DNA from: a virus
Virus genome (UHGV): UHGV-0312702
Length of the DNA stretch: 64,000 nt
Reading direction: 5' to 3' (one strand)
Part shown: positions 1 through 64,000 of the stretch, one piece after another
Layout: the number at the start of each line of letters is the position of its first letter
Numbering within the stretch: position 1 is the stretch's first letter
Notes under the pieces: model-generated
Told to the model about the DNA's origin: nothing
Seen by the model: the letters and a program-made list of their open reading frames with translations, nothing else
Databases searched by the model: none
Translations under genes and position numbers: made by a program

Positions 1-7
1 TTAGAGA

Positions 8-862
8 TTAGTCTTCTGTATCGAAGTCTTCATCTTCTTCGTCATCTGGGTCTGGCAAGTCTTCATCATCGCCATCAGAATCATTCGAAGGTTTGTGGTC
101 TGTTGCATCTTCTTCAGTGATTTCACCGTTATCTTCAACACCATCAAGACCAAGCATAGCCAGTTCATCTTCATCCAGTTCAGGTTCGCCATTAGCACCG
201 TTACCACCAGTGTAAGGTACAAGAGTGTCAATGATGAACTGTTCCTGAATAGGTTTTGTCAGAACGTTATTCTCAAAAGTGTAGAAGTGAGTAGAAAGAA
301 TCACACTACCAAAAGAACCGTTACCGACTGCAATATCTGGATGAATTACATCATAGTTCTTATCATCTTCATGTTTGTCAGATGCTTGAGCTTTGATTTT
401 CTTCATCGGCTGTTTAACAGCTACACGCTTACCATTTACTTCTTCAATCAGCATTACAGGGAATGACTGTTTAGCTGTCCACACAGCACCATCTTTATAA
501 GCTGCTGCACGACTTACTTTCAAGATGTAGTAAGTATCTGCTTCAAATGGTGGTTTGCAACCAAACTTCTCTTCGAAGTCATCTGCATCAACTGCTTCAG
601 TAGTAACTTTATCCCAACCTTCTGGGTTTTTCTTAGACTTAGTAAACTCTTTAAACAGCTTGTTACCATCTTCTGCCAGAATTGAAACGCTGTAGTTACA
701 ATCTTTGCCTGGGAATTTCTTATCAATGGATTTACCTTTTCCCGGACGTGGTGAAGTGTTCAGGTAATAAAACCAGACATCTTTCAGAAGGTAACGCAGA
801 GTTTGACGTTCAGTGCCATTGTACTTCTCTACCGGAGCTTTCATTTTAACAACTTTAGACAT
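8..862 (-). CDS. hypothetical protein, possible ssDNA-binding protein
   Basis: 284 aa ORF; strongly acidic C-terminal tail (DDEDLPDPDDEEDEDFDTED) as in SSB-type proteins; sits in replication module. Confidence 0.35.
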   Translation of the reverse strand: MSKVVKMKAPVEKYNGTERQTLRYLLKDVWFYYLNTSPRPGKGKSIDKKFPGKDCNYSVSILAEDGNKLFKEFTKSKKNPEGWDKVTTEAVDADDFEEKFGCKPPFEADTYYILKVSRAAAYKDGAVWTAKQSFPVMLIEEVNGKRVAVKQPMKKIKAQASDKHEDDKNYDVIHPDIAVGNGSFGSVILSTHFYTFENNVLTKPIQEQFIIDTLVPYTGGNGANGEPELDEDELAMLGLDGVEDNGEITEEDATDHKPSNDSDGDDEDLPDPDDEEDEDFDTED

Positions 863-934
863 TATTTAAACCTCTATCTCAATTTATGAAGAGTACCAAT
901 TCTAATTTGTTGATACTCTATTGTCAAACATTAA

Positions 935-1084
935 TTACTGGAAGTTGTGCTTATCTTTAGAAGCTGCTTTACGTGCAGTTTTTCCAGTTCTTACACGCTT
1001 CTCTTCATAGTATTTCGCTGGTTTTCCAGCAGTGGCTTTTAAGGAATCCCCAAAAACTTTTTCAAATGCTTTAGAGTGTTTCAT
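935..1084 (-). CDS. small lysine-rich hypothetical protein (49 aa)
   Basis: ORF below track cutoff; ATG overlaps stop of upstream gene (ATGA); basic composition. Confidence 0.3.
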   Translation of the reverse strand: MKHSKAFEKVFGDSLKATAGKPAKYYEEKRVRTGKTARKAASKDKHNFQ

Positions 1085-1374
1085 GATATTCTCCGATATA
1101 CTTGATATTCAAACACATTTTCTTTTATTACAAACAGCCAACCAATATTATGTTTAGGTATAGTAATAGTGACTGTGATTATGCTGTGATGGGACTTTTC
1201 TTCTACCTCAACACCTCCATCACATTTCATGTAGAGCATTCTATAGAACCTATCAACCTTTGTCAAACACTCTGCCTGAAATTCATTTAAACTTTTTTCT
1301 TCAAAGAAGGGTATGAACCCCTCTCTTTTGTAACTATCACTCAGTTTCGAACGGGCAGTCATCTGCATCCTCAC
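1081..1374 (-). CDS. hypothetical protein
   Basis: 97 aa ORF, start overlaps 3' end of primase-helicase gene. Confidence 0.35.
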   Translation of the reverse strand: MRMQMTARSKLSDSYKREGFIPFFEEKSLNEFQAECLTKVDRFYRMLYMKCDGGVEVEEKSHHSIITVTITIPKHNIGWLFVIKENVFEYQVYRRIS

Positions 1375-3328
1375 TTAATACGGGTGGAATCGTTGAGCTT
1401 TGACGCTGCTCTTCAGTATAGACCTCACCAGTCTCACGGTCAAACACTTCATCCTCATAATGTGGCAAAGAGTCATCGTAATGGTCTTCGGCTTCACCAA
1501 TACCAAACTGTTGACGGATATTTTCTGCTGCACCATCAATGTCAACTCCACAACCAGATGCTTTAATGAGACGTCCTGTATCTGGATTGTACCAAGTGTG
1601 ACCAGCAATACCAGTTGACTTACCGTGGCGGCGACATTTAGTTAACTTGATTTTTGTCAAGTTTTTCTTAACAGGGTCTGGGTCAACTTTGTTACGCATT
1701 AACAGGATGTTGTTCATAGAAATCTGGAAGTATGCACCAGAACCCTTAATATCCTCTTCAGAGATGTCTCCACCTTCAGAGTTAGCTTTCTGACCACCTG
1801 CACTCTTACGAACGTGGCAGACGTTCACCTGTGCATACTGGTAGCGTTTACAACGACGCAATAGCTCAGACAAAACTTCCTCTTCATCCGTATCAGAGCG
1901 TGACAGAGCTAACGTAATAGGGTCAAGAATGATAATCTTACAATCTAAGCTGTTAACAAGATAGTCAACAAACTCCAGTAGGTTATCTTGGTCAATTGCC
2001 CCTTGATGGTCAACGATATGGATACGACGACCTTTAGACAGTTCTGCGTGTGCTCCTTTCAATTCGTCCCAATCACGTTCATCATAAGGAATCTCTGAAA
2101 TCTGTTTACTCAGATGGATTGCACAGAGCATTTCCATAAGTTCTTCGTAAGTGTCTTCTACAGGAATTACACCGATATTGTAGTCAGTCTCTTTCCAAGC
2201 TGAATAAATCATCTCACGAGTGTAAGCTGACTTGCCTACTGAAGATGGTGCTGCAATAGTTGTAATCTCACCTAAACCATAACCACCATAAGTTAGTCTG
2301 TTCAAATCTCCGAAAGATTCTGGGAAAGGAATCAATGGAATCTGACCACGATTCTTCATTGCCTCAAAACCATCTGCGAAGTTCTTGATACCAGCAGGGC
2401 AGTAACGAGGTGCATTGTAGATACGCTGCTTGAATCCTTCCAGAACTGTATCTTTCTCTTTATAGAACTTTGTCCACCATTCGTTAAGGTCTTTTACACC
2501 CTCTGGGTACTGGAATAAACGAACCTTTTCAATAGGTAGGATACCAGCAGCCTCTTTGGTAGCTTTAGCACCTGCTTCATCATTATCAAAGCACAAGTAA
2601 ATCTCATCAAATGATGTGATGTACTGATAGTTATCTTTGATAGACTTGATGTTTGCACCTGATGGAACAGATACGTGACAGTAATTCTTACGACGAGACT
2701 TATCTTTAATTGCTAAAGAAGTCATGTAGATTGCTGTAGCACATTCCATCTCACCTTCCCAGATGAACAGGCGGTTGCCACCTTCTGGAGCAATCCATGA
2801 ACCGAACATTGCCAGTTCACCTTTAATGTCTCCAACACCACCTGAAAAGTCTTTTAACTTCCCACGTAGGTGCTCTTTTGGATGGTCTTCTGGGTAACGG
2901 TGACGAACACGATAACCAACATGCTCTAACTTACCATCTTCATTACGTTTGTAAGTTGGGTAGAAATGTGCGTCAATTTCACCGTCACTGTCAATGTCAA
3001 CCTTGATACCTAAACGCTCAAGAACTTTTGCAGGAATCTTCCTGTCTTTCAAGTCCATTGCTTCTAGGTTTTCTTTTACATCATCTAAATCCATTCCACG
3101 GAAGGTACGGTTTTTATTGTCTGAACTAGTAGAATAAGTGCTCACGATTTGTCCTTTATCAAAATCCCACTCTGGGAAACCTTTATTACAGCTAAAGCAA
3201 GTCATCGAATAAGAATCATCATCATGATGGTAGATTGAACCAGCATCTGATGAACCACAACGTGGACATGCACAATGACCAACAAACTGACCAGCCTCTT
3301 TCAATTTACGACCTTTAGACATTAGCAC
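1337..3328 (-). CDS. DNA primase/helicase (zinc finger + Toprim-like + DnaB-like helicase)
   Basis: N-terminal Cys4 zinc finger (CACPRCG...CFSCNKG); acidic DNDEAG motif; Walker A GLGEITTIAAPSSVGKS; Walker B-like IIILDP. Confidence 0.8.
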   Translation of the reverse strand: MLMSKGRKLKEAGQFVGHCACPRCGSSDAGSIYHHDDDSYSMTCFSCNKGFPEWDFDKGQIVSTYSTSSDNKNRTFRGMDLDDVKENLEAMDLKDRKIPAKVLERLGIKVDIDSDGEIDAHFYPTYKRNEDGKLEHVGYRVRHRYPEDHPKEHLRGKLKDFSGGVGDIKGELAMFGSWIAPEGGNRLFIWEGEMECATAIYMTSLAIKDKSRRKNYCHVSVPSGANIKSIKDNYQYITSFDEIYLCFDNDEAGAKATKEAAGILPIEKVRLFQYPEGVKDLNEWWTKFYKEKDTVLEGFKQRIYNAPRYCPAGIKNFADGFEAMKNRGQIPLIPFPESFGDLNRLTYGGYGLGEITTIAAPSSVGKSAYTREMIYSAWKETDYNIGVIPVEDTYEELMEMLCAIHLSKQISEIPYDERDWDELKGAHAELSKGRRIHIVDHQGAIDQDNLLEFVDYLVNSLDCKIIILDPITLALSRSDTDEEEVLSELLRRCKRYQYAQVNVCHVRKSAGGQKANSEGGDISEEDIKGSGAYFQISMNNILLMRNKVDPDPVKKNLTKIKLTKCRRHGKSTGIAGHTWYNPDTGRLIKASGCGVDIDGAAENIRQQFGIGEAEDHYDDSLPHYEDEVFDRETGEVYTEEQRQSSTIPPVLSEDADDCPFETE

Positions 3329-3515
3329 CTCTTCGTTGTAGTTCTGCCTTCAATCCATTTTCAATCTTGTCCAGTTCATGAATCTCATCTGCAATCTCTT
3401 TCCTTCGTGATTCAACTCTCTTAAGACGTTCAATCATTACCTCATTGGAAAGAGATGAGAGTTCCACTAAACGATGGTCAATAACTTTGAAATTATCTTT
3501 TACTCTCATCTTCAT
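3315..3515 (-). CDS. hypothetical protein
   Basis: 66 aa ORF, charged/coiled-coil-like. Confidence 0.35.
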   Translation of the reverse strand: MKMRVKDNFKVIDHRLVELSSLSNEVMIERLKRVESRRKEIADEIHELDKIENGLKAELQRRGANV

Positions 3516-3523
3516 TCTCTCTT

Positions 3524-4267
3524 TTAAATTTTCAGGATAGCTCTTAACTTACTCTCAAGGTCTGCAAGAGTACCATTATTATGGATAATGTCACGCGCAT
3601 ATTTGGTAGAAATCCCATTTTCTGACACATGTGATGAAACCTTATCCACATTGTCTCTTTTTACTTCAATCATTTGGTGCGCAAATCTGCTCAGCCACTC
3701 AGCTTCAGAGTCAAACCTCAAGTCACTGATTAAAACAACACCTTCTTGATTTCTAAGTGAGCAAAGGTCAAAGAAATTCACCATTCGTTTTTCTAGGTCT
3801 TTAGCCCAGAACTTGTCACCCATAACTTTACGGATAACTTCAGTTCCCCAAATCTGTTGGATTTGTCTTGATGAGAATTTATACTTTTTACTAAATCCCA
3901 GACGAGTTAATAGAGTCGGTTTAGCAACCTTCTTCAGTTCCATGATTAATCGTCCGGTTAATTCTGACATAAGCTTGAAGTCAGTATGGTAACGTTCACC
4001 TCTGAAGGTAAACTCCATAGCTTCTGTAACTTTGAACAGAAGTTCAGAATATGATAAATCAAAAACCTGTGGAGTCTCTTTAGTTTCCCCATATAGGTCA
4101 TTCCAAGTCAGGTCAAATATCTTTGATGCAGAGAGTTTAAGATTGTCTGCATAGGCCATTACTGCAACATTGTAGCCATATTCATCTTCTAAGATGTTCT
4201 TCACAATAGAACATGAGGTATCTTTTCCAGAACGTGCCTTTCCAGTAAATGCAATAATATTACTCAT
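3524..4267 (-). CDS. P-loop kinase, possibly deoxynucleoside monophosphate kinase
   Basis: N-terminal P-loop FTGKARSGKDT typical of phage dNMP kinases. Confidence 0.5.
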   Translation of the reverse strand: MSNIIAFTGKARSGKDTSCSIVKNILEDEYGYNVAVMAYADNLKLSASKIFDLTWNDLYGETKETPQVFDLSYSELLFKVTEAMEFTFRGERYHTDFKLMSELTGRLIMELKKVAKPTLLTRLGFSKKYKFSSRQIQQIWGTEVIRKVMGDKFWAKDLEKRMVNFFDLCSLRNQEGVVLISDLRFDSEAEWLSRFAHQMIEVKRDNVDKVSSHVSENGISTKYARDIIHNNGTLADLESKLRAILKI

Positions 4268-4328
4268 TCTGTCTCCCTTAATTACTAAAAAGCCCCCAAC
4301 TAAGGAGGCTTGTAAGATTTATAAAAAC

Positions 4329-5141
4329 TCAGTGCAGTTGTTCAGTGGTAATCTGTGAGTGTTCTTTTTCAGCCATAGCTGTGATTTGCTTCACAAAATC
4401 GTCACCAAAGTTAATGCGCAGTTTCTCTTCAATGATTGAAGCTCCAATGCTAACCAAAACATCATTGATTGCTTGCATACTGACACCACCAGTCATACTC
4501 TCAATGAACTCGATGCTTGTACCCATCATCTGTGAAAGCTGGATTAGTGCAACGATATTCATCATCGTAGATATAGCTGGAATCATCAATGCAACTTTCA
4601 CCTGAAGTGGCTCTATATCAGCTACAGAGTCATTTTCAACAGCTTCTTCCAAAGAATCTTTAGTTTGCTGGATAATCTCTTTGATTCGTGGGCTTAGCTC
4701 TTCTACACCCCAATCAAGTTTTTCATATCGTGAAAGTTTCTCTTCCATGCGCTTCTCAAGAGCAGCCATAACAGCACTCGTTGATGAAATTAACAGGTCA
4801 ATTAGTTCATCATTACCTGCGAGTAGTAGCAAGTCTTTTTCTTCAGAGGTCATGGCAATATAGTCATTTTTCTGCATCTCCTTAAAGATGAACTCTGCAA
4901 GAGCATCAACACCTACAACGATAGATGCCAAAGCGAGCGTTTTGTCACACAGCATCATATTGACCTGTTCTGCAAAAGCACCGTTATCAGACTTATCTTC
5001 AGGCAAGTTGTAGCTTGCAGGCATAAACTGTTCTGTGTAGTTATTTCCACGAAGAATCATAGCCATGCTTTCTACTGCATTGATTAAGAATGCTTCATCA
5101 ACACCTTTCTCTTCAAGCATCTGTTCCACATTGATATTCAT
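4329..5141 (-). CDS. hypothetical protein
   Basis: 270 aa ORF in compact operon. Confidence 0.5.
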   Translation of the reverse strand: MNINVEQMLEEKGVDEAFLINAVESMAMILRGNNYTEQFMPASYNLPEDKSDNGAFAEQVNMMLCDKTLALASIVVGVDALAEFIFKEMQKNDYIAMTSEEKDLLLLAGNDELIDLLISSTSAVMAALEKRMEEKLSRYEKLDWGVEELSPRIKEIIQQTKDSLEEAVENDSVADIEPLQVKVALMIPAISTMMNIVALIQLSQMMGTSIEFIESMTGGVSMQAINDVLVSIGASIIEEKLRINFGDDFVKQITAMAEKEHSQITTEQLH

Positions 5142-5142
5142 A

Positions 5143-5565
5143 TTATTTCTCTCTCAGTTGGTTAAGTTTCTTTCTAGAACATTTTAAGTTTTCGGATGAA
5201 GAAAAGTCAAGTGTCTTTTCAGAACGTGGATAGTAATGTCTATCCCAAGAAGTTTCAACATCATTAATCAGTGACGCTAGATTACACAGGTCTGTACCAC
5301 TTTGCAACCTCTTTTTAAGAGAATCTAGTAAAGCAACTGTGTCTTTAGCTTTACGTCTAGCTGTAGCAACATCTTTCATATGCTCAAATACAGAGCATTT
5401 TAAGTCATCTTCGTAGTCTTCAGACAACTCTATTTCATGTTGTATATCAACCATTCTCCTGTGATGGTGAGCATATTCCCGTTGAGCAGCAATGTCAAGT
5501 TCTTCCAACTTCTGCAAAGCCCTAACAAAGTCAGCTATGTCTGGGTGAACAAACATTTTCTGCAT
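5143..5565 (-). CDS. hypothetical protein
   Basis: 140 aa ORF, first gene of the leftward operon. Confidence 0.5.
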   Translation of the reverse strand: MQKMFVHPDIADFVRALQKLEELDIAAQREYAHHHRRMVDIQHEIELSEDYEDDLKCSVFEHMKDVATARRKAKDTVALLDSLKKRLQSGTDLCNLASLINDVETSWDRHYYPRSEKTLDFSSSENLKCSRKKLNQLREK

Positions 5566-5743
5566 GTAAGCCTCTTTTAAGTAACTATTAAGTTTTAATC
5601 TTTTATCTTAACGTATTCTATACGTTATACTTTAAAGCTTTTTAAAAGCTATTAAATAATCTTTTAAGAGTTTTAAAGTATCTGTATAGTTAAACTGTTA
5701 AGTAACCTTTTAAGTAAAAACCCACTTCGCAAAGATTAACACC

Positions 5744-5795
5744 TTGTCAAGTACATTGTCAACTTGCTTTTTATAATTTTTTGCAGTAATGTATG
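5744..5795 (+). promoter_or_regulatory. putative promoter region upstream of DNA polymerase gene
   Basis: TTGTCA repeats and TATAAT/TAATGT hexamers in divergent intergenic region; exact -35/-10 spacing ambiguous. Confidence 0.3.
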
Positions 5796-5822
5796 GGGTT
5801 AATGATTTTAGAGGGAGTAAAA

Positions 5823-8522
5823 ATGGAAAACGTAGATTTTAAAAACTTACATTTAGTTGGTGATACAGAAACTGATGGTTTACTCCTTGAGTTCACTAAA
5901 GTGCACGTAATGGCTTTCGCAGACTATAAATCTGACGATGAAGAGCCACCTGTATGGGTCTTTACAGATGAGCCTATCCTCGGTCACAAATACACCAAGT
6001 ACATCAAGGGTGGGTTACGCGAAGGTGTTGAATTTGCGTTAAAGGCAAAACGTCTTTGCATCCATAATGGTCTCGGTTATGACTGGTGGGTTTTCAATCA
6101 CATTGCACCTGATTTATGGAACTTTGATAATCCAAAATGTAAGCCGTGGAGTAATTTCTTTCAGGATTCTCTTATCCAGTCTCGTGTTCAGTGGATGGAT
6201 AGGCCAACTCCAAAAGGCTATAAAGGTGCTCATGGCTTGGCAGCATGGGGTGCTCGTGTTGGTGTCCGTAAACCAGAGATTGAACATTGGGGTGTGTGGA
6301 ATGCAGAAATCTTCACTCGTGTTGTGGAAGATATCCGTATTAACGCCAAAACTAAACGTGCACTGGATAATGAATATCTCAAGCTAAAGAAGTGTGGCAT
6401 AGACACTTATGAAACCTACATGCGAGCTAAAGAAACATCTTTCTGGATGAGTCAACAGGCTATCAATGGTTGGAAGGCTGATAAAGAGCTTATGGAGTTC
6501 CATGTAAAGGAACTTGACAAGTTGACTAATGAGCTTGCTTCAGAAGTTGAACCACATCTTCCTCCAACTATTAAGACAAAAGGTAAAGTCACTGGAGAAG
6601 AGTTTGCAAAAGCTTGGAATGAGTATGTTGAATCGTTCGGTCATGCAGATGGACTGAAGAGAATTACCAAGTACCCTAAGACGAAGTACCGTCAGCAGGT
6701 ACGTAACGGTGAGATGCAGACATATGAAATCAAGCCATTTGGTAAGCCAACTACAAAGATTTTTAACATTGAAAAGAGAAATTGCTATACACCAACCAAC
6801 TCTGTAACTGGTGAAGAGTACAAGGAAGGTTTTGTAGCAATGAAGGATGCTCGTGCAATTTGCAACGAGTTGAATGCAAAGATTGGTAAGAAATGCAAAG
6901 ACTGGAAGCCAGTAAAAACTGTTAAAACTGTGAAGTACTATAACAGTCATGTTGTTAACCACTTTGAACTTGAGTCAAGTCGCTATACAGGTTTGATTGA
7001 TGCACCATATACACCAATTGAGTTTGAAGTTTCTCGTATGACTCAGGTAGCAGTTGTTAAAGACTACTTGAAATCAGTTGGTTGGATTCCAGATGACTGG
7101 AACTACAAGAAAGATTCAGATGGTCGCCCTGTCAAAGTTTGTCGTTTCAAAGACAACAAAAAGATGATTACAAAGCATCCTAAGTGGCAGGAGATGGTTG
7201 AACGGTGTGGCTTGAGTTATGTTGAACATGAAGGTGTCCAGTACATTGAGCATAACTGGTCTGTGAAGAAGTACACAGATTTGCTTGAGCCTTGTCTGAT
7301 TAGGACTTCACCAAAACTTACTGAATCATCTTATGATACGATTGAAGGTGAGCTTGGACAGAAGATTGCTAAGTACTATACTTTGATGCACCGACGCAGA
7401 ACTATTGAGAACTCAAAGGATGATGAAAAAGGTTGGTTGAACCAGATTCGTCCTGATGGTCGCCTTAGTGCTGGTGCAATGGTATTTGGTACTTCAACTG
7501 GACGTATGACACAATATGGTATTGTAAACGTACCGTCTGGTGCTGCTGTCTATGGGGAACCAATGAGGGCAGTGTGGATTTGTGAAGAAGGTACTAACGT
7601 TGTCTCTGTAGACATGAACTCAGCCCAGCTAGTTCTTCTTTGTAACTTTATGGGTGACAAAGACTTCACCAAAGCGGTAACGCAAGGTAAAGAAGAAATT
7701 GAGTTCATTCGTCAAGAAGATGGACGCTATTACTGTAAACACTTTGATGAGTACCTCAACCCAGAGATTGATAAGTACCTTCGCTATGACTCTGAGAATG
7801 ACCTGTACGTTGTCTATTCAGGGACTGATGCGCATACACTGAACAGTATTTACTTTAACTTGAACGATGAGCAGGATATCTTGACTTGCCGAGCTACTCA
7901 GGATGAGAATCTTCTTCATGAGATTAGTAAGGGTCGTAAGAAAGCTAAGAATGGTATCTATGCACTACTGTTCGGTGCAGGTGATGAGAAGTTTGCTAAG
8001 ACTATTAAAGCTGCAACCACTCAGGAAGGTGCACTGACTAAACAGACTTACTTTATTCGTTTGCCTAAAATTAAGAAGTTGCTGGATGATTTGGAAGCTG
8101 ACTACAAAGCAACTAAAAAGGCACTTGAAGAGGTGTTTGGTAAGACCGCTGCAATTTCTAAAGGGGGATTTGTAAAGGTTGCTGGAGCTTGGTTGTGGTG
8201 TAAATCTCCACACAAACTGTTGAACTATCTTTTGATGGGTTCAGAGGCTCAGATTCAAAATGAGGCAATCAACCTCGCTTGTCGTCGTATGATTGATGAA
8301 GGTTTGATGAAGTTGAATGGTCGTCAACCAGCTATTGGTGCTCGTTTACTCTGTGCATACCACGATGAAACAAGTTGGGAATGTCCAGAAAGTATGACGG
8401 CAGAGGTGAAAGCAGTTACTGACTGGTATTATGGACAAGCTTCTAAGAACTTAGGTCTTAAGAAAGAAACACTTGTCACAGGTACTGGTAAGGTTGGTAA
8501 AAGCTGGCTTGAAGTACACTAA
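5823..8522 (+). CDS. DNA polymerase, family A, with 3'-5' exonuclease domain
   Basis: Exo motif GDTETDGL; pol motif B-like KKAKNGIYALLFGAG; motif C YHDE; start set at ATG 5823 behind RBS GAGGGAG (track start 5793 lacks RBS). Confidence 0.85.
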   Translation: MENVDFKNLHLVGDTETDGLLLEFTKVHVMAFADYKSDDEEPPVWVFTDEPILGHKYTKYIKGGLREGVEFALKAKRLCIHNGLGYDWWVFNHIAPDLWNFDNPKCKPWSNFFQDSLIQSRVQWMDRPTPKGYKGAHGLAAWGARVGVRKPEIEHWGVWNAEIFTRVVEDIRINAKTKRALDNEYLKLKKCGIDTYETYMRAKETSFWMSQQAINGWKADKELMEFHVKELDKLTNELASEVEPHLPPTIKTKGKVTGEEFAKAWNEYVESFGHADGLKRITKYPKTKYRQQVRNGEMQTYEIKPFGKPTTKIFNIEKRNCYTPTNSVTGEEYKEGFVAMKDARAICNELNAKIGKKCKDWKPVKTVKTVKYYNSHVVNHFELESSRYTGLIDAPYTPIEFEVSRMTQVAVVKDYLKSVGWIPDDWNYKKDSDGRPVKVCRFKDNKKMITKHPKWQEMVERCGLSYVEHEGVQYIEHNWSVKKYTDLLEPCLIRTSPKLTESSYDTIEGELGQKIAKYYTLMHRRRTIENSKDDEKGWLNQIRPDGRLSAGAMVFGTSTGRMTQYGIVNVPSGAAVYGEPMRAVWICEEGTNVVSVDMNSAQLVLLCNFMGDKDFTKAVTQGKEEIEFIRQEDGRYYCKHFDEYLNPEIDKYLRYDSENDLYVVYSGTDAHTLNSIYFNLNDEQDILTCRATQDENLLHEISKGRKKAKNGIYALLFGAGDEKFAKTIKAATTQEGALTKQTYFIRLPKIKKLLDDLEADYKATKKALEEVFGKTAAISKGGFVKVAGAWLWCKSPHKLLNYLLMGSEAQIQNEAINLACRRMIDEGLMKLNGRQPAIGARLLCAYHDETSWECPESMTAEVKAVTDWYYGQASKNLGLKKETLVTGTGKVGKSWLEVH

Positions 8523-8583
8523 TTAGTATTGACAAGGTGCTCATGGAAGAGTACCTTATACAATATCTTATATAGGAGGTCAC

Positions 8584-8796
8584 ATGACACTTTCAGACGT
8601 TATTCAGCAACTTCATGACAACTGCTATACTCCAGAGTTGATTCAGGAGATGTCTATTGTGGTAATGCCTTGTAAGTTCGTAAAAGCTTTTAATGGCGAA
8701 TCTTTAAGGTCTGCACATATCCTTATTGTTGACGGCAAGATTGCAAGAGACCGTACAGGAGTCCTTAAGGGTGAACGTATTAGCATTGACATCTGA
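8584..8796 (+). CDS. hypothetical protein
   Basis: 70 aa ORF preceded by AGGAGG. Confidence 0.4.
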   Translation: MTLSDVIQQLHDNCYTPELIQEMSIVVMPCKFVKAFNGESLRSAHILIVDGKIARDRTGVLKGERISIDI

Positions 8797-8813
8797 TTAT
8801 TGGAGATACCAAA

Positions 8814-8969
8814 ATGAAACGCAAAGTAAAATTCTTTAGTTTATATGGAAGAGTCGGTAAAGGTTTTGATTGGCAACTTCTACGTTCAGATGTTAAAAGC
8901 AACGAGTTAGCACAGCTTATTATACATTATCGACGAACGTACAGAGAAGTAGAACATCGTGAACAGTAA
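8814..8969 (+). CDS. small hypothetical protein (51 aa)
   Basis: ORF below track cutoff with RBS GGAGA 7 nt upstream. Confidence 0.3.
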   Translation: MKRKVKFFSLYGRVGKGFDWQLLRSDVKSNELAQLIIHYRRTYREVEHREQ

Positions 8970-8983
8970 ATAGGAGAAGTATT

Positions 8984-9220
8984 ATGTGGAAAGCAGTAAT
9001 TGTGCTTGGTGTTATCTTTCTATCTGGCTGTAATCCCTCTTACGAGGACAAAAATGCTTCTTATAGTCTCCCACCAGAGATGCAAGATTGCAAAGTCTAT
9101 AAGTTAAATGGGGATGCAATAAGCAGAGATATTGTTGTTGTCAGATGTCCAAACTCTCAAACAACAACATCTTATAGCTATGGCAAAAATGGTCAATCAC
9201 ACACTACTGTTATTGAGTGA
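8984..9220 (+). CDS. small lipoprotein
   Basis: signal peptide with lipobox (VIFLSG-C) then short mature domain. Confidence 0.5.
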   Translation: MWKAVIVLGVIFLSGCNPSYEDKNASYSLPPEMQDCKVYKLNGDAISRDIVVVRCPNSQTTTSYSYGKNGQSHTTVIE

Positions 9221-9230
9221 GGTTTTCAAG

Positions 9231-9437
9231 ATGGAAGTCCTAGTAAACTATATCTACTGTTATGATGTTGTTCACTCCACCACAACCGTAGCTCAACGTA
9301 ACCCAATCGTCCCACGAGAAGGTGAGTTGGTTCGCATTGAGGGTTGGACTTACACTGTGGAAAGCATCATTCATAAGTTTGATGTTGCTGGCGATGTTCA
9401 AGTTATTGACGTAGAGATTGGTGGTAAGAGAAAATGA
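9231..9437 (+). CDS. hypothetical protein
   Basis: in-frame ATG with RBS; track ORF 9132 start would overlap upstream gene. Confidence 0.4.
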   Translation: MEVLVNYIYCYDVVHSTTTVAQRNPIVPREGELVRIEGWTYTVESIIHKFDVAGDVQVIDVEIGGKRK

Positions 9438-9652
9438 ATGTAGAAGATAAATTAAAGAACGCAGTTCTTACAGAAGATGGTGCGCTTGAAACATTCATTC
9501 TTCGTGTTGATGGTAAGTTATTCCGGTGTCGTTGTGGGTCAAACTGTTTCCATAAACCAGATAAAAACGACTTAGAGCTTTACGCATGTAATGCTTGCGA
9601 CACTTGGTATCACTCAGAGGTTAAAAATGACAATTCTATACAAACAAAATAA
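9434..9652 (+). CDS. zinc-ribbon protein
   Basis: CRCGSNC...CNACD Cys4 pattern. Confidence 0.4.
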   Translation: MNVEDKLKNAVLTEDGALETFILRVDGKLFRCRCGSNCFHKPDKNDLELYACNACDTWYHSEVKNDNSIQTK

Positions 9653-10727
9653 AGACGGCTCTTTCAACGTTTGGTCATGCGTTGCTGTAGGTGATAAAGT
9701 TGTTACAACCTACGGTAAAGAAAATGGCAAGATGATGTTTGAAGAGTATACAGCAGAACCTAAAAACATCGGTAAAAAGAATGAGCGTAACGCTGAACAG
9801 CAAGCTCTCTTTGAAGTTGCTGCAAAGTATAAAAAGCAGGTTGACCGCAAAGGTTATGCTTACACAAAAGAGTCTGCACAGAATACTGAGAAGGCAGGTG
9901 TACAGCTTGCTCATGATGCTGCAAAGGTTAGCCACGCAAAGTATTTGAAGTTCCCTGCTGATGCTCAACCAAAACTTGATGGTGTACGTTGCAGAATTTC
10001 AAGAGATGCTGATTCAGTTAGTTTCACAGCTTATTCTCGTGAGAATACTGTTTACAACGTTCCAGTAGAACTAATTCCAGATTTGCTTTTGTTGCTTAAA
10101 TTACATCCACAAGTTGAAGACTTTGATGGAGAGATTTATGCTCATGGTTGGGACTTAGAAGATATTGTATCCATGATTAAGAATGCTGACAATCCAGACC
10201 GTCACCTTCTTAAATTCTACTGGTATGATATCTGTGACAATTCAAAATCTTGGCCTGAGCGTCGTGAAGTTATTGATAGTTCACCTATTGTTGAGCTTGG
10301 GGATACCTGTAGAGTTGTTCCTGTACAGACTATCCGTGTAAATTCTTGGGAAGAGTTTGATGAAGCTCATGATAAGTGGGTTGAAGCTAAGTTTGAAGGT
10401 GCAATGTACCGTTCAATCTCTGAAGACTCCTTCTATGAGTGTTGTCACCGTTCATACTTCTTGATTAAGCACAAGAAGATGCACACTGAAGAGTTTAAAG
10501 TAACTGGTGTAAAGACTGATAAGCGTGGCCACGGTAAGTTCGTTGTAGAGACTCTTCCTAACGTCTTTGTAGATGTCTCATGGAAGACTACTCATGAGAA
10601 GAAACAGTATCTTGCTGAGCATCCTGAAGAGTTTATCGGGAAGCCTTTAACGGTTCAGTTCCAGAAGATGACTCGTAAGGGGTCTTTACAGTTTCCTGTT
10701 GGTCTCGTTATTAGGGATTATGAATAG
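9627..10727 (+). CDS. ATP-dependent DNA ligase
   Basis: motif I KLDGVR (adenylation lysine), FDGEIY, EGAMYR, LIKHKK; start at ATG 9627 with RBS. Confidence 0.75.
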   Translation: MTILYKQNKDGSFNVWSCVAVGDKVVTTYGKENGKMMFEEYTAEPKNIGKKNERNAEQQALFEVAAKYKKQVDRKGYAYTKESAQNTEKAGVQLAHDAAKVSHAKYLKFPADAQPKLDGVRCRISRDADSVSFTAYSRENTVYNVPVELIPDLLLLLKLHPQVEDFDGEIYAHGWDLEDIVSMIKNADNPDRHLLKFYWYDICDNSKSWPERREVIDSSPIVELGDTCRVVPVQTIRVNSWEEFDEAHDKWVEAKFEGAMYRSISEDSFYECCHRSYFLIKHKKMHTEEFKVTGVKTDKRGHGKFVVETLPNVFVDVSWKTTHEKKQYLAEHPEEFIGKPLTVQFQKMTRKGSLQFPVGLVIRDYE

Positions 10728-11897
<1,170 letters not shown>

Positions 11898-11899
11898 TT

Positions 11900-12340
11900 A
11901 TGAATACAAAAGCATTAGCAGCAAAGTTTAGTTACGGTGACACTGTATCACATTCTGAGATGGACACCTTCTTAGGTATTGTGAAGCCAACTTATCAAGG
12001 TGACATTGTTAAGTACGAAGATGAAATGAAGGCTTATGCGCTTACACGCCTAAACCGACTTGAGAAGTTTATTGAGAAGCTTCTTAAAGAAGAGAAGATT
12101 TATCTGGTTGCTTCAATGGGTGTTGGTTATCGTGTGGTTGAACCTAAGCATCAAGCAACTATTGCAAAACGTAAAATGTCTGGCAAGATTGGTCGAGCTT
12201 TAAAGCAAGCTACTCAAGCAATTGAGAATGTGAACACTATGGCACTTAGCCATCAAGAACGTTCACGACTAATTGAACAGCAAAACCATTTAGCTGCTAT
12301 GAAAGCTAACATTAACAAGCAACGTAGAAAACCTTTCTAA
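11900..12340 (+). CDS. hypothetical protein
   Basis: 146 aa ORF, basic C-terminus. Confidence 0.5.
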   Translation: MNTKALAAKFSYGDTVSHSEMDTFLGIVKPTYQGDIVKYEDEMKAYALTRLNRLEKFIEKLLKEEKIYLVASMGVGYRVVEPKHQATIAKRKMSGKIGRALKQATQAIENVNTMALSHQERSRLIEQQNHLAAMKANINKQRRKPF

Positions 12341-12722
12341 GTTGACTAGGTAGCCTCTTCGGAGGCTCCTTTTTAAAAGGTCTTTAAACAGGGTCTTTTA
12401 ATGAGGTATGGTGAGGTGTTGTATGGTAGTGTCTGGTCCGGTAGGGTGAGGTTCGGTCCGGTAGGGTCTGGTATGGGTAGTTAATCGGAGCTACATAAAA
12501 ATTCGATTACATCACTTAAGAGTCTTTTAAAAGGGTTTTTAAGTGTTGTGAGGTGATGTACGGTCGGGTATGGCTATGTCTTGTATGGTTTGGTATGGAA
12601 GGATGGCAGTAGCCTTATAAAAAATCTGCCAAATAAGCTATAAAATCTGTTGACAAGTCAGGTGTTATAGCTTATTTTTATACTCAATGCAATACAAAAT
12701 TTAATATAACTTTGAGGTCATT
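12341..12722. repeat. noncoding GT-rich region B (paralog of region A, modules rearranged)
   Basis: 5-nt periodic tracts approx 12405-12480 and 12549-12610; same boxes and hairpin as region A. Confidence 0.6.
12650..12678 (+). promoter_or_regulatory. putative sigma70-like promoter
   Basis: TTGACA at 12650-12655, 17-nt spacer, TATTTT; duplicated TATAAAA(A)TCTG boxes upstream. Confidence 0.4.
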
Positions 12723-13106
12723 ATGAAAAAGATTTTATTAGCTGCTGCAATGGTTATGGCAATGAATTTACCAGTCAATGCAACAGAACTCCCAAATGTG
12801 GACTTATCAGGTGTTCCAGAAGACACTTGCCAGATTGTTAAAGGTGTTGCTCTAGCTAATGGTGAGCTACTTAAACCAATCTCTGAAGAGTCTTTAACAG
12901 AGATGACTGACAAAGTGACTGACTATCAATATCGCGTTCTTGCAGAGTATTTCCTGCAATCTGCAAACATTAAAGAGAAGCACCCTGATGATATTGATGT
13001 ACAGACTATGCTCAATCATCGTATTCAGTTTAAAGAAGATTTGATGCAAAAAGCTATGTATGGTGTTGAGTATTTCTTAGAAAACAGAAGCTGCACAGGT
13101 ATTTGA
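12723..13106 (+). CDS. secreted/periplasmic hypothetical protein
   Basis: N-terminal signal peptide MKKILLAAAMVMAMNLPVNA. Confidence 0.5.
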   Translation: MKKILLAAAMVMAMNLPVNATELPNVDLSGVPEDTCQIVKGVALANGELLKPISEESLTEMTDKVTDYQYRVLAEYFLQSANIKEKHPDDIDVQTMLNHRIQFKEDLMQKAMYGVEYFLENRSCTGI

Positions 13107-13107
13107 T

Positions 13108-13320
13108 ATGGCTCTTAAAAAGTTACATCCCAGAAGCGGTTATGGTAAGATAATTGACGATACAGACGGCTTTACAGTCTTTACAGTCATCTGTCAAGAT
13201 GATTCACAGATTGAAAAGGCTCTTGATGATTATCTTAACGATGAACGTGAAAAGGTTAGGGCTACAAACATAGATTCATTGATTGACACTTCACGCAAAC
13301 GGAAGAAGAAAGATGAATGA
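13108..13320 (+). CDS. hypothetical protein
   Basis: 70 aa ORF. Confidence 0.4.
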   Translation: MALKKLHPRSGYGKIIDDTDGFTVFTVICQDDSQIEKALDDYLNDEREKVRATNIDSLIDTSRKRKKKDE

Positions 13321-13612
13321 GGTTTTTGACCCTTATGCCCCACAAGATGATTGGGAGGCTGATAGAGAGGCTGAAATGGAGAGTTATATTTGTCCAATGG
13401 ATGTAGACGAAATGAGAGACTTCGTTGCACATCGTTTTAAGAGAGAGATTAAATCCAGAGGTCTTTCTCAAGAGCAAGTTGCTAAAATTTGTGGTATCTC
13501 TCAGGCTCGTGTATCCAACATAATCCATCTCACTGGTAACGTCTCCCTTGAGTATATGTTGGAAGTATGTGAAAAATTTGGTGTTAATTTCAATTTAAGG
13601 TTGGCAGATTAA
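13313..13612 (+). CDS. helix-turn-helix DNA-binding protein
   Basis: HTH-like segment LSQEQVAKICGISQARVSNII; ATGA overlap with upstream stop. Confidence 0.45.
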   Translation: MNEVFDPYAPQDDWEADREAEMESYICPMDVDEMRDFVAHRFKREIKSRGLSQEQVAKICGISQARVSNIIHLTGNVSLEYMLEVCEKFGVNFNLRLAD

Positions 13613-13613
13613 T

Positions 13614-13973
13614 ATGAAACGTGAAAACATTATCCACTCTGAAAACTTCGCATTAGGCTTTTATGGCGTACCAACTCACCTTGAAAAGTATTATGGTGTG
13701 AAGATTCTATCCAATCTCATTATGGCTTACAAAGATGGTAAGATTAAGCACACTGAGAAGAAACGTGTCATGGGCTATATGGCTGTAGGCTCAGCAATCT
13801 CAAACATTAAACTGGAAACAACTAGCAGTCAGGTTGTGAAAGACCACTTCATCAAAGAGCTTTACCAGAATCTTGATGGTGTAGATGTTCAGGCTGTTTG
13901 GCTGGATGTTGACGGTCACAACTACACGAGTTTCGTTTTCAAAAATGATGACATTAAGTGTCTGTTCCCATAA
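13614..13973 (+). CDS. hypothetical protein
   Basis: 119 aa ORF. Confidence 0.45.
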   Translation: MKRENIIHSENFALGFYGVPTHLEKYYGVKILSNLIMAYKDGKIKHTEKKRVMGYMAVGSAISNIKLETTSSQVVKDHFIKELYQNLDGVDVQAVWLDVDGHNYTSFVFKNDDIKCLFP

Positions 13974-13986
13974 TAGGTGATTAACT

Positions 13987-14502
13987 ATGATTGATATCTA
14001 CTTACAAGATGCTCATGCAGATTTCCTTAAAGAAATGCTTAAAAAGTTTATGGCTTCACAGTATGAGAATGAAGCATCTTTTAAAATAGTTACATGTGGC
14101 GACGAAGCTGGTTTTGTTGAGATTGAACATGAAGGTACTGGAAAGACTGTTTGTAAGTTACCTGATAGTATGTTCTCTAACACGTTCTTAACAAAAACTA
14201 GTATAAATGTTAAGCTTGTACCTCAGATTGAAACATACTCTGGTACAGATTACCCTAAAGGCTTTAAGTCACTGATGAAGTACTTCTTAGATGACTTTGT
14301 GAGTAATCTTCTGAGAGAGGTAAAAGAAAGTCGTACAGTGTTGACTGTAGAGAATATGGGAGACACTATTAGGGTTACTTCTGACTGCTTTGTTATGAGC
14401 CTCTTCGACTTCGTTCCTAAGAACTTTGATGGTATTCTGGATGAAGAAGATGACTGTGTAGACTTTATATTGGCTCTTGAGCCAGTTTTTGAGGTTAAAT
14501 AA
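13987..14502 (+). CDS. hypothetical protein
   Basis: 171 aa ORF. Confidence 0.45.
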   Translation: MIDIYLQDAHADFLKEMLKKFMASQYENEASFKIVTCGDEAGFVEIEHEGTGKTVCKLPDSMFSNTFLTKTSINVKLVPQIETYSGTDYPKGFKSLMKYFLDDFVSNLLREVKESRTVLTVENMGDTIRVTSDCFVMSLFDFVPKNFDGILDEEDDCVDFILALEPVFEVK

Positions 14503-14763
14503 ATGAAAATTGAACACTGCTATGAGTCTGACGGAGCACCTATCCGTTGTCCACATTGTGGATGTACAGACTTACAAGGTGAGGTAAGTGAAATAGTCAA
14601 CGGTCATATTGCTGAAGAGAGTACAAGGTGTACAGGGTGTAGTGAAATTATTGCTTTCTGGGCTTATGGTTCATACCAACCAGCACCACACTTAATCTAC
14701 CATAGCAATAAAGCTGTGAAAAATGTTATCAACTGGTTCATTAAGAAAGGGTTTACAAAATGA
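14503..14763 (+). CDS. zinc-ribbon protein
   Basis: CPHCGC...CTGC motif. Confidence 0.4.
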   Translation: MKIEHCYESDGAPIRCPHCGCTDLQGEVSEIVNGHIAEESTRCTGCSEIIAFWAYGSYQPAPHLIYHSNKAVKNVINWFIKKGFTK

Positions 14764-15305
14764 TTAAATTAATCTTTGCAAGTGGTGAAAATGGTGAGTT
14801 TGGTACTCCAACTGGTATGCCGTGGCCTCGACATAAACAGGACATGCAAGAGTTTAAGAGACTCACTAAAAACAACTTAGTAGTGATGGGTAACGAGACT
14901 TTCAAGACTCTGGGGAATAAGCCTTTACCAGAACGTGCAAATCTCATCTTAACAAATTCTGTACCATATCTAGGCATAGACTTTGGCAAAGATGATGTGA
15001 TGTATGCTAAGGCCACTAAAGAGTCATTTGGAGCATTTTTGAAGTATCTTGATAGCTCTATTGATGAAGATGTCTTTGTAATTGGTGGTGCAGGTGTACT
15101 TGTCAATGCTTTACCGTATGCTGATGTAGTGTTCCATACAGTTTTCCATAAAGTTACTGAAGAGGCCACTGTGCATTTACCTTTTGAAAACTTCTTCGAT
15201 AAACTGTATGATAGCCGTGTATTTGCAAAGGTTCAGTCAAGACCATCAGATGATGGTAAAGCAACCTTTGAAATTTATGTTCCACAAGTAAAAGGACACT
15301 TTTGA
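14760..15305 (+). CDS. dihydrofolate reductase
   Basis: IFA...MPW...VVMGNETFKTLG...LILTNS pattern typical of DHFR. Confidence 0.85.
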   Translation: MIKLIFASGENGEFGTPTGMPWPRHKQDMQEFKRLTKNNLVVMGNETFKTLGNKPLPERANLILTNSVPYLGIDFGKDDVMYAKATKESFGAFLKYLDSSIDEDVFVIGGAGVLVNALPYADVVFHTVFHKVTEEATVHLPFENFFDKLYDSRVFAKVQSRPSDDGKATFEIYVPQVKGHF

Positions 15306-15306
15306 T

Positions 15307-16206
15307 ATGTCACAAGCAGATACAAGTTACAAAAATATCCTGAACCATGTTTTATCCGTTGGTGAACTGCGTACTACACGAACTGGAGATGTTATCTCTG
15401 CATTCGCTCCACCTAAGTTTCGTTTTGATATGAGAACTGGTTTCCCGCTCTTAACATCTAAACAGGTGTTTACACGGCAAGTTATTGGGGAAGCTTTATG
15501 GTTCCTGAACGGAGAGAATAAGCTTGGTGAACTCCGTTACCGTACTTGGGGTGAAAATGACGGAGAACGCTGGACTATCTGGTCAGATGATTTTAAACGC
15601 TGGTTAAGCTCTAATTATTCTTCTGAACAAGATTGGTTAGAGGATGCAGGTGGAAGAATCTATGGGGTTCAGTGGAGAAACTTTGAAGGTCATAATGGTT
15701 GTGTTGTAGACCAACTAGAGACCTTAGTAACGAAGATGAAGGGTGATATCACAGACCGTTACATGCTTGTTAATGCTTGGAATGCAGCAGATATTGCAGC
15801 AAACTCAATGGCTTTAGCACCTTGTCATGTTCTGTTTCAGATTTATATCACTAATGAGGGTGAAGTTGACTTACAATGGTATCAGCGTTCGGTAGACACC
15901 TTTTTAGGACTTCCATTTAATATTGCATCTTATGGTTTTATTCTGGAAGTTCTTTGCAAGATGACTGGATACACTCCACGATACTTGATAGGTGTCTTTG
16001 GGGATACTCAGATTTATCATAACCATATGAAGCAGGTTTATGAACTGATGAACAATCAAGAGTTCCATGCACCTACTTTTGAGATTGGTGTGCAGCTTAA
16101 CACACTAAGTGACCTTAAACATCTTACTGCAAGTGATTTTATTGGTGGTATTAACAACTACCAACACGCAGGGAAGATTGAAGCACCTCTGTCAGTAGGT
16201 AAGTAA
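15307..16206 (+). CDS. thymidylate synthase
   Basis: catalytic LAPCH motif and NAWNAAD motif; directly follows DHFR. Confidence 0.85.
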   Translation: MSQADTSYKNILNHVLSVGELRTTRTGDVISAFAPPKFRFDMRTGFPLLTSKQVFTRQVIGEALWFLNGENKLGELRYRTWGENDGERWTIWSDDFKRWLSSNYSSEQDWLEDAGGRIYGVQWRNFEGHNGCVVDQLETLVTKMKGDITDRYMLVNAWNAADIAANSMALAPCHVLFQIYITNEGEVDLQWYQRSVDTFLGLPFNIASYGFILEVLCKMTGYTPRYLIGVFGDTQIYHNHMKQVYELMNNQEFHAPTFEIGVQLNTLSDLKHLTASDFIGGINNYQHAGKIEAPLSVGK

Positions 16207-16214
16207 AAACAAAA

Positions 16215-16245
16215 AAGGCTCCCGTAAAAAGGAGCCTTAAAATTT
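16215..16245. terminator. bidirectional intrinsic terminator between convergent genes
   Basis: AAGGCTCC-cgtaaaaa-GGAGCCTT hairpin flanked by A/T tracts. Confidence 0.6.
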
Positions 16246-16616
16246 TATTTTTCAGTATTCTTTGTGTTCTTTTCAGTAATAGCTTGCAAGGCTGATACTG
16301 ATTGAGCCAGATTGTTCACACTGTCAGAGAATTTATCAAGAGTTTTGGTAAGTTTTGCGTTTTCGCCCTTAACGTTCTCTAACTGAACTTTCTGGTTCTC
16401 CATCCCTAACTGAAGCAATCTCATGTCAGACTGTAAATCACGAATAGCTGAGTAATTAGATTTACTGTAATTATCTAGCTGCTGTAATTTTGTTGTGATA
16501 GACACTTCTTGCTTACCATCCGAAACTTGCATGGTGGTATACATCCCAATAACACTAAAAATACCAACTACAATTGCACCAATATTATTTTTAAAAGCTT
16601 CCTCTAGCCACCTCAT
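16245..16616 (-). CDS. membrane protein with N-terminal TM helix and coiled-coil domain
   Basis: hydrophobic IGAIVVGIFSVIGMY then heptad-like Q/L-rich region. Confidence 0.45.
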   Translation of the reverse strand: MRWLEEAFKNNIGAIVVGIFSVIGMYTTMQVSDGKQEVSITTKLQQLDNYSKSNYSAIRDLQSDMRLLQLGMENQKVQLENVKGENAKLTKTLDKFSDSVNNLAQSVSALQAITEKNTKNTEK

Positions 16617-16811
16617 TTATTTCTCCCCCTTAAAAGCTTTTTCTAAGTTATCTACGAACTCATCATCAATAGGTGTGTCTGTTTTACTCGCAAGGTATCT
16701 TGCAAGCCTAAAGAACACTTTCTCAATCATGTATTCACTTAGAAGGGATAAAATGAGTTTCCAGAAGAAACTACCTAGATTTTTTAGAAGAATTGCTAGG
16801 ATTGTAGGCAT
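16617..16811 (-). CDS. small membrane protein
   Basis: 64 aa, one hydrophobic helix plus charged C-terminus. Confidence 0.4.
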   Translation of the reverse strand: MPTILAILLKNLGSFFWKLILSLLSEYMIEKVFFRLARYLASKTDTPIDDEFVDNLEKAFKGEK

Positions 16812-16889
16812 TTAATCACCTCATCAGCCAAGATGGTGAGAATACCCTAAAGAATATTAACACCATCTTAACAATCAGTCAATAAGGGA

Positions 16890-19451
16890 TTAAGCAGTTC
16901 TTACCCAAGCCATTAACTTGTAGAACTGGTTAGTAACACTAAATGCTGAACCAGAACCTGTACCACCAGTGTTACCACTAACTGTATGAGTGTGAGCACC
17001 GATACCTACAGAGTGGGTGTGAGCACCAGTGTTGCTTGTAGTACCAGACCATGTGTGTGTATGGTTACCAGTTGTGTTAGTGTTAGGGAACTTGTTATCA
17101 GTTCTGTCAAGCCAGTCAAGAGTCCTTGTCTTATTGTTACCAACTGTTGTATAACCGTACAAAGCATCACCACCATTAACTAATAACAAACCTAAGTGGT
17201 GAGCGTGGTTACCAGCAGCACTTGTTGTACCACTTACAGTGTGAGTATGACCACCAGTGCTATTAGTGCTCTTCGTACCATAATCAAAAGATGAAGTGGT
17301 AGCAGAAAAGCTGTGAGTGTGTGATGGTAAGTTACCAACAGCTAACGTCACAGAATCTGAACCACCTGTTGTAGCAACATCTGAACCATTTGCTGCTGCG
17401 ATTCTGATAGTTCTACCAACACCATTATTCAGGTACGTCCAAGTTAACCCAGGCAACGCTGTGTTAGGGTCAACATTGCTGTTAAACCATGTCACAATAC
17501 CTACTGGATAGATTTTATTAAGGTCTGTAGAGTCACTTACAGCCTGTGCAATCTTCTGGTCAGTCTCAGCTTTAGTATATGCACCAATATCTGAAGGGGT
17601 TGGTTTCAAGAGACTAGTATAATAATAAGCAATTGTCCCAGCAACATAGTCAGATGGAGCACTGTCAGATGTCTCTGGGATTTCAAACAGTTGTACTGTT
17701 GCGTTATCTGATGACTGAACCCTAGCTGTCGTAGCGTTTTGGTAGTTACCAGCTTTGCAATAGATATCATAATTATCGCCAGATGTATTAACATACCCAA
17801 TTTCCATCACAACACCATTCGGTGAGTTTTTCCATGCAACAACATTTAATCCTTTTGGTTTACCATTCCCTGCTCTAATAACAATCTCTGTTTTACATGC
17901 TTGGTCAGGCGTATTATAGTTGAACCCAGACCCACCAAACAGCTCAATTACCGCTGTCGATGTTGCCTGCGGCATAGTAACAGTTGCAATCTTAGCCCAT
18001 TTAGTCACACCATTAGTGTTAAAGCCAGCACTTCTTACCCTCAGATACCTATTATCAGCAGATGATTTGTTGTAGTATCTCCCATCAATGTTAGTCCAAT
18101 CAGAAGGTTGAACTTGACCAGTGATTCTAACTGTTTTGTTCAGTAAGAAGTCATCCTTCATGTAAATGGTAGTAGCAGTCCTGTCATTGTGGATAATGAA
18201 CCTTTCTGGGTTGCTTGGTTCCCCATTACCGATATACCACCTTCTAACACCATCAGCATTAAAACCAGCAAAGTATAACTCCCTGTCTTGTGCAGTATTC
18301 CTTAGTTGTAACAATAAGCCATTTTGATTAATAATCTGTGCAGACCTGAAATTGTTTACATCACTTAGCTTAGCAAGATTACTCAAAGTAGCTGCTGGGA
18401 TATATCTAGAGTCAATGTTAGCCCAATCAGAAGGTTGAACTTGACCACCAATTTGGACTGTTCTACTCATGGTAATGGTGTTACCTAGTGAGATTTGTGT
18501 TTTTGCTAAATAGTTATAGATGTTTACAATATTCTCATCACCGTCATTACCAATGTACCACTTATTAGTTCCGTCTGACTTTCTTGCTTGGATATACAAA
18601 GCCGCAGTTGTATCTACATTTTGAATAGTAATAGCATTAGCATTCTTCTTAATAACAAAATTAGTGAAAATATTAGAACCACTAAAAGTATTATTGCCAG
18701 CTAACTGTGCAAATCTCTGATTAGCAACTGTCTGAGTAAAATATCTAGCATCTAGGTTAGAGAAATCAGAAGGTTGAACTTGACCAGTGATTCTTAGTGT
18801 TTTATTGATAGCAATGTCGTTAGCAAGATTAACATATGCACCGGTCTTGTAGTTGGAGATAGTAACATCATCACTCCCTGAACCATTACCTACATACCAC
18901 CTATTATTACCAGCACTATCCTGACCTCTGATATACAACGGTGAGTTCTCAGAAGAGTTTTTTACCCTAAGAGCTTCACCATTTGCTTGGATAATTTGCT
19001 GGAAGGTGAAGATGTTATTTGCCGTTAATCTTGAGTATCTTGCATCATTCTCTTCATTAGTTCTCATCCCAAGTTCATTAGGGCTTGGTTTATTCAGAGT
19101 GTGATAAACAGTTGCTGACCTTGAAGCATCTGCAATAGTCAGTTTAAGACCATTTGCATTGATTTTAAAAGTCTTTAAAACATCCCCAATATTAATCTCA
19201 GAAGAACCTGTTGGGTTAAATACTACCTTACCACCATAAAGTAACTTAACAATCCCTAAGTCACCCGTCATAGTGCTACCAGCAATCTGAACAAATCTTT
19301 CAAGTTTAAAAGATGCTAAGAAGTCTTGATAGGTCATTCGACGGTCTTCATCACCAAGCATTTCAGGTCTCTTTTTAACTCTGACATGAAGAAGGTCGTC
19401 TGAACGGATTGTGTCGATTGAGTTTAATTCACTCAACTTGTAATCTGCCAT
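16890..19451 (-). CDS. tail fibre protein with internal repeats and His-x-His C-terminal tip
   Basis: three [10 protein letters not shown](x)N(I/L)D(x)RY modules; C-terminal GNHTHT/GAHTHS/GAHTHT repeats. Confidence 0.7.
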
Positions 19452-19497
19452 TATAAATTTTCCTCTAAAAAGGGGCTATAAAGCCCCTGTAAAGAAA

Positions 19498-20685
19498 TTA
19501 AGCTGTTCTCTGCCATACATACAGTACGAAGGATGGCTGCTCAATGTTGAAAGCTTGTCCACCACCAACACTATTAGTGTTCCCGCTATGCGTATGTTCA
19601 GAAGAAGAAACTGTTACAGTACCATTATGTGTATGCGAGCCAATACCAACTGTGTGGCTGTGAGCACCAATACCTACTGTATGGTTGTGGTTACCAGTTG
19701 TGTTGGTTGTGACACTGAAAGAGTGTGTGTGTGCACCAGCGACTTCACAGACAGCATCTGCTGAGTACCATGATTGGTCATTCCTTGTAGACCAAACCAT
19801 TGCAGGTCTTTCCGATAGACCACCACCTGCTTCATATGTCAATCTGTGGTTGTGAGCACCAGCAGTACTTGTTGACCCACTACCAACATGGTTGTGGTTA
19901 CCTGTTGTGTTAGTAGTCTTTGTTCCATAATCAAAAGAGTTGGTAGTCTTAGCTCCATAGTCAAAAGCTGAAATTGACACAGTTGCATTATGAGTGTGAG
20001 CACCACCACTAAGAGATACAGAGTGGGAATGCTGAGGCATATTATTAACTGACAAAGTAACAGTTGAAGCACCAAATACAGAACCTGCTGGTCTTGTGTC
20101 AGAGTCATAACCAACCAATGCTCTACCCTTTGAAACTAACTCCCAAGTACCTCCACAAATTAAATATGTAGAAGGGTTTGCAGAGTTCATAGAAAGATGA
20201 ATAGTACCTACCGGATAAGAAGCCTGAACAGCCTTGTACAAGTTATTTACTGCTCTTGCTGTAGCATACTTATTTGCATCTTCATTATAAAGGTCAGATG
20301 TTGTCCAGTTCTGAACATTACTTAAGCCAACCTGTGCCTTAGTTGTATTGTGTGGGTTACTCTTGTCCTTGATATGTTGTTGGACAAGATTATTAACCTC
20401 TTCTGAAGACATAATCTGTAGATTTGCTCTTGCTTCAGCCACATCAACAATATCTGATAAGTTATTTGCAGCGACTAACTGGAGAGCATTAATAACATTA
20501 TCTAAACCAATTTGTGTTTTAGTAACACCATGAGGGTTGTTTCTTAGGCTTGAGTGTGGAGCAAGTAATTGCTCAAGAGTACACCTTTTATCCTCAATAC
20601 CCTGCTTAAGATGGAAGATATCGCTAAGGTCAATTGGTAAGGCTGCTTGAGGCAAGGCACTAATTTGAATTTCACCTACTGCCAT
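19498..20685 (-). CDS. tail fibre protein with His-x-His C-terminal repeats
   Basis: NPH..TK.Q.GL.NV collar-like repeats; C-terminal GNHNH/GAHNH/GAHTH/GSHTH motifs. Confidence 0.65.
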   Translation of the reverse strand: MAVGEIQISALPQAALPIDLSDIFHLKQGIEDKRCTLEQLLAPHSSLRNNPHGVTKTQIGLDNVINALQLVAANNLSDIVDVAEARANLQIMSSEEVNNLVQQHIKDKSNPHNTTKAQVGLSNVQNWTTSDLYNEDANKYATARAVNNLYKAVQASYPVGTIHLSMNSANPSTYLICGGTWELVSKGRALVGYDSDTRPAGSVFGASTVTLSVNNMPQHSHSVSLSGGAHTHNATVSISAFDYGAKTTNSFDYGTKTTNTTGNHNHVGSGSTSTAGAHNHRLTYEAGGGLSERPAMVWSTRNDQSWYSADAVCEVAGAHTHSFSVTTNTTGNHNHTVGIGAHSHTVGIGSHTHNGTVTVSSSEHTHSGNTNSVGGGQAFNIEQPSFVLYVWQRTA

Positions 20686-20687
20686 TA

Positions 20688-28703
<8,016 letters not shown>

Positions 28704-28704
<1 letters not shown>

Positions 28705-28943
28705 TACATTTTTCCTGCTCTTCTAAGTTCATTGTAAGCAATTTCCTCTTTATACGACCTCTGAATTTCAAGAAATTGTCTCAATGATAATAAATCAGAG
28801 AATGTCATAGCAAAGAGTTGGTCAAGTGTCTCTTTACACCCTTCCATACCATAAATAGCAAGCACAAATTTCATCTCGTCTGCTTCTTCATAGGTTGCCT
28901 CTACAGCAGCATCAGTTAGTGGTGTCTGTAGAGTGTTACCCAT
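28704..28943 (-). CDS. tail assembly chaperone (downstream ORF)
   Basis: small ORF pair between tube and tape measure. Confidence 0.4.
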
Positions 28944-28945
28944 GT

Positions 28946-29344
28946 TTACTGAGAAGTTAGGCTTTTGAAAATGCTTGCTTCGAAAAAACTTCCGAAGTTT
29001 GCCTCCAGCGCAAATGCTAAGTAATCAATAAATTCACCATAGTTTGCTTGGAAGTACGTATCAATATTAAGTGGGAAGTCATCAACAGTTGCCCCTTGAA
29101 ATAACAAGGTAGCCATCTCTTCTAGGTTAATTTCTTCAATTCTGTCAAAACAAGCTTCAACAAGTTCTTTAAATGGAACCATTGGAGCTTCTTTCTTATC
29201 TTTATCAGTCAGACTTGACAGCATCTGTGCAAATGTTGGAACAACAATTTTACCCAACTTCATAGACATCTTAATACCATCTCTTGCCCCAAGCAGAACG
29301 ATATTTACTTTCTTACCATTAATTACTCTAGATTCTGTTTTCAT
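28946..29344 (-). CDS. tail assembly chaperone
   Basis: 132 aa ORF before tape measure. Confidence 0.4.
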   Translation of the reverse strand: MKTESRVINGKKVNIVLLGARDGIKMSMKLGKIVVPTFAQMLSSLTDKDKKEAPMVPFKELVEACFDRIEEINLEEMATLLFQGATVDDFPLNIDTYFQANYGEFIDYLAFALEANFGSFFEASIFKSLTSQ

Positions 29345-29359
29345 TGTGATTCCTTAATA

Positions 29360-29405
29360 CTTTTAAAAGAAACAAAAAAGGGGAAGACCTTTTAAAGTCT
29401 CCCCC
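29360..29405 (-). terminator. intrinsic terminator after tail tube gene
   Basis: minus strand GGGGAGAC...GTCTTCCCC hairpin followed by TTTTTT. Confidence 0.5.
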
Positions 29406-29417
29406 TTATAGGATTTA

Positions 29418-29864
29418 TTAAACACTTGACGCTGGAATTGTAGAAGTGTAGTCTAGCTTCTCACAACCAAAAATCCAAGTTTTAGAGTTCTGGTCACGAC
29501 CAAGTTCAATCTGCGGTAATTCCTGCAACCAAGCATTAATACCAGTTGCCAGAACAGAGCCTGATGGGTCGTAGATTACGAAGTTAGAAGAGATATCTTC
29601 TTCAAGTTCCATATTGTCTTGTTTAGCTTGAATTGCAGAAAGCATCTGGTTAGAGAGAGAAGTCTGCATTAACTCAATCTCAATAGTACCTGTCTTGTCT
29701 GCATTTCTTGTCAGAGCAACTTGACCACCTGCACCAACAACTGGTGTCACAAGCGGTGATGTTCTCTGTAGACGCAAGAATGAATCTGGGGCAAAGCCTT
29801 CAATGGCAATACCATTCCAGCTACATACAACGTCTTTAGGGGAATATTGCTGATACATAGCCAT
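29418..29864 (-). CDS. putative tail tube protein
   Basis: 148 aa directly after 450 aa gene, followed by terminator. Confidence 0.5.
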   Translation of the reverse strand: MAMYQQYSPKDVVCSWNGIAIEGFAPDSFLRLQRTSPLVTPVVGAGGQVALTRNADKTGTIEIELMQTSLSNQMLSAIQAKQDNMELEEDISSNFVIYDPSGSVLATGINAWLQELPQIELGRDQNSKTWIFGCEKLDYTSTIPASSV

Positions 29865-29879
29865 TCCAATTTACCTCTA

Positions 29880-31232
29880 TTATTCGTAAGCCACTGTACC
29901 TTTCAAGTCAACATCCAAGATAGCCCCTGCTAAGATACCTGCGAAGGTAACATCTTTCAGGATACGAGCTTTCTTGTCTGCCAAAGCAACTTGAGAGGCT
30001 TTAGGAACATTAACTGTGTAAGATGACAGGAAGTTTCTGTTGACTGCTCTTTGTAGAGAGGTTTCAATGACTTGACGAATACGGGTAATACCAGTATCAT
30101 CATAAGTAATCTTACCACCCTTCTGGTTAATTAGCAAGTCTCTCAGAGAAGTTTTCAGGTCTGATTCTAACCAGTCAACGCCACGGACGATATCAATCCA
30201 TTCCCCACCAGAAGTAATCCCTCTACGAACCACTGGAACACCACCATCAAGGTCAATAAAGTTACAGTGACGTACATCTAAAGCAGACTTCTGAATACTT
30301 GTCAGAGGTCTCTGATTAGATGGTTGTAGAGAAGCTGCTACACCAGTTAGCTGAGCATTACCCCAAGCAATTGAACCTGCATCATATGGAGCACCATAAG
30401 CAATGTATGCCATCTCTGGATAGTCTTCTGCTGCTGCGTGATGCCACAAGCAAACTGTACGAGTGTACATATTCTTAGCAAGCTGTGCTGGAACATCATT
30501 TGCACTGGCTAATTCTGTACCTTGCAGGGCTGTTACATCAGAGTTAGCTGTAAAGAAGATTTTCTTGCGAGCCTGAATCTCAGAAGCCATTGCTAAGACA
30601 AACTGTTGAGTTCTGTCTTCTGCTGCAATGAAATACCAGTCAGTAGAGTAAGCTTCGATAGCTGCCAGAGCAGTTGATGCTGTATCGGCAGTTGTACTTG
30701 CAATATACACAGTCTGTGCTGTAGTTGTTACTTTCACAAAGTCATTATCACCAGCTTTGGTAATAATCATTGTGGCAGAGCCATTGCTACCAGTTACGTT
30801 CACAGAAACCTTATCTTTGATTGTTGGGTCAGCTTCAATCTGTGTTTTAAACTGTTGCAACACGTTTTCAGCAGTGTCTTCAGCTTGCGCTGTATACTGA
30901 TATGGTTGAGAAATTCCACCGCCAGCAGCTACAGTAATTGAGTAGTCTGTACTTTCGGTAACAGCATCAGGAATTGATACAGTATACTGCATAGCACGTC
31001 TACCAATATAAAGCTGAGTTACTTTAGGAGTCTGACTCCAAAGTTGTTTAGCAGCCTTATATGCAGCAGTATTCTCATCGAAATCTTCAGCAACTTCAGT
31101 TAAGGAAGTGTAGCCACGCACTCTTTCTTCAAAGTTATCTGTTGAAGCTAAGAATAGTGGCAAACCAAAACCTTCTCTTGTAGTTCCTGCGGTGTTCAAT
31201 GTAATATCTACATTAACAATTGGATTCCACAT
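29880..31232 (-). CDS. putative tail sheath protein
   Basis: 450 aa preceding tube gene. Confidence 0.5.
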   Translation of the reverse strand: MWNPIVNVDITLNTAGTTREGFGLPLFLASTDNFEERVRGYTSLTEVAEDFDENTAAYKAAKQLWSQTPKVTQLYIGRRAMQYTVSIPDAVTESTDYSITVAAGGGISQPYQYTAQAEDTAENVLQQFKTQIEADPTIKDKVSVNVTGSNGSATMIITKAGDNDFVKVTTTAQTVYIASTTADTASTALAAIEAYSTDWYFIAAEDRTQQFVLAMASEIQARKKIFFTANSDVTALQGTELASANDVPAQLAKNMYTRTVCLWHHAAAEDYPEMAYIAYGAPYDAGSIAWGNAQLTGVAASLQPSNQRPLTSIQKSALDVRHCNFIDLDGGVPVVRRGITSGGEWIDIVRGVDWLESDLKTSLRDLLINQKGGKITYDDTGITRIRQVIETSLQRAVNRNFLSSYTVNVPKASQVALADKKARILKDVTFAGILAGAILDVDLKGTVAYE

Positions 31233-31832
31233 TTATTTTACCCCTTTGGAGTCTACATCTAGATGGATAGTATATTCTGGTGGCTCTTGTCCTTCTTCAT
31301 AAACCAACTCACCATCAACAATGACACGCTCAATAATACTTCCACGTTCATCTTTCAGGACTGAATTTTTTACAAGAGTTACAACAAGAGGCGCAGAATT
31401 TTCGAAATCTGTATTGAGATAAGTGTAGTCATTAGGGATTGCTCCAGTGTCCAGCACTGTAGCTCCTGTTTCTTCAAGGATTAAATCTCTGACTGAACTC
31501 ATCTCTAATCGTTGTTTAAGCTCAAGCATAACACTGTGAGCACCTTTACCATTTACCGTAATCAATACAGGAATCTGAAAAGCAATTCTGTAACAAACTA
31601 CATCATCTTCAACAAACTTATCAAGAACCCAACCATAAGGTGTTGCAGCATCTTGACAATATACGGTAATAAATGGCTGGTCAGGTTTTAAACCTTTGTC
31701 ATTTGAGTTATCAGAAGGGTAAGCTCTAATTACGTTTGGTCTATTATTTTTATCACGAGCTAATCTGTGACCAATAACATCCACTAAGGTTCTAACTAGA
31801 CCTTTTTCAAGTTCTGCTGTTTCTAACTGCAT
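31233..31832 (-). CDS. hypothetical head-tail joining protein
   Basis: position. Confidence 0.35.
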   Translation of the reverse strand: MQLETAELEKGLVRTLVDVIGHRLARDKNNRPNVIRAYPSDNSNDKGLKPDQPFITVYCQDAATPYGWVLDKFVEDDVVCYRIAFQIPVLITVNGKGAHSVMLELKQRLEMSSVRDLILEETGATVLDTGAIPNDYTYLNTDFENSAPLVVTLVKNSVLKDERGSIIERVIVDGELVYEEGQEPPEYTIHLDVDSKGVK

Positions 31833-32208
31833 TCATTTTATCCCTTCTAATAATGATATATTCATAATGGGACGTATGGGCTAATTGCTGTGACCAATCC
31901 ATAGTCATAAATACTTCATACTCATGACCATCAATCATAACAATATCAGACTCATTCCACTCTACATCATCTGAAGTTCTAAGTTTATATGTAGTATACA
32001 GGATTCTTGTATCGGTTAGCCTAATACCTTCCGGTAAAGCAATCTGTGTACCGTTCTTTACAGAACCTTTGATATATGGCTGGATATTACCTTTGCAGTT
32101 AACCTCTACAATATCTTGTGAAGCTACCCAATCACCATCATCATTATAATAACCGTCTTCAGAGACTTTACGCTTTACTACAAAGCTGTGTCTGTTTAAG
32201 AGTCTCAT
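31807..32208 (-). CDS. hypothetical head-tail joining protein
   Basis: position. Confidence 0.35.
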   Translation of the reverse strand: MRLLNRHSFVVKRKVSEDGYYNDDGDWVASQDIVEVNCKGNIQPYIKGSVKNGTQIALPEGIRLTDTRILYTTYKLRTSDDVEWNESDIVMIDGHEYEVFMTMDWSQQLAHTSHYEYIIIRRDKMNAVRNSRT

Positions 32209-32687
32209 TTTTTAATACCCTTCTTAGTAGAAATTTTATAAGCAAGGTTATCCCTTAAGTCACCTGTCTCAACAAGAGGTGCATTAAAGCCTTTTTTCTT
32301 GACTGTGGAAGGTGCGTTAGGAGGGAGGATAGCAGAATTACCAAAACCTCTTTTAATTGCCTTCTGAGCATTCTTTGCAAATGCTTCTAAGGTATTTGAA
32401 GGGTCTACGTTGAGACTGCTAAGTTGCTTATATAGATTCTTCTTAGTCTGCTCTAACAAGGTCTGTCTGTTTAGCATCATAGTGATTTCAAACAACCTAC
32501 GATATACTTTACCAGAAGCTGAGGGAACCCCAATAACTTCTTGTAAATACATTAAAGCAGGATAAGAAAAACCAGAGCTATGTTGACCTTGTTCTTGAAA
32601 ATACCCAACTTGAGCATTAGCCGTTTGCAAGTTCTTCATAGCCCCGACTAATTTTGCTCTAGCGGGGTGAATAACCCTTTTAACCAT
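32205..32687 (-). CDS. hypothetical head completion protein
   Basis: position. Confidence 0.35.
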   Translation of the reverse strand: MVKRVIHPARAKLVGAMKNLQTANAQVGYFQEQGQHSSGFSYPALMYLQEVIGVPSASGKVYRRLFEITMMLNRQTLLEQTKKNLYKQLSSLNVDPSNTLEAFAKNAQKAIKRGFGNSAILPPNAPSTVKKKGFNAPLVETGDLRDNLAYKISTKKGIKK

Positions 32688-33136
32688 TATTCATCTCGCT
32701 CGATAATAAATACGCCATTAACACGGTTGCAGTAATCTCTGCCCTCGTATCTGGCAGCATCACCATATTCTGTGTATTTCTTGACAGAGCAAGGATTTTG
32801 ACGACGCATGTCAATATCGCACTGGTTAATACCACCTGCATAGGGTAGTCCTGAAACAGAGCTTTTAACAAGGTCATCATAAACAGCTTTCAGAGATTTG
32901 AATCTGGAAGAGTTACGTAAATAAACACCACCAACCTTCTCATCTCCCATCTTGGCTACTTGAAAGAGTAAATATTTAAGAGCTTTGATGGCTGCTTTCT
33001 TTTCATCCTTTCCAGATTCTAGATAGAACCACTCTAGCACAGACTGCTCAATAAGAATTTCATCATTATTGGTGTCTGTGCAGAGGATTCTTACTCTATC
33101 AAGAGGGTTATTGGCTGGGTCGCCTGTATAACACAT
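32687..33136 (-). CDS. hypothetical protein
   Basis: position. Confidence 0.35.
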   Translation of the reverse strand: MCYTGDPANNPLDRVRILCTDTNNDEILIEQSVLEWFYLESGKDEKKAAIKALKYLLFQVAKMGDEKVGGVYLRNSSRFKSLKAVYDDLVKSSVSGLPYAGGINQCDIDMRRQNPCSVKKYTEYGDAARYEGRDYCNRVNGVFIIERDE

Positions 33137-33157
33137 TCATAACCCTCCTTAAGAATA

Positions 33158-34264
33158 TTATTCGCCTTTAGCATCAGCGCGAACATCTACCAGCAACTGA
33201 GGACGAGTACAGTATGGCAGCATGTAAGAGTGAGCTTCGAAGTCAATACCTTCGTCACGGTCTTTTTCGTATTCGAATACGTACAGTTCCTGACCAAGTG
33301 TATTTGCGTAACCCATCTTAGGACATGGACCATATGCAACTTCGAAGATGTTGTTAGCTTCACCCAGCATAGATACGTTAGGGAAAGCATGACCAACACC
33401 AACAGTGTCTGCTACGCTGTCAATGCTCACCAGAGTGTGAACCTTACCACGCTTGTCTTTGAACTTACCGTTGTACTGGACAAACTTAACACCACCGTAG
33501 TAGAAAGTGTTCATGTGAGCCTGAACGCCGTCAGTACCACCAGTTCTCAGAGAACCAGTAATCTGTTGCCAAGCCAGCGGAGTCTGCTGTGCAAGATAAG
33601 CGTCACGAATCTTAGGATGCTTAGTCAGCTTGCTGAAGAATACACGGTCAACAACTACGTGAATTTCTTCACCGTTGATTACAGTGCCAGTCTTAGCTTC
33701 GTCTTCCATGTGCATACGAAGTTCTTCAATAGAAGCGTCGATGTCAGCATTAGGGTTGTCAAGGTCGAAGTAAATAGTCTTCTTCTCAACGTCGAACTGC
33801 TTGTACAGGTCAGCGTACAGAGTACCACGAGCATCAACAACTTTACCCTTCAGAGCTTGCATGAACAGGAACTCACGAGTAATATCGAACTTGGTACGAA
33901 TCTTCATCAGCTTCTTAGCACGTACTACAGCTTCAGTAGTCAGTTCGTTTGCAGTGCCTGGCTGACGTACACCCTGAATTTCATCAGGAGTAATGCTTTC
34001 AACTTCTTTGAAGTACATCATTGGGAAGCTGATTTGACGAACACGCTCAGGTGCGCTAGTCTCTGCTTTACGGCTGTCACGGTCTACCGCATCAAGCAAG
34101 CTAACATCCCAATCAGTCAAGTCCATAAGGAAAGTAGTTTGGGTGATTGGTGCTGAACGGAACAGACCTAAGTTGGAAATATACCCATAAGTATTTGGGA
34201 TAGACTGGACTTCACCAGTCAGGTCAGCAAGGAAAAATCTGCTTTTTTCAGAATTAGTCAACAT
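33158..34264 (-). CDS. putative major capsid protein
   Basis: 368 aa, follows protease/scaffold and small decoration-like gene. Confidence 0.55.
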   Translation of the reverse strand: MLTNSEKSRFFLADLTGEVQSIPNTYGYISNLGLFRSAPITQTTFLMDLTDWDVSLLDAVDRDSRKAETSAPERVRQISFPMMYFKEVESITPDEIQGVRQPGTANELTTEAVVRAKKLMKIRTKFDITREFLFMQALKGKVVDARGTLYADLYKQFDVEKKTIYFDLDNPNADIDASIEELRMHMEDEAKTGTVINGEEIHVVVDRVFFSKLTKHPKIRDAYLAQQTPLAWQQITGSLRTGGTDGVQAHMNTFYYGGVKFVQYNGKFKDKRGKVHTLVSIDSVADTVGVGHAFPNVSMLGEANNIFEVAYGPCPKMGYANTLGQELYVFEYEKDRDEGIDFEAHSYMLPYCTRPQLLVDVRADAKGE

Positions 34265-34297
34265 TGTAAAATTCTCCAGAATGTCTTATTATTGTTA

Positions 34298-34675
34298 TTA
34301 CAGGCCAGTTGGTACGAAATCAATACCTTTAGCAGCCAGAGCTGTCTTGACTGCATCAGCATCAACACCTGATTCAAGAGTAAGCAGGTCTTTTAGCTCT
34401 GCGTCACGGTAGATACCAACAACTTTCAACTGACCGTGGTAAGACAGTTGCAGGTCTGCATAAAAGTTAACGATACATACTGAATCAGCCTGAGCTTCTT
34501 GCCCTGCTGTAACCTTAGTACCGTCTGCTTTCAGAACTTCACCTACACGGTATTCTGTTGAAGCAACCGGAGTGTACTCTTTACGAGAGTGGCCTGTTGG
34601 GGTAATCTGTTCCCAAAGAATGATATCATTCAGAGGTTCTCTTTTACCTAACTTAGTAAAACCTTGATATGCCAT
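34298..34675 (-). CDS. hypothetical head protein
   Basis: 125 aa between protease and capsid genes. Confidence 0.4.
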   Translation of the reverse strand: MAYQGFTKLGKREPLNDIILWEQITPTGHSRKEYTPVASTEYRVGEVLKADGTKVTAGQEAQADSVCIVNFYADLQLSYHGQLKVVGIYRDAELKDLLTLESGVDADAVKTALAAKGIDFVPTGL

Positions 34676-34686
34676 TATTGTGTTCC

Positions 34687-36033
34687 TTATTTGATAAGAG
34701 ATTTTAGAGCATTCTGGAGAGCCAGTTTGCGTTGTTCAGCGGTGTCTTCGGAAGCATTCTTAGCTGGTTCTTTTTCTTCTTCAACCAAATCAGCTTCGCC
34801 GTCATTACCCACTTCTTCCATAGCATTGGAATGTTCAAGAACAGCACCAGCAGTTTCTTTCAGCTTGGTAATTTCTGATTCTTTTTCTTCCATTGCAGAA
34901 GCATGGGACGCGATAGTTTCATTAAGTTTCTGGTTAGCACCTTCCATAGCATTCATAAACAGAACACTCAGAGGGTTATCAAGACCAGCACCTAAAATAG
35001 TCGTTGCAGCTTCTTTTGCGTCAAATCCAAAAGCTTCAGCAGAAGCAGAAATCTTATTAGTCAAATCTGACAAAGCAGCTTCCTGTTCTTTAGCTTTCAT
35101 TTGAGCAACCTGAAGACGCAAAGCTTCTAGTTCTTGCTTTTCTTGTTCAGTCATTTCTTCACCTGAATTGTTAACGTTTAAACTTACAGGAGCCTCTTCA
35201 GAACCTTGTAAGTAATTTAAGAAATCATCTTGAGACATGATTGAGTTAATTAAACCAAGTTCAAGAGCTTCCTGAGCAGAATAAACATTCGCCTCAGTAT
35301 TCTTTACAGCTTCTTCAGAGAGATTACGCGATTCAGCTACAAAGCCTGTAAAGGTTGCGTAGGTATCATTAATTCTCTTTTGAAGTCTTTCTTTGCTTTC
35401 TTCTGAAAGTGCTTGGAATGGTGAACCCATACCTTTAAACTCACCAGCTTTGATGACGTTAATTGTTACGCCATTCTTTTCAAATGCCTTAGTTAATTCC
35501 TGATGAACCATGATTACACCAATAGAACCAACATCTGCATCTGGTGATGCAATAATTTCTTCAGCAGAAGATGCAAGAGCGTATGCAGCGGAACAAGCGA
35601 ACTCATCTACATAGGCAATAATTTTCTTTTGGCCTCTTGAAGCCATGATGTGACGTGCTAATTCAAAGCAACCTGAAGCTTCACCACCACCAGAATCAAT
35701 GTGCAGAACAATAGTCTTGATTGACTCATCTGCTAAAGCTTCGTCAAAGCCTCTACGTAAACCCTCATAAGAGCTTAAGCCACCTGTACACATTGCATCA
35801 ATGAATGTCATACGATGGGTTAAACCACCCATAATAGGGATAATAGCAATATCATCTTTTACTTTTAAAAGACTTCTTGCTTCACCTTTGGGTTTATCAA
35901 AGTTTACTGCTGCTTGGACATCACCCAGCAATCTGTTATTCACATAAGTTGCTGCTGAGTGAGCTAATGATTCAGTGGCTAGTAAAGGTTGGTTGAATAA
36001 TCTATCAGCAAGTCTGAAGATATTCGAACTCAT
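34687..36033 (-). CDS. prohead protease (S49/SppA-like) fused to scaffold-like C-terminal domain
   Basis: S49-like core GGGEASGCFELARHI...SAAYALASSAEEI...GSIGV; coiled-coil Glu/Lys-rich C-terminus. Confidence 0.65.
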   Translation of the reverse strand: MSSNIFRLADRLFNQPLLATESLAHSAATYVNNRLLGDVQAAVNFDKPKGEARSLLKVKDDIAIIPIMGGLTHRMTFIDAMCTGGLSSYEGLRRGFDEALADESIKTIVLHIDSGGGEASGCFELARHIMASRGQKKIIAYVDEFACSAAYALASSAEEIIASPDADVGSIGVIMVHQELTKAFEKNGVTINVIKAGEFKGMGSPFQALSEESKERLQKRINDTYATFTGFVAESRNLSEEAVKNTEANVYSAQEALELGLINSIMSQDDFLNYLQGSEEAPVSLNVNNSGEEMTEQEKQELEALRLQVAQMKAKEQEAALSDLTNKISASAEAFGFDAKEAATTILGAGLDNPLSVLFMNAMEGANQKLNETIASHASAMEEKESEITKLKETAGAVLEHSNAMEEVGNDGEADLVEEEKEPAKNASEDTAEQRKLALQNALKSLIK

Positions 36034-36044
36034 TTTTACTCACC

Positions 36045-36377
36045 CTATTTGTTTAAATCTACAGAGACTGAAGAGATAACATAGATACCTTCTTCAGCAA
36101 AGAATTGAGGTTTGCTAAGAGCACCAGTTGCCACGCATTTATCGTTAGCATCCCACAAGCTATAGTGTGAGACCGTTGCAGAAGCTGGAACAGTAATATT
36201 AACTGTGTCTTCTGAGGCAATTAAGCCGTTATCCGGTTCAGAAAAATAAATAGCCACTGGCTGAGTAACCTTATTTGCTGTAGGGTCTGCCGTTGGGTCT
36301 ACATTGTGTAAAATAATAGTCGTTGGGGTTAGCGTGGCGAGGATTTTATTCTTACCATCAATAGTTAATGTTCCCAT
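36045..36377 (-). CDS. hypothetical protein
   Basis: 110 aa. Confidence 0.4.
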   Translation of the reverse strand: MGTLTIDGKNKILATLTPTTIILHNVDPTADPTANKVTQPVAIYFSEPDNGLIASEDTVNITVPASATVSHYSLWDANDKCVATGALSKPQFFAEEGIYVISSVSVDLNK

Positions 36378-36877
36378 TAATTAAACCTTACTTTTTGTTT
36401 AAGGACTGTTGAATGGTTACCAGATTCATCTACCACATTTACAATCATATCATATACTTTACCTTTGACAAGTACTTTGTAATCATTTTGTGAAAAAATG
36501 TATTCAAGTCTGTTTGTTTCTTTATTAACTGTCATTGGAGATTGAAATGCAGTGTCGAGGGTAATGAAAGCGGCTTCAATGCTATTAACATTGATACGTT
36601 TATTCTCGCAGTTATATAACTTTACACCCAAAAGGCATGAACTGTCAAATGGAATTTTAACAATTTCACTACAATTTCCTGAAATAAACGATTTTCCACT
36701 CATTGGTGCATCAAGTAACCTACAAATAGTGAAAACGTCAGAGGTTCCACCATCACTAACATAACCTGAAAGGTTGACCCTTGAGCCAACCTCTACAGAT
36801 AACTTGTCAGTGATGATAAGAACACCTCTATACGAATGCACTCGTGTAGCATTTGAAATAGAGATAACTTCAGCCAT
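36377..36877 (-). CDS. hypothetical protein
   Basis: 166 aa. Confidence 0.4.
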   Translation of the reverse strand: MAEVISISNATRVHSYRGVLIITDKLSVEVGSRVNLSGYVSDGGTSDVFTICRLLDAPMSGKSFISGNCSEIVKIPFDSSCLLGVKLYNCENKRINVNSIEAAFITLDTAFQSPMTVNKETNRLEYIFSQNDYKVLVKGKVYDMIVNVVDESGNHSTVLKQKVRFN

Positions 36878-38352
36878 TATTTATTTGCCTTATTTGCTGT
36901 GCTTGGGTCTTTCGCTGAAGGTGTCTTTGCGGTACCTTCTCCAGCGGTCTTATAACCATCTCCTGAGCGGCTTTGGCTATTTGGAGAAAGTTTCTCAGAT
37001 ACTGGCTGAGACTCATCAGCAGGAGGAAGACCAATATGCTCTCTAAGCTTGTTAGATAGTTCCTTATCAACTTCCAAAGCACCCACTGCAACAGTCTTCT
37101 GAATATAAGAACCAATTACTTCAAGGTCTGGAGTTTCGATATCATCATATGTAATCTGCACATGTTCTTCATCATCCCACATATTAAGAGCATAAGTCTG
37201 TGCAACTAAATCGCGGTTAATTACGTTCTTAATTTGCTTCAGCAGAATATCTACTGACATTGCCAGTAAGCTTGTCTTAGAATCTGCAAGAGAGAATGAA
37301 CCATATTTTGACTGACCCATAGCAAGAACATCTGACATGAATGCCATCATAATCTGCTTGGAATATCTGTCAATAATAGAACCTGTGTCATATGCTTTAG
37401 CACCCTGTCTAGAAACTAATGAGAACTCAAAAATATCCTCTTTAGTATCTGGGTCGATATATCTAGGCCAGATTAAACCTGCTCTATCATTAGCAATCAT
37501 GTCATTGACAACAGTTTTGCAGTATTGTACGAAAGCTTTCTTTTCAGGTTCTGCGTTTTCATCGAGATAATCTGGTGGCAAACCAATCTTTGGCATACCT
37601 ACCAAGTCTCTTGAAACACCAACAGCTTCATACTCTTCAATCTGTACTTTATACTTCCACGGTACATAGGCATTAAGTAATGGTGAACGACCTTCTGGGT
37701 TTCCATATTCATCATCATACTTAAACAGCATGAATTTAGCTCGTGGAAGTTTTCTTGTTAGTGGTCTTTCTCCGAGATTAATTGCTCCAGCAATATGTGA
37801 AACATTTCTCAGATTCTGTCTAACACCAGTAACTTTTCTAAAGTCTTCGTCAAAATACCACTTATCAAGTGTTGACTGGTTTCTGATTGGTAATTTAGCC
37901 CATCCAATTAAACCGTCATCAAATTTTGACTGGTACTTTCCTTTCTTACCCTGACGTTTCTTATAAACCTTTTCATTAACACAGAACCCATAAGTGCAGA
38001 ATGACATTACAGAATTAATAAAATCTGCCCAATCATGCTCCATGTCATCCATTAAAGAATTAAAGAAGTCTGCTCTTTCAAGCATTTTAGGGTCTTGCTC
38101 TTTTCCCTTTGGAGGTACGAATCTCCAGTTGACTTTTCTGACAAACATCTTAATAATATTTACAGATGCTGCTACAGCAGGGTCACGCATCATTAATTGG
38201 AAAGTTTTAATACTTTCAGGGAACCTTAGTGCCTGACGAGGTTCTTCATAGATTCTTCCATTCTTAACCTTCAGACCCAAAGAACCTACTTCACCCATTC
38301 TAAATGGTGGTAAGCTTTCTTGTGTTTCTGTAATATCTGCCATTCTTCTCAC
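36877..38352 (-). CDS. putative portal protein
   Basis: 491 aa immediately downstream of large terminase. Confidence 0.6.
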   Translation of the reverse strand: MRRMADITETQESLPPFRMGEVGSLGLKVKNGRIYEEPRQALRFPESIKTFQLMMRDPAVAASVNIIKMFVRKVNWRFVPPKGKEQDPKMLERADFFNSLMDDMEHDWADFINSVMSFCTYGFCVNEKVYKKRQGKKGKYQSKFDDGLIGWAKLPIRNQSTLDKWYFDEDFRKVTGVRQNLRNVSHIAGAINLGERPLTRKLPRAKFMLFKYDDEYGNPEGRSPLLNAYVPWKYKVQIEEYEAVGVSRDLVGMPKIGLPPDYLDENAEPEKKAFVQYCKTVVNDMIANDRAGLIWPRYIDPDTKEDIFEFSLVSRQGAKAYDTGSIIDRYSKQIMMAFMSDVLAMGQSKYGSFSLADSKTSLLAMSVDILLKQIKNVINRDLVAQTYALNMWDDEEHVQITYDDIETPDLEVIGSYIQKTVAVGALEVDKELSNKLREHIGLPPADESQPVSEKLSPNSQSRSGDGYKTAGEGTAKTPSAKDPSTANKANK

Positions 38353-38359
38353 CTAGCTA

Positions 38360-39976
38360 TCAACGTCTAAGCCCCTCATATGGGTTTCCTCTCACTAAGT
38401 CTGTGTGAGCACCCATTGATGGTGGCTTGAATAATTTAACTTCGTTAAGACTGTTGAAAGCATCACTGGTAGCATCCACTTGGTCATCTTTAGTTTTACC
38501 ATCACCACAAAAGCCTTCAAGCTCTTGGAAGTAAGCTTCATTCCAACTACCTCTCAAGACTTTTACAAGCCCAGCTTCAGAAGCAGCAGAAAACCCCGCA
38601 AATCGGGTAACTTTGTCTTTGTTTGTTGGTTTAGCTCTTGCTCGATAACCTTTCTCGGCAAGTTTCCTGATGAGGGATGTTGCGTAGGATTTACCAGCAG
38701 CGCCTGGGTCTTGAGGGATAAAAATACCAGTTCGCTTACCGTCACTTTCAGCAGTCAAATTAATTTGTGTTTCGACTCCAGAGGGTCTATCTCTAAATCT
38801 TACTACATCAATGATATAATAGCAACCGTCTTTTTTAGATTTACCCATCTTAACACCTGCTGTCCAGTCTGGATTAGGGTTAATCTCAGATGGTAAAGTT
38901 GCTGCTAAGTCCCATGCCCTGACATCGAATACGTCTTCTGGGAGTGAATCAACAATCTCACACCACTGTCTTTGCCAATAGTTTGAACCTTCTGCACGAG
39001 CCTTCCAGTTACCGAAACGAAGTCTTGCAACGTTTACAGGAGTGTTGTTTTCCAACTTACCACGATACTTTGGTTCTAAGAAGTCAAGAATTGGGTTATC
39101 ATCAATCGTACCGGAGATGAAGGTGTATGTTTGAGGAATCTCAAGAGGGAACATTTCAAGAATCTTGTCTCTTTCCCAATCAGAAACCATCACACCATCA
39201 TTCATCACATACCAACGAATACGACCACACTTTTCAGGGTCTGGATAACCTTCTTCATCTAAGAATGGTTCTACCCAATCATAAATAAAATGGTCCCTGT
39301 CTGGGTTCATGGAAATCTTCATGTATGAGTCACCTTCAGCACCAGAACGTAGACGAGTCTGTAGGTATGAAATCTGTGAAGCAGAGAAGTGTGTACCTTC
39401 GTCAAAGTAAATAGCTGAGTATTCAATACCCTGATGACCTTCAGCGTGCTTTTCAAGTTCTAGGTAGGTAAACTTGATAGTTGCCCCAGAAGGGAATGTG
39501 ATAGTCATCTTCTGCTCGTGAGGAACCCCACCAAACTTACCAAACAGTTTCTTTGCAGCAGGCCACAAACCACCTTGTAACTGTGTCGTATTTCGACGGA
39601 AATATACAGCATTATAATTAGGGTCTTCAATAAATCTTAAAGAGTCCATTAATAATGCAGCAGTTTTACCAGCACCAGCAGCACCACCATATAGAACCAA
39701 GTCAGCATTGGTGTTTAAAAAGACCTCTTGAGAACCCGGCTGAGGGGCTACATAATTCTTATCAGTCATTAATTTGAAGATAAGTCTAACTTGGTCTGGT
39801 GTGTATCTTAATAAAGTCAGAATTTGAGTTGGAAGGAATTTAGAGGGGTCTTTACCGAATGATTTAATAATTTCTTTTACTTCATCAGAAAGCCCCAACT
39901 CTCCAGCTAGGACTTTCCTAACATCTTCCACTCGCTTCTGCTTAACAGCGTTTAAGTCCATTAAGCACCTCCGCAA
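38360..39976 (-). CDS. terminase large subunit
   Basis: Walker A LYGGAAGAGKT, Walker B-like AIYFDEGTHF, C-terminal nuclease-like region. Confidence 0.85.
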   Translation of the reverse strand: MRRCLMDLNAVKQKRVEDVRKVLAGELGLSDEVKEIIKSFGKDPSKFLPTQILTLLRYTPDQVRLIFKLMTDKNYVAPQPGSQEVFLNTNADLVLYGGAAGAGKTAALLMDSLRFIEDPNYNAVYFRRNTTQLQGGLWPAAKKLFGKFGGVPHEQKMTITFPSGATIKFTYLELEKHAEGHQGIEYSAIYFDEGTHFSASQISYLQTRLRSGAEGDSYMKISMNPDRDHFIYDWVEPFLDEEGYPDPEKCGRIRWYVMNDGVMVSDWERDKILEMFPLEIPQTYTFISGTIDDNPILDFLEPKYRGKLENNTPVNVARLRFGNWKARAEGSNYWQRQWCEIVDSLPEDVFDVRAWDLAATLPSEINPNPDWTAGVKMGKSKKDGCYYIIDVVRFRDRPSGVETQINLTAESDGKRTGIFIPQDPGAAGKSYATSLIRKLAEKGYRARAKPTNKDKVTRFAGFSAASEAGLVKVLRGSWNEAYFQELEGFCGDGKTKDDQVDATSDAFNSLNEVKLFKPPSMGAHTDLVRGNPYEGLRR

Positions 39977-39982
39977 ATAGAA

Positions 39983-40183
39983 TTATTCAGAGTCTGTAGC
40001 AGTCTCTTCTTTCTTAACTTCGAACTTTGCATCAACAGCATCAAGAAGTTCATCCATAGATGCTTCTTTGATATCGATACCAGTGGCTACAGATAGTCTG
40101 TCTGCAATTGCCATGATAGTATTCTGCATAAACTCTAACTTCTTGTTAGCTTCATAAAGTTCTTTATAAACGGTCTCGCTCAT
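39983..40183 (-). CDS. hypothetical small protein
   Basis: 66 aa acidic ORF upstream of terminase. Confidence 0.4.
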   Translation of the reverse strand: MSETVYKELYEANKKLEFMQNTIMAIADRLSVATGIDIKEASMDELLDAVDAKFEVKKEETATDSE

Positions 40184-40215
40184 TATGTTTTCTCCAAATA
40201 ATTAATTTTGTTTCT

Positions 40216-40256
40216 CCTTAAAAAAGACGGCACAGAGACCGTCAAGGAGAAACCAC
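40216..40256 (-). terminator. palindromic hairpin with T-tract, putative terminator/attenuator
   Basis: TTCTCCTT...GACGG-cacagaga-CCGTC...AAGGAGAA; minus strand reads hairpin + TTTTTT. Confidence 0.4.
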
Positions 40257-40405
40257 AATGTACGTCAGAGACATACTGTATAAGGCTTCTTATAAAGTAT
40301 AACTCTGTAAAAAAGCCCTGTCTAAAAATACTCTTCGGTAGCGAAAGGAAGAATACTTATAGCAGGGCATTATTATTATTTTAATTGAGAGAGAGTAAAA
40401 TAACT

Positions 40406-40481
40406 TGGAGAATCCGAAGGGACTCGAACCCTTATAAACCTGTTTTGCAGACAGGCACATAGCCATTTCTGTCACGGATTC
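40406..40481 (-). tRNA. tRNA-Cys (anticodon GCA)
   Basis: manual fold: acceptor GAATCCG/CGGATTC, T-loop GGTTCGAGTCC, loop CTGCAAA, CCA encoded. Confidence 0.65.
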
Positions 40482-40485
40482 AAAT

Positions 40486-40578
40486 TGGAGGAAGATACCA
40501 GACTTGAACTGGTACACCGATTTCTCAGCTACTGGCAGTTTAGCAAACTGCTCCCTTACCTTTTAGGGTTAATCTTCC
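40486..40578 (-). tRNA. tRNA-Ser (anticodon GCU), long variable arm
   Basis: 93 nt; acceptor GGAAGAT/ATCTTCC; anticodon loop TTGCTAA. Confidence 0.65.
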
Positions 40579-40579
40579 A

Positions 40580-41314
40580 TTATTTCTGTAATGCGCTCTT
40601 CATTTCTGGTGTTGCAATAGTGTCAATCACACCAGTTTTACAAGCATCATCAAACCAGTCTGGTAAGATACCTGCTAAGAACCCATTGATATTCGTTTTA
40701 AGGTACTCTGCAATAAGGGCAGCTTCTTCTTCAATCATCTGCACAACTTCATCTGCATAAGCTGTAATCTTTGAGATACCTTCATTAATCTTACTAACAG
40801 CCTGATTAGCTAAATCAGAAACAGTATCAAGACCCTTATCAATAGCATCTTGTAAGTCACTTAATACATCATTAACGCTGTCTAGTGTATCATTAATAGC
40901 ATCAATAGCTTTTTGACCATACTCTGTAGCAACACCCATAATACCGCTGAATGGTGTACAACCAACTTGTTCTCCCGCTGCACCCATAACATTGGAATAT
41001 CCCTTTGCTACCTGCATACGTGATGAAAACTCGTCAATAGACTTTTGACCGTAGTCTGTTAGGGTCTTAGTAGTTGCTGTAGTGCTTGTCAGACTCGTTG
41101 TAAAGCTGTTTAGAAGGACTGTTGTAAGTCCAGCAGCAACAAGTTTTTCCTTCATTGCAGGGTCTGTTACAGAGCTAATAGAGCTTACAAGTGATGTAGA
41201 GGCAGCTACGGTTCCACCTAGAACTGCTGCACCAGTAATAAGGGGGTTAGAAAACCCTTTACCAGTTTTTAAGAGATTAAAAATCTCCTTACCTTGTCCT
41301 GTCATCTCTTTCAT
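40580..41314 (-). CDS. hypothetical protein inside tRNA cluster
   Basis: start set at ATG 41314 with RBS AAAGGTG; track start 41377 runs through tRNA-Phe. Confidence 0.45.
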   Translation of the reverse strand: MKEMTGQGKEIFNLLKTGKGFSNPLITGAAVLGGTVAASTSLVSSISSVTDPAMKEKLVAAGLTTVLLNSFTTSLTSTTATTKTLTDYGQKSIDEFSSRMQVAKGYSNVMGAAGEQVGCTPFSGIMGVATEYGQKAIDAINDTLDSVNDVLSDLQDAIDKGLDTVSDLANQAVSKINEGISKITAYADEVVQMIEEEAALIAEYLKTNINGFLAGILPDWFDDACKTGVIDTIATPEMKSALQK

Positions 41315-41330
41315 TAAGCACCTTTGAAAT

Positions 41331-41407
41331 TGGTAGTCCAGTGGGATTTGAACCCTCTTCTCATGTTTTTCAGACACGCGCTTTAACCATATAAGCTACT
41401 TGGACTA
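41331..41407 (-). tRNA. tRNA-Phe (anticodon GAA)
   Basis: acceptor TAGTCCA/TGGACTA; loop CTGAAAA; T-loop GGTTCAAATCC. Confidence 0.65.
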
Positions 41408-41412
41408 TAAAT

Positions 41413-41489
41413 TGGGGTGACCTACGGGATTTGAACCCGTATAGACCATGTTCACAGCATGGGTCATTACCATTTATGATAAGGCCACA
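41413..41489 (-). tRNA. tRNA-His (anticodon GUG)
   Basis: loop CTGTGAA, discriminator C. Confidence 0.6.
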
Positions 41490-41519
41490 TTTAAGGACTC
41501 TCGTAAGAACCCTTAGAAG

Positions 41520-41595
41520 TGGCAGCGGCATAAGGATTTGAACCTTAATAGGACAGCTTCAGAGACTGTTGCATTGCCAGTTATGCTATACCGCT
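41520..41595 (-). tRNA. tRNA-Gln (anticodon CUG)
   Basis: loop CTCTGAA, discriminator G. Confidence 0.6.
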
Positions 41596-41600
41596 AAATT

Positions 41601-41679
41601 TGGTACTCCATATCGGATTCGAACCGATACATAACACAGATTTTAAGTCTGGCCTCTCTGCCAATTGGAGTAATGGAGC
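41601..41679 (-). tRNA. tRNA with anticodon UAA (Leu codon UUA) but short variable loop
   Basis: loop CTTAAAA; T-arm ATCGG-TTCGAAT-CCGAT; discriminator A; no long variable arm. Confidence 0.45.
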
Positions 41680-41681
41680 AT

Positions 41682-41756
41682 TGGCGGGGGATGTTGGAAT
41701 TGAACCAACTTCTTCGATTTCAAAGACCGAGGTTTTAACCTTGTAAACTAATCCCC
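41682..41756 (-). tRNA. tRNA-Gln (anticodon UUG)
   Basis: loop CTTTGAA, discriminator G. Confidence 0.6.
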
Positions 41757-41765
41757 TTTAAATCT

Positions 41766-42323
41766 TTACTTTCTTAGTGGATGAATAAAGAATGCCAACA
41801 TAACTCTTTCCCTTGAGAATGCTCTTTCTTCTGGGACAACACTTTTAAGTTTCCACCCAACATAAATTCTCCAGTAAAATTGTTTACCAAAGACTTTAAT
41901 TGATGGGATAAAAGCAAATAATCCCCAAGCATTGCTGTTCCACATTAGGAGATAACCTGTCTGATTATCTTCAGGGTTAGAACTTACGTTGATATTACCT
42001 TTCCACTTAGTAACATCTTTTACATCTCTTCCTAACACATGGTAAGAGAAGTTATAAGCTTTGTTTCTCCAGAGCCATCCAACTCTCTGCATATAAACAC
42101 CGAGCTTACCAATCTTTCTAATCTTAGCCCATCGTTTGATATGACCTGCATCACCATCAATTGGGTTGTCATAAGTCTCCATCCATCTGAAACCAAAAGG
42201 CAGATGACCTTTCTTCTCACTGTAGAATGGGACTACGAAAGGTGCTAAGATAACTGCCAAGATTGCTGCAAATGGCTCTAACAAAGCTAAGAAAATCCAT
42301 GAAGCATACTTCAAATATCTCAT
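41766..42323 (-). CDS. membrane protein
   Basis: hydrophobic N-terminus WIFLALLEPFAAILAVILAPFVVPF. Confidence 0.5.
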   Translation of the reverse strand: MRYLKYASWIFLALLEPFAAILAVILAPFVVPFYSEKKGHLPFGFRWMETYDNPIDGDAGHIKRWAKIRKIGKLGVYMQRVGWLWRNKAYNFSYHVLGRDVKDVTKWKGNINVSSNPEDNQTGYLLMWNSNAWGLFAFIPSIKVFGKQFYWRIYVGWKLKSVVPEERAFSRERVMLAFFIHPLRK

Positions 42324-42562
42324 TGTCTAATCCTAGTAAGGAGGTAAACATTATTATTTGTTTCTGAGTTTTCTGGTAAAGCTGTCTCAAAATTGACGCT
42401 TTTAAATTGTCTCCCACCAAAGTAATGACCAATAAATTTTTGTACTTTTATTGGGTCACATTCCCAGCCAACTTTCAAGAAAATGTGGGTATCTATAGTG
42501 GGAACCCTTACAAACTCAATACTATTGGAATTTTCATGTTCAACGACGATTAATGTTTGCAT
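42320..42562 (-). CDS. hypothetical protein
   Basis: 80 aa coupled ORF. Confidence 0.35.
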   Translation of the reverse strand: MQTLIVVEHENSNSIEFVRVPTIDTHIFLKVGWECDPIKVQKFIGHYFGGRQFKSVNFETALPENSETNNNVYLLTRIRQ

Positions 42563-42580
42563 AAATCTCTCTTATTTATC

Positions 42581-42656
42581 TGGCGCAGGATAAGGGACTT
42601 GAACCCCTATTAACAGCTTCGTAGACTGTTGCTCTATCCATTTGAACTAATCCTGC
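42581..42656 (-). tRNA. tRNA-Arg (anticodon ACG)
   Basis: acceptor GCAGGAT/ATCCTGC; loop CTACGAA. Confidence 0.65.
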
Positions 42657-42661
42657 AAAAT

Positions 42662-42739
42662 TGGTGTTCCAAGACGGATTCGAACCGTCACTAGTACAAG
42701 GTTTGAGCTTGCATCCTCTGCCAATTGGGATACTGGAAC
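42662..42739 (-). tRNA. tRNA with anticodon CAA (Leu codon UUG) but short variable loop
   Basis: loop CTCAAAC; T-arm GACGG-TTCGAAT-CCGTC; discriminator A. Confidence 0.45.
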
Positions 42740-42740
42740 A

Positions 42741-42815
42741 TGGTACTCACTAAAGGACTTGAACCTTTTTCTTCATCTTGTAAGGGTGATGTTTTACCAT
42801 ATAAACTAAGCGAGT
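42741..42815 (-). tRNA. tRNA-Val (anticodon UAC)
   Basis: loop CTTACAA. Confidence 0.55.
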
Positions 42816-42911
42816 GTGAAAGAGGTCTGAAGTTGTGCCACTAACTCAACTCCGTGGAATTTGTTACGGTCTTCAGTTGACTCAAAGTGGTCTTTCACTT
42901 GACCTCTGAAT

Positions 42912-42987
42912 TGGTGCTCCCACAAGGATTCGAACCCTGATAAGTTGCTTACAAGGCAACCGTAATAGCCAATTATACGATAGGAGC
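42912..42987 (-). tRNA. tRNA-Thr (anticodon UGU)
   Basis: stem GTTGC/GCAAC, loop CTTGTAA. Confidence 0.65.
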
Positions 42988-42994
42988 ATTAATT

Positions 42995-43069
42995 TGGAGC
43001 ATCCAGAGGGAATCGAACCCTCAACCTCAGTTTGGAAGACTGTAATTTTCCCGTTTAAACTATGGATGC
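42995..43069 (-). tRNA. tRNA-Gly (anticodon UCC)
   Basis: acceptor GCATCCA/TGGATGC; loop CTTCCAA; discriminator U. Confidence 0.6.
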
Positions 43070-43075
43070 ACTAAT

Positions 43076-43151
43076 TGGTGGAGAAGCAGGGAATTGAACC
43101 CTGTACTTAAGTTTGCAAAACTTATGTTTTAACCATGTAAACTACATCCCC
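43076..43151 (-). tRNA. tRNA-Ala (anticodon UGC)
   Basis: G3:U70 wobble in acceptor stem; loop TTTGCAA. Confidence 0.6.
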
Positions 43152-43157
43152 AATGTT

Positions 43158-43233
43158 TGGTACAGGTGGAGGGAATTGAACCCATCGTCTTACTGATTAA
43201 GAGTCAGCCGCATAACCATTTTGCTACACCTGC
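43158..43233 (-). tRNA. tRNA-Lys (anticodon CUU)
   Basis: loop CTCTTAA. Confidence 0.55.
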
Positions 43234-43240
43234 ATTAATT

Positions 43241-43316
43241 TGGTACACCTAGAGAGATTCGAACTCACACTGAGCAGATTCTAAGTCTGCTGCCTCTACC
43301 AGTTGGGCTATAGGTG
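43241..43316 (-). tRNA. tRNA with anticodon UAG (Leu codon CUA) but short variable loop
   Basis: 6-bp anticodon stem AGCAGA/TCTGCT; loop CTTAGAA; discriminator A. Confidence 0.45.
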
Positions 43317-43563
43317 CATTAAATCTTTTTAGAGAACTTCTAAGAACCTAAGCAACAAGGTTCCACAACAAGCTGTAATAACCTTAGAAGCCCTCTAAAA
43401 AGACCTAAAAAGGTCTTTGCATAGTCTTGTTTAATCCGGTGACTAGAACCTTTGGAGAGCTTGATATTATCTCTTCTCCGTGACACCTACTAGGTGCTTT
43501 ACTGTGCGTGTACGACAATACACGAGGGATACCAAAGCAACATCCGAATGAAGCTTGGCTTTA

Positions 43564-43653
43564 AATCTTATTAGGCGGTAAGTAAAGGAGTCGAACCCTC
43601 ACCGTATCTCTACAGTGGCAACTGTTTTCAAGACAGTTTGGCTACCATTAGCC
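43564..43653 (-). tRNA. tRNA-Ser (anticodon UGA), long variable arm
   Basis: acceptor GGTAGGT/ACTTACC; loop CTTGAAA; discriminator G; CC but no terminal A encoded. Confidence 0.55.
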
Positions 43654-43676
43654 GCTACCTACCCCTAATAAGACTT

Positions 43677-43759
43677 TGGCATGGGACGGAGGAGTTGAAC
43701 CCCTTTGAAACGGTTTTGGAGGCCGTTGCTCATGCCTTAGAGTCTTAACATCGTCCCAC
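43677..43759 (-). tRNA. atypical tRNA-like gene, candidate tRNA-Trp (anticodon CCA)
   Basis: acceptor GTGGGAC/GTCCCAT; loop CTCCAAA; about 7 extra nt in D-arm region. Confidence 0.4.
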
Positions 43760-43901
43760 ACTATAATTCGAAACTTACCGTATTATCTCAACACTGTAAA
43801 GCCCCTTCTCAGATTATTTACATGTTCTGGAAAACATGAGATACAGACCACCTCCCTACAGGAAGACCCGCTTAGGTCGTCTAAGTAATCTGCTAACTAA
43901 T

Positions 43902-43978
43902 TGGCACACCCTACAGGATTCGAACCTGTAACTAACGATTTAGAAGACCGTTGCTCTATCCAATTGAACTAAGGGTGC
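43902..43978 (-). tRNA. tRNA-Arg (anticodon UCU)
   Basis: acceptor GCACCCT/AGGGTGT; loop CTTCTAA. Confidence 0.65.
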
Positions 43979-44271
43979 ATTAATCTTTAAAGACTCTCTT
44001 AGAAAGCCCTTAAAGATGCCCACCTTATTAATCATACCGTGGGCTAGTACGCCAAATTCTTTGATGAGGGATTGGAAGACCTCACTGGTGTTTAGCCTAT
44101 CAAGCTACTGCCAGAAAAACATTGTCGTTTGCATTTATTTTAAATTTGCAAAATAGACGCTACGCAACGAAAACTATTCAGAATATGTACAACAAATTTC
44201 CCCACATTGTGTTACGTCTAACGCTCATGTATTGGTGTTTGAATTATACATATTATGAATTATTTTTAGTT

Positions 44272-44300
44272 ACTATAAAGTAGTCACATCTCAATGTCAA
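44272..44300 (-). promoter_or_regulatory. strong sigma70-like promoter inside tRNA cluster
   Basis: minus strand TTGACA (44295-44300), 17-nt spacer, TATAGT (44272-44277). Confidence 0.55.
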
Positions 44301-44315
44301 CAACTTTATTGAAAT

Positions 44316-44390
44316 TGGTTGTAGGTGAGGGTATCGAACCCTCTTCTAACGGTTATCAGCCGTTTGCATTACCATTTATGCTAACCCACA
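44316..44390 (-). tRNA. tRNA-Ile (anticodon GAU)
   Basis: loop CTGATAA. Confidence 0.6.
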
Positions 44391-44392
44391 AT

Positions 44393-44469
44393 TGGAGGTT
44401 CAGGTGGGAATCGAACCCACATTCATAGGGCTTATGAAACCCCTGCATTACCTTATCTGCGACTGAACC
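44393..44469 (-). tRNA. tRNA-Met (anticodon CAU)
   Basis: loop TTCATAA; G-C-rich anticodon stem. Confidence 0.55.
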
Positions 44470-44473
44470 ATAT

Positions 44474-44549
44474 TGGTAGAAGTGGAGGGATTCGAACCCA
44501 TCGCCTGTCAGATTAAAAGTCTGCCGCATCACCATTCTGCTACACTTCC
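44474..44549 (-). tRNA. tRNA-Lys (anticodon UUU)
   Basis: loop CTTTTAA. Confidence 0.55.
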
Positions 44550-44698
44550 ATTAAATTATCTTTGTAGATAAGCTACCCAGACTTGCTTAAGGTCTGTAGC
44601 GATGTGCCTTGTTGGGTTTAAATCTAGAATTTACCCTTTCACCCTTTGTGGTCGCATACTCACAGGTAAGCTTAATAGCTCACCTACAAAGATAATTA

Positions 44699-44830
44699 CC
44701 AGACCGTTGTTTATCATCTTAAGTGCTACCATTACACCAACTCGACATCTGCCGAGTGAAGGAATCGAACCTTCGCCTTTTCTTTACCGGAGAAATAGAT
44801 TGTTTAAGTTTTGCTGTAAACGGTCTTCTG
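44699..44830 (-). ncRNA. candidate Y-RNA-like ncRNA E1 with tRNA-like module
   Basis: 5' box CAGAAGACC; terminal helix AGACCGTT/AACGGTCT; internal T-arm GAAGG-TTCGATT-CCTTC, acceptor-like hairpin ACTCGGC-AGAT-GTCGAGT, D-arm-like TGGTGTAATGGTAGCAC. Confidence 0.4.
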
Positions 44831-44843
44831 TAAATTTGTTGAG

Positions 44844-44917
44844 CCAGACCAAGTTTTAAATTTTCAAAATTAAATTGGCTTGAAATTTCATACATTCTTG
44901 CTGAATTTGGTCTTCTG
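44844..44917 (-). ncRNA. candidate Y-RNA-like ncRNA E2
   Basis: same 5' box; terminal helix AGACCAA/TTGGTCT (covaries with E1/E3). Confidence 0.35.
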
Positions 44918-45004
44918 CTCCTTTAAAGAATACTCGCAAGAACTCTTTAAGGGAGGGGCTAAATAGCCCTCTCAAAACATCATTTTGAAATACTTATTAT
45001 AATT

Positions 45005-45082
45005 TGGCGGTTACGAAGGGATTTGAACCCTCATCATCTCCCGTGACAGGGGAGTATTTTAACCAGATTAAACTACATAACC
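45005..45082 (-). tRNA. tRNA-Asp (anticodon GUC)
   Basis: stem CTCCC/GGGAG, loop CTGTCAC, discriminator G. Confidence 0.65.
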
Positions 45083-45087
45083 TTTAT

Positions 45088-45175
45088 TGGTGTGCCGTGT
45101 AGGAGTCGAACCTACCGAGTCTCAATGACAAGGGATTTACAGTCCCCACCGCTACCATCTACGGGATAACGACAC
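45088..45175 (-). tRNA. tRNA-Tyr (anticodon GUA), long variable arm
   Basis: 88 nt; loop CTGTAAA. Confidence 0.6.
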
Positions 45176-45184
45176 ATTTTAATT

Positions 45185-45261
45185 TGGCGGTTAGTCAGGG
45201 ATTCGAACCCTGTGCCATTCGCTTAACAGGCGACCGCACATACCTTATGTGCTTCCTAACC
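45185..45261 (-). tRNA. tRNA-Asn (anticodon GUU)
   Basis: loop CTGTTAA. Confidence 0.6.
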
Positions 45262-45272
45262 TTAATACATTG

Positions 45273-45331
45273 CCAGACCGTGTTTTTCTTTTATCCGCAA
45301 AAAGTAGTTTGTTGCTGAATACGGTCTTCTG
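45273..45331 (-). ncRNA. candidate Y-RNA-like ncRNA E3
   Basis: 5' box; terminal helix AGACCGT/ACGGTCT; begins about 6 nt after a tRNA 3' end. Confidence 0.35.
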
Positions 45332-45337
45332 CAAAAT

Positions 45338-45413
45338 TGGAGGCGGGTGCAGGAGTCGAACCTGCCGATACCATGCTAATGAGACATGTGAGACGCCCTT
45401 TCTCTATACCCGC
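45338..45413 (-). tRNA. tRNA-Met (anticodon CAU), second copy
   Basis: loop CTCATTA; possible 1:72 mismatch. Confidence 0.55.
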
Positions 45414-45425
45414 AATTCTTAATGA

Positions 45426-45498
45426 CCAGACCAAATCTCTTCTTTGTCCGATTGAATGTCAGATGAATAAGATTAAATTTGCTGTAATTGGTCTTCTG
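45426..45498 (-). ncRNA. candidate Y-RNA-like ncRNA E4
   Basis: 5' box; terminal helix AGACCAA/TTGGTCT. Confidence 0.35.
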
Positions 45499-45505
45499 TC
45501 AAAAC

Positions 45506-45580
45506 TGGTGTCGTAGACAGGATTCGAACCTGCGAGCAACTGATTGAAGGTCAGGTGGCTAACCATTTGCCTTCTACGAC
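45506..45580 (-). tRNA. tRNA-Glu (anticodon UUC)
   Basis: acceptor GTCGTAG/CTACGAC; loop CCTTCAA. Confidence 0.6.
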
Positions 45581-45581
45581 A

Positions 45582-45938
45582 TTAAACCATTGTAATTCCA
45601 CTATGAACCTCTCTGTGGCAATTAGCGCATAGCAAAACACATTTATCAAGTTCTTTTTTAACCTTTTCCCAAGATGCACCCATAAGTTTTGATGGTGTAT
45701 TCTCTTTTTCGTTTGGGTTAAGGTGATGCCATTCTAAAGCATTTTTACATTTATTATAGCCACAAATTATGCAACTATCGCCATAAAGCTTATATGCTTT
45801 CTCCCTATTGGCATCCTCTCTAAGTTTTGTCCTTAATGCACAACATTTTAGACAATTTACTCTATTACCGGCGTTACCATTCTTATGAATGCTATGTTCA
45901 GTTAAACCATGAACTGGACATTCTTTTAAAAATCTCAT
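45582..45938 (-). CDS. HNH endonuclease
   Basis: EWHHLNP and CANCHREVH motifs plus Cys pairs; start at ATG 45938 with RBS AAGGGG; track start 46016 runs through tRNA-Pro. Confidence 0.7.
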   Translation of the reverse strand: MRFLKECPVHGLTEHSIHKNGNAGNRVNCLKCCALRTKLREDANREKAYKLYGDSCIICGYNKCKNALEWHHLNPNEKENTPSKLMGASWEKVKKELDKCVLLCANCHREVHSGITMV

Positions 45939-45955
45939 AGTAACCCCTTTAAATT

Positions 45956-46032
45956 TGGTCTCTGTTGGAGGACTTGAACCTCCGGCCTTACCGCCCCAAA
46001 CGGAACGCTCTACCAAGCTGAGCTAAACAGAG
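45956..46032 (-). tRNA. tRNA-Pro (anticodon UGG)
   Basis: acceptor CTCTGTT/AACAGAG; loop TTTGGGG. Confidence 0.6.
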
Positions 46033-46140
46033 ATAAACTTTTCAAACTCTATGTAACCACTTTAACATTATTTTTTAGTGGTTGTCAAGAACTTTTTTAA
46101 AATATTTTTCAGTATCTTAGAAAAGCTCTCATTTCGTTTC

Positions 46141-46169
46141 TATGTAGAACATATTAAAGGGTATCAAAC
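46141..46169 (-). promoter_or_regulatory. sigma70-like promoter at head of tRNA cluster
   Basis: minus strand TTGACA (46164-46169), 17-nt spacer, TAATAT (46141-46146); embedded in AAAGGGTA/TACCCTTT hairpin. Confidence 0.5.
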
Positions 46170-46197
46170 ACATTGTCAATACCCTTTTTAAAACTTT

Positions 46198-47613
46198 TTA
46201 CCAGATGTAACGGTCAATCATTACTGCTTTGAGCATTACGCTGATTGGGTCAAACTTCTCACCACCAAGCAGGGCTTTTAAAGTGGCTGGGGAGAACCCT
46301 GATACCATTGCTACACCGTTATCCTTAACAGACACTTCGCAAGTACCACTACGGTTTGCTAAGTACCAGAATACCAGTTGTGGCATTTCGTATCCAGCTT
46401 TTTTGTACTTACTACGAATTGCTTCAAAGTTTGTACGACCATTTGCACCATCAACCTGATTGAACTCCATATCAGAGAAGATGATAAGCTTACTTGGCAT
46501 ATCTTTCTGAGTCAAGTTGTTTCTCTTGCCTGTCTCAAGAATACGGTCAAAAGCTGCTTGTAAGTTGGTTGAACCATATTCAACATGACGCATTACCTGA
46601 CGGTGACGGTTTCGTAAATCACCACTCAGTTCGATGAAATGAGGGTTTGTTGAATAAACCATTAACTCGTTCTTAAAGCAACCTGTATTGCGTTCTGCTA
46701 CATACAAGGCAAGTGATACACCAATATCGAGGGCAGTAATTGAGCCAAGATTCACCCAAGACATTGAGCTTGAAACATCAGTCATACACAAGATGTTTTC
46801 ACCTTCTGCCATCCAGTTTGGTAGTGCTTTCCACTGCTCATTAGCAACATCTGCATTACCATACTTGATAGATTTAATCACATCGTATGGATAAACAGCA
46901 CCAGCATTAATCTTAGTCTCACCCTTTGATAAGGACTCAACGTAAGCTTTGTAGCGTTCTCCATCTTTACGGTTAAATAATTTTTGGTAACGTGCAGCAG
47001 CAAGTGAAGGAATCTTACTGTAGTCAATCTTACCAAACTCATTAGCAGAGATTTTTTGTTCAACTGTATCAGATAGTGCAGACAGCAGTGTGCGGTACTC
47101 TTTCTCGCTCAAGTTTGCAAACTTACAGAAACGTTTTACAAACTGTTTGTGACGTGGTTTTACTCGTGGTAACCACTTAGCTGCTAAACCTGCTGTTGCA
47201 GGGTCTAGTAAAGCTGCTTCTAAATGTTTGAAGGCATCTGTCTCAAAACGAGTACCTACAAAGATTTTGAAGTCATCAAAGCGACCAAGCTCTGCAATCT
47301 TATCCATAATGCGAAGAACCTGTGTAGGCTCTAAAACTTTATCTTCAATCGCTTGAAGTAAAACAGTTCGGAAAGCCTTACGCTCACCCATACCTTCTCG
47401 TACATCTCGCATATGCAGTAAAATACGAACTGCAACATCAACATCCTCATGCAAAGCTTTGTAGAACAAGTCTGGTAAGATTTCTACATTGCTACGGCTA
47501 GAACCAGCAGCTTTGTAAAAGTCTACAAGAGCAGACATTGATGAAGTATGGTTTACAGCACCATTTTCAGTTCGACCTGCATGAAGGTGCGCATGTTTAA
47601 ATAATTCGCTCAT
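46198..47613 (-). CDS. Ro60/Rsr-like protein (TROVE-like N-terminus + vWA domain)
   Basis: MIDAS DVSSSM plus LGSI, GSTN...IIFSDMEF segments resembling Ro60 vWA as recalled from memory. Confidence 0.55.
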   Translation of the reverse strand: MSELFKHAHLHAGRTENGAVNHTSSMSALVDFYKAAGSSRSNVEILPDLFYKALHEDVDVAVRILLHMRDVREGMGERKAFRTVLLQAIEDKVLEPTQVLRIMDKIAELGRFDDFKIFVGTRFETDAFKHLEAALLDPATAGLAAKWLPRVKPRHKQFVKRFCKFANLSEKEYRTLLSALSDTVEQKISANEFGKIDYSKIPSLAAARYQKLFNRKDGERYKAYVESLSKGETKINAGAVYPYDVIKSIKYGNADVANEQWKALPNWMAEGENILCMTDVSSSMSWVNLGSITALDIGVSLALYVAERNTGCFKNELMVYSTNPHFIELSGDLRNRHRQVMRHVEYGSTNLQAAFDRILETGKRNNLTQKDMPSKLIIFSDMEFNQVDGANGRTNFEAIRSKYKKAGYEMPQLVFWYLANRSGTCEVSVKDNGVAMVSGFSPATLKALLGGEKFDPISVMLKAVMIDRYIW

Positions 47614-47694
47614 ATTTTACTCTCTTCTCTCATTTGTTGTTTGATGTGACAGACTTTAGAGCAACTTTGTAGAGTCTGTCAACACCTTTTAAAA

Positions 47695-48066
47695 TTATTT
47701 TTTAAGAGTCGCTACAGCAGAGAACGTTGGTTTGTTATCTGTCTGAGGTTGACCACCGTTATCGGGGGTCTTCTTAGTGTCTGCTGCAAGTGCTTTCATC
47801 TCACCTGCTGAGTGAGTAAAGATAGTTTTACCAACTTCAATCATGCTCTTGATGGTTACGTCATCTGTATTTAACCCGAACTCTGCAAGCTTAGCAGCAT
47901 CCCTTGTAACAATCGCTTCAAATAACTTTGCAGCAAACTCAGCAGAATTGTCAATGGTCAGTTGAGCTTTTACAAGTGAGCTTTTGTTACGAGAGCCTTT
48001 TGGTCTTCCAGATGGGTTTCCAGATTGGCCTTTTTTAAACTGGCCTTTGTTTGTTCTGTTTTTCAT
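47695..48066 (-). CDS. small basic protein with AT-hook-like motif
   Basis: N-terminal KGQSGNPSGRPKGSRNK. Confidence 0.45.
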   Translation of the reverse strand: MKNRTNKGQFKKGQSGNPSGRPKGSRNKSSLVKAQLTIDNSAEFAAKLFEAIVTRDAAKLAEFGLNTDDVTIKSMIEVGKTIFTHSAGEMKALAADTKKTPDNGGQPQTDNKPTFSAVATLKK

Positions 48067-48294
48067 TGCTATGCCTCTTATAAGACCTCTTAAAAGGCTT
48101 TTAAGATAAAAGATAGATATCCAGAAAGATATCTGTTTAAATAGCCTTTTTAGAGGAACCTTTTAAGTTATCTTCTAAGTATTTATAAGCCTATACCTTG
48201 TCAAGCCCTTTGTCAACAACTTTTTTAACTTGCAATAGTTCTTGACTTGTTGTATGGATTACTGTACCATCTTACTTAAAGCTGTAGGTCTGCC

Positions 48295-48477
48295 TTGTTC
48301 TACAAAGGAGACTTAATGAGAAAATCAAACAACCCGAAGAAAGGTAAGAATACCAATCACTGTAAGGAATCAAAAAGGGTAGAATTAATCTACTATTCAT
48401 CCTCTGAAATTGGTCTGTACCTGTTCTTTCAAAATTACAGAAGACAAGAGGATTATCTATGTGTAGTTCCCAATTAG
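48295..48477 (+). CDS. hypothetical protein
   Basis: 60 aa ORF with RBS AAGGAG. Confidence 0.35.
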   Translation: MFYKGDLMRKSNNPKKGKNTNHCKESKRVELIYYSSSEIGLYLFFQNYRRQEDYLCVVPN

Positions 48478-48692
48478 AAATCGCAGATATTATAGATTTA
48501 TATCAAACTGCAAAGAGTCATGGCTATATAACCTCAATTGGAAAGAATAGTCACTATGATGCTTTGACTGGAATGTATTTCAGGGCAATGGCTCAATCTA
48601 GTGAACAGCACTTGATGGTTTCTTCCAGTGAGTTTACTTCGTTTCTCTATTGCAGCAAAATTATAAATCGCAGGAGAACTGAAAAATGTTAA
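48459..48692 (+). CDS. hypothetical protein
   Basis: 77 aa ORF, start uncertain. Confidence 0.3.
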   Translation: MCSSQLEIADIIDLYQTAKSHGYITSIGKNSHYDALTGMYFRAMAQSSEQHLMVSSSEFTSFLYCSKIINRRRTEKC

Positions 48693-49276
48693 CAGTAAGT
48701 TTTAATTACAATAGTGACGGCTCTGTATCAATTAATTCACCATATGCAAATGACCTATTGAAAGAGCTAGTTAATCAGTGTGATAGAGGTCTTCACTATG
48801 TTCCAAATTCTTTTAAGCAGAAGACTATTGCTAATAACTTGATGCGCGTGACGGTTACAACATCAAACCCAAACTATGACATTGATAGTGAAAGTCCTTA
48901 CTCTTTAGTGGCTCTTGGAGAATGTAGTCAATTCAAACTTGTATGTCACGACTCAGAAACATTTCTTAAGGTGTTTTCAAACCTTATTCATAATAACAAG
49001 TATGGGTATGTTGATGGGAGTGTTAACTTCTATCCAGCGAACTATACCTGTCTATTAATTGATAATATGAGAAGTAGCAAGCAAGAACCTACAGAGATTT
49101 CATTTGATGTGAACTCTAGTCCAGACGCAGAAACAAGTAATAACTTTGATATGAGTTACGCATTATCACTTAGCAAGAAATCCGAGTTCATTGATTATGT
49201 CAATGGATTTGGTTTTAAGTTTGACGAGAGCATGAATCTCAAAAAGCTTAAGAACCTACTTAAGACCAAAGCTTAA
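48686..49276 (+). CDS. hypothetical protein
   Basis: 196 aa ORF. Confidence 0.45.
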   Translation: MLTVSFNYNSDGSVSINSPYANDLLKELVNQCDRGLHYVPNSFKQKTIANNLMRVTVTTSNPNYDIDSESPYSLVALGECSQFKLVCHDSETFLKVFSNLIHNNKYGYVDGSVNFYPANYTCLLIDNMRSSKQEPTEISFDVNSSPDAETSNNFDMSYALSLSKKSEFIDYVNGFGFKFDESMNLKKLKNLLKTKA

Positions 49277-49323
49277 GTATAAACAGGGGCTAATGCCCCT
49301 TTATCTATTTATAAGGATATTTA

Positions 49324-49695
49324 ATGAAGGCTAAGAGTGCAAAAGACTTTTATTGCTTCCTACAATCCTATATTAATTCCGTGGAGAAAGGTGAGAGATA
49401 TAATCTTAACGATGTTATTGCATCACCTTTAACATGGAGACTAAGTAGATGGCCTGAAGAAGATATCACACCAACTAGTGAACACCCTACCTACAAACCA
49501 GATATTAATCTCCCAGATTCAGAAAAGTTACTATACCCAATGTTCCACATTGTTGGGCTTGGTACGTTTCTTATGGATATTCAGTATGTAATTGGTAAGG
49601 GTTATAAGGTAGAAGGTATTGTTGTTGGTGATGTATCTCCACAACATAAAGGCTATTTTAGATTAAACGCACGTTTAGAGGCTAAAAAGAAATGA
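49324..49695 (+). CDS. hypothetical protein, paralog of N-terminal domain of next gene
   Basis: shares KAK..DF..F..G.RY...YKPD...LLY...MD(I/L)QY with 49692-50825. Confidence 0.5.
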   Translation: MKAKSAKDFYCFLQSYINSVEKGERYNLNDVIASPLTWRLSRWPEEDITPTSEHPTYKPDINLPDSEKLLYPMFHIVGLGTFLMDIQYVIGKGYKVEGIVVGDVSPQHKGYFRLNARLEAKKK

Positions 49696-50825
49696 TTAAA
49701 GCAAAGACTTACCCAGACTTCAAAGAGTTTGTAAAGGGCTTCGTTGCAAATGTAAAGGCTGGTAAGAGATATGATTTTAGAACATATCAAGAAGCTATTT
49801 TGCCACTTACCTATAGTTCATATTGGCCTGAAGCTGATATCGCAGAAGTTGAGAAGTTTGACTACAAACCAGACTACAAAGTACCTTTTAGTGATGATTT
49901 GCTTTACAGCATCGGTGCTCAAATGAGAACTTCTGACTTCTTCATGGATTTACAATATGCAATTGTCAATGGTAAAGATGTTGATACAGTGTATTGTGAA
50001 TGGTTGGCAAGAGTTAAGCCGTTCTCAATGTTAAATGCTAAGTTGAAGGATGCTATCAAACCACCATCAATCACTCAGCAACCAACCAATCAGACAGTTA
50101 ATGAGGGCGGTACACTTACCTTAAGCATTGTTGCAGCTAATGCCACAGGGTATCAGTGGAAGAAGGGTGATGAGGATATCACTAGTGCTACCTCTGCAAC
50201 TTACACAAAACAGTCAGTTGTTCCTTCTGATGCTGGTTCATACACTTGCGTTGTGTCTGGAGAGGGTGGAACAAGTGTAACTTCAGATGCAGCAACAGTC
50301 ACTGTGAATGCCTTACCAGTGATTACCAAGCAACCTTCTAACCAGACCATTAATGAAGGTGGAAACATCAGCTTAGCAGTTACTGCAACAGGTGCAACTG
50401 GTTATCAATGGAAGAAAGATGGTTCTGACATCCCTTCAGCTACAAATGCCACATATAGCAAATCTGGTGCACTTCCAGCAGATGCTGGTTCATACACTTG
50501 CGTTGTAACAGGTGCGGGAGGTTCTGTAACTTCTAACCCTGCAACAGTTACTGTGAAAGCTCTACCAGTTATCACTCAACAACCAACCAATCAGGAAATC
50601 ACTGAAGGTGAGACCTTAACGCTGAATGTTGTGGCAACAGGTGCAACAGGTTATCAGTGGAAGAAGGGTGGGGAAAACATCCCAGATGCAACGACTGCAA
50701 CTTACACCAAAGAGGGTGCAACTGCTGCTGATGCAGGAAGCTACACTTGTGTAGTTACTGGCGCAGGTGGCTCTGTAACATCTAGTGCGGCAACAGTTAC
50801 AGTTAACCCAGCAGGGGAGGCATAA
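49692..50825 (+). CDS. protein with three tandem Ig-like domains
   Basis: three ~90 aa repeats with YQWKK and GSYTCVV(T/S)G motifs. Confidence 0.6.
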   Translation: MIKAKTYPDFKEFVKGFVANVKAGKRYDFRTYQEAILPLTYSSYWPEADIAEVEKFDYKPDYKVPFSDDLLYSIGAQMRTSDFFMDLQYAIVNGKDVDTVYCEWLARVKPFSMLNAKLKDAIKPPSITQQPTNQTVNEGGTLTLSIVAANATGYQWKKGDEDITSATSATYTKQSVVPSDAGSYTCVVSGEGGTSVTSDAATVTVNALPVITKQPSNQTINEGGNISLAVTATGATGYQWKKDGSDIPSATNATYSKSGALPADAGSYTCVVTGAGGSVTSNPATVTVKALPVITQQPTNQEITEGETLTLNVVATGATGYQWKKGGENIPDATTATYTKEGATAADAGSYTCVVTGAGGSVTSSAATVTVNPAGEA

Positions 50826-51289
50826 TGCAACTCTCAAGAAAAGGTTTAGAAGCTATTAAGTTCTTCGAAGGTCTGAAGTTAGAGGCTTACGAAGACTCTG
50901 CCGGAATCCCAACAATCGGGTATGGGACAATCCGTATTAACGGAAAACCTGTTAAGATGGGTATGAAAATTACTGCTGAACAAGCTGAACAGTATCTTCT
51001 CGCGGATGTTGAGAAGTTTGTTGCAGCAGTGAACAAAGCTATCAAGGTTCCAACTACTCAGAACGAGTTCGATGCACTTGTAAGTGAAACATACAACATT
51101 GGTATCACAGCTATGCAGGATTCCACATTTATCAAGCGCCACAACGCTGGTAATAAGGTAGGTTGTGCAGAAGCTATGCAGTGGTGGAACAAGGTTACAG
51201 TCAAAGGTCAGAAGGTCACTTCAAACGGACTGAAAAACAGACGTAGAATGGAAGCTAACATTTATCTTGACAGTGTATATCCAAAGTAA
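50825..51289 (+). CDS. endolysin, T4-lysozyme-like (GH24)
   Basis: LEAYEDSAGIPTIGYGT catalytic region. Confidence 0.85.
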   Translation: MQLSRKGLEAIKFFEGLKLEAYEDSAGIPTIGYGTIRINGKPVKMGMKITAEQAEQYLLADVEKFVAAVNKAIKVPTTQNEFDALVSETYNIGITAMQDSTFIKRHNAGNKVGCAEAMQWWNKVTVKGQKVTSNGLKNRRRMEANIYLDSVYPK

Positions 51290-51298
51290 TATCTTCAT

Positions 51299-51322
51299 AG
51301 GCTCCTTCGGGAGCCTTTTTTA
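51299..51322 (+). terminator. intrinsic terminator after endolysin
   Basis: AGGCTCC-ttcg-GGAGCCT followed by TTTTTT. Confidence 0.7.
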
Positions 51323-51340
51323 TTTTCTAAGGAGAAAACT

Positions 51341-51739
51341 ATGAAACTTTGGGCTAGTGACTTTGGGACTTTTAAATACACTCGCAATGGCTCAATGGTG
51401 AGAATCATTGGCAGCCAGATTGTAGTAAATGGAGATGAGGTTTCTACAAAGTTCACTGTAGAGTTAGCTGAGCTATCACCTATTACCCGTGCTAAAGATG
51501 GGCTTTTCAGGTTCGAGATTTACAAAGTAGATGAGTATGGTCGTTTCAACCCTCTTGGAGAAAGTGGATTAGATATTATTTCTGAACACCCATTGACAGC
51601 AGAGCAATTGTCAGGTTACTATAAAACCATCCTTGAAAGAGAGTTAGCAACCCATGAATGTGAAGCAAGATACCACATCGAACGTTGTGAAACACTCAAA
51701 GAAAAGATAAAACTAGCAGAGAGAGGTTTTTATGAATAA
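51341..51739 (+). CDS. hypothetical protein
   Basis: 132 aa ORF with RBS GGAGAA. Confidence 0.45.
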   Translation: MKLWASDFGTFKYTRNGSMVRIIGSQIVVNGDEVSTKFTVELAELSPITRAKDGLFRFEIYKVDEYGRFNPLGESGLDIISEHPLTAEQLSGYYKTILERELATHECEARYHIERCETLKEKIKLAERGFYE

Positions 51740-52127
51740 TAACAGTCATATCCACGTTAAAGTTGATGTCAGTCGTTACAGCGAAAATGAAGAATTAGAC
51801 CTGAAAGATGCTCTTCTCTTTGAGAAGAATGGTAACCTTCATTTGCATTTTGAAGGCACAAATACATATCTCCACAGATGCCGAGATGATGCAGATGGTT
51901 GTCCTGTTTTTGCTTGGTATAATTTAGAGTTCCCTCTTTATGCAATCCACTACCCAGATGGTGGAGAGGACTGGACTACTCAATCAATCTTTGATGAGCT
52001 TAATGGTGTTCCAGTTGAGCAAGAAGAGCAAGAACCTGTTGAACTAACCTTTACCTTCATCAAAGAAGAGAAGGTAGGTGATTTATCTGTAACTGAAGCA
52101 ATTCAAGTCTCACAGGTTATTCGTTAA
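51732..52127 (+). CDS. hypothetical protein
   Basis: 131 aa, coupled. Confidence 0.45.
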   Translation: MNNNSHIHVKVDVSRYSENEELDLKDALLFEKNGNLHLHFEGTNTYLHRCRDDADGCPVFAWYNLEFPLYAIHYPDGGEDWTTQSIFDELNGVPVEQEEQEPVELTFTFIKEEKVGDLSVTEAIQVSQVIR

Positions 52128-52420
52128 TGAGCAAAGTACAGGTTATTTTCCCTATTTGTGACTTCTCACTAGAGCGTGAACTTGACCTGTACGAAGAGAT
52201 TACTGACGAAATCATCTGGTCTGTTGTAGAAGAGGCTATCAAGAAACTGTATGGTGGCCTCTTAAACCCATCAAGTAAAAAGCTCACTACTAAGCAAGTA
52301 GCTGATACGTATACTTCATATGATGCCTACAACAAACCTTTTGAAAATACCTGCTTTGACCTTATGGTAGGTAATAATAAAGTCAACTATTTCTTCGTCA
52401 GAGAGTTTAACGATGAGTAA
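52127..52420 (+). CDS. hypothetical protein
   Basis: 97 aa, coupled. Confidence 0.45.
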   Translation: MSKVQVIFPICDFSLERELDLYEEITDEIIWSVVEEAIKKLYGGLLNPSSKKLTTKQVADTYTSYDAYNKPFENTCFDLMVGNNKVNYFFVREFNDE

Positions 52421-52757
52421 GCTCCATGTCACAGTGTACAAAAACTTCTCAGATATCAAAGAGTCTTTGACAAATAAGCTAGATATGCAGCGTAAAAGAC
52501 TCTTTTTGATGTATGACATCGACAACTACAACCATCCTAAAGAGTTTAACTACAAAGATGGTACAAAGGTCGTTGAATTTGAAGATTCTGTAACGGTGTA
52601 TGTTAAACACGACTTACCAGCAAAGTACATAGGGATGTTAGAGTACTATATATTCAAACATACTGGTATGCGTGGTGAGTCTGTCAAGATATCTTCTATA
52701 GAAGTTTTTGAGAAACCAAACACACAACTTAAAAAGTATTTAATGAGGAAACTGTAA
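52413..52757 (+). CDS. hypothetical protein
   Basis: 114 aa, coupled. Confidence 0.45.
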   Translation: MSKLHVTVYKNFSDIKESLTNKLDMQRKRLFLMYDIDNYNHPKEFNYKDGTKVVEFEDSVTVYVKHDLPAKYIGMLEYYIFKHTGMRGESVKISSIEVFEKPNTQLKKYLMRKL

Positions 52758-53338
52758 TGCCCGAAGAGCAACAAAGTATCACTCCACAAGTGACATTAGT
52801 ACAACATTTTGGAAACATTGAAGGGTGTATTGCACTTTTTCAACCAAACATCAATTCTCCTGCAAAAGTCTGTAAGTTGACTATGAATGTCAACAATATC
52901 AGTGTTTGTCTTGTTGATGAAGTCCAATACTTCAAATTCAATGACAGAGAGGTTGATGCTGCACTATTGAAGTATCGAGCAAGCCTCGAAAAAGACATTG
53001 ACCATAAAGAGCTTGTAACACTGTTTGGTGACCTACACAAGCTTCTTGAAAAGGTTATGAAGCGTACATACTACATGAACAACGGTTCAATTATCACAAC
53101 TTTGATTTCACCATGTATCTCAGAACCTATCCTGACTGATGACGGTGGGTATTACGTGGTAGCATCAGCAGATTCTGACTGGTGGATGAAAAATACAGCA
53201 CTGAAGACGGTTATTGAGGCTATTCGTGAACACATACCTTCATTCAGCCCGTGGAAAGGTAAAGGTGACGAATTTATCGCACTTTTGAGTGAAGAGAGCA
53301 ACAAACGCAGTGCATTACTGCCTAAAAAATACTCTTGA
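52757..53338 (+). CDS. hypothetical protein
   Basis: 193 aa, coupled. Confidence 0.45.
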   Translation: MPEEQQSITPQVTLVQHFGNIEGCIALFQPNINSPAKVCKLTMNVNNISVCLVDEVQYFKFNDREVDAALLKYRASLEKDIDHKELVTLFGDLHKLLEKVMKRTYYMNNGSIITTLISPCISEPILTDDGGYYVVASADSDWWMKNTALKTVIEAIREHIPSFSPWKGKGDEFIALLSEESNKRSALLPKKYS

Positions 53339-53421
53339 CCGAGTATACAGTACTGATTATGATGGGAGCTATCGAGAGGTAGTTCCCTTTTTAGTTTCTA
53401 GAGAAACGTTACGGTGAAAGA

Positions 53422-53640
53422 ATGAAAAAACTAACTACAGTTGAAGATTACTACAAACTGTCTTTATTAGAACAGTATCGTAGAAGCCAGAACATAAGAA
53501 AGTGCTACGGTAAACACGCTGAAGGTGACTTCTACCATTGCTACGATGCAGATTTAAAAGGTGTAACACCTAGAGGAAAAGTCCTACAAAGACTTGTTGA
53601 CCTTGAGTGGAACAAACGATTGAGAGGGATTGGAAAATGA
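53422..53640 (+). CDS. hypothetical protein
   Basis: 72 aa ORF. Confidence 0.4.
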   Translation: MKKLTTVEDYYKLSLLEQYRRSQNIRKCYGKHAEGDFYHCYDADLKGVTPRGKVLQRLVDLEWNKRLRGIGK

Positions 53641-54140
53641 TTTATGAAGAAAGATACAAAATAGACTATCAAGATACTCGTCATCACACCTCTTTGAGAG
53701 TAACCAAACCAAATGGGGATACCGGTATCATAGCACACTTTGGTGGTGATTATTGGTACGGTACAGGTTGCTTTGAAGGCTACACTCAAGAATACTTGAA
53801 AGCTTTCTACAGAGACTTTACAAATGACTACAACAGAGTTGTTGAAGAGAAGAATAAGTGCATTAAGCATGAATACCATGCCAGAGGTTGTCTGAATATT
53901 GCTATGATACTGGTTTTCTTCTTAGCAACATTACTAGCCGTATCAGCAATCAGCTACATAGCTCAAGACTTGACCATTACACAGATTACCGCAAAGGTAT
54001 ATGATGTTTGGTACTTGTATGCTGTTCCTTTAGCTGGTATCATCATCTCACTACTAAGATTCAGAGTTCATAAGAAACGACTTAAGGACTCGGAGATTAA
54101 ACTTGAAGAGGTAAGTAAAGAATGCAACCTACAATTATAG
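53637..54140 (+). CDS. membrane protein
   Basis: TM segment NIAMILVFFLATLLAVSAISYI plus a second hydrophobic stretch; ATGA-coupled start. Confidence 0.45.
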   Translation: MIYEERYKIDYQDTRHHTSLRVTKPNGDTGIIAHFGGDYWYGTGCFEGYTQEYLKAFYRDFTNDYNRVVEEKNKCIKHEYHARGCLNIAMILVFFLATLLAVSAISYIAQDLTITQITAKVYDVWYLYAVPLAGIIISLLRFRVHKKRLKDSEIKLEEVSKECNLQL

Positions 54141-54216
54141 CTGTATGTGTTCGTTTTGCAATCGCTGAAATGATTAACAAGGCAATCTTAAAAGATGCCT
54201 ATGGAGAGACTAAGTA

Positions 54217-54441
54217 ATGATTAAGACACCTGTACCAATTTTTGGATTTCCTTCTATTGAAGAGTTCAAAGTTTATCTTGACAAAAACTTCTACAATGAG
54301 CAGCCTGTTACTTTGCTGAAGAGTGACCTATCAGAGCTTCTTGATATGGTTATCAAGGCAACTTCTGAGAAGGAACCTGAGCAGAAAGCTGAGAAGAAGA
54401 CTAGTAAGAAATCCGATAAGAAGACTGAAAAGTCTGAGTAG
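54217..54441 (+). CDS. hypothetical protein
   Basis: 74 aa, Lys/Glu-rich C-terminus. Confidence 0.4.
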   Translation: MIKTPVPIFGFPSIEEFKVYLDKNFYNEQPVTLLKSDLSELLDMVIKATSEKEPEQKAEKKTSKKSDKKTEKSE

Positions 54442-54494
54442 TAGCTTGAGGGGTTATTTGATAGCCCCTTTATAGAAACTTAGAAGGTAGCGAA

Positions 54495-54959
54495 ATGAAA
54501 GTTAAAGTAGTAGTTCAAAAAGCAATGCTTAACAACTCAACTAAAGATAAAATGTACAAAGAGATTTGTGATAAGTTGAATTGTTCAAGACATGCTGCTA
54601 AGGCTCTTGTACATTGCTTTATCTTGGAATGCTCAGAAGCTTATATGAAACATGTAGCTTTTGAAAGTTCTAGCTTACTAGGTGATGTAGAAGTTGGTGA
54701 GAAGCTAAAAGAGCCTGAGATGAAAACAGTTCCTAAAGTTGGTAATGTATACCGCCTTAAAGACTTCAAGACTGGAGAGGTTGTTGCAAAAGGTGTAGTA
54801 GAATCTGTTTATCATGACGGTAAATACCTATTTAAGATATTTGAGTGTGATAGCATCTATTTACATTTGTTTGGGCTTACATTCTTAGTAACAGAAGAAG
54901 ACCTCATTAAGAACAACGGCAACAAGTTTGCAGTTCCAGCTTACCAAGTTTTACGATAA
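54495..54959 (+). CDS. hypothetical protein
   Basis: 154 aa ORF. Confidence 0.45.
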   Translation: MKVKVVVQKAMLNNSTKDKMYKEICDKLNCSRHAAKALVHCFILECSEAYMKHVAFESSSLLGDVEVGEKLKEPEMKTVPKVGNVYRLKDFKTGEVVAKGVVESVYHDGKYLFKIFECDSIYLHLFGLTFLVTEEDLIKNNGNKFAVPAYQVLR

Positions 54960-54972
54960 TGGTGTGATAGAT

Positions 54973-55521
54973 ATGGAAAAAGATAACTTAAAAGATGTTG
55001 AAGGTAACTATCTAGTCCTTGATTGGAGTGATGCTCAAGAAGCACTCTCTGAAGAAAGTCTTGACAGATTAAAACAGATTGTTTTTGCAGTACGGGGTTA
55101 CAGAGAAGTTAAAAATGGTAAAGACCCACTTGAAGGAGTCTTTGTAGAGAAATCTTATCCGTTCTATGAAGACACTTTGCAGAAAGTCAAGATGTACTTT
55201 AGACAGAAGAACCGTAAAGTGGTCACTATGGTATCTCTTGGTGGACAGAGTATGTCTGTGATGGAAGATATCAACCCTAAGAGACCGAGTAAAGGTGTTT
55301 GTATAAAAACCACAGGTCATGAAGAGTACATCTCAGTGGATGATTTTAGTTCATTCTGTAGTGGTTCTTGTGTCTTTAATGGTTTTCACTATGATATCCG
55401 AGTGTACCCAATCAAGGGAGATGATATCATGATGCAGGTATTCGATAATAACAATGGATTTACTCATTTTTATCAGACAACCAAGTCATCGCTGAAGACA
55501 GTTCTGGAAACACTGATTTAA
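54973..55521 (+). CDS. hypothetical protein
   Basis: start set at internal ATG 54973 to avoid overlap. Confidence 0.4.
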   Translation: MEKDNLKDVEGNYLVLDWSDAQEALSEESLDRLKQIVFAVRGYREVKNGKDPLEGVFVEKSYPFYEDTLQKVKMYFRQKNRKVVTMVSLGGQSMSVMEDINPKRPSKGVCIKTTGHEEYISVDDFSSFCSGSCVFNGFHYDIRVYPIKGDDIMMQVFDNNNGFTHFYQTTKSSLKTVLETLI

Positions 55522-55532
55522 AATATCTTAAG

Positions 55533-55560
55533 AGCCTCCTTAATCGGGGGCTTTTTAATT
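55533..55560 (+). terminator. intrinsic terminator ending the plus-strand block
   Basis: AGCCTCC-ttaatc-GGGGGCT followed by TTTTTAATTTTT. Confidence 0.65.
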
Positions 55561-57115
55561 TTTATAAAATTTTATCGGTTGTCCCAACCTCTGGGTCACC
55601 ATCATATGTGAACAAAATATCTACCCTCTTAATAACCTTCTTAATCTTACTCTCTATATAGTTATATAGTACTATATAGTATCTTAGTACCTATCTAGTG
55701 GTTTTAATAGCCCCTCTGTATAGCCCTTCTAAACACTCTTCTAACAAGCCTTTTTAACAACCTATACAATCACCTTAACCACCTCTCTATACACTCTTAG
55801 AAGCTCCTATACACATCTTAATCTCTATGTCAGCTATGATACCCTCTATAGGTGTTCACTAGGTATTACTAAGCCTCTATATAGACTGTTTTAACAAACT
55901 TAACAGGAATATCTTCACAGACCTTATCTCACAAGGTCTAACACGGTACTAACAAGGTATCTTATAAGCCTGTTTCTACCTGTATTTTTAAAAGACTGTC
56001 TAGGTAATTATTCAGAATTTTAAAATTTTTATAAAATAGGACTATCAAGTCATTTTTTAGGGTCTTTGAAGGAACTGAAAAATATCTGTCTAGGATGTAT
56101 ATCTGCTTGGTAGCCCTTAACATCCCTGTAACATCCCCTTTGCAGAATTTTAAAATATCCTTAACAATCTCTTAACAGCTCTTACATCTTCTTAACATCT
56201 CTTCAGAGGTCTTAACAGATTCTTAACAGAACTAACAAGGATGTAACAAGTTCTTAACAGTCGATACATAGGCTTTACAGAGTCTTAACAGATGACTAAC
56301 AAGAGCTAACAAGTTAATTTTTAAGAGTTATTTTGTTAAGATAATTAACAAGTTTCTAACAAGTGTTTAATCTTTTTAACAAGCTATTAACATGGTCACT
56401 ACTCTTTTCTTATCGTTCCCTCTACCTTCTTAGTGATTCTCTAAACATACCTCTTAAAAGCTCTCTATAGCTACTTATAAGCCCTTTTAAGCCTCTTCCT
56501 AGTAACTACACCCCAACTATACAGACACCTATTTATAGAGCTTTACAGGAGCTTTTAAGGCTATGCCAAAGGTTCTTACAAGTCTTTTACGTGGTCTTAA
56601 CAGAGATTTAACAAGGGGCTAACAAGTTGCTAACAAGTGCCTTAAAAGCATAACTATGTAGGGATTGTTAAGAAATTGTTAAGAAAATGTTAAGGGGGCT
56701 AGCATTTACGTAACTTTATAGCCTCTTTTACGTAACTTTTAAGCTACTTCAGAGTAACTTTATAGCCCCTATAACATACTTTTTAGTGACTATCAAGGGG
56801 ATTGTTTAACTATTCACAAGATACTAACGAGATAATAAAGCTCATAACCTTATAAGATTCTTTTAAGCCTCTATAAAGCCCTGTAAAGAGCTTTTAAGGG
56901 TGAGTTAATGCAATCCCTTAAGTTAGATTGATAAGGCTGTTATAGCGCTTTATAGAGCGTTTAAACGGTTGCCCTTCCCTTTCGGGTTATGGGCTTATAT
57001 TTAAGTTGATTTGATAAGGGGCTATAGAGTAAGCTATAGAGTTATTACTTTTAAGGTATGAGATAGATTCTATCGAATCAGTGGGAAAGATTCTGGGAAG
57101 GGATTGGATAGACGT
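55561..57115. repeat. 1.6 kb noncoding iteron-rich region
   Basis: no ORF of 60 aa or more; dense short repeats (TCTTAACAG, CTAACAAG, TTGTTAAG inverted copies, TATAGCC/TTAAGCC families), densest approx 56150-56340 and 56590-56700. Confidence 0.6.
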
Positions 57116-57170
57116 AAAAAAGCCCCTATAAGAAGGAGCTTTTCAGGTATCTGGGGCTATTTAGCCCCGT
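57115..57170 (-). terminator. terminator hairpins after the small-gene array
   Basis: GGGGCT-AAAT-AGCCCC and downstream GGGGCT + TTTTTT on minus strand. Confidence 0.5.
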
Positions 57171-57178
57171 TGCGTCGA

Positions 57179-57427
57179 TTAGTTGTAACCTTGTTTGCTG
57201 TAGTATAGGGAGACGATTTTTTCTCCCCAGTAGTGGTAGTGATATTCCTCGTTTATGGCTTCTTTTACAGCATCCTTCCAAAAGTCATCGGTAGGGTTAT
57301 AATCTGGTAGCACCTGCTGAATCAGCATTTTGATAAGGTCAAAGGTGTTATCTGTGCCACCGATATCGAATTTTGCATCAAGTTCGTGGCAGCCATAAGC
57401 ATTAACAGTTACGCGGATAGTTGACAT
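57179..57427 (-). CDS. hypothetical small protein
   Basis: 82 aa behind conserved cassette. Confidence 0.5.
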   Translation of the reverse strand: MSTIRVTVNAYGCHELDAKFDIGGTDNTFDLIKMLIQQVLPDYNPTDDFWKDAVKEAINEEYHYHYWGEKIVSLYYSKQGYN

Positions 57428-57494
57428 AATTTAGATTCTCCAGTTTAGGACTTTATTTAGTGGGAAGGTTAATCCCTCCCCGTTGATTAGTAAT
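57428..57494 (-). promoter_or_regulatory. conserved upstream cassette, type B
   Basis: GGGGAGGG...CCCC hairpin, CACTAAAT box, GGAGA RBS. Confidence 0.55.
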
Positions 57495-57758
57495 TTACTG
57501 CATGTTGGCGTATGTTGCAAGCCTTTTTTCGTTGTATTTTGTCAGAATCTCACAAGATAAAACATCATATTTTGTAACCGCTTTGCCTTTGTCGAGGTCA
57601 AAGAATCCGAACGCTTTACCGTCTTTGAATCCGACAACCTCGTAAGACTCTTTGATGATTTCACCATTGAACAAATCACTTTCGATACGGTGGAATAGTG
57701 CTACATCCTCTTTGTCGGATGCAATTTGTAAAAGTGTGGTCAGTTCGACGTGTTCCAT
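57495..57758 (-). CDS. hypothetical small protein
   Basis: 87 aa behind cassette. Confidence 0.5.
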   Translation of the reverse strand: MEHVELTTLLQIASDKEDVALFHRIESDLFNGEIIKESYEVVGFKDGKAFGFFDLDKGKAVTKYDVLSCEILTKYNEKRLATYANMQ

Positions 57759-57819
57759 TTTGAATCTCCAGTTTAGGATTTTATTTAGTGGGGGAGGTCA
57801 TCCCCCGTTGATTGACAAT
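57759..57819 (-). promoter_or_regulatory. conserved upstream cassette, type B
   Basis: GGGGGATGACCTCCCCC hairpin + CACTAAAT + GGAGAT. Confidence 0.55.
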
Positions 57820-58350
57820 TTACAGATTTTTGATTGTCTCGTCAATATCTTTTTCAATATCTTTTAAAGTTTTTTCTAAGTTCTTGATATTAAACGTTAA
57901 ACCTTCACCGAGAGTCTTAGAATAACCGCTAGGACGTAAACCATATAGCTCGATTTCTTCCACTTCAAAGAGGTTAACAGTCCAACCGCCTACGCCATAG
58001 GCTGAAGCAACAGTATTTGCAGGTGCGTTGTAAAACTTGTTCAAATTATGAATAGAACGTTCATAAGCCATTTTATAGCTATTTAAAAGGTTTTTAACGT
58101 GGCTGTGAACGTTTTTACACTCATCTAAGTAAAGACCTAAAAACATCGGGAGAAGTTCCGCGACAGCTTGCATAAAGTGAGAGACTACCACGGTTGCAAC
58201 ATTACGACGATGAACGTAATAAGCCCCGTTTCCTGATTTGGTAATGGTTGCAAAGTGTACCCCATTACAACGGAATTCATAGGTATCTTTAACAGGCTTA
58301 GACATTACATTATTTGAACGAATATAGTTGATAGCTTTGAACTTGTTCAT
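57820..58350 (-). CDS. hypothetical protein
   Basis: 176 aa behind cassette. Confidence 0.5.
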   Translation of the reverse strand: MNKFKAINYIRSNNVMSKPVKDTYEFRCNGVHFATITKSGNGAYYVHRRNVATVVVSHFMQAVAELLPMFLGLYLDECKNVHSHVKNLLNSYKMAYERSIHNLNKFYNAPANTVASAYGVGGWTVNLFEVEEIELYGLRPSGYSKTLGEGLTFNIKNLEKTLKDIEKDIDETIKNL

Positions 58351-58430
58351 TTTAGAATCTCCTAGTTTAAGGACTTTATTTAGTGGGGAAGGTCATTCCC
58401 TCCCCGTTGATTAGTAATTTACTTGTTTTG
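58351..58430 (-). promoter_or_regulatory. conserved upstream cassette, type B
   Basis: GGGGAGGGAATGACCTTCCCC hairpin + CACTAAATAAAG + GGAGAT. Confidence 0.55.
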
Positions 58431-58573
58431 ATAGTTGATTGCAAGCAATTTTTTAAGTTTATCTATAAAGAATCTTTTAAGTAAATCCCTTTTAGATAAA
58501 CCCCCTCGAACAAATGTACTATTGTCAAGGGGTATCGTCAAGTAATTTTTTAAAGTTTTTTGTAAGTTATTGA

Positions 58574-58915
58574 TTAACTGATGAATATTTTTTCAGGTTT
58601 TACATAGCTGATACGCTGGCTTTTTAGCAGGTCATCCCAGATTAGCGCGGCAATATGAGAATAACCGGATTCACGTAAGAGCTTCATTGCTTTACTTCTC
58701 GTTTCAAAACGGCTTGCGTAGTACTCGCTATTCAGTGTCGTTTTATTCCCTTCGTTATCTGTATGGATGATTTGCATCACTTGAAAGGGGCTGACATCCT
58801 CGCCTTTGTTCCACTGCTCAAAGTATTTTAGGCACTGCATAGGTGACATCTTATCACTGACTTGAGTTGACCAAGATGAATCTTCTTTATTGGTAATTAC
58901 AGTTACATAAGCCAT
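58574..58915 (-). CDS. hypothetical protein
   Basis: start set at ATG after cassette RBS; track start 58981 reads through the cassette. Confidence 0.5.
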   Translation of the reverse strand: MAYVTVITNKEDSSWSTQVSDKMSPMQCLKYFEQWNKGEDVSPFQVMQIIHTDNEGNKTTLNSEYYASRFETRSKAMKLLRESGYSHIAALIWDDLLKSQRISYVKPEKIFIS

Positions 58916-58990
58916 TTTAGAATCTCCTAGTTTAAGGACTTTATTTAGTAGGGAGGTTATTGCCTCCCCGTTGATTGGCAATTTACAGAC
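58916..58990 (-). promoter_or_regulatory. conserved upstream cassette, type B
   Basis: GGGGAGGCAATAACCTCCC hairpin + CTAAATAAAG + GGAGAT. Confidence 0.55.
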
Positions 58991-59005
58991 TTTTATCAGG
59001 CTTGT

Positions 59006-59239
59006 CTAGTCTTTTTCAATGATAATTTCATATTGACCATCGACACTGTCAAAATAGACGCCGTCTTCATCTTCTGTCTTAAAGTAGCATTGAATATCAT
59101 CACTGGCGGGATAGTCTTGTCTTGCTATCTGGCAAACTTGAATAGCATTTTCTTTACTCCCTGTAAACTCCTCAAGCCCTTTAAAATCACATGAATGACC
59201 ATTACAAATAGAAAGGATAAGATAAACGGTTGTAAGCAT
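59006..59239 (-). CDS. small secreted Cys-containing protein
   Basis: hydrophobic N-terminus MLTTVYLILSICNG; no canonical cassette upstream. Confidence 0.45.
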   Translation of the reverse strand: MLTTVYLILSICNGHSCDFKGLEEFTGSKENAIQVCQIARQDYPASDDIQCYFKTEDEDGVYFDSVDGQYEIIIEKD

Positions 59240-59302
59240 GATTTAAGCCCTTTAAATGGCCCTGTATGGGCCTTAAGTTGGAAGTTGGTGTCTTTGTACT
59301 GA

Positions 59303-59866
59303 TTAACCTAAAAAGTCTTTTAAATTGCGCTCTGTGATGTTTGCCGTGATTTTATCCAGCAAGTCACAAAACACGGAACTATCACCGCTATTCTGTACAA
59401 TTTTCGCCATACTTAACAAATCATCGTCAACATAGCCTAAATTGCGGTTAGTTGCATCTGGTACAAAGAAAGGTGCATACATCGCACTAAATTTCGTCGA
59501 GTGAAGGCCAATAATCCAATTTTTATCAAAGTGTCCGGTAAAGCTGGCGATATCGCTCATGTTGTCACAAGAATAATCATCCTCTAGCTCTTCCTCTGGG
59601 ATATCCATCTCAATGACAATTACGTCCTGCGTTTCCATTTGGAAAGCTGCCGTAATAAGCCCAGATTCTAAAGCGTTTTGAATGCAGCGTTCACGAATGT
59701 AAGAATCTTCCTCATCTTCCAGACATTCCGTTTTGATAATCTTGTTCATTGGGTAAACGTAGAAACAATCATCCATGTAGGAGCAGTTCCAGATTCCTTC
59801 TGGCTTGTCACCACCATTCAGCAAGTTTACAAAGTTTTTGAGGGTAGTGCCGTGATAGCATTTCAT
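59303..59866 (-). CDS. hypothetical protein, possible H-Y-E type ADP-ribosyltransferase
   Basis: N-terminal CYHGT motif followed by YVY; weak motif-level evidence only. Confidence 0.3.
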   Translation of the reverse strand: MKCYHGTTLKNFVNLLNGGDKPEGIWNCSYMDDCFYVYPMNKIIKTECLEDEEDSYIRERCIQNALESGLITAAFQMETQDVIVIEMDIPEEELEDDYSCDNMSDIASFTGHFDKNWIIGLHSTKFSAMYAPFFVPDATNRNLGYVDDDLLSMAKIVQNSGDSSVFCDLLDKITANITERNLKDFLG

Positions 59867-59951
59867 TTTTGAATCTCCAGTTTAGGATTTAGTGGTAAAG
59901 CTCTTTATCTGGGGCTTAAGATATCAACTTTTAAGCCCCCTGTAAAGTACT
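59867..59951 (-). promoter_or_regulatory. conserved upstream cassette, type A
   Basis: GGGGCTTAA-aagttgatatc-TTAAGCCCC hairpin + CCACTAAATCCTAAACTGGAGAT. Confidence 0.55.
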
Positions 59952-60200
59952 TTATTTAACTTTCTTTGAGAAAATTAGTTTAACTGCAACCGTAGGAATC
60001 TCGTCAGCGCTTGTAACCAGCATTACTTTTTGGGTAACCAACTTATAACCGTTCTTTGCAGCATATGCGGTAAAACGGTTAACATTGTAACTATAAGTTT
60101 TTGGTGTGCTATCTGGCATGTGGTAAAGAAAAGGTTTACCCAAATTTTCTTCTTGTGTCAACAGTCGGCAGGTATCAGGGATATTGAAATAGTTCATCAT
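59952..60200 (-). CDS. hypothetical small protein
   Basis: 82 aa behind cassette. Confidence 0.5.
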   Translation of the reverse strand: MMNYFNIPDTCRLLTQEENLGKPFLYHMPDSTPKTYSYNVNRFTAYAAKNGYKLVTQKVMLVTSADEIPTVAVKLIFSKKVK

Positions 60201-60292
60201 TTTTGAATCTCCAGTTTAGGATTTAGTGGTAAAGCTCTTTATCTGGGGCTTAAGATATCAACTTTTAAGCCCCCTGTAAAGTACTTTATCAG
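60201..60292 (-). promoter_or_regulatory. conserved upstream cassette, type A
   Basis: identical to 59867-59951 element. Confidence 0.55.
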
Positions 60293-60490
60293 TTATTTTT
60301 TGACAACTTTTAAAACTGCAAGATAACCTAAGCAATAAGAATCACCGAAGAGAGTTCTGCCCATGAAAGAATCCTCTTTGATATCCTTTGCAGTGACAGT
60401 TTTTTCTACGCCGTGGGAAAGGACTACATCACCGACTTTGATGTCTTTGATGTGTGTTGTTTCAATGGTTAAGCCGTTAATAATAGCCAT
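60293..60490 (-). CDS. hypothetical small protein
   Basis: 65 aa behind cassette. Confidence 0.5.
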   Translation of the reverse strand: MAIINGLTIETTHIKDIKVGDVVLSHGVEKTVTAKDIKEDSFMGRTLFGDSYCLGYLAVLKVVKK

Positions 60491-60593
60491 TTTAAAATCT
60501 CCTAGTTTAAGGACTTTATTTAGTGGGGAAGGTCATTCCCTCCCCGTTGATGTGTAATTTAGCCTATCTAAAAATCAGTGTCAATAATTTTTT
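60491..60593 (-). promoter_or_regulatory. conserved upstream cassette, type B, with extension
   Basis: type B hairpin plus GATGTGTAATTTAGCCTATCTAAAAATCAGTGTCAA block repeated at 61542-61630. Confidence 0.55.
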
Positions 60594-60998
60594 TTAGAGT
60601 TCTGCGTAAATTGCATCACAGATATTACGGAAGTCATGATTTGACAAATTACGTTGTAACCAAGTGGCGAAGAAATCAGCGATTGCAAAATTAGCATCAT
60701 ACTCGACAGATAGCCACACTTTAACAGCAAATCGGAACATTTTCAAGTCTAACTCTTTATTCATTACCTTAGATTTGCCTAACATGTCGGACATCTCATA
60801 TTGTGCACCGTCTAGCGTGATACCTGCTGCAACGTCAGACAATGAGTTTTTTACGTTTTCAACGTCTAAGATAACACTTTGAATCTTCCCGATAATGTTG
60901 TGCAATGTTTCATCCGGTGCTGATGATGTAATAACATTAATCCGGTTAACGGTCAAACGTGCTTTTAAAATTGATAACTCACGGTTATTAATAGCCAT
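60594..60998 (-). CDS. hypothetical protein
   Basis: 134 aa behind cassette. Confidence 0.5.
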   Translation of the reverse strand: MAINNRELSILKARLTVNRINVITSSAPDETLHNIIGKIQSVILDVENVKNSLSDVAAGITLDGAQYEMSDMLGKSKVMNKELDLKMFRFAVKVWLSVEYDANFAIADFFATWLQRNLSNHDFRNICDAIYAEL

Positions 60999-61084
60999 TT
61001 TTTAGTTCTCCAATTTAGGATTTAGTGGTAAAGCTCTTTATCTGGGGCTTACTTTATCGAACTATAAGCCCCTTGTAAAGTACT
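60999..61084 (-). promoter_or_regulatory. conserved upstream cassette, type A variant
   Basis: stem GGGGCTTA/TAAGCCCC kept, loop sequence differs. Confidence 0.5.
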
Positions 61085-61357
61085 TTATACTAAATGCAGC
61101 TTTTTACCTTTTACTATGATGTAACTAGATGCGCTATTGCTGCATACATCTTGGTAAATTCTGCGCAAACGCCCTTCATAGTGTACTTTCCAACTGGTTG
61201 GAATCTTTTTCCCGTATCCTGTAGCAGTTTTTTGGAGTCCTGCAACTTGCCAATCCAAAATGTGCTGTTCAGCTTGTAAATCCTCGAAGTGCATTACACC
61301 GTTCACATAGTGGCGTAGGGTTACGTTTAAAGTGCGACCGTTGTTAGTAGTGTACAT
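61085..61357 (-). CDS. hypothetical protein
   Basis: start set at ATG 61357 (MYTTNNGR) behind RBS AAGAG. Confidence 0.45.
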   Translation of the reverse strand: MYTTNNGRTLNVTLRHYVNGVMHFEDLQAEQHILDWQVAGLQKTATGYGKKIPTSWKVHYEGRLRRIYQDVCSNSASSYIIVKGKKLHLV

Positions 61358-61382
61358 TTTAAAAGCTCTTAGTTTAAGGGTT

Positions 61383-61541
61383 TTATTTTGACAGTTCACT
61401 AATTAAGACATCAAAGATTATATCATTATCTGCTACAGTTGCAACACCAGTGATATAATCAATTTCTAGGATAACAACAACTTTCGTACATAAACCGTCA
61501 TCTATATCATTCCAGACAACTTTATCACCTGCACAAAACAT
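61383..61541 (-). CDS. small hypothetical protein (52 aa)
   Basis: ORF below track cutoff, preceded by canonical cassette and GGAGAT RBS. Confidence 0.45.
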   Translation of the reverse strand: MFCAGDKVVWNDIDDGLCTKVVVILEIDYITGVATVADNDIIFDVLISELSK

Positions 61542-61630
61542 TTTCAGAATCTCCAGTTTAGGACTTTATTTAGTGGGGAAGGTCATTCCCTCCCCGTTGA
61601 TGTGTAATTTAGCCTATCTAAAAATCAGTG
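61542..61630 (-). promoter_or_regulatory. conserved upstream cassette, type B, with extension
   Basis: near-identical to 60491-60593. Confidence 0.55.
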
Positions 61631-61963
61631 TCAAACACTTTGTTTTCGTTTGCTCAATTCTTGAACAATTACAGCGTAGTAGTCTTTTAAGTCACTGATA
61701 TTTAAAGCATTTATTAGTGAATTATAATCATCGACTAACTGAAAATCATCTTTGAAGATGTCACTTATCTGATAGGTGTTAGCTTTGTATCTGAAGCTCA
61801 TTTCTAACCGTTTTATTTGTTCATCACTTAAACGCTCCAGAAAACTCATTACAAGGCTATTATTGACCTGTTGCGTGATTGCCTTACTTGCCAGATTGTA
61901 GGCGCTGTACGCCTTATATAGCGCCATAATAGCAATGATTGCAGTGACTCCCATCATTAACAT
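61631..61963 (-). CDS. small membrane protein
   Basis: N-terminal TM MLMMGVTAIIAIMALY; coupled to upstream gene, no cassette. Confidence 0.5.
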   Translation of the reverse strand: MLMMGVTAIIAIMALYKAYSAYNLASKAITQQVNNSLVMSFLERLSDEQIKRLEMSFRYKANTYQISDIFKDDFQLVDDYNSLINALNISDLKDYYAVIVQELSKRKQSV

Positions 61964-62253
61964 GGTGTTACCTCTTTACGTGACACTTTGCCATTTACAG
62001 ATATCTCATAAGATTCTAATAAATCACTTTTAGACTTTACTGGACTTTTAAAAGTATCATCATAAATATTAACTTGCAATACAGGTTTTTTATACTCCCT
62101 GCAACTGTTCCATAAACAAATCACTACACGACGGCCTTTTATTTTGCCGTGTAACCATTCCATAACATCATGACTATTCCTTGATGTTTCAATGAAATCA
62201 ATTTTATTAAGTAACTTGCTTAGATTTTCACGAACTTTATTTGATAATTTCAT
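61957..62253 (-). CDS. hypothetical small protein
   Basis: 98 aa behind cassette. Confidence 0.5.
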   Translation of the reverse strand: MKLSNKVRENLSKLLNKIDFIETSRNSHDVMEWLHGKIKGRRVVICLWNSCREYKKPVLQVNIYDDTFKSPVKSKSDLLESYEISVNGKVSRKEVTPC

Positions 62254-62346
62254 TTTAGAATCTCCTAGTTTAAGGGCTTTATTTTGATAAATCTTTTTAT
62301 CTGGGGCTATCCTACCAGCTTGATAACCCCGTGTAAAGAAATCTAT
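62254..62346 (-). promoter_or_regulatory. conserved upstream cassette, type A variant
   Basis: GGGGTTATCAAGCTGGTAGGATAGCCCC hairpin variant + RBS. Confidence 0.5.
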
Positions 62347-62859
62347 TTAGTTCTTAAAGATATTCATCACTGAGTCTTTCAACGATTCCAAACGTTCTAA
62401 TACTTCAGTTTCTGCGTCTGAATTGCTCACCTCTTCTTTTAGTCTATCCTCTAAATCATCACCGTCACGATAGCACCAATCGAAAGCATAACCAAGATAA
62501 AAACTTTCTAAAACCGTGTTACCGTTTGCATCCACAACTTTCGCGGCAAGGTTGTACTCTGAAGCCTCTAAATCTCTTTCTAGTTCTTTCTGTAAGCTGG
62601 TGTAAGCCTCTTTTGATGGATTTTCCCGACCTTGTTTTGCATAGTCACTAGAAAGCTGTTTAAGGCTGTAATGTAAAGGGATTGCATATTTAAACTCATT
62701 ATGCTGATGGTTAGGATTTTTAATAGTTACACCGCCTTGATGGTCATCTGTAAACTGCCAATTATCAAGGTTATGGCTTGCTTCAAAGCAATTAACAGCC
62801 TCATAGATGATAGAAAATTTTTCTTTTACAACTTCAAAGGTAGCGTCTACAGTTTTCAT
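62347..62859 (-). CDS. hypothetical protein
   Basis: 170 aa behind cassette. Confidence 0.5.
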   Translation of the reverse strand: MKTVDATFEVVKEKFSIIYEAVNCFEASHNLDNWQFTDDHQGGVTIKNPNHQHNEFKYAIPLHYSLKQLSSDYAKQGRENPSKEAYTSLQKELERDLEASEYNLAAKVVDANGNTVLESFYLGYAFDWCYRDGDDLEDRLKEEVSNSDAETEVLERLESLKDSVMNIFKN

Positions 62860-62947
62860 TTTTGAATCTCCAGTTTAGGATTTAGTGGTAAAGCTCTTTA
62901 TCTGGGGCTTAAGATATCAACTTTTAAGCCCCCTGTAAAGTACTTTA
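62860..62947 (-). promoter_or_regulatory. conserved upstream cassette, type A
   Basis: identical to 59867-59951 element. Confidence 0.55.
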
Positions 62948-63205
62948 TCAGATTAAATTGCCAGTTAATGATAAGTGCATTTTATAGCCTTTTTTGGTAA
63001 AAACGTTCACTTTACCTAGTGTTTTTACACCTTTAAAAAGGTTGTTTGAACTGCGTTTTAAAGTTAACTGCTTATCAACCTTCACGCCCCACCTTACAGC
63101 AGATTGTTTCCCGTTGTCAATCACTTTACCGCATAACTTTTTAGCCATGTTGCGAGCGTCATCACGAGTCTTTGCAGTAATTACAACGTTTTTGATAATA
63201 GCCAT
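62948..63205 (-). CDS. hypothetical small basic protein
   Basis: start set at ATG 63205 (MAIIKN) behind cassette RBS. Confidence 0.45.
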   Translation of the reverse strand: MAIIKNVVITAKTRDDARNMAKKLCGKVIDNGKQSAVRWGVKVDKQLTLKRSSNNLFKGVKTLGKVNVFTKKGYKMHLSLTGNLI

Positions 63206-63291
63206 TTTTAAGTTCTCCAATTTAGGATTGAGTGGTAAAGTTCTTTATCTGGGGCTTACTTTATCGAACTATAAGCCCCTTGTAAAGTACT
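63206..63291 (-). promoter_or_regulatory. conserved upstream cassette, type A variant
   Basis: same variant as 60999-61084. Confidence 0.5.
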
Positions 63292-63672
63292 TTATTTAAT
63301 TTTGAAAATTGTTACATAACCATCACTACCGATTATTTGAGACACTCCAGCTTTTTCTACTTGATAGCCCATATTTTCAAGATGATAAACAGCATCATCA
63401 TAACCATATGCGCCGCCTTGATAACGTCTCTTATCACATCTTACTAATACCTTTCCACGTCCAGCAAGTGCATTCAGTACAGCTTTTTCACTTGAGAGTG
63501 TGCCATCTAACATGGTTGCCGTGTAATGGTTGATTCTATTCCCGTTAATATCATACTTAAAATTGAATGCGTGAACAACAATCAATTTGCCGTTAAATTT
63601 TTCATCAAGTGACTTCTCCAGTGCGTTGCGGAAGTTGTCTTTGTTGATGAATTTTGGTGCACGATAAGCCAT
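63292..63672 (-). CDS. hypothetical protein
   Basis: 126 aa behind cassette. Confidence 0.5.
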   Translation of the reverse strand: MAYRAPKFINKDNFRNALEKSLDEKFNGKLIVVHAFNFKYDINGNRINHYTATMLDGTLSSEKAVLNALAGRGKVLVRCDKRRYQGGAYGYDDAVYHLENMGYQVEKAGVSQIIGSDGYVTIFKIK

Positions 63673-63761
63673 TTTGAATCTCCTAGTTTAAGGGTTAATT
63701 TAGTAAAGCTCTTTATCTGGGGCTTAAGATATCAGCTTTTAAGCCCCCTGTAAAGTACTTT
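63673..63761 (-). promoter_or_regulatory. conserved upstream cassette, type A
   Basis: GGGGCTTAAAAGCTGATATCTTAAGCCCC hairpin + RBS. Confidence 0.55.
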
Positions 63762-63968
63762 TTATTTATCGTAGTAGTAAATTGCTGTCTGTCTTGTAAA
63801 CTTCTTAGTGTTTATTGTAAGGTAGCAATTAGAATTAATAGCCGTTTCTACATAGTTGCAATAGTCAGCTTCTGAAATTCTACGCCATGCGCCGCACACT
63901 TGCATGTAAAAACGTTTTACATTTGTATTAACGTTGGTTGTAACCATCAATTCACGACTGTAAAGCAT
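63762..63968 (-). CDS. hypothetical small protein
   Basis: 68 aa behind cassette; next cassette truncated by window end. Confidence 0.45.
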   Translation of the reverse strand: MLYSRELMVTTNVNTNVKRFYMQVCGAWRRISEADYCNYVETAINSNCYLTINTKKFTRQTAIYYYDK

Positions 63969-64000
63969 TTTTGATTCTCCAGTTTAGGAAGTGGGCTTGA

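What the first reader, a model, noticed from the sequence alone, without database searches (positions are those of the whole stretch)
44699..45498. Four paralogous structured ncRNA candidates (E1-E4) among the tRNAs, with covarying terminal helices
On the minus strand, elements at 44699-44830, 44844-44917, 45273-45331 and 45426-45498 all start with CAGAAGACC-NN-WTWCAGCAA and end with NN-GGTCTGG. The NN positions differ between copies (GTT/AAC versus AA/TT) yet stay complementary, which is the signature of a conserved RNA helix closing the 5' and 3' ends. E3 and E4 begin about 6 nt after a tRNA 3' end. This end-pairing helix plus variable interior matches the architecture of Y RNAs bound by Ro60.
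Basis: seen in the sequence. Interest (0 to 1): 0.9.

Follow-up and report, generated by a model that had tools for sequence, protein, structure and literature searches.

The report
Small RNAs partnering phage Ro60-like protein
Four small RNA genes hidden among the tRNA genes of a Felix O1-like phage belong to a widespread, unannotated RNA family that sits next to a Ro60-like protein gene in many phages and has the same end structure as the unexplained Class I RNAs of social amoebae.

Summary
Four minus-strand elements share CAGAAGACC-NN-WUWCAGCAA … NN-GGUCUGG (4 found, 0.22 expected by chance).

The window is a Felixounavirus. The gene 0.7 kb upstream on the same strand (46198-47613) is a DUF2828 protein whose predicted structure matches only Ro60/Rsr/TROVE structures over its full length.

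The RNA module is a 7-bp helix AGR-N4/N4-YCU followed by G, then single-stranded UU-WCAGCAA. It recurs next to DUF2828 genes in distant phages of Vibrio, Listeria, Mycobacterium and metagenomes: 123 on the gene strand, 3 on the other. The helix covaries strongly, and the association holds from protein to RNA and from RNA to protein.

E1 carries a circularly permuted tRNA-like domain in the same order as bacterial YrlA Y RNAs. E2-E4 carry small hairpins.

No Rfam family is matched at threshold. The terminal module is not the Y-RNA Ro site. It is the signature of Dictyostelium Class I RNAs (AAG start, variable stem, UUACAGCAA, CUG end), which were reported as unique to Dictyostelia.

Most likely these are Y-RNA-like partners of the phage Ro60-like protein. 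Binding and expression are inferred, not shown.

The parts
46198..47613 (-). Ro60-like protein gene (471 aa; Pfam DUF2828 + DUF7788); the proposed protein partner
   Evidence: Pfam. AlphaFold model pLDDT 89, pTM 0.88. The seven best PDB matches are all full-length Ro60/Rsr/TROVE structures, E 4e-9 to 7e-7. The Bas63 orthologue gp130 is reported as Ro60-like and as a counter to the Ppl defence (PMC11482910).
45423..45501 (-). E4. Outer helix UGAC/GUCA; internal loop AGA/G; inner helix AGACCAA (45494-45488) / UUGGUCU (45434-45428); UU-ACAGCAA (45487-45479); interior 5-bp/7-nt-loop hairpin UCUGA-CAUUCAA-UCGGA (45463-45447)
   Evidence: In orthologues the interior stem covaries (UCUGA/UCGGA, UUUUC/GAAAA, AUUUC/GAAAU) and the loop is hypervariable.
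45270..45334 (-). E3. Outer helix UUGC/GCAA; inner helix AGACCGU (45327-45321) / ACGGUCU (45281-45275); AU-UCAGCAA (45320-45312); small U/A-rich hairpin with a GCGGA loop
   Evidence: (fold z = -3.1). Best non-tRNA Rfam hit is Dicty_Class_I_RNA, 20 bits. Recovered correctly by model R1.
44841..44920 (-). E2. Outer helix GAGC/GCUC; inner helix AGACCAA (44913-44907) / UUGGUCU (44852-44846); AU-UCAGCAA (44906-44898); interior 7-bp hairpin UUUCAAG…UUUGAAA with a conserved loop
44696..44833 (-). E1. Outer helix UUAC/GUAA; inner helix AGACCGUU (44826-44819) / AACGGUCU (44708-44701); U-ACAGCAA (44818-44811); interior is a circularly permuted tRNA-like domain
44723..44795 (-). tRNA-like domain of E1 in permuted order: anticodon-arm-like hairpin UUUCU-CCGGUAA-AGAAA (44795-44779); T arm GAAGG-UUCGAUU-CCUUC (44774-44758); closed acceptor-like stem ACUCGGC-AGAU-GUCGAGU (44757-44740); D arm GUGU-AAUGGUA-GCAC (44737-44723)
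   Evidence: MFE fold. Partial Rfam tRNA match 23.3 bits, E = 0.005. The acceptor-like stem takes three fully compensated forms in orthologues, one with an encoded GCCA. Relatives L018 6770-6880 and L203 4560-4631 match Rfam YrlA at 38 bits, E 2e-7 to 7.5e-5.
45509..45580 (-). tRNA-Glu(UUC) immediately upstream of E4 (encoded CCA 45508-45506)
   Evidence: Rfam tRNA 55.4 bits. Not called by ARAGORN.
45338..45414 (-). tRNA-Met between E4 and E3. E4 ends 8 nt before it; E3's outer helix starts 3 nt after its CCA
45185..45261 (-). tRNA-Asn, 8 nt downstream of E3
46059..46179 (-). Two sigma-70-like promoter matches between the Ro60-like gene and the first tRNA (46179-46151 TTGACA-17-TAATAT; 46088-46059 TTGACA-18-TAAAGT with TG); candidate start of the tRNA/E transcription unit
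   Evidence: These are consensus matches only, and the total number of promoter-like sites in the region equals the chance expectation.
40226..40243 (-). Terminator-like hairpin plus T-run after the last tRNA of the cluster; candidate end of the transcription unit

Best explanation
E1-E4 are genes for four paralogous small non-coding RNAs (about 65-140 nt) that act as the RNA subunits of a ribonucleoprotein formed with the Ro60-like DUF2828 protein encoded just upstream. In other words, they are a phage counterpart of the Ro60/Y RNA system.

Proposed steps:
1. They are transcribed with the tRNA cluster and cut out by the tRNA-processing machinery. RNase P cutting at the next tRNA, followed by 3' trimming back to the terminal helix, would release them. 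This is inferred from the layout.
2. The shared terminal module is the protein-binding site. It consists of 5' purines, a 7-8-bp helix with invariant outer A-U and G-C pairs and a free core sequence, a 3' unpaired G, and single-stranded UU-WCAGCAA at a fixed 8-nt distance from the closing G. This is inferred from the conservation pattern and the strict gene linkage.
3. The variable interior is an effector or decoy module that differs between paralogues, as in Y RNAs. E1 presents a tRNA-shaped domain, as YrlA does. E2-E4 present small hairpins, one with a hypervariable 7-nt loop.
4. The particle acts on host RNA metabolism or defence. The Bas63 orthologue of the protein counters the Ppl defence system (literature). 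The mechanism, and whether the RNAs are needed for it, are unknown.
For: Real and non-random: 4 motif hits against 0.22 expected; strict signature 7 against 0.68 in shuffles.

RNA-level helix: outer and inner helices covary among the four paralogues. Across 38 distinct family members, 5 of 7 pairs use 3-4 Watson-Crick types, 87 cells are changed on both sides against 25 in shuffles (0 of 500 shuffles reach this), and sliding the partner by 1-3 columns drops pairing from 98% to 31-43%. G·U wobbles occur in orthologues.

Non-circular pairing test: of 82 5' motifs on the gene strand in distant loci, 47 have a perfect 7-nt complement within 260 nt downstream, and all 47 are followed by G. Controls are 0 of 82 upstream, 3 of 82 with the reversed sequence and 0 of 15 on the other strand.

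Linkage to the protein: 123 elements on the gene strand against 3 on the opposite strand in 80 DUF2828 loci. 43 of 57 distant elements lie within 1 kb of the gene, where only 16% of the DNA lies, p = 5e-23. In the reverse direction, among 80 loci chosen by the RNA 5' motif alone, 9 of 17 with the helix have the gene on the same strand 136-577 nt away, against 0 of 63 without the helix. Three tandem elements flank the gene in Listeria phages List-36 and CKA15 and in mycobacteriophage Lolly9, where the gene is annotated 'Ro-like RNA binding protein'.

Protein is Ro60-like; PMC11482910.

E1 is built like YrlA; relatives hit Rfam YrlA at E 2e-7 to 7.5e-5; architecture as defined in PMC4201824.

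Functional context: an RtcB RNA ligase lies near the gene in Listeria phages, as in the bacterial rsr-yrlA-rtcBA operon. A canonical phage Ro60 binds phage-encoded Y-like RNAs and host PNPase (PMC12135203).
Against: - There are no expression data for this phage or any close relative, and no binding data for any DUF2828 protein.
- Rfam Y_RNA and YrlA do not match the window elements, even at E up to 10.
- The published Ro-binding motifs (GNCGAAN0-1G, GGUCCGA, CGAA) are absent, so the protein-RNA contact, if any, must differ from canonical Ro60/Y RNA.
- 27 of 65 distant DUF2828 loci gave no strict hit within 7 kb. Relaxed variants such as UGG… starts are visible in some of them.
- The promoter evidence is weak: the number of sites equals the chance expectation.
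- The reported anti-Ppl activity was assigned to the protein gene alone.
Confidence: 0.72

Rival explanations
1. The elements are cis-acting processing or spacer structures of the polycistronic tRNA precursor (for example RNase III or RNase E entry sites or folding insulators) and have no function as free RNAs.
For: They lie inside a tRNA cluster. E3 and E4 start 3-4 nt after a CCA and end 8 nt before the next tRNA. They have no individual promoters.
Against: In distant phages the same module tracks the DUF2828 gene, not tRNAs. 40 elements near the gene have no tRNA within 300 nt, and 16 loci have elements but no tRNA at all. In Listeria phage CKA15 three elements form their own unit behind a near-consensus promoter. 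An invariant single-stranded 7-9-nt motif and diverse structured cargos are not expected of simple spacers.
Confidence: 0.08
2. E1 is a permuted or degenerate tRNA gene, and E2-E4 are decayed copies. They are evolutionary debris of tRNA-cluster rearrangement, possibly driven by the neighbouring HNH homing endonucleases.
For: E1 contains all four tRNA arms in permuted order. Some GenBank records annotate the E1 locus as tRNA-Thr, tRNA-OTHER or a pseudo-tRNA. An HNH endonuclease ORF lies nearby. Some relatives encode CCA after the acceptor 3' strand.
Against: The terminal module is conserved from Enterobacteria phages to Listeria phages and mycobacteriophages, with compensatory changes, which indicates purifying selection. 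E1's acceptor-like stem is closed by a 4-nt loop, so it cannot be aminoacylated without cleavage. The anticodon-like loop has C at position 33. E2-E4 have no tRNA features yet keep the module.
Confidence: 0.04
3. They are DNA-level repeats: terminal inverted repeats of a miniature mobile element, or recognition sites for a recombinase or homing endonuclease.
For: Multiple copies with inverted-repeat ends and variable interiors. Homing endonuclease genes lie in the cluster.
Against: The strand bias relative to the neighbouring gene is extreme (123 to 3), whereas DNA inverted repeats would be strand-symmetric. G·U pairs in the helix would be A·C mismatches on the other strand. The helix sequence is free while pairing is kept. 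The asymmetric single-stranded motif sits on one arm only.
Confidence: 0.03
4. They are base-pairing regulatory sRNAs. The invariant UUACAGCAA would be a seed that pairs with a conserved host or phage RNA target, and the neighbouring Ro60-like protein would be at most a chaperone or unrelated.
For: The motif is predicted to be single-stranded. It is invariant across phages of very different hosts, which could reflect a universal RNA target. Base-pairing to targets was one of the hypotheses considered for Dictyostelium Class I RNAs (PMC7919456).
Against: No target was identified. Invariance from Gram-negative hosts to Gram-positive hosts and Actinobacteria, together with strict linkage to one protein family in both directions, is more simply explained by recognition by that protein. 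The invariant helix-base pairs and 3' G sit at a fixed distance from the motif, which suggests a single composite binding site.
Confidence: 0.1

Closest known systems
Dictyostelium Class I RNAs (Rfam RF01414; Aspegren 2004, Avesson 2011, Kjellin 2021)
   Same: The terminal module is the same. Both have a 5' AAG whose G pairs with the C of a 3' CUG(U). Both have a 6-7-bp end-to-end stem conserved in structure but not in sequence. Both have an adjacent single-stranded (C)UUACAGCAA, an A/U-rich variable interior, a typical size of 50-65 nt, and many paralogous, clustered genes (PMC7919456; curated sequences). RF01414 is the best non-tRNA Rfam hit for E3 (20 bits), L030 6795-6844 (24.7 bits) and the Listeria element L202 3621-3676 (23.1 bits), each across the full model.
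   Different: All scores are below the gathering score of 41.5. The spacing from the closing G to ACAGCAA is 8 nt in phages and 9 nt in D. discoideum. The phage RNAs are bacterial-virus genes processed from tRNA operons or driven by sigma-70/sigma-A promoters, not DUSE-driven nuclear genes. Some phage members carry tRNA-like cargos. Ounavirinae members add an outer helix. Class I RNAs were reported as unique to Dictyostelia, and their only shown direct binder is the RRM protein Rnp1A/CIBP. No Ro60-like partner is known there.
Bacterial YrlA / Y RNAs with Ro60 (Rsr) (Rfam RF02553; Chen et al. 2014)
   Same: Both are modular RNAs whose 5' and 3' ends pair. Both are encoded within a few kb of a Ro60-type gene and on the same strand, and often in several paralogues (YrlA plus the shorter YrlB). 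E1 and its relatives have the same permuted tRNA-like domain: V or anticodon-like arm, T arm, closed acceptor-like stem, D arm (one search compared). Relatives reach 38 bits, E 2e-7 to 7.5e-5, on the YrlA model. RtcB is a neighbour in Listeria phages.
   Different: The window elements are not detected by the YrlA model. The similarity of relatives is confined to the tRNA-like core. The proposed Ro-binding motif GNCGAAN0-1G is absent and is replaced by AAG-helix-UUWCAGCAA…CUG. The protein partner is the DUF2828 branch, with 12-16% identity to solved Ro60 structures and no TROVE Pfam hit.
Thermus phage phiLo Ro60 with Yrl1/Yrl2 (PMC12135203)
   Same: A phage-encoded Ro60-type protein with two or more phage-encoded Y-like RNAs next to the gene. 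That study showed binding in vitro and assembly with host PNPase, and proposed a counter-defence role. Its crystal structure (9KOP) is the best PDB match to the window protein.
   Different: phiLo Ro60 is a canonical TROVE protein, and its RNAs were recognised by the CGAA motif in a large internal bulge. The family described here has a different RNA module and a different protein subfamily.
Metazoan Y RNAs (Rfam RF00019)
   Same: A terminal stem formed by the 5' and 3' ends serves as the Ro60 site, and variable loops define paralogues (hY1, hY3, hY4, hY5). The Ounavirinae members have a helix, an asymmetric internal loop and a second helix, reminiscent of the bulged Y RNA stem (established knowledge).
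   Different: There is no sequence similarity, no Rfam hit, no GGUCCGA/bulged-C site and no Pol III/La context.
Circularly permuted tRNA genes (Cyanidioschyzon merolae and some archaea; from established knowledge)
   Same: In E1 and relatives such as L018 6378 and 6752, the 3' half (T arm, acceptor 3' strand, sometimes CCA) precedes the 5' half (acceptor 5' strand, D arm).
   Different: There is no bulge-helix-bulge motif and no functional anticodon arm. The junction is occupied by the conserved protein-binding-type module, which is shared with paralogues that have no tRNA features. Bacteria lack the splicing endonuclease pathway that re-permutes such transcripts.

Membership tests
Y RNA / YrlA (Ro60-associated RNAs) | Reaches the Rfam gathering score of RF00019 (Y_RNA) or RF02553 (YrlA, 69 bits) | tested here: not met
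   No hit to either model on E1-E4 at gathering score, at E up to 10 in a 1.8-kb search, or in a 151-nt search of E1 alone. Relatives L018 6770-6880 and L203 4560-4631 reach 38 bits, which is significant but below the gathering score.
Y RNA / YrlA (Ro60-associated RNAs) | The 5' and 3' ends pair to form the stem that carries the protein site | tested here: met
   The stem covaries among paralogues, orthologues and distant phages.
Y RNA / YrlA (Ro60-associated RNAs) | Conserved Ro-binding sequence near the 5' end (GNCGAAN0-1G in bacteria; GGUCCGA in vertebrates) | tested here: not met
   The sequence read shows CAGAAGACC…UWCAGCAA instead, with no CGAA. In one search the YrlA terminal stem does not align with the family's terminal module.
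Y RNA / YrlA (Ro60-associated RNAs) | Encoded within about 4 kb of a Ro60 orthologue on the same strand (criterion of Chen et al. 2014) | tested here: met
   The elements lie 0.7-1.5 kb downstream of the Ro60-like gene on the same strand. The linkage is statistically strong in both directions. Caveat: the gene is a DUF2828 Ro60-like protein, not a TROVE-annotated orthologue.
Y RNA / YrlA (Ro60-associated RNAs) | YrlA only: tRNA-like domain with T arm, D arm and a closed acceptor-like stem between them | tested here: met
   Met for E1 only. E2-E4 lack it, as YrlB does.
Y RNA / YrlA (Ro60-associated RNAs) | Physically bound by the Ro60 protein | not testable with these tools
   Needs RNA immunoprecipitation or gel-shift assays.
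Dictyostelium Class I RNA (RF01414) | Reaches the Rfam gathering score (41.5 bits) | tested here: not met
   E3 20 bits, E1 12.8 bits, L030 element 24.7 bits, L202 element 23.1 bits.
Dictyostelium Class I RNA (RF01414) | Short stem joining the 5' and 3' ends, conserved in structure but not in sequence | tested here: met
   for the phage elements; for Dictyostelium.
Dictyostelium Class I RNA (RF01414) | Conserved motif CCUUACAGCAA next to the 5' stem strand (U3, C6, C9, A10, A11 nearly invariant) | tested here: met
   UU-WCAGCAA is present in all four window elements and is invariant in 38 of 38 aligned family members. The spacing is one nucleotide shorter than in D. discoideum.
Dictyostelium Class I RNA (RF01414) | Conserved termini: start AAG, end CUGU, with the G pairing the C | tested here: met
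   Genomic sequence reads …AAG-ACC… and …GGU-CUG-G in the window, and AAGG…/…CCUG(U/A) in distant phages. The actual RNA ends are unknown.
Dictyostelium Class I RNA (RF01414) | DUSE promoter about 60 nt upstream; found only in Dictyostelia | tested here: not met
   These are bacteriophage genes inside a tRNA operon or behind sigma-70/sigma-A-type promoters.
tRNA | Cloverleaf in standard order, detected by ARAGORN or Rfam RF00005 at gathering score (29 bits) | tested here: not met
   ARAGORN calls nothing in E1-E4. Rfam tRNA reaches only 22-23 bits, and only on part of E1.
Ro60 / TROVE protein family (for the neighbouring gene) | HEAT-repeat ring (TROVE) followed by a vWA domain | tested here: met
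   The predicted structure (pLDDT 89) aligns over its full length with Xenopus and human Ro60, Deinococcus Rsr and phiLo Ro60, TM 0.5-0.65. Invariant DxSxS residues in the vWA region.
Ro60 / TROVE protein family (for the neighbouring gene) | Sequence-level membership (Pfam TROVE, or PDB relatives by sequence) | tested here: not met
   Pfam gives DUF2828 + DUF7788 only. No NCBIfam hit. No PDB hit by sequence.

The most novel reading that the evidence does not exclude
The phage elements and the Dictyostelium Class I RNAs are one RNA family, defined by the AAG-stem-UUACAGCAA…stem-CUG module. This family would be the dedicated RNA partner of the DUF2828 branch of Ro60-like proteins, which occurs in phages, giant viruses of protists and eukaryotes. 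If so, Class I RNAs, whose function and partner have been open questions since 2004 and which were thought unique to social amoebae, would be Y-RNA-like subunits of a Ro60-like particle. The uncharacterised protein DDB_G0281243, pulled down with Class I RNA DdR-21, is the obvious candidate partner. In phages the particle would display exchangeable RNA cargos (tRNA mimics, anticodon-loop-sized hairpins) to subvert host RNA surveillance or defence.
Probability: 0.4. Interest if true: 0.92.

Novelty: new variant of a known kind. Interest (0 to 1): 0.82.

Why it matters
1. It gives names and coordinates to an RNA family that is unannotated in hundreds of sequenced phages. These include Felix O1-type phages and the Listeria phages of the P100/A511 group, which to my knowledge are used in biocontrol.
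2. It gives the Ro60-like DUF2828 proteins a concrete candidate RNA ligand with a defined recognition module. The proteins are found in 710 phage records, and one orthologue is already implicated in countering a bacterial defence system. Binding, structure and anti-defence experiments become directly feasible.
3. It shows that a Ro60-type system can use a quite different RNA handle while keeping the tRNA-mimic cargo. This helps separate what is essential in Y RNA biology from what is lineage-specific.
4. It links phage RNAs to the dictyostelid Class I RNAs. This turns a 20-year-old question, what Class I RNAs bind and do, into a testable hypothesis, and it raises the possibility of virus-to-eukaryote transfer of an entire ribonucleoprotein system.

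Tried and rejected
- **Rfam at gathering score on the window and nine distant loci:** only tRNAs.
- **Covariance model R1 built from spliced terminal modules:** it recovers E3 correctly but cannot span the long interiors of E1, E2 and E4, so it picks spurious 3' strands. I dropped it as a detector in favour of a structure-aware scan with strand, shuffle and reversed-sequence controls.
- **First naive helix scan (any 7 bp within 230 nt):** too noisy, 261 hits on one strand against 141 on the other. Replaced by the AGR/YCU-G signature.
- **Does Dictyostelium encode a DUF2828 protein, and is DDB_G0281243 one?** The AFDB fold library was unavailable. Avesson 2011 and Aspegren 2004 are not held. 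The gene name occurs in one preprint only. The proteome files in Kjellin's supplement are truncated and contain no family signature peptide, apart from one in an unrelated vWA protein. Unresolved.
- **Expression evidence from Listeria phage CKA15:** the published hyper-abundant region 26,236-26,727 maps to a ROOL RNA, not to the elements. The paper gives no coordinates for the other two abundant regions, so they cannot be assigned to the three elements.
- **Fifth candidate in the window (42071-42279):** it lies inside a bona fide DUF7338 gene and was set aside as probably coincidental.
- **Anticodon-stem-loop decoy idea for the short elements:** some distant members have canonical YU-NNN-RA loops (CUCUUAA, CUCCUAA, CUUUUAA). 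The window's E3 and E4 loops lack U33 and vary freely, so the idea is not claimed for this window.
- **Literature searches by DUF2828 and by the motif string:** nothing relevant.
Full report
**1. The observation**

The 5' pattern CAGAAGACCNNWTWCAGCAA occurs four times, all on the minus strand, against 0.22 expected from dinucleotide shuffles. Each copy has the matching NN-GGUCUGG 53-126 nt downstream. The variable positions stay complementary: GUU/AAC in E1, GU/AC in E3, AA/UU in E2 and E4.

An asymmetric internal loop (AGA on the 5' side, G on the 3' side) separates it from the inner helix. The elements therefore span 44696-44833 (E1), 44841-44920 (E2), 45270-45334 (E3) and 45423-45501 (E4). 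E3 and E4 start 3-4 nt after the encoded CCA of tRNA-Met and tRNA-Glu and end 8 nt before the next tRNA.

**2. Genome and neighbouring gene**

The window is a Felix O1-like phage (Felixounavirus; best match Salmonella phage Meda, 94%). The elements lie in a 25-tRNA cluster on the minus strand. In annotated relatives their positions are empty gaps or are occasionally mislabelled as tRNA-Thr, tRNA-OTHER or hypothetical protein.

The gene just upstream of the cluster on the same strand (46198-47613, 471 aa) is Pfam DUF2828 + DUF7788. It has no TROVE hit, no NCBIfam hit and no PDB relative by sequence. An AlphaFold model built from 61 homologues is confident (pLDDT 89, pTM 0.88). Its seven best PDB matches are all full-length Ro60-type structures: phiLo phage Ro60 (9KOP), human and Xenopus Ro60, and Deinococcus Rsr (E 4e-9 to 7e-7, TM 0.5-0.65, 12-16% identity). 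Isolated vWA domains follow far behind.

Against viral models the same fold appears in other phages and in giant viruses (Pithovirus, Marseillevirus, CroV, ChoanoV1, Bodo saltans virus). A canonical 'Ro-like RNA binding protein' of a Gordonia phage is a more distant match. By tblastn the family is present in 710 phage records across Escherichia, Salmonella, Mycobacterium, Vibrio, Listeria, Staphylococcus, Campylobacter, Enterococcus, Bacillus and others.

A preprint on the Felixounavirus Bas63 independently noted that the orthologue gp130 resembles Ro60 and counters the Ppl defence system. [quoted passage not shown]

**3. The RNA family beyond this phage**

I fetched 80 loci encoding relatives of the protein: 15 Ounavirinae and 65 distant phages at 39-47% protein identity. 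The exact window motif is confined to the Ounavirinae. There are 3-4 copies per genome, always on the gene strand and 0.3-1.2 kb downstream.

An unbiased k-mer count showed that TACAGCAAA/TTACAGCAA recurs downstream of the gene in 17-19 of the distant loci. Inspection showed a common design:
- purine-rich 5' flank;
- a helix strand beginning AGR;
- 1-2 pyrimidines;
- WCAGCAA;
- a variable interior;
- the complementary strand ending YCU, followed by G.

A strict scan for this design finds 123 elements on the gene strand and 3 on the opposite strand. In the distant loci alone it finds 60 against 3, with at least one element in 38 of 65 loci.

That scan demands pairing, so I ran a non-circular test with candidates chosen by the 5' motif alone. 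Of 82 on the gene strand in distant loci, 47 have a perfect 7-nt Watson-Crick complement within 260 nt downstream, and all 47 are followed by G. The controls are 0 of 82 upstream, 3 of 82 for the reversed sequence, 0 of 82 for the non-reversed complement, and 0 of 15 for motifs on the other strand.

I aligned 38 distinct terminal modules, using real sequence with only the interior removed. The two outermost pairs are invariant (A-U, G-C). The five inner pairs each use three or four Watson-Crick types. 87 cells are changed on both sides against 25 in shuffles (0 of 500 shuffles reach this). Sliding the 3' partner by 1-3 columns drops pairing from 98% to 31-43%. G·U wobbles in orthologues (AGACCGA/UUGGUCU, AGGCCAA/UUGGUCU, AGACUGU/ACGGUCU) fit an RNA helix on this strand and not a DNA repeat. 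In the window the strict signature gives 7 hits against 0.68 in shuffles.

**4. Linkage to the gene, not to tRNAs**

In the distant loci, 43 of 57 elements lie within 1 kb of the DUF2828 gene, where only 16% of the flanking DNA lies (binomial p = 5e-23). Forty of those near the gene have no tRNA within 300 nt, and 16 loci have elements but no tRNA at all.

The reverse test scanned the viral collection for the RNA 5' motif alone (AAAGGNNNNTTWCAGCAAA). Among the 80 loci returned, 63 lack the complementary strand, and none of them encodes a DUF2828 relative. The other 17 have the complementary strand plus G, and 9 of them encode the gene on the same strand 136-577 nt away. A tenth comes from a contig already known to carry the gene.

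Targeted checks found three tandem elements in the unannotated gap directly upstream of the gene in Listeria phages List-36 and CKA15. Three more lie directly downstream of the 'Ro-like RNA binding protein' gene of mycobacteriophage Lolly9, there with GC-rich helices (UGGACACA/UGUGUCCA-G and others) but the same CAGCAA block.

**5. Interiors are modular cargo**

*E1.* E1's interior folds as an anticodon-arm-like hairpin, a canonical T arm (GAAGG-UUCGAUU-CCUUC), an acceptor-like stem closed by a 4-nt loop (ACUCGGC-AGAU-GUCGAGU) and a canonical D arm (GUGU-AAUGGUA-GCAC). It is a circularly permuted tRNA shape whose open junction is taken by the terminal module. This is the order that defines bacterial YrlA Y RNAs (PMC4201824).

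Among Ounavirinae orthologues the acceptor-like stem appears in three fully compensated versions: ACUCGGC/GUCGAGU, ACACGU/GCGUGU and ACCCUUC-GCCA-AACA-GAAGGGU. The last has an encoded CCA. The T and D arms stay constant.

*Distant members.* These carry similar permuted tRNA-like domains (several with CCA), a non-permuted tRNA-like core (L067 9329-9427, Rfam tRNA 55.7 bits), bare 5-bp/7-nt-loop hairpins, or short A/U-rich loops.

*E2-E4.* Each has its own conserved hairpin. E4's stem covaries between clades while its 7-nt loop is hypervariable.

**6. Comparison with known RNA families**

No Rfam family reaches its gathering score on any element. Two sub-threshold matches are informative because they coincide exactly with elements found independently.

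*YrlA.* The YrlA model (RF02553) matches L018 6770-6880 (38.2 bits, E 7.5e-5; 2e-7 in the local search) and Lolly9 4560-4631 (37.7 bits, E 3e-5). The aligned part is only the tRNA-like core. YrlA's terminal stem, which carries the GNCGAA motif, does not align with the family's terminal module.

*Class I RNA.* The Dictyostelium Class I RNA model (RF01414) is the best non-tRNA hit for E3 (20 bits), and also hits E1 (12.8 bits), L030 6795-6844 (24.7 bits) and the first Listeria element (23.1 bits), each across the full model. Its consensus is a terminal stem, CUUACAGCAA, a variable interior and a stem ending CUG.

Kjellin et al. (PMC7919456) define Class I RNAs by four features:
- a 6-bp end-to-end stem conserved in structure but not in sequence, with many compensatory changes;
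- an adjacent 11-nt motif CCUUACAGCAA;
- a conserved start AAG and end CUGU, with the G pairing the C;
- a size of about 60 nt.

They concluded the class is unique to Dictyostelia. The curated D. discoideum sequences read G-UUGAC-C-UUACAGCAA…GUCAA-C-UG. Of 34 distinct sequences, 31 carry NCAGCAA at offset 9 from the closing G, and 29 have the 6-bp stem. The phage elements read A-A-G-ACCAA-UU-ACAGCAA…UUGGU-C-U-G, with offset 8. The phage family therefore combines a Class-I-type handle with, in some members, a YrlA-type tRNA mimic.

**7. The Dictyostelium link is not closed**

The preprint version of Kjellin et al. lists the four proteins pulled down with Class I RNA DdR-21: GuaB, NdkC, the RRM protein CIBP/Rnp1A (a direct binder) and DDB_G0281243, of unknown function. 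I could not establish whether DDB_G0281243, or any dictyostelid protein, is a DUF2828 or Ro60-like protein. The family's own name and the hits show DUF2828 genes in plants and other eukaryotes, and one search shows them in giant viruses. Homology of the RNA modules is plausible but unproven, and convergence on a similar protein surface remains possible.

**8. Expression and function**

There is no direct evidence for this phage. The layout suggests one polycistronic unit. Promoter-like sites lie upstream of the Ro60-like gene and between it and the first tRNA. A terminator-like site follows the last tRNA. No individual promoters precede the elements. The promoter count equals the chance expectation.

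In Listeria phage CKA15 the three elements sit behind a near-consensus TTGACA-17-TATCAT promoter. A multi-omics study reported three extremely abundant non-coding regions within 2 kb upstream of the orthologous gene CKA15_055 and in the same direction, and guessed they might be Y RNAs (PMC12282133). The only region given with coordinates (26,236-26,727) maps to a ROOL RNA. The other two are described only as unannotated regions near tRNA genes. The gap holding the three elements is one of the few candidates, but this is not established.

The same study found the CKA15_055 protein in purified virions, which would suit an early-acting factor. Listeria phages also encode an RtcB ligase 1.3 kb downstream, echoing the bacterial rsr-yrlA-rtcBA operon. 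A canonical phage Ro60 binds phage Y-like RNAs and host PNPase in vitro (PMC12135203).

**9. Verdict**

The elements are not members of Rfam Y_RNA, YrlA, Class I or tRNA by the curated thresholds. They define a distinct family that works like Y RNAs, carries a YrlA-like cargo in E1, and uses the handle so far known only from Dictyostelium Class I RNAs. Rival readings (tRNA-processing spacers, tRNA debris, DNA repeats, base-pairing sRNAs) are each contradicted by at least one direct test, although the sRNA reading cannot be fully excluded.

Noticed in passing
window 44553-44697 (-): The 146-nt unannotated spacer between E1 and tRNA-Lys folds into a very stable structure closed by a stem of about 25 bp (MFE -50.2 kcal/mol, z = -6.2, 0 of 200 shuffles fold as well). 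It is conserved at 90% or more in 196 Felixounavirus records. Its interior includes a mini-hairpin ACAGAC-CUUAAGCAA-GUCUGG that resembles a degenerate terminal module. It could be another ncRNA, an RNase III site or a decayed element.
   Followed up: partly
window 42071-42279 (-): A fifth match to the strict signature (AGAGCCAU-UU-GCAGCAA … AUGGCUCU-G, 209 nt) on the same strand within the tRNA cluster, conserved in other Ounavirinae. It lies entirely inside a genuine DUF7338 protein gene (41766-42323, E = 1.5e-61), so it is probably coincidental.
   Followed up: partly
window 45509-45580 (-): A tRNA-Glu(UUC) with encoded CCA is found by Rfam (55.4 bits) but missed by ARAGORN. Its anticodon loop reads CCUUCAA, with C rather than U before the anticodon.
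   Followed up: no
L202 2426-2977 (Listeria phage List-36), equivalent to CKA15 (OR088597.1) about 26,236-26,727: A ROOL RNA (Rfam RF03087, 91.5 bits, just under the gathering score of 99.1, E = 1e-17) lies about 1 kb upstream of the Ro60-like gene. It coincides with 'CKA15_059-061', the most abundant transcript of phage CKA15 (up to 67% of phage reads), which the published study left unidentified.
   Followed up: partly
L204 3158-4678 (CKA15_055) and H134 (Pectobacterium phage CBB): The Ro60-like DUF2828 protein of Listeria phage CKA15 was detected in purified virions (20 peptides, 57% coverage; PMC12282133). The CBB homologue is annotated 'structural protein'. The protein may be packaged and delivered with the DNA.
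   Followed up: no
L202 6810-8021; L204 6009-6199: Listeria phages encode an RtcB-type 'tRNA splicing ligase', a phosphohydrolase and a tRNA amidotransferase just downstream of the Ro60-like gene. This resembles the bacterial rsr-yrlA-rtcBA RNA-repair operon.
   Followed up: no
L018 5091-6880: One metagenomic phage carries five family members in tandem upstream of the gene. Two of them (6378-6508 and 6752-6880) are complete permuted tRNA-like RNAs with an encoded CCA between the acceptor 3' and 5' strands.
   Followed up: partly
window 44602-44859 (+): An 85-aa ORF antisense to E1/E2 has no Pfam match. It corresponds to 'hypothetical protein' calls in some GenBank relatives and is probably a spurious annotation over the RNA genes.
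   Followed up: partly
D. discoideum Class I RNAs DdR-66 and DdR-67 (supplement of PMC7919456): The two longest Class I RNAs have interiors (…GGUGUAGAAUAGGUGGGAGAC…GUGAAAUACCACC…) that, from memory, resemble a large-subunit rRNA hairpin. If so, they would parallel the tRNA-mimic cargos of the phage RNAs. Not checked with any tool.
   Followed up: no
window 45582-46016 (-): An HNH endonuclease ORF sits inside the tRNA cluster between tRNA-Pro and tRNA-Glu. Its longest reading (TTG start) overlaps tRNA-Pro by about 60 nt, so the true start is probably further downstream; the Meda homologue is 118 aa.
   Followed up: no

What the first reader, a model, noticed from the sequence alone, without database searches (positions are those of the whole stretch)
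44699..44830. E1 carries tRNA-like parts in non-canonical order
Within E1 (minus strand) a T-arm (GAAGG-TTCGATT-CCTTC) is followed by an acceptor-like minihelix closed by a 4-nt loop (ACTCGGC-AGAT-GTCGAGT) and then a D-arm-like segment (TGGTGTAATGGTAGCAC). The 3' half therefore precedes the 5' half. This could be the tRNA-mimic module of a YrlA-type Y RNA, a circularly permuted tRNA gene, or a decayed tRNA.
Basis: seen in the sequence. Interest (0 to 1): 0.75.

Follow-up and report, generated by a model that had tools for sequence, protein, structure and literature searches.

The report
Phage Y RNA: a permuted tRNA mimic
A 130-base stretch inside this FelixO1-type phage's tRNA cluster most likely encodes a small RNA folded like a tRNA with its halves swapped; by its structure, homology and position next to the gene (no binding or transcript data yet), it is the unidentified RNA partner ("Y RNA") of the phage's Ro60-like protein, which is known to help a sister phage beat a bacterial defence system.

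Summary
On the minus strand at 44831-44699 lie, in order: a 7-bp closing stem, a conserved CAGCAA loop, an anticodon-arm-like hairpin, a T-arm, a closed 7-bp acceptor helix and a D-arm.

All helices covary across phages (96% paired versus 64% in shuffles; 24 of 27 pairs change on both sides). Un-permuted, ARAGORN reads the sequence as tRNA-Thr(GGU); in native order it finds nothing.

The 471-aa gene 1.4 kb upstream on the same strand (Pfam DUF2828/DUF7788) has the Ro60 ring-plus-vWA fold. Its nine best PDB matches are all Ro60/Rsr/TROVE. It is 98% identical to Bas63 gp130, a published counter to the ppl defence whose Y RNA was only guessed at.

Covariance models find the same RNA beside this protein family in distant phages, including Klebsiella phi1_175008 and Mycobacterium Gabriela. 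Rfam YrlA and my model cross-detect through these intermediates.

The window holds three more "handle-only" paralogues.

Verdict: a YrlA-type Y RNA, in a new variant. It has a different protein family, a different binding motif and a retained anticodon-like arm, and it is embedded in a tRNA array. It was annotated in none of the related records inspected. Expression and binding are untested.

The parts
44699..44831 (-). E1: complete Y-RNA-like element (conserved flank ACAGA, closing stem, CAGCAA loop, tRNA-like module, closing stem, GG)
   Evidence: models R1 145.7 bits and R2 112.4 bits over 44826-44701
44820..44826 (-). Closing stem, 5' strand AGACCGU (pairs with 44707-44701)
   Evidence: 100% of cells paired; five of the six modelled pairs show both-side changes across 21 sequences and G2:C is invariant; RNAalifold adds a 7th pair
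44811..44816 (-). CAGCAA motif of the 'handle', the candidate binding site for the Ro60-like protein
   Evidence: Nearly invariant in 21 aligned elements from distant phages; also present in handle-only elements next to the gene in other phages
44779..44795 (-). V hairpin UUUCU-CCGGUAA-AGAAA: anticodon-arm-like (5-bp stem, 7-nt loop)
   Evidence: The loop is CUGGUAA (U33, anticodon GGU, A37, A38) in Sf13/SUSP1/PC79-13, CCGGUAA here, 6 nt in some Felixounavirus, and replaced in Michonne/Mordin. ARAGORN uses it as the anticodon arm
44758..44774 (-). T-arm GAAGG-UUCGAUU-CCUUC
   Evidence: invariant in Felix/Moogle/Susp; four of five pairs covary across the wider family
44740..44757 (-). AS: closed acceptor-like helix ACUCGGC-AGAU-GUCGAGU (7 bp, 4-nt loop)
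   Evidence: Three fully compensated versions in related genera; all 7 pairs show both-side changes in the family
44723..44739 (-). U8-G9 linker plus D-arm GUGU-AAUGGUA-GCAC (A14, G18, G19 present)
44701..44707 (-). Closing stem, 3' strand ACGGUCU, preceded by the conserved GAUAAAC linker
44844..44918 (-). Ec: handle-only paralogue (GCAGA-AGACCAAAUUCAGCAA ... UUGGUCU-GG) enclosing an AU-rich hairpin instead of a tRNA-like module
   Evidence: Exact motif matches; nearly invariant across three genera
45273..45332 (-). Eb: handle-only paralogue between tRNA-Met and tRNA-Asn
   Evidence: short model hits at what appears, by position and layout, to be the equivalent site in relatives
45426..45499 (-). 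Ea: handle-only paralogue between the tRNA at 45509-45580 and tRNA-Met
46198..47613 (-). Ro60-like protein gene (471 aa; Pfam DUF2828 + DUF7788; PHROG 850 'RNA-binding protein'); orthologue of Bas63 gp130
46059..46179 (-). Two sigma-70-like promoter matches between the Ro60-like gene and the tRNA array (consensus matches only)
   Evidence: no minus-strand terminator-like site was found anywhere in the tRNA-array part of the scan, down to 44300

Best explanation
E1 is a YrlA-type bacterial/phage Y RNA. Shown by sequence analysis: the RNA folds into a 7-bp closing stem with a conserved internal-loop motif (UUACAGCAA ... AAAC), which I call the 'handle'. From this handle springs a complete tRNA-shaped module whose acceptor end is closed by a loop and whose chain is opened between the D-arm and the anticodon-like arm. 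Inferred: it is transcribed with the tRNA array from promoters just downstream of the Ro60-like gene and trimmed back to the closing stem. The handle, which is shared with three paralogues in the window that lack a tRNA module, is bound by the phage's Ro60-like ring protein (the Bas63 gp130 orthologue). The L-shaped tRNA mimic serves as the effector arm, recruiting a host tRNA-binding factor or acting as bait for one, as proposed for canonical YrlA/Rsr. The resulting RNP is the active form of the protein that lets FelixO1-like phages overcome the ppl defence system.
For: Anatomy.

Covariation:
- Three fully compensated AS helices in sister genera.
- Family alignments give 96.6% and 96.1% of cells paired versus 69% and 64% in shuffles and 35-56% in slid registers. 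24 of 27 pairs show both-side changes, and 0 of 500 shuffles reach the observed values.
- Independent RNAalifold: 21 of 23 pairs compensatory, covariation term -8.1 kcal/mol.

tRNA-like tertiary signature: U8, R9, A14, G18-G19 and the T-loop are conserved. The Levitt pair covaries in distant members (G15:C48 x8, A15:U48 x5). Un-permuted E1 is called tRNA-Thr(GGU) by ARAGORN.

Protein partner:
- AF2 model with pLDDT 88 and pTM 0.88.
- The top nine Foldseek PDB hits are all Ro60/Rsr/TROVE, full length, E 4e-8 to 4e-7, TM 0.5-0.67.
- HHalign to Bxz1 Ro60: probability 68%, E 5e-5, across the end of TROVE and the MIDAS motif. MIDAS residues are invariant.

Association:
- Same strand, 1.4 kb from the gene.
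- Model hits beside the gene, on its strand, within 2 kb, in 10-11 of 65 distant metagenomic loci.
- Also in Klebsiella phage phi1_175008 and Mycobacterium phage Gabriela.
- Handle-only versions lie beside the gene in others.

Link to YrlA:
- Rfam RF02553 hits the intermediates at 34-38 bits, full length, as good as a bona fide phage YrlA next to a true TROVE gene (32.5 bits).
- Model R2, built only from DUF2828-linked RNAs, finds that Bxz1 YrlA (29.3 bits, E 0.004).

Function hook: Bas63 gp130 is 98% identical, is Ro60-like and counters ppl. E1 is present in Bas63.
Against: - There is no transcript, end-mapping or binding data (no relevant paper found).
- Rfam YrlA does not hit the window's own element even at E <= 10.
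- The canonical GNCGAAN0-1G Ro-binding motif is absent from the 5' region and does not align to CAGCAA.
- The MFE is not unusually stable (z = -1.36).
- In the Felix/Moogle/Susp group the 15:48 pair is A:C or A:A, not a canonical Levitt pair.
- Only a minority of distant loci show the full tRNA-like version with my models.
- The family alignments were fitted to the model structure, which favours pairing. This is mitigated by the slid-register controls and by RNAalifold.
- The ppl phenotype was shown for the protein gene only.
Confidence: 0.75

Rival explanations
1. A functional, circularly permuted tRNA-Thr(GGU) gene. RNase P cuts in the AS loop 5' of G1, the new 3' end is trimmed and receives CCA, and the two pieces (or a re-ligated molecule) are aminoacylated and decode ACC/ACU.
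For: - The un-permuted sequence is called tRNA-Thr(GGU) with a regular cloverleaf.
- The AS helix is 7 bp and is followed by A at the discriminator position.
- The array has only tRNA-Thr(UGU).
- M. smegmatis YrlA, which has a 7-bp AS, is cleaved by RNase P and receives CCA.
- The Michonne/Mordin AS loop reads GCCA-AACA, that is N73 + CCA + spacer.
Against: - The anticodon-like loop is not maintained: C33 here, a 6-nt loop in other Felixounavirus, and no valid anticodon in Michonne/Mordin.
- It shows different 'anticodons' in other phages.
- The AS helix is 6 bp with a UACG tetraloop in the Susp/Sf13 lineages.
- The most conserved parts, the closing stem and CAGCAA, are irrelevant to decoding and are shared with elements that lack a tRNA module.
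- The Levitt pair is non-canonical here.
Confidence: 0.06
2. A tRNA-shaped processing signal ('punctuation'). The module only recruits RNase P or 3' processing enzymes so that neighbouring RNAs in the long Asp-Lys spacer are released from the array transcript; there is no RNP role.
For: It is embedded in a polycistronic tRNA array with no internal terminator. Structured conserved RNA lies on both sides (Ec upstream, module C downstream). tRNA-like structures are known RNase P signals (background cited).
Against: The same RNA occurs outside tRNA arrays, for example L077 between an upstream hairpin and its own terminator-like hairpin and Gabriela among protein genes. It tracks the Ro60-like gene rather than tRNAs. 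A closed AS with a 4-nt loop is a poor RNase P substrate according to the YrlA literature.
Confidence: 0.07
3. A protein-independent tRNA decoy that soaks up a host tRNA-targeting defence nuclease or modification enzyme.
For: The anticodon-loop shape (U33, A37, A38) recurs with a variable 'anticodon'. Phage tRNAs are thought to counter tRNA-targeting defences (the PhageMaP discussion).
Against: This does not explain the conserved handle shared with non-tRNA paralogues, nor the tight linkage to the Ro60-like gene. It is not exclusive of the best explanation: the RNP could itself present the decoy.
Confidence: 0.08
4. A non-functional relic: the junction of two decayed tandem tRNA genes, or part of a small protein-coding gene as annotated in some records.
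For: Adjacent tRNAs can mimic the pattern: false positives at L052 and at L089 615-690. An origin from a dimeric tRNA has been proposed for YrlA. An 85-aa plus-strand ORF overlaps the element, and Bas63 annotates CDS 0137/0138 there.
Against: There are compensatory changes in all helices, including AS and the closing stem. The ORFs are absent in Sf13, SUSP1, KMM2 and PC79-13, while the RNA is conserved there. The element is no closer to any resident tRNA than tRNAs are to each other.
Confidence: 0.02

Closest known systems
YrlA (Y RNA-like A; Rfam RF02553) of Salmonella Typhimurium, M. smegmatis and cluster-C mycobacteriophages such as Bxz1/ET08
   Same: - 5'/3' stem enclosing V, T, AS (closed acceptor) and D stem-loops in that order.
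- tRNA tertiary nucleotides are conserved.
- The Levitt pair covaries in family members.
- It is encoded within 4 kb of a Ro60-fold gene, on the same strand.
- It is often accompanied by a second Y RNA that lacks the full tRNA module (YrlB).
- Cross-detected by covariance models through intermediates.
   Different: - The partner protein is DUF2828/DUF7788, not Pfam TROVE/vWA_Ro60.
- The GNCGAAN0-1G motif is replaced by UUACAGCAA.
- The closing stem is only 6-7 bp instead of a long multi-part stem.
- The T and D stem sequences differ from the YrlA consensus in the window's lineage.
- The V arm is a full anticodon-arm mimic, whereas S. Typhimurium YrlA lacks an anticodon loop.
- It lies inside a tRNA array, with four handle paralogues.
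- The window's element scores below E = 10 with RF02553.
Thermus phage phiLo phiRo60 with Yrl1/Yrl2 (PMC12135203)
   Same: A phage-encoded Ro60-fold protein with adjacent small stem-bulge RNAs. More than one Y-like RNA per locus. Proposed hijacking of a host factor (PNPase) for counter-defence. The phiRo60 structures are among the top fold matches.
   Different: As described in that paper (no tRNA-like domain is reported), the phiLo Yrls are stem-bulge-stem RNAs with the CGAA motif. That protein is a recognisable Ro60 homologue by sequence.
Circularly permuted tRNA genes of the red alga Cyanidioschyzon merolae (own knowledge, not tested here)
   Same: The 3' half of the tRNA is encoded upstream of the 5' half, with the acceptor strands joined by a short linker.
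   Different: Those are matured through a circular intermediate by the eukaryotic/archaeal splicing endonuclease acting on bulge-helix-bulge motifs, and they yield normal decoding tRNAs. Here there is a bacterial host and no conserved anticodon, and a conserved extra stem/handle closes the break.
Phage T4 'species 1' and 'species 2' stable RNAs (rnaC, rnaD) in the T4 tRNA cluster (own knowledge, not tested here)
   Same: Small stable non-tRNA RNAs encoded within, and co-processed with, a phage tRNA array.
   Different: No sequence or structural relationship was examined. To my knowledge T4 lacks the DUF2828 protein.

Membership tests
YrlA-type Y RNA (Chen et al. 2014; Rfam RF02553) | Stem-loops V, T, AS (closed acceptor-like) and D in that 5'->3' order, enclosed by a 5'/3' stem | tested here: met
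   all five helices are present and covarying
YrlA-type Y RNA (Chen et al. 2014; Rfam RF02553) | Nucleotides for tRNA tertiary interactions (U8, A14, G18-G19, T-loop; pyrimidine 48 forming a Levitt pair with 15) | tested here: inconclusive
   U8, A14, G18-G19 and UUCGA are present. The Levitt pair is G:C or A:U in 13 of 15 distant members but A:C or A:A in the window's group
YrlA-type Y RNA (Chen et al. 2014; Rfam RF02553) | Encoded within about 4 kb of a Ro60 orthologue, on the same strand | tested here: met
   The Ro60-fold gene at 46198-47613(-) is 1.4 kb upstream on the same strand. However, the protein is Ro60-like by fold, not a Pfam TROVE member
YrlA-type Y RNA (Chen et al. 2014; Rfam RF02553) | GNCGAAN0-1G (CGAA) motif near the 5' end, the presumed Ro60 contact | tested here: not met
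   It is absent from the 5' region. The only GGCGAAGG lies at the V/T junction. A different invariant motif, CAGCAA, occupies the 5' side, and Rfam's alignment does not equate the two
YrlA-type Y RNA (Chen et al. 2014; Rfam RF02553) | Reaches the Rfam RF02553 gathering score (69 bits) | tested here: not met
   No hit at E <= 10 on the window element. Related elements score 27-38 bits. The genuine Bxz1 YrlA also fails, at 32.5 bits, so the threshold is narrow
YrlA-type Y RNA (Chen et al. 2014; Rfam RF02553) | Bound by Ro60/Rsr in vivo; carries tRNA modifications (pseudouridine 55, dihydrouridine) | not testable with these tools
   Needs RIP/EMSA and modification mapping
Ro60 / Rsr (TROVE + vWA) protein family, for the neighbouring gene | HEAT-repeat ring (TROVE) followed by a vWA domain with a MIDAS motif | tested here: met
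   AF2 pLDDT 88. The top nine Foldseek PDB hits are full-length Ro60/Rsr/TROVE, E ~1e-7. DxSxS...T...D is invariant. HHalign probability 68% to Bxz1 Ro60
Ro60 / Rsr (TROVE + vWA) protein family, for the neighbouring gene | Matches Pfam TROVE (PF05731) / vWA_Ro60 (PF25045) | tested here: not met
   It hits DUF2828 + DUF7788 only. There is no PDB relative by sequence or profile. Bxz1 gp220 hits both Pfam families
Canonical tRNA gene | Contiguous cloverleaf with free acceptor ends, detected by ARAGORN or the Rfam tRNA model | tested here: not met
   Not called by ARAGORN; Rfam tRNA gives a partial 22 bits, below 29
Circularly permuted, decoding tRNA gene | The re-joined halves give a valid cloverleaf | tested here: met
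   ARAGORN calls tRNA-Thr(GGU) for the window, Sf13 and SUSP1 constructs
Circularly permuted, decoding tRNA gene | Anticodon loop and identity conserved among orthologues; maturation pathway available (BHB motif and splicing endonuclease, or equivalent) | tested here: not met
   The loop varies or is lost among close relatives. The maturation pathway itself is not testable here

The most novel reading that the evidence does not exclude
E1 and its handle-only paralogues define a distinct and very widespread class of phage RNPs. In this reading a DUF2828-type Ro60-like ring (found in 710 phage records, spanning phages of Proteobacteria, Actinobacteria, Firmicutes, Campylobacter and cyanobacteria) binds 'CAGCAA-handle' RNAs. 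The tRNA-bearing member displays a complete permuted tRNA mimic, anticodon-shaped loop included, as bait or adaptor. The RNA is then essential for the protein's counter-defence activity (ppl, and possibly tRNA-targeting systems); in other words, it is an RNA-guided or RNA-baited anti-defence particle.
Probability: 0.3. Interest if true: 0.8.

Novelty: new variant of a known kind. Interest (0 to 1): 0.62.

Why it matters
Ro60-Y RNA particles are known from animals, bacteria and a few phages, but their effectors and purpose remain poorly understood. A 2024 screen showed that the Ro60-like gp130 of a FelixO1-type phage defeats the ppl defence, and its authors guessed that some of the phage's tRNA genes might be Y RNAs. 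This analysis points to the actual candidate RNAs. They are not annotated tRNAs: one is a permuted tRNA mimic and three are handle-only paralogues, all hidden in tRNA-array spacers, and in Bas63 lying under spurious small CDSs. The analysis also supplies a covariance model that finds the same RNA next to this protein family in unrelated phages. That makes RNA-protein binding, the role of the tRNA mimic and the mechanism of ppl evasion directly testable in a tractable E. coli phage. It also extends the Y RNA concept to a protein family filed as 'domain of unknown function'. In addition, the location inside a tRNA array and the CCA-like AS loop in one lineage support the published idea that YrlA arose from dimeric tRNA transcripts.

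Tried and rejected
- Rfam at gathering threshold and at E <= 10 on the window gap gave no YrlA or Y_RNA hit.
- Single-sequence folding was not significant (z = -1.36).
- PDB searches of the protein by sequence and by profile found nothing relevant. Only the fold comparison revealed Ro60.
- A 'DUF2828' literature search returned nothing relevant.
- MAFFT alignment of distant elements mis-registered the stems, so I switched to iterative covariance models.
- Model R1 (Felix-only) did not detect the Bxz1 YrlA. The broader R2 did.
- The strict scanner hit in L052, and R2 hits such as L089 615-690, L097 5790-5911 and L092 2580-2694, are junctions of two ordinary adjacent tRNAs. I treat them as false positives, with a noise level of about 20-27 bits.
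- A long-range pairing of CUUGGUCUG (44853-44845) with CAGACCUUAAG (44596-44586) was considered and rejected. In sister genera the change is compensated within the local hairpin instead.
- I rejected equating GGUCUGG on the 3' strand with the metazoan GGUCCGA Ro site. It is on the wrong strand and is not conserved in distant members.
- The protein-coding reading of the gap was rejected.
- A recent copy of a resident tRNA was rejected.
- The Chen 2014 supplement with YrlA sequences is not held.
- No transcriptome paper for FelixO1-like phages was found.
- Listeria and Campylobacter phage loci gave only weak, uncertain hits.
Full report
**1. What is there**

The window is a Felixounavirus (FelixO1-like myovirus); 215 phage records match at least 80% of a 1-kb query around the site. 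On the minus strand it carries an array of 25-26 tRNA genes at 40406-46032. The finding lies in the 455-nt gap between tRNA-Asp and tRNA-Lys(UUU).

Read 5'->3' on the minus strand, the element is:
- ACAGA flank
- closing stem AGACCGU (44826-44820)
- UUA-CAGCAA (CAGCAA at 44816-44811)
- a 15-nt linker
- hairpin UUUCU-CCGGUAA-AGAAA (44795-44779)
- AGGC
- T-arm GAAGG-UUCGAUU-CCUUC (44774-44758)
- closed helix ACUCGGC-AGAU-GUCGAGU (44757-44740)
- U-G
- D-arm GUGU-AAUGGUA-GCAC (44737-44723)
- a linker ending in GAUAAACA
- closing stem ACGGUCU (44707-44701)
- GG

A strict pattern scan finds this arrangement once in the window, against 0.02 expected by chance. ARAGORN and Rfam at gathering threshold miss it. 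Rfam's tRNA model gives a partial 22-bit match over the hairpin plus T-arm. The MFE fold contains all five helices but is not unusually stable (z = -1.36).

**2. It is a conserved, structured RNA**

None of the related records I inspected annotates an RNA here. Some place small hypothetical CDSs over it. These ORFs are not conserved: Sf13, SUSP1, KMM2 and PC79-13 have no ORF of 40 aa or more on either strand, although the RNA is intact there.

Aligning the gap from Felixounavirus, Mooglevirus and Suspvirus shows:
- invariant T- and D-arms and closing stem;
- three different, fully compensated versions of the closed acceptor helix: ACUCGGC/GUCGAGU, ACACGU/GCGUGU with a UACG loop, and ACCCUUC/GAAGGGU with a GCCAAACA loop.

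RNAalifold recovers closing stem + V + T + AS + D.

**3. The neighbouring gene is a Ro60-fold protein**

The 471-aa gene at 46198-47613(-) lies 1.4 kb upstream on the same strand.
- It hits only Pfam DUF2828 + DUF7788 and PHROG 850 'RNA-binding protein'.
- It has no PDB relative by sequence or profile.
- An AlphaFold2 model from a 32-sequence alignment is confident (pLDDT 88.4, pTM 0.88).
- Its nine best Foldseek matches in the PDB are all full-length Ro60/Rsr/TROVE structures: Xenopus and human Ro60, D. radiodurans Rsr, and Thermus phage phiLo Ro60. They score E 4e-8 to 4e-7 and TM 0.5-0.67.
- Everything below them matches only the vWA domain.
- The MIDAS residues are invariant in the family.
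- HHalign against the genuine TROVE Ro60 of mycobacteriophage Bxz1 aligns the last TROVE helix through MIDAS, with probability 68% and E 5e-5.

The protein is 98% identical to Bas63 gp130. The PhageMaP preprint reports that gp130 is structurally Ro60-like and is required to counter the ppl defence system. [quoted passage not shown] E1 is present in Bas63 at 112 bits. It is not an annotated tRNA: it sits in the Asp-Lys gap under the opposite-strand CDS bas63_0137.

**4. The RNA travels with the protein family**

The protein occurs in 710 phage records across many host phyla. Some mycobacteriophage copies are already labelled 'Ro-like RNA binding protein'.

I fetched 80 viral-contig loci around homologues; 65 of them share only 39-47% protein identity. 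A covariance model built from eight Felix/Moogle/Susp sequences (R1) finds full-length matches in distant loci:
- always on the gene's strand and within 2 kb of it;
- sometimes in tandem copies (L026 x4, L077 x3, L049 x2);
- also in L068, L031, L027 and L046.

A second model built from those (R2) adds L080, L086 and L044/45. In cultured phages it finds two tandem copies right after the gene in Klebsiella phage phi1_175008 (77 and 66 bits) and one after the 'Ro-like' gene of Mycobacterium phage Gabriela (70 bits).

On the structural alignments:
- 96.6% and 96.1% of cells are paired, against 69% and 64% in shuffles and 35-56% when partners are slid;
- 24 of 27 pairs show changes on both sides;
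- 0 of 500 shuffles reach the observed values.

RNAalifold, run independently on the same alignment, gives 21 of 23 compensatory pairs and a covariation term of -8.1 kcal/mol. These alignments were fitted to the model, which favours pairing. The slid controls and the earlier MAFFT-based result argue that the signal is real.

**5. It is tRNA-shaped**

U8, a purine at position 9, A14, G18-G19 and the GUUCRANUCC T-loop are conserved. The Levitt pair covaries in distant members: G15:C48 in eight and A15:U48 in five, the only exceptions being two truncated copies. The window's own group has A15 opposite C or A.

When E1 is 'un-permuted' (acceptor 5' strand, D-arm, hairpin, T-arm, acceptor 3' strand), ARAGORN calls a regular tRNA-Thr(GGU) for the window, Sf13 and SUSP1 versions. 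It finds nothing in the native order.

The hairpin loop is a textbook anticodon loop in Susp/Moogle (CUGGUAA), CCGGUAA here, 6 nt in other Felixounavirus, and replaced in Michonne/Mordin. In other phages it has the same shape with other 'anticodons': CUGCUAA and CUGUUAA. So the shape is conserved but the decoding identity is not. E1 is no closer to any resident tRNA than tRNAs are to one another.

**6. Relationship to YrlA**

Chen et al. 2014 define YrlA by four features:
- a GNCGAAN0-1G motif near the 5' end;
- V, T, AS and D stem-loops in that order;
- tRNA-like tertiary positions, including a covarying Levitt pair;
- location within 4 kb of a TROVE gene, on the same strand.

Rfam holds YrlA (RF02553, gathering score 69 bits). 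A bona fide phage YrlA beside the TROVE gene of Bxz1 reaches only 32.5 bits. RF02553 hits the DUF2828-linked elements at least as well:
- L026 at 38.2 bits, full length;
- L031 at 35.8 bits;
- L080 at 26.7 bits;
- Klebsiella phage phi1_175008 at 36.4 and 34.3 bits.

Conversely R2 finds the Bxz1 YrlA at 29.3 bits, E 0.004. The window's own element is not hit by RF02553 even at E <= 10. It is tied to those intermediates by R1 and R2.

The canonical CGAA motif is absent. A different motif, (U)UACAGCAA, follows a 6-7-bp covarying stem with an invariant G2:C pair, and it is the most conserved feature of the family.

**7. The 'handle' also exists on its own**

AGACCNNNNNCAGCAA occurs exactly four times in the window, all on the minus strand in tRNA-array spacers. 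Each is closed downstream by GGUCUGG:
- Ea 45499-45426
- Eb 45332-45273
- Ec 44918-44844
- E1

Only E1 carries the tRNA module. In distant phages, short hairpins with a covarying 6-bp stem plus UUACAGCAA sit directly beside the gene. This mirrors YrlA/YrlB and Yrn1/Yrn2, where several Y RNAs share a protein-binding stem and differ in the effector loop. It makes the handle the best candidate for the protein contact.

**8. Mechanism**

Shown here: the conserved structure, the tRNA mimicry, homology to YrlA through intermediates, linkage to a Ro60-fold gene, and orthology of that gene to a published counter-defence factor.

Inferred:
- Co-transcription with the tRNA array. There are sigma-70-like promoters at 46179-46151 and 46088-46059 and no internal minus-strand terminator, although these are consensus matches only.
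- Trimming back to the closing stem.
- Binding of the handle by the Ro60-like ring.
- Use of the tRNA-shaped arm to recruit or bait a tRNA-binding factor.
- A requirement for the RNA in ppl evasion.

Context in other phages fits an RNA-repair or tRNA theme. In the Klebsiella phage the gene lies inside a tRNA array, in the Campylobacter phage it lies next to one, and in Listeria phage List-36 it is 1.3 kb from RtcB, echoing the Salmonella rsr-yrlBA-rtcBA operon.

**9. Rivals**

- A decoding permuted tRNA-Thr is attractive in some respects: a 7-bp AS, an A discriminator, the RNase P/CCA precedent in M. smegmatis, and a GCCA-containing AS loop in Michonne. It is undercut by the non-conserved anticodon loop, by the 6-bp tetraloop-closed AS in sister lineages, and by the conserved handle.
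- A pure processing signal, or a protein-independent decoy, does not explain the handle or the linkage to the gene.
- A relic or a coding region is excluded by covariation and by ORF loss.

**10. Verdict**

I class it as a new variant of a known kind. The differences are the protein family, the binding motif, the complete tRNA mimic, the location in a tRNA array and the four paralogous handles. It is unannotated in the related records inspected, and it supplies the RNA partner that the Bas63 work lacked.

Noticed in passing
window 44555-44694 (-): 'Module C', directly 3' of E1. It is a structured region of about 140 nt closed by a 13-bp long-range helix AUUAUCUUUGUAG/CUACAAAGAUAAU that covaries with Moogle/Susp phages (GUAG/CUAC versus GCAG/CUGC). 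Its interior differs between genera, and Rfam has no match. It contains a mini-handle-like hairpin ACAGACC-UUAAGCAA-GUCUGG (about 44597-44572) whose stem also covaries (AGAC/GUCU versus AAACC/GGUUU).
   Followed up: partly
window 44950-44975 (-): A hairpin GAGAGGGCUAUUUAGCCCCUC immediately after tRNA-Asp. Its stem is nearly invariant across three genera (one change in Michonne) and only the loop varies otherwise. It is not followed by a U-run, so it is not an obvious terminator; it may be a processing or protein-binding site.
   Followed up: no
window 45582-46016 (-): A 144-aa HNH endonuclease ORF (PHROG 2255, E 4e-30) sits inside the tRNA array and overlaps the 3' part of tRNA-Pro (45956-46032). 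It looks like a homing-endonuclease insertion. Bas63 and MBP4696116 have tRNA-Glu directly after tRNA-Pro, with no such ORF.
   Followed up: no
window 45509-45580 (-): A tRNA called by Rfam (55.4 bits) but missed by ARAGORN. By position it corresponds to the tRNA-Glu that relatives annotate next to tRNA-Pro.
   Followed up: no
L003/L004 (Citrobacter phages Michonne, Mordin), AS loop of the E1 orthologue: The AS loop reads GCCA-AACA, that is discriminator + CCA + spacer, exactly like the junction between two adjacent CCA-encoding tRNA genes in this array. This is consistent with the published dimeric-tRNA origin model for YrlA, or with RNase P/CCA-type maturation in that lineage.
   Followed up: partly
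L093 1426-1977 (+) (Listeria phage List-36): A near-threshold ROOL RNA match (RF03087, 91.5 bits versus gathering 99.1, E 2e-17). It lies about 1 kb upstream of the phage's DUF2828 'RNA-binding protein' gene, and an RtcB 'tRNA splicing ligase' lies 1.3 kb downstream of that gene.
   Followed up: no
GU169904.1 'Staphylococcus phage SA1' (hits H69, H102): This record carries sequence 96-97% identical to the Felixounavirus Ro60-like gene and tRNA spacer. It is almost certainly a chimeric or contaminated assembly rather than a Staphylococcus phage feature.
   Followed up: no
L097 4249-4523 (Bas63 bas63_0137, bas63_0138): Two small opposite-strand 'hypothetical protein' CDSs are annotated over E1 and module C. 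These ORFs are not conserved across genera and are probably spurious. Any PhageMaP fitness data assigned to them would actually report on the RNAs.
   Followed up: partly
L026 4319-5880 (+); L077 4090-5239 (+); L049 7920-8261 (+): Some uncultured phages carry two to four tandem tRNA-like Y RNA copies next to the Ro60-like gene. Two L026 copies lack the AS helix entirely.
   Followed up: partly

What the first reader, a model, noticed from the sequence alone, without database searches (positions are those of the whole stretch)
46198..47613. Phage-encoded Ro60/Rsr-like (TROVE + vWA) protein next to the tRNA cluster
The C-terminal half has a vWA MIDAS motif (DVSSSM) and flanking segments (LGSI...; GSTN...IIFSDMEF) that resemble the Ro60 vWA domain as I recall it. 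Ro60 orthologs act with Y-RNA-like ncRNAs that carry a tRNA-like module. Here the gene sits directly upstream of, and co-oriented with, a tRNA cluster containing four paralogous structured RNAs, one with tRNA-like elements. Together this suggests a phage Ro60-Y RNA ribonucleoprotein, possibly for RNA quality control or host RNA takeover.
Basis: partly seen in the sequence, partly recalled or inferred. Interest (0 to 1): 0.9.

Follow-up and report, generated by a model that had tools for sequence, protein, structure and literature searches.

The report
Phage Ro60-like protein with Y-like RNAs
A Felix O1-type phage encodes a ring-shaped Ro60-like RNA-binding protein and, in the tRNA cluster just downstream, four small RNAs with a shared "handle"; the same handle lies beside this protein's gene in very different phages and closely resembles the orphan Class I RNAs of social amoebae.

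Summary
ORF 46198-47613 (-) encodes 471 aa with an intact MIDAS, directly upstream of 26 co-oriented tRNA genes. The window is a Felixounavirus.

The protein part is not new. Bas63 gp130, 98% identical, was called Ro60-like and a Ppl-defence counter in a 2024 preprint, which only guessed that some tRNA genes might be Y RNAs.

The RNA part appears new. Four non-tRNA elements, E1-E4, share a covarying terminal helix followed by single-stranded UUNCAGCAA. E4 carries a permuted T-arm, acceptor-like hairpin and D-arm, as YrlA does. A covariance model built only from distant phages ranks E1-E3 as the top three hits in the window. Across 834 kb of 72 loci, all 73 hits lie on the gene's strand.

Rfam's nearest family for the handle is Dictyostelium Class I RNA, with the same CUUACAGCAA but below threshold.

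Protein-RNA binding and function remain inferred.

The parts
46198..47613 (-). Gene for a 471-aa Ro60-fold protein: N-terminal helical ring (about residues 1-263) and C-terminal vWA with MIDAS (about 274-471). Pfam DUF2828+DUF7788; PHROG 850 'RNA-binding protein'.
47653..47682 (-). Sigma-70-like promoter match (TTGACA-18-TAAAGT) just upstream of the gene, embedded in a 9-bp perfect palindrome.
   Evidence: This is a consensus match only, and such sites are not enriched over shuffles.
46059..46179 (-). Two sigma-70-like promoter matches between the gene and tRNA-Pro. They could drive the tRNA and Y-like RNA cluster.
   Evidence: consensus matches only
45419..45504 (-). E1, a Y-like RNA: outer 4-bp stem UGAC/GUCA, internal loop AGA/G, inner stem AGACCAA/UUGGUCU, UUACAGCAA, then a small hairpin. 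It fills the spacer between tRNA-Glu (with encoded CCA) and tRNA-Met.
   Evidence: (R1 29.4 bits, E 4e-5)
45266..45337 (-). E2, a Y-like RNA: outer stem UUGC/GCAA with the same loop, inner stem and AUUCAGCAA. It fills the spacer between tRNA-Met and tRNA-Asn.
   Evidence: 27.5 bits, E 1.2e-4; RF01414 20 bits, full length
44837..44923 (-). E3, a Y-like RNA: outer stem GAGC/GCUC, then AUUCAGCAA. It lies in tandem with E4.
   Evidence: (15.7 bits, E 0.15)
44692..44836 (-). E4, a Y-like RNA with a permuted tRNA-like cargo: the same handle, then a V-like hairpin, a T-arm (GAAGGUUCGAUUCCUUC), a 7-bp acceptor-like hairpin and a D-arm (GGUGUAAUGGUAGCAC). This is the module order of YrlA.
   Evidence: partial tRNA hit 44757-44807; 12 of 16 pairs with compensatory changes
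45509..45580 (-). tRNA-Glu, flanking E1 on its 5' side. tRNA 3' processing would define the 5' end of E1 (inferred).
   Evidence: annotated as tRNA-Glu in Bas63
45338..45414 (-). Atypical tRNA-Met lying between E1 and E2. RNase P cleavage at its 5' end would define the 3' end of E1 (inferred).
   Evidence: ARAGORN; below the Rfam tRNA threshold

Best explanation
The ORF encodes a divergent, phage-type Ro60: a helical ring closed by a vWA/MIDAS domain, classed by Pfam as DUF2828/DUF7788. E1-E4 are most likely its Y-RNA-like partners.

Each RNA closes its 5' and 3' ends into a helix. In this phage that helix is a 4-bp outer stem, an AGA/G internal loop and a 7-bp inner stem. It is followed directly by an invariant single-stranded UUNCAGCAA. 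I propose that this handle is what the ring protein recognises. The variable middle would be an effector module: small hairpins in E1-E3, and in E4 a circularly permuted tRNA mimic (T-arm, 7-bp acceptor-like hairpin, D-arm) that could engage tRNA-handling enzymes or an exoribonuclease.

E1 and E2 exactly fill inter-tRNA spacers, so RNase P and tRNA 3'-end processing would release them from the cluster transcript.

By analogy with bacterial Rsr-YrlA-PNPase and Thermus phage phiRo60-Yrl-PNPase, the RNP probably redirects or restrains host RNA decay or repair during infection and helps the phage against host defence.

Shown here: the gene, the intact MIDAS, the predicted Ro60 fold, the RNA family with its covariation, and its co-location with the gene. 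Shown by others: anti-Ppl activity of the 98%-identical Bas63 gp130. Inferred: protein-RNA binding, the processing route, and the cellular target.

For: RNA in this phage group. The handle helices covary among paralogs and relatives: 99% of cells paired, and 3 of 4 outer-stem pairs show double changes. The outer stem was not used to select the sequences.

RNA across phages. Model R1 was built only from phages whose protein is 31-47% identical to this one. It ranks E1, E2 and E3 as hits 1-3 in the 64-kb window. Over 72 loci and 834 kb, both strands, 73 of 73 hits at E<=1 are on the gene's strand, in 48 loci, and all within about 3.3 kb of the gene. In these hits the stem is 97% paired, 7 of 7 pairs show double changes, and the covariation score is 0.90 against 0.215 in shuffles. 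The same elements lie beside the gene in phages of Mycobacterium, Listeria and Campylobacter, and Yersinia.

No protein-coding neighbour is shared by more than 14 of 69 loci, so the RNA is the most conserved neighbour.

E4-type cargo. RNAalifold gives a T-arm, a 7-bp hairpin and a D-arm, with 12 of 16 pairs compensated. This matches the YrlA module order. A relative, L021:5770-5880, hits Rfam YrlA at 38 bits, E 8e-5.

Genetics. Bas63 gp130 is 98% identical with the same synteny and counters Ppl.
Against: There is no sequence-level TROVE match in the protein or in 48 relatives. The family profile against PDB sequences gives Ro60 only E 0.69, at the MIDAS region, and does not find phiLo Ro60 at all.

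E1-E4 lack the Ro-binding motifs of known Y RNAs, GGUCCGA and GNCGAAN0-1G. They do not reach any Rfam threshold: there is no RF02553 or RF00019 hit.

gp130 alone, expressed from a plasmid or from within T7, restores plaquing on Ppl cells. That activity therefore does not need E1-E4.

The inner-stem sequences in my first scans were chosen for complementarity, and A6 is fitted to the model, so the percentage paired is partly circular.

24 of the 72 loci have no R1 hit. I found no expression or binding data.
Confidence: 0.65

Rival explanations
1. The protein acts on its own, as a vWA/MIDAS-based protein inhibitor or decoy of host defence such as Ppl. E1-E4 would then be unrelated by-products or processing spacers of the tRNA cluster.
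For: gp130 alone rescues T7 on Ppl hosts. vWA/MIDAS domains are classic protein-protein interaction modules, as the many vWA complexes show. E1 and E2 sit exactly in inter-tRNA spacers.
Against: The handle RNAs follow the gene, not tRNA clusters. They flank it in mycobacteriophages, Listeria phages and Campylobacter phages that have few or no adjacent tRNAs. All 73 hits are on the gene's strand. The invariant CAGCAA and the covarying stem point to a specific ligand. The whole Ro60 ring is conserved, not only the vWA domain.
Confidence: 0.2
2. The handle elements are cis-regulatory or autoregulatory leaders or processing signals for the Ro-like gene's mRNA, rather than trans-acting Y-like RNAs.
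For: In many distant loci one short element lies immediately upstream of the gene or overlaps its RBS or start codon. Examples are L019/L020 5957-6013, L071 5897-5949, L062 and L042, and L089 3429-3523.
Against: In this window the four elements lie 0.7-1.5 kb downstream of the gene, beyond two promoter-like sites and several tRNAs. Elements occur in tandem arrays of up to 4-5 with different cargos, including tRNA mimics and modules of about 250 nt. That pattern fits stand-alone RNAs. The two roles are not exclusive, since the protein could also bind its own leader.
Confidence: 0.1
3. The protein is a generic vWA protein, and its resemblance to Ro60 is an artefact of the prediction.
For: There is no TROVE HMM hit. 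Sequence identity to Ro60 structures is 10-16%.
Against: The model is confident throughout, with no segment below pLDDT 50. Two independent structure-comparison methods place full-length Ro60 structures from three kingdoms on top, with twice the aligned length of vWA-only hits. The Ro60-specific vWA model PF25045 is weakly matched by 10 of 48 relatives. An independent group reached the same conclusion for Bas63 gp130.
Confidence: 0.03

Closest known systems
Bas63 (Escherichia phage JohannRWettstein, MZ501086) gp130, PhageMaP preprint PMC11482910
   Same: The protein is 98% identical, with the same synteny: a DUF5681 gene upstream and tRNA-Pro downstream. It was described as structurally similar to Ro60 and as a counter to the Ppl defence, and the authors suggested it may work with Y RNAs.
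   Different: The preprint guessed that 'some tRNA genes are possibly Y RNAs' and named none. Here the candidates are four specific non-tRNA elements in the spacers. In Bas63 two spurious CDSs are annotated in the E3/E4 spacer. Model R1 finds E1-E3 in Bas63 too.
Bacterial Rsr (Ro60) with YrlA/YrlB Y RNAs and PNPase (RYPER); Chen et al. 2014, PMC4201824
   Same: A ring plus vWA protein with several small RNAs encoded within 4 kb on the same strand. One RNA carries a permuted tRNA mimic in the order V, T, acceptor-like, D. The 7-bp acceptor-like stem resembles that of M. smegmatis YrlA, which RNase P cleaves.
   Different: The protein is DUF2828/DUF7788, not TROVE, by sequence. The RNA handle is a stem plus UUNCAGCAA, not GNCGAAN0-1G. 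E4 does not hit Rfam YrlA RF02553. Chen et al. searched only genomes annotated as carrying a TROVE protein.
Thermus phage phiLo phiRo60 with Yrl1/Yrl2 (NAR 2025, PMC12135203; PDB 9l5y, and 9kop 'Trove domain', probably the same protein)
   Different: phiRo60 is a TROVE-type protein with no detectable sequence similarity to this family. Its RNAs were picked by a CGAA motif and lie upstream of the gene. They have no CAGCAA handle and no tRNA cluster.
Dictyostelid Class I RNAs (Rfam RF01414; Kjellin et al. 2021, PMC7919456)
   Same: RNAs of about 60 nt with a 6-7 bp terminal stem that covaries. The 5' G is invariant, and the motif CUUACAGCAA follows the 5' strand directly. The ends are AAG... and ...CUG(U), the middle is variable, and the genes are multi-copy and clustered. 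The Rfam model aligns phage elements over its full length: 28.9 bits, E 3.7e-4 to 1.6e-3 for L027; 22.8 bits for L083; 20 bits for window E2.
   Different: All scores are below the gathering score of 41.5. The window's elements have AGACC/GGUCU-GG and an extra outer stem instead of GG.../...CCUGU. Class I RNAs are eukaryotic, have a DUSE promoter, are reported as unique to Dictyostelia, and have a known direct binder that is an RRM protein, Rnp1A. Whether dictyostelids encode a DUF2828 protein could not be tested here.
Mycobacteriophage 'Ro-like RNA binding protein' (clusters E/L, e.g. Lolly9 gp54, Acquire49 gp54)
   Same: The same protein family, 31-34% identical over the full length. Three handle RNAs lie directly downstream, and the middle one has the permuted tRNA-like cargo.
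   Different: These are siphoviruses with almost no tRNA cluster. The RNAs form one compact array after the gene rather than being interleaved with tRNAs. Their handle is GGAC.../...GUCCAGU.

Membership tests
Ro60 / TROVE (Pfam PF05731 + PF25045) | Significant match to the TROVE domain HMM | tested here: not met
   No PF05731 hit at E<=1 for the protein, nor at E<=10 in any of 48 relatives.
Ro60 / TROVE (Pfam PF05731 + PF25045) | Fold: HEAT-like helical ring closed by a C-terminal vWA domain | tested here: met
Ro60 / TROVE (Pfam PF05731 + PF25045) | Intact MIDAS (DxSxS...T...D) in the vWA domain | tested here: met
   D279, S281, S283, T349 and D381 are present and invariant in the family.
Ro60 / TROVE (Pfam PF05731 + PF25045) | Ro60-specific vWA signature (PF25045) | tested here: inconclusive
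   Not matched by the window protein. Weakly matched by 10 of 48 relatives, best E 1.7e-4. The family profile versus the Ro60 PDB sequence gives E 0.69 at the MIDAS region.
Ro60 / TROVE (Pfam PF05731 + PF25045) | Binds Y RNAs or misfolded RNAs | not testable with these tools
   Only co-location and comparative evidence are available.
DUF2828/DUF7788 (PHROG 850 'RNA-binding protein') | HMM matches above the curated thresholds | tested here: met
   PF25043 147 bits (cut-off 27.1) and PF11443 101 bits (cut-off 29). phrog_850 E 5.8e-183 over the full length.
YrlA Y RNA (Rfam RF02553; Chen et al. 2014) | tRNA-like domain in the order T-arm, acceptor-like stem-loop, D-arm | tested here: met
   For E4 and 9 relatives: 5-bp T stem with GGUUCGAnUCC, a 7-bp hairpin and a 4-bp D stem, with 12 of 16 pairs compensated. 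The module order matches.
YrlA Y RNA (Rfam RF02553; Chen et al. 2014) | 5' motif GNCGAAN0-1G | tested here: not met
   The E1-E4 5' ends read (U/G)NNCAGAAGACC...CAGCAA, with no GNCGAA.
YrlA Y RNA (Rfam RF02553; Chen et al. 2014) | Rfam gathering score (69 bits) | tested here: not met
   No RF02553 hit in the window even at E<=10. A relative's element, L021:5770-5880, scores 38.2 bits, E 8e-5.
YrlA Y RNA (Rfam RF02553; Chen et al. 2014) | Encoded within 4 kb of the Ro60 gene on the same strand | tested here: met
   E1-E4 lie 0.7-1.5 kb downstream on the minus strand.
Dictyostelium Class I RNA (Rfam RF01414) | Terminal 6-bp stem joining the 5' and 3' ends, with an invariant 5' G | tested here: met
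   A 7-bp stem that is 97% paired, with G at 99% in 71 distinct phage elements. The window's inner stem is 100% paired.
Dictyostelium Class I RNA (Rfam RF01414) | 11-nt motif next to the 5' stem, with conserved U, C, C, A, A at positions 3, 6, 9, 10, 11 | tested here: met
   In phage elements these positions read U 89%, C 100%, C 100%, A 99%, A 90%. The Rfam consensus is CUUACAGCAA. E1-E4 read UUACAGCAA or AUUCAGCAA.
Dictyostelium Class I RNA (Rfam RF01414) | Rfam gathering score (41.5 bits) | tested here: not met
   Best phage element 28.9 bits; window E2 20.0 bits.
Dictyostelium Class I RNA (Rfam RF01414) | Ends AAG... and ...CUGU | tested here: inconclusive
   Most phage elements read (A)AG...CUG(U/A). 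The window elements read AAGACC...GGUCUGG and have an additional outer stem.
Dictyostelium Class I RNA (Rfam RF01414) | Dictyostelid genomic context (DUSE promoter, Rnp1A partner) | not testable with these tools
   No eukaryotic proteomes or genomes are available here. A Xenopus Ro60 fragment query returned only four short metagenomic fragments and no vertebrate Ro60, which suggests the protein database lacks eukaryotic proteins. The afdb50 library was unavailable.

The most novel reading that the evidence does not exclude
The phage handle RNAs and the Class I RNAs of dictyostelid amoebae are one RNA class: the dedicated ligands of DUF2828/DUF7788-type Ro60-like proteins. Pfam DUF2828 also has eukaryotic members; the only papers that mention it here concern plants and a tardigrade.

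If so, Class I RNAs are not unique to Dictyostelia. Their missing core partner would be a Ro60-fold protein. A second, sequence-distinct branch of Ro60/Y-RNA ribonucleoproteins would span phages of at least three bacterial phyla and eukaryotes. The conserved handle would carry interchangeable cargo: permuted tRNA mimics, non-permuted tRNA bodies and structured modules of about 250 nt.
Probability: 0.35. Interest if true: 0.9.

Novelty: new variant of a known kind. Interest (0 to 1): 0.75.

Why it matters
Ro60-Y RNA particles are known from animals, from about 5% of bacteria and from a few phages. Their RNA partners have been found only next to TROVE-annotated genes.

This case shows that a much larger family goes with its own conserved RNA handle. 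The family has about 8,800 clusters at 50% identity, occurs in 710 phage records and is labelled DUF2828/DUF7788 or 'hypothetical'.

It gives the experimentally tractable E. coli phage Bas63, whose gp130 has a knockout phenotype, four concrete RNA candidates to test. The preprint on Bas63 offered only a guess about tRNA genes.

It provides a covariance model and a simple signature: terminal stem plus UUACAGCAA. That signature would re-annotate hundreds of phage genomes in which these RNAs are unannotated or mis-called as tRNAs or small ORFs.

The near-identity of the handle to Dictyostelium Class I RNAs is the widest implication. These abundant RNAs have had an unclear mechanism since 2004 and are thought to be lineage-specific. 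The resemblance turns their function into a directly testable question.

Tried and rejected
Sequence route to Ro60. Pfam has no TROVE hit. phmmer and the family profile against PDB sequences give nothing significant. I queried the protein database with a 73-aa Xenopus Ro60 fragment to build a TROVE alignment for hhalign, but it returned only four short fragments. The profile-profile test therefore could not be run.

The exhaustive representative search showed only the top 150 close relatives and gave no bridge to TROVE.

Rfam at gathering thresholds finds only tRNAs and tmRNAs in the window and in 10 distant loci.

MFE folding z-scores of single elements are unimpressive, from -1.1 to -1.8, and +0.7 for a 79-nt fragment that ended before the 3' strand of E3's handle. 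The structural case rests on covariation, not on energy.

Two MAFFT alignments mixing Ounavirinae and distant elements put the 3' strands in different registers. I rejected them for model building, and the model was instead built without any Ounavirinae sequence.

The neighbourhood analysis looked for a conserved protein partner such as RtcB, PNPase or a nuclease. Nothing is shared by more than 14 of 69 loci, and the top clusters are unknown families, DnaJ or ClpP.

The promoter and terminator scan is not enriched over shuffles.

Not available: the supplement of Chen et al. 2014, the Wolin-lab reviews, Avesson 2011 and Aspegren 2004, and the afdb50 fold library.

I considered and rejected E4 as a decoy for anticodon nucleases, because it has no anticodon arm.
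Full report
WHAT THE WINDOW IS. The 2.7 kb around the finding is 95-97% identical to Felix O1-like myoviruses: Escherichia phage nataliec, Salmonella phage Meda and about 250 other records. The window is therefore a Felixounavirus genome segment.

OBSERVATION. ORF 46198-47613 (-) is real: 471 aa with an ATG start. The MIDAS residues D279, S281, S283, T349 and D381 are invariant in a 48-member alignment that reaches down to 42% identity. Downstream on the same strand lie 25 ARAGORN tRNAs and a further tRNA-Glu found only by Rfam.

Reading the minus strand and a motif scan show four paralogous non-tRNA elements: E1 45504-45419, E2 45337-45266, E3 44923-44837 and E4 44836-44692.

THE PROTEIN. Pfam assigns DUF2828 (E 7e-29) and DUF7788 (E 5e-43), and there is no TROVE hit. 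PHROGs assigns phrog_850, 'RNA-binding protein'. None of 48 relatives hits TROVE. Ten hit the Ro60-specific vWA model only weakly. Sequence searches against PDB are not significant; Ro60 appears at E 0.69, around the MIDAS only.

Structure prediction with the family alignment is confident: pLDDT 89.6 and pTM 0.89, with a helical N-terminal 263 residues and an alpha/beta C-terminal domain.
- Foldseek against PDB puts nine Ro60/TROVE structures on top over the full length (E 2e-8 to 1e-6). Generic vWA domains start at 1.8e-3.

The family is very large: 8,842 clusters at 50% identity. It occurs in 710 phage records, including Vibrio and Aeromonas T4-like phages and phages of Campylobacter, Listeria, Staphylococcus, Bacillus and Enterococcus. 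It also includes mycobacteriophages, where it is already annotated 'Ro-like RNA binding protein'.

PRIOR ART. Bas63 (MZ501086) gp130 is 98% identical with identical synteny. A 2024 preprint reports its structural similarity to Ro60 and notes that it sits upstream of tRNA genes. [quoted passage not shown] They also show that gp130 counters the Ppl defence, including when it is moved alone into T7.

Other relevant work:
- A 2025 paper solved a TROVE-type phage Ro60 from Thermus phage phiLo. It showed binding to two adjacent Y-like RNAs and to host PNPase.
- Chen et al. 2014 found YrlA RNAs near TROVE-annotated genes in 254 bacteria and 22 phages, but searched only TROVE-annotated genomes.

THE RNAS IN THIS PHAGE. 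E1-E4 share one architecture:
- a 4-bp outer stem that differs between paralogs in a compensatory way (UGAC/GUCA, UUGC/GCAA, GAGC/GCUC, UUAC/GUAA);
- an AGA/G internal loop;
- a 7-bp inner stem (AGACCNN/NNGGUCU);
- single-stranded UUNCAGCAA;
- a variable middle.

On 12 distinct Ounavirinae and Yersinia phage sequences, 99% of cells pair. Three of the four outer-stem pairs show double changes, and slid controls collapse to 21-43% paired. The outer stem played no part in selecting the sequences.

E4's middle contains a T-arm, a 7-bp hairpin and a D-arm. RNAalifold on E4 and nine relatives recovers these helices, with compensatory changes in 12 of 16 pairs. This is the V, T, acceptor-like, D order that defines YrlA.

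E1 and E2 fill the spacers tRNA-Glu(CCA)/tRNA-Met and tRNA-Met/tRNA-Asn to within a few nucleotides. tRNA end-processing would therefore release them; this step is an inference.

The elements are conserved in about 250 records. There they are unannotated or mis-called as tRNA-OTHER or small ORFs.

THE RNAS ELSEWHERE. Yersinia phage P778, whose protein is 53% identical, has four elements reading GCAYAGGAYUN...UAUUCAGCAA...NARUCCAGC in its tRNA cluster.

A simple scan of 80 IMG/VR loci with proteins of 39-98% identity found the pattern 'A-GGNNNN-UUN-CAGCAA...NNNNCC-UG' next to the gene. There were 107 matches on the gene strand and 14 on the other strand.

I built covariance model R1 from 26 such elements, none from Ounavirinae.
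- In the 64-kb window its three best hits are E1 (E 4e-5), E2 (1.2e-4) and E3 (0.15). The 5' part of E4 ranks fifth.
- Over 72 loci (834 kb, both strands), all 73 hits at E<=1 are on the gene's strand. They fall in 48 loci and lie within about 3.3 kb of the gene.
- On these hits the stem is 97% paired, all 7 pairs have double changes, and the covariation score is 0.90 against 0.215 in shuffles. That alignment is fitted to the model, so the percentage paired leans high.

The elements also flank the gene in mycobacteriophages Lolly9 and Acquire49, with three each and the middle one tRNA-like. They do so in Listeria phage List-36 (two, 44.6 and 40.4 bits) and Campylobacter phage F360. No protein-coding neighbour is shared by more than 14 of 69 loci.

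Cargo is modular. It includes permuted tRNA mimics, non-permuted tRNA bodies (L067:8352-8413 hits Rfam tRNA positions 5-66) and conserved modules of about 250 nt.

COMPARISON WITH KNOWN RNA FAMILIES. No Rfam family reaches threshold on E1-E4. Rfam's YrlA model does hit a relative's element just upstream of its gene (L021, 38 bits, E 8e-5), but it does not hit E4.

Unexpectedly, the best Rfam match to the short elements is Dictyostelium Class I RNA (RF01414): 28.9 bits over the full length, E 3.7e-4 to 1.6e-3 in the region searched. The Rfam consensus is GaUcuC-CUUACAGCAA...GagAuC-UG. The phage element reads GGUUC-CUUACAGCAA...GGAACC-UG. Window E2 scores 20 bits.

The positions Kjellin et al. 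report as conserved across Dictyostelia match the most conserved columns of 71 distinct phage elements. [quoted passage not shown] That paper states that Class I RNAs were found in no other organism. No paper in the library links them to Ro60, Y RNAs or phages. Whether dictyostelids have a DUF2828 protein could not be tested.

MECHANISM AND CONFIDENCE. The most likely reading (0.65) is a phage Ro60-fold protein that binds E1-E4 through the stem-plus-CAGCAA handle. E4's tRNA mimic, or the other cargos, would then engage host RNA enzymes, as in the Rsr-YrlA-PNPase and phiRo60-Yrl-PNPase complexes. The outcome would help the phage against host defence.

The main rival (0.2) is that the protein works alone through its vWA/MIDAS domain. 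The T7 transfer experiment supports this, and it is not exclusive of the RNP reading. A cis-regulatory leader role (0.1) fits the copies that overlap the gene's RBS in other phages, but not this window. The artefact reading is essentially excluded.

VERDICT. The protein identification is already published for a 98%-identical ortholog. The specific RNAs, their family-wide conserved handle and the Class I RNA resemblance appear new.

Noticed in passing
window 44097-44132 (-), wider region 43979-44315: A tmRNA-tag-like reading frame, GCA AAC GAC AAU GUU UUU CUG GCA GUA GCU UGA UAG = ANDNVFLAVA**, lies in the tRNA cluster. It is conserved in nataliec, Bas63, Moogle and SUSP-like phages, with synonymous and stop-codon changes. 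There are weak Rfam tmRNA and permuted-tmRNA hits (15-23 bits), but ARAGORN calls no tmRNA. It may be a degenerate or two-piece phage tmRNA.
   Followed up: partly
L027:7410-7470, L083:7528-7581, window 45274-45326 (-): Rfam's Dictyostelium Class I RNA model (RF01414) aligns over its full length to the phage handle elements (20-29 bits, below the gathering score of 41.5). The motif CUUACAGCAA and the terminal-stem design are identical.
   Followed up: partly
L023:7846-8117, L026:5550-5819, L027:7465-7737, L047:7514-7769, L065:6072-6328 and others: A conserved structured RNA of about 250 nt is enclosed in the same stem+CAGCAA handle, directly after a short handle RNA, in many metagenomic phage loci. 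Two other large types occur in L024/L042 and in L056/L062/L071. None matches an Rfam family.
   Followed up: partly
L067:8322-8434, L066:8185-8321: Handle elements whose cargo is a non-permuted tRNA body (D-arm, anticodon arm, T-arm). The Rfam tRNA model scores 55.7 bits over positions 5-66, so the handle takes the place of the acceptor stem.
   Followed up: no
L019:5957-6014, L020:5956-6014 (KVP40-like Vibrio phages); L071:5896-5950; L062:5898-5952; L042:5941-5994: A short handle element lies directly on the ribosome-binding site or start codon of the Ro-like gene. This suggests possible autoregulation by the protein binding its own leader.
   Followed up: no
window 45582-45937 (-): An HNH homing-endonuclease gene is inserted between tRNA-Pro and tRNA-Glu. 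Only 3 of the 15 closest relatives carry it, and the others lack about 450 bp there. The TTG start given by the ORF listing (46016) overlaps tRNA-Pro; the ATG at 45937 is the more likely start.
   Followed up: partly
window 45509-45580 (-) and 45338-45414 (-): ARAGORN misses tRNA-Glu, which Rfam scores at 55 bits. Conversely, the tRNA-Met that ARAGORN calls between E1 and E2 falls below Rfam's tRNA threshold and has an odd D region.
   Followed up: no
window 43683-43757 (-); L002 about 10400-10517: An unannotated tRNA-like element with a normal T-arm and a terminal GCCA but an aberrant 5' half (tRNA-Sec model, 23 bits). A similar sequence, GGGACGAUGUUAAGAC...GGUUC, occurs in Yersinia phage P778.
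   Followed up: no
window 47648-47684: A perfect 9-bp palindrome, TGACAGACT-N18-AGTCTGTCA, spans the promoter-like -35/-10 of the Ro-like gene. Promoter-like matches appear on both strands. It may be an operator.
   Followed up: no
L088 (Listeria phage List-36) 2765-7521: The homolog sits among tRNAs, a 'ribosome associated inhibitor A' gene, an HD phosphohydrolase and an RtcB 'tRNA splicing ligase'. This recalls the Salmonella rsr-yrlBA-rtcBA operon. L068 and L083 carry a tmRNA 1.4-2.3 kb downstream of the gene.
   Followed up: no
H49, Pectobacterium phage CBB 102800-104236: The homolog is annotated 'structural protein'. If it is packaged in virions, it could act immediately on entry.
   Followed up: no

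Follow-up and report, generated by a model that had tools for sequence, protein, structure and literature searches.

T4 Hoc and Hex-Dec of phage Bas63 are both non-essential monomers that are positioned at hexamer centres of the capsid and display a string of Ig-like domains, and a Hoc-like function was proposed for the Bas63 protein when it was named (PMC12609058). The two differ in how they are attached to the capsid. Specifically, Hoc binds through its C-terminal domain, whereas the capsid-binding domain of Hex-Dec (CapBD) is N-terminal, larger, of distinct topology and with minimal sequence conservation relative to the binding domain of Hoc (PMC12609058); with respect to the descent of the binding domain, Hex-Dec is outside the Hoc family. 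Hex-Dec also differs from Hoc in its occupancy: Bas63 Hex-Dec and its counterpart gp20 in Shigella phage Sf14 are monomers at the centres of only the pentamer-proximal (edge) hexamers, and 60 of the 80 hexamers in the T=9 capsid carry the protein (PMC12609058, PMC11821841). Sf14 gp20 was detected by mass spectrometry (MS), and its N-terminal helical binding domain of 118 aa is anchored by Arg79 and Arg107, which form salt bridges to MCP Asp221 (PMC11821841). In the Bas63 map the Ig-like domains following CapBD were not resolved, and the number of Ig-like domains varies between one and four across the genus (PMC12609058). For both phages, the published accounts place the gene at a distance of over 10 kb from the structural module (PMC12609058, PMC11821841), and the Sf14 paper compares the Hex-Dec-type architecture with that of decoration proteins having a single Ig domain (PMC11821841).

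An ortholog was encountered earlier in Felix O1, where gp36 was identified in purified virions by MS in 2010 (14 peptides, 44% coverage) and where the authors remarked that this "tail protein" gene is situated far from the morphogenesis genes (PMC3185647). In the same study the transcripts of ORF36 and ORF37 peaked at 60 min together with those of the morphogenesis genes, and those of ORF35 (lysin) and ORF38 peaked at 25 min (PMC3185647). For Bas63, a genome-wide knockout screen gave neutral scores for loss of the Hex-Dec gene g124 in MG1655 (+0.3 to +0.4) and weakly negative ones in S17-1 (-0.1 to -0.2; bioRxiv 10.1101/2024.10.10.617714). Capsid location, binding residues, presence in the virion, late transcription and dispensability have been shown in orthologs.

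Here we report on a locus in a stretch of 64,000 nucleotides of the virus genome UHGV-0312702 (referred to as the window). The window represents a Felixounavirus, i.e. a Felix O1-like myophage, and its DNA is 91-94% identical to more than 200 Felixounavirus genomes, with phages of Escherichia, Salmonella and Shigella among the relatives that were matched. The structural module (terminase, portal, MCP, sheath, tape measure and fibres) is on the minus strand at approximately 16.9-40 kb, and the translated MCP has exactly the N-terminus that PMC3185647 gives for MCP of Felix O1. A cluster of 25 tRNA genes (40.4-46 kb) separates this module from the Ig locus and is followed by a Ro60-like gene, a DUF5681 gene and, from ≈48.3 kb, a cluster of genes on the plus strand. 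The gene encoding the Ig-like protein is located roughly 10 kb past the terminase-side border of this structural module and on the opposite strand, and its position outside the structural operon, as stated in an earlier note on this DNA, is therefore correct.

The 377-aa product of this gene was matched over its full length in a PDB sequence search to chain S of 9NCF, the Bas63 capsid (E=1e-297), which is deposited as "Immunoglobulin-like domain protein" of phage Bas63/JohannRWettstein, and to chain S of 9C2D/9C3A, i.e. Sf14 gp20 (E=2e-169). Arg79 and Arg107 are present in the window protein and Asp221 in the window MCP. The gene also occupies the expected syntenic slot, 3' of a gene for a 123-aa paralog, 5' of a GH24 lysin gene and away from the structural module. 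Judged from its sequence, the 377-aa protein is an ortholog of Hex-Dec and Sf14 gp20, and the finding of an Ig-like protein at this position is as such ordinary and already known. Overall, we estimate a probability of roughly 0.93 that the 377-aa protein is Hex-Dec and that the 123-aa protein is a late duplicate of CapBD which is probably not stoichiometric in the virion. No result speaks against the Hex-Dec assignment.

The closest described system is Bas63, in which CapBD of Hex-Dec (gp124) is ≈98% identical to that of the window protein, the order paralog, Hex-Dec, endolysin is the same and both arginines are present; it differs in having four Ig repeats compared with three in the window. 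Sf14 gp20 shares with the window protein the three Ig repeats and the N-terminal capsid-binding domain, and its gene is likewise flanked by a paralog gene upstream (gp21) and a lysin gene downstream (gp19), but Sf14 belongs to a different genus (Mooglevirus) and its Ig repeats have diverged further. In Felix O1 the corresponding genes are ORF37 (123 aa, paralog), ORF36 (294 aa, Hex-Dec) and ORF35 (lysin); here ORF36 differs from the window gene by encoding two Ig repeats, the second of which is a hybrid. PHROG families annotated as "Hoc-like head decoration" match the window protein in its Ig part only (residues 121-371). The Ig domains of the single-Ig decoration proteins 5LXK and 8ZVI match window repeat 3 (E=4e-12 and 7e-12, respectively), but unlike Hex-Dec these proteins have an unrelated capsid-binding domain and one Ig domain only. 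We take 5LXK to be T5 pb10.

The assignment bears on how this protein is annotated. It carries the label "tail protein" in many (hundreds of) GenBank records and in PHROG 3995, and Felix O1 gp36 was named "major tail protein" in 2010 (PMC3185647), from which the label in GenBank and PHROG 3995 appears to descend. The proteome behind that name showed presence in the virion only (PMC3185647), whereas two cryo-EM structures, PDB 9NCF and 9C2D, place the protein on capsid hexamers. A role as a tail protein is thus barely conceivable: the location given by the label for Felix O1 gp36 and PHROG 3995 is wrong, and the protein should be annotated as a capsid decoration fibre.

The region 49324-51289 consists of three tightly packed genes, all on the plus strand, and the features of the locus are listed in Table 1. 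Consecutive genes overlap at their stop and start codons, the paralog and Hex-Dec genes in ATGA (49692-49695) and the Hex-Dec and endolysin genes in TAATG (50823-50827). The Felix O1 genome paper lists the same 5' hairpin among its rho-independent terminators (PMC3185647), and this hairpin is kept in Bas63, mio and Z31. Together, the overlapping codons and the bracketing terminators suggest that the three genes, including the lysin gene, may be read as one transcript; against this, the peak times obtained by RT-PCR in Felix O1 differ between ORF35 and ORF36/37 (PMC3185647). As to promoters, a candidate phage-specific motif upstream of the paralog gene, TATTTATAAG, recurs at 48180, and with nine matches compared with 9.1 expected it is not enriched. 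Sigma-70-like sites in the 48-52 kb region are at chance level (9 vs 10).

Table 1. Coordinates of features at the Hex-Dec locus and of the MCP gene in the window
Feature	Position	Strand	Basis or remark
Terminator-like hairpin AGGGGC-TAAT-GCCCCT with T-rich tail, 3' of a 196-aa gene	49285-49300	+	5' block boundary
Ig-less CapBD paralog, 123 aa, pI 8.6	49324-49695	+	ORF and protein alignment
Hex-Dec, Hoc-like hexamer-centre capsid decoration protein, 377 aa, 39.6 kDa, pI 4.8	49692-50825	+	PDB matches
CapBD of Hex-Dec, aa 1-120, with Arg79 and Arg107	49692-50051	+	Residue check
Ig-like repeat 1, aa 122-206	50055-50309	+	Pfam and repeat alignment
Ig-like repeat 2, aa 207-289	50310-50558	+	Pfam and repeat alignment
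Ig-like repeat 3, aa 290-372	50559-50807	+	Pfam and repeat alignment
GH24 endolysin, 154 aa	50825-51289	+	PF00959 Phage_lysozyme, E=5e-41; endolysin in the annotation of relatives
Strong terminator-like hairpin AGGCTCC-TTCG-GGAGCCT followed by TTTTTTATTTT	51299-51316	+	3' block boundary
MCP, 368 aa, Asp at 221, binding partner of Hex-Dec	33158-34264	-	N-terminus as in Felix O1 MCP

The earlier note had placed the Ig gene directly before the endolysin gene, which agrees with the PF00959 match of the 154-aa ORF, and had proposed that the protein is either a surface-binding accessory or a lysis-associated factor, in contrast to Ig-like proteins that decorate virions. The contrast does not hold, given that orthologs are seen in the capsid maps (9NCF_S and 9C2D_S) and by MS of virions. 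For the same reason the 377-aa protein would be a virion protein and not a lysis factor, and the MS detection of Felix O1 gp36 and Sf14 gp20 speaks against the absence from virions that the note had considered. The first of its two proposals is near the published Hoc-like function; a role in lysis is unsupported.

That the Ig-like protein, its paralog or both act with the endolysin, for instance in cell-wall targeting or lysis timing, could be argued from the tight packing of the genes, the stop/start overlaps and the common flanking terminators, and from the adjacency of a CapBD gene and a lysozyme gene, which is kept even in distant relatives. However, orthologs of the Ig-like protein are capsid-bound (PMC12609058, PMC11821841), and no transmembrane segment, signal peptide or holin-like feature was seen in either translated sequence. 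Moreover, Felix O1-like phages are devoid of a lysis cassette and have their lysis genes scattered (PMC3185647); in Bas63 the annotated holin and spanin genes are at distant sites (g29, g153, g89 and g90). Knockout of g124 was neutral and that of the endolysin gene g123 deleterious (bioRxiv 10.1101/2024.10.10.617714), and in Felix O1 the transcription peak of the lysin gene differs from that of ORF36/37 (PMC3185647). We consequently regard a function in lysis as very improbable; the position next to the endolysin gene reflects a gene order that happens to be conserved and not a functional link.

Turning to the upstream gene, its 123-aa product can be aligned along its entire length to residues 2-119 of the Ig-like protein (121 aa, 36% identical, E=2e-17), in keeping with the duplication of the N-terminal domain that had been read from the sequence earlier. 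The similarity is far beyond chance and, on this alignment, the 123-aa protein and the Hex-Dec N-domain are genuine paralogs. PDB sequence searches with the 123-aa protein gave two matches only, to 9C2D_S and 9NCF_S in their N-domains (E=3e-12). The same two chains were the only matches of an AF2 model of the paralog (TM ≈0.6, probability 1.0); this model is of moderate confidence (pLDDT 65, pTM 0.67) and was used for the fold match only and not for surfaces. Equivalents are Felix O1 ORF37, Bas63 gp125, Sf14 gp21 and VpaE1 ORF40c, and the family corresponds to PHROG 4463 with the annotation "unknown function".

The paralog gene adjoins the Hex-Dec gene in approximately 233 of 253 Ounavirinae records (Felixounavirus, Mooglevirus and Suspvirus), where the protein is 75-96% identical, and in a distant 87-kb metagenomic phage it is present at 48% identity with the gene order unchanged. 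Word-indexed protein searches gave close orthologs only, whereas an exhaustive profile search among 1.8 billion representatives reached distant CapBD proteins, with only 12 CapBD clusters in total. The distant proteins are encoded by a single-copy gene in the same syntenic slot and carry as C-terminal module Big_2, a single Ig domain or a Lys/Ser-rich tail. Since a lone gene combining CapBD with another module occupies the slot in these relatives, the paralog is best seen as a tandem duplicate that arose in the Felix O1-like lineage.

The dN/dS values of the paralog, 0.07-0.30, are indicative of purifying selection, which is stricter for CapBD (0.02-0.06). All orthologs of the paralog have Gly in place of Arg79 and Gln or His in place of Arg107, and the protein is basic compared with CapBD, for which the pI is 5.5. 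Furthermore, the gene is a pseudogene in ≈20 natural isolates, approximately 8% of the relatives (mio, Z31, the REP series and FGS030). These copies have lost the ATG and have an internal deletion of ≈220 nt, and they keep the 3' end with the ribosome-binding site of the Hex-Dec gene. The occurrence of the pseudogene in some 20 isolates implies that any role of the paralog is dispensable.

Published virion data were surveyed for the paralog. Felix O1 ORF37 has a late transcript and is not in the published list of virion proteins (PMC3185647), a list that was filtered at ≥25% coverage and from which a 14-kDa low-copy protein could escape. VpaE1 ORF40c stays "hypothetical" after a virion proteome of 22 proteins (FASP LC-MS/MS), which extended the Felix O1 list by no more than gp54, gp58 and gp68. 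The paralog has no PDB entry of its own, neither cryo-EM study reports extra density on the other hexamers (PMC12609058, PMC11821841), and the paralog is not discussed in either paper; the Bas63 paper contains no proteomics and the Sf14 supplement uses "gp21" only for a protein of phage SPP1. Knockout of Bas63 g125 was non-essential or noisy across strains (bioRxiv 10.1101/2024.10.10.617714). Taken together, we infer that the paralog is a functional but dispensable late protein which has the capsid-binding fold without the known anchors, and that it is probably not a stoichiometric component of the virion.

What such a protein might do can be read in different ways. One is that it is a second, Ig-less decoration protein, which caps the 20 true three-fold hexamers or competes with Hex-Dec and so adjusts the density of fibres. 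The shared CapBD fold, the purifying selection, the translational coupling to Hex-Dec and, in Felix O1, the late transcription together with Hex-Dec (PMC3185647) would all fit, as would its basic character (pI 8.6), given that capsomer centres are lined by Asp (PMC11821841). In addition, the true three-fold hexamers show Asp221 differently (PMC11821841), such that the altered contact residues of the paralog could fit there, and in one distant relative the sole copy of CapBD is in a protein without Ig domains. Nevertheless, both cryo-EM studies report no density on other hexamers (PMC12609058, PMC11821841), the protein is missing from the virion proteome lists of Felix O1 and VpaE1 and it has lost both anchoring arginines, which makes a second decoration protein doubtful.

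Another reading is that the paralog now serves a purpose that has nothing to do with the capsid, e.g. as trigger or counter of a host defence system. The gene for Bas63 gp125 is one of the few that were cloned for further work in the PhageMaP defence screen, its knockout gave noisy scores in the different strains and the paralog evolves faster than CapBD. On the other hand, no result of the cloning is given and no gp125 phenotype is reported in the PhageMaP text, the validated triggers are only g40 and g123, and the linkage and coupling of the paralog gene to Hex-Dec are conserved. The gp125 primer counts in the PhageMaP supplements do not split a "trigger" from a "counter" candidate. We find a recruited function of this kind quite improbable.

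We favour instead a non-virion accessory role, transient or regulatory, whose target would be the prohead, the three-fold hexamers left unoccupied or Hex-Dec. In its more specific form, the paralog would be a factor in head assembly or in the control of decoration, acting transiently at the hexamer centres of proheads or at the 20 true three-fold hexamers, or pairing with Hex-Dec. This is tentative and, so specified, unlikely; if true, the pairing with Hex-Dec would set why the Ig fibre sits on only 60 of the 80 hexamers. Among the readings of the paralog we rank a transient or regulatory role first, followed by a second decoration protein of low copy number and, last, an unrelated recruited function. 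The interest that remains at this locus concerns the paralog only, as it could explain the 60-of-80 occupancy which was left open in the two cryo-EM papers (PMC12609058, PMC11821841).

For Hex-Dec we propose that, late in infection, one monomer would plug its CapBD of ≈120 aa into each of the 60 pentamer-proximal hexamers, where Arg79 and Arg107 would form salt bridges to Asp221 of MCP and from where the three flexible, acidic Ig-like domains would project outward as a fibre. This fibre is expected to be dispensable in the laboratory and may adhere weakly or cause aggregation, with cell surfaces, mucus or further particles as the partners; by analogy with what has been proposed for T4 Hoc, this is its most likely function. 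The 123-aa gene would in this scheme be a tandem duplicate of CapBD and a late gene that is functional but no longer encodes the two anchoring arginines, and its product would act transiently on the capsid or on Hex-Dec.

Finally, the fibre itself varies in length. The earlier note had described three tandem Ig-like domains, and the Pfam scan and the alignment of the units agree on this. Specifically, Pfam gave three stretches matching Ig_3, I-set or Ig_2 (Ig_3 E=4.7e-33) and no match for residues 1-120, CapBD being without a Pfam model. The motifs YQWKK and GSYTCVV are present in each unit, and the units, the borders of which were defined from the protein, show mutual identities of 62-73% at the protein and 67-69% at the DNA level. 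The DNA identity is under the threshold of Tandem Repeats Finder, which for this reason missed the Ig repeats. Window repeat 3 corresponds to Bas63 repeat 4 (84 of 88 residues identical), and Bas63 repeat 3 is missing from the window as a clean indel of one unit. Felix O1 and EF202P1 have proteins with two units, and here unit 2 is a hybrid with its joint at YQWKK: the N-terminal half matches window unit 2 (30/36 in Felix O1 and 34/36 in EF202P1) and the C-terminal half window unit 3 (47/52 in each). One-unit forms have kept either unit 1 or the last unit.

The hybrid and one-unit forms indicate that the number of Ig units has shifted repeatedly by in-register recombination between units, a reading which is consistent with, and slightly sharpens, remarks already published (PMC12609058, PMC11821841). 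As a capsid fibre Hex-Dec could serve for display, and recombination of this kind would make it a natural scaffold of adjustable length.

The Hoc-like capsid decoration protein Hex-Dec has two Ig-like units in Felix O1 and EF202P1 (loci L005 and L002), and the second of these is a hybrid: its N-terminal half is that of unit 2, its C-terminal half is that of the last unit, and the junction falls at the YQWKK motif. This hybrid shows that the number of domains in Hex-Dec is altered by in-register recombination between the repeats.

The stand-alone 123-aa paralog of the capsid-binding domain (CapBD) is present as a pseudogene in approximately 20 Felixounavirus records, as illustrated by aligning the phage mio and Z31 loci with the window (see the table). 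The lesions comprise an internal deletion of ≈220 nt, loss of the start codon and small frameshifts, and the preserved 3' end retains the Hex-Dec RBS. Phages carrying this pseudogene are natural knockouts. In Shigella phage Z31, which likewise lacks the paralog, the Hex-Dec annotation is split between ORFs of 135 aa and 56 aa, implying that the Ig part is truncated or frameshifted; either a genuine loss or an error in sequencing could account for this.

The locus layout is preserved in three distant metagenomic relatives (L010, L013 and L016), with genes for Ro60-like and DUF5681 proteins divergent from those for a 62-aa protein, an approximately 185-aa protein, the CapBD protein and a lysozyme. 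In these relatives the CapBD is encoded only once, and the display module attached to it is a different one, either Big_2 or a Lys/Ser-rich tail lacking any Ig.

With respect to database annotation, the "tail protein" label on Hex-Dec is a propagated mis-annotation, and through UniRef it reaches even the 123-aa paralog. A paralog with 99% identity is found in a record titled "Staphylococcus phage SA1", so its organism name seems incorrect for a genome of the Felix O1 type.

Locations of features at the locus, in its surroundings and in relatives
Feature	Location	Strand	Remark
HNH-type endonuclease	window 45582-46016	-	mechanical ORF, TTG start
tRNA-Pro	window 45956-46032	-	
Ro60/TROVE-like vWA protein	window 46198-47613	-	DUF2828 + DUF7788; adjoins 25-tRNA cluster
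Region aligned to paralog pseudogenes	window 49276-49692		
Paralog pseudogene, mio	L003:2806-2998		
Paralog pseudogene, Z31	L004:2805-2998		
Hybrid Ig unit comparison	window 50310-50807		
Hex-Dec, Z31	L004:2998-3570		
Positional ortholog of Bas63 gp116	window 53607-54140	+	two hydrophobic segments, C-terminal
CapBD locus, distant relatives	L010:5001-5462; L013:869-1489; L016:3182-3799		

Among the neighbouring genes, the HNH-type endonuclease gene is homing-endonuclease-like and embedded in the tRNA cluster; as mechanically called its ORF overlaps the tRNA-Pro gene, and the true start is probably an internal ATG (MRFLKECPVH...). The Ro60/TROVE-like protein has an ortholog in the Felixounavirus relative Bas63, gp130, which reportedly counteracts the "ppl" defence system and still functions after transfer into T7. 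Judged by position, the protein encoded at window 53607-54140 is orthologous to gp116 of Bas63 ("membrane protein"), which reportedly matters more when the host is E. coli S17-1 than with other hosts.
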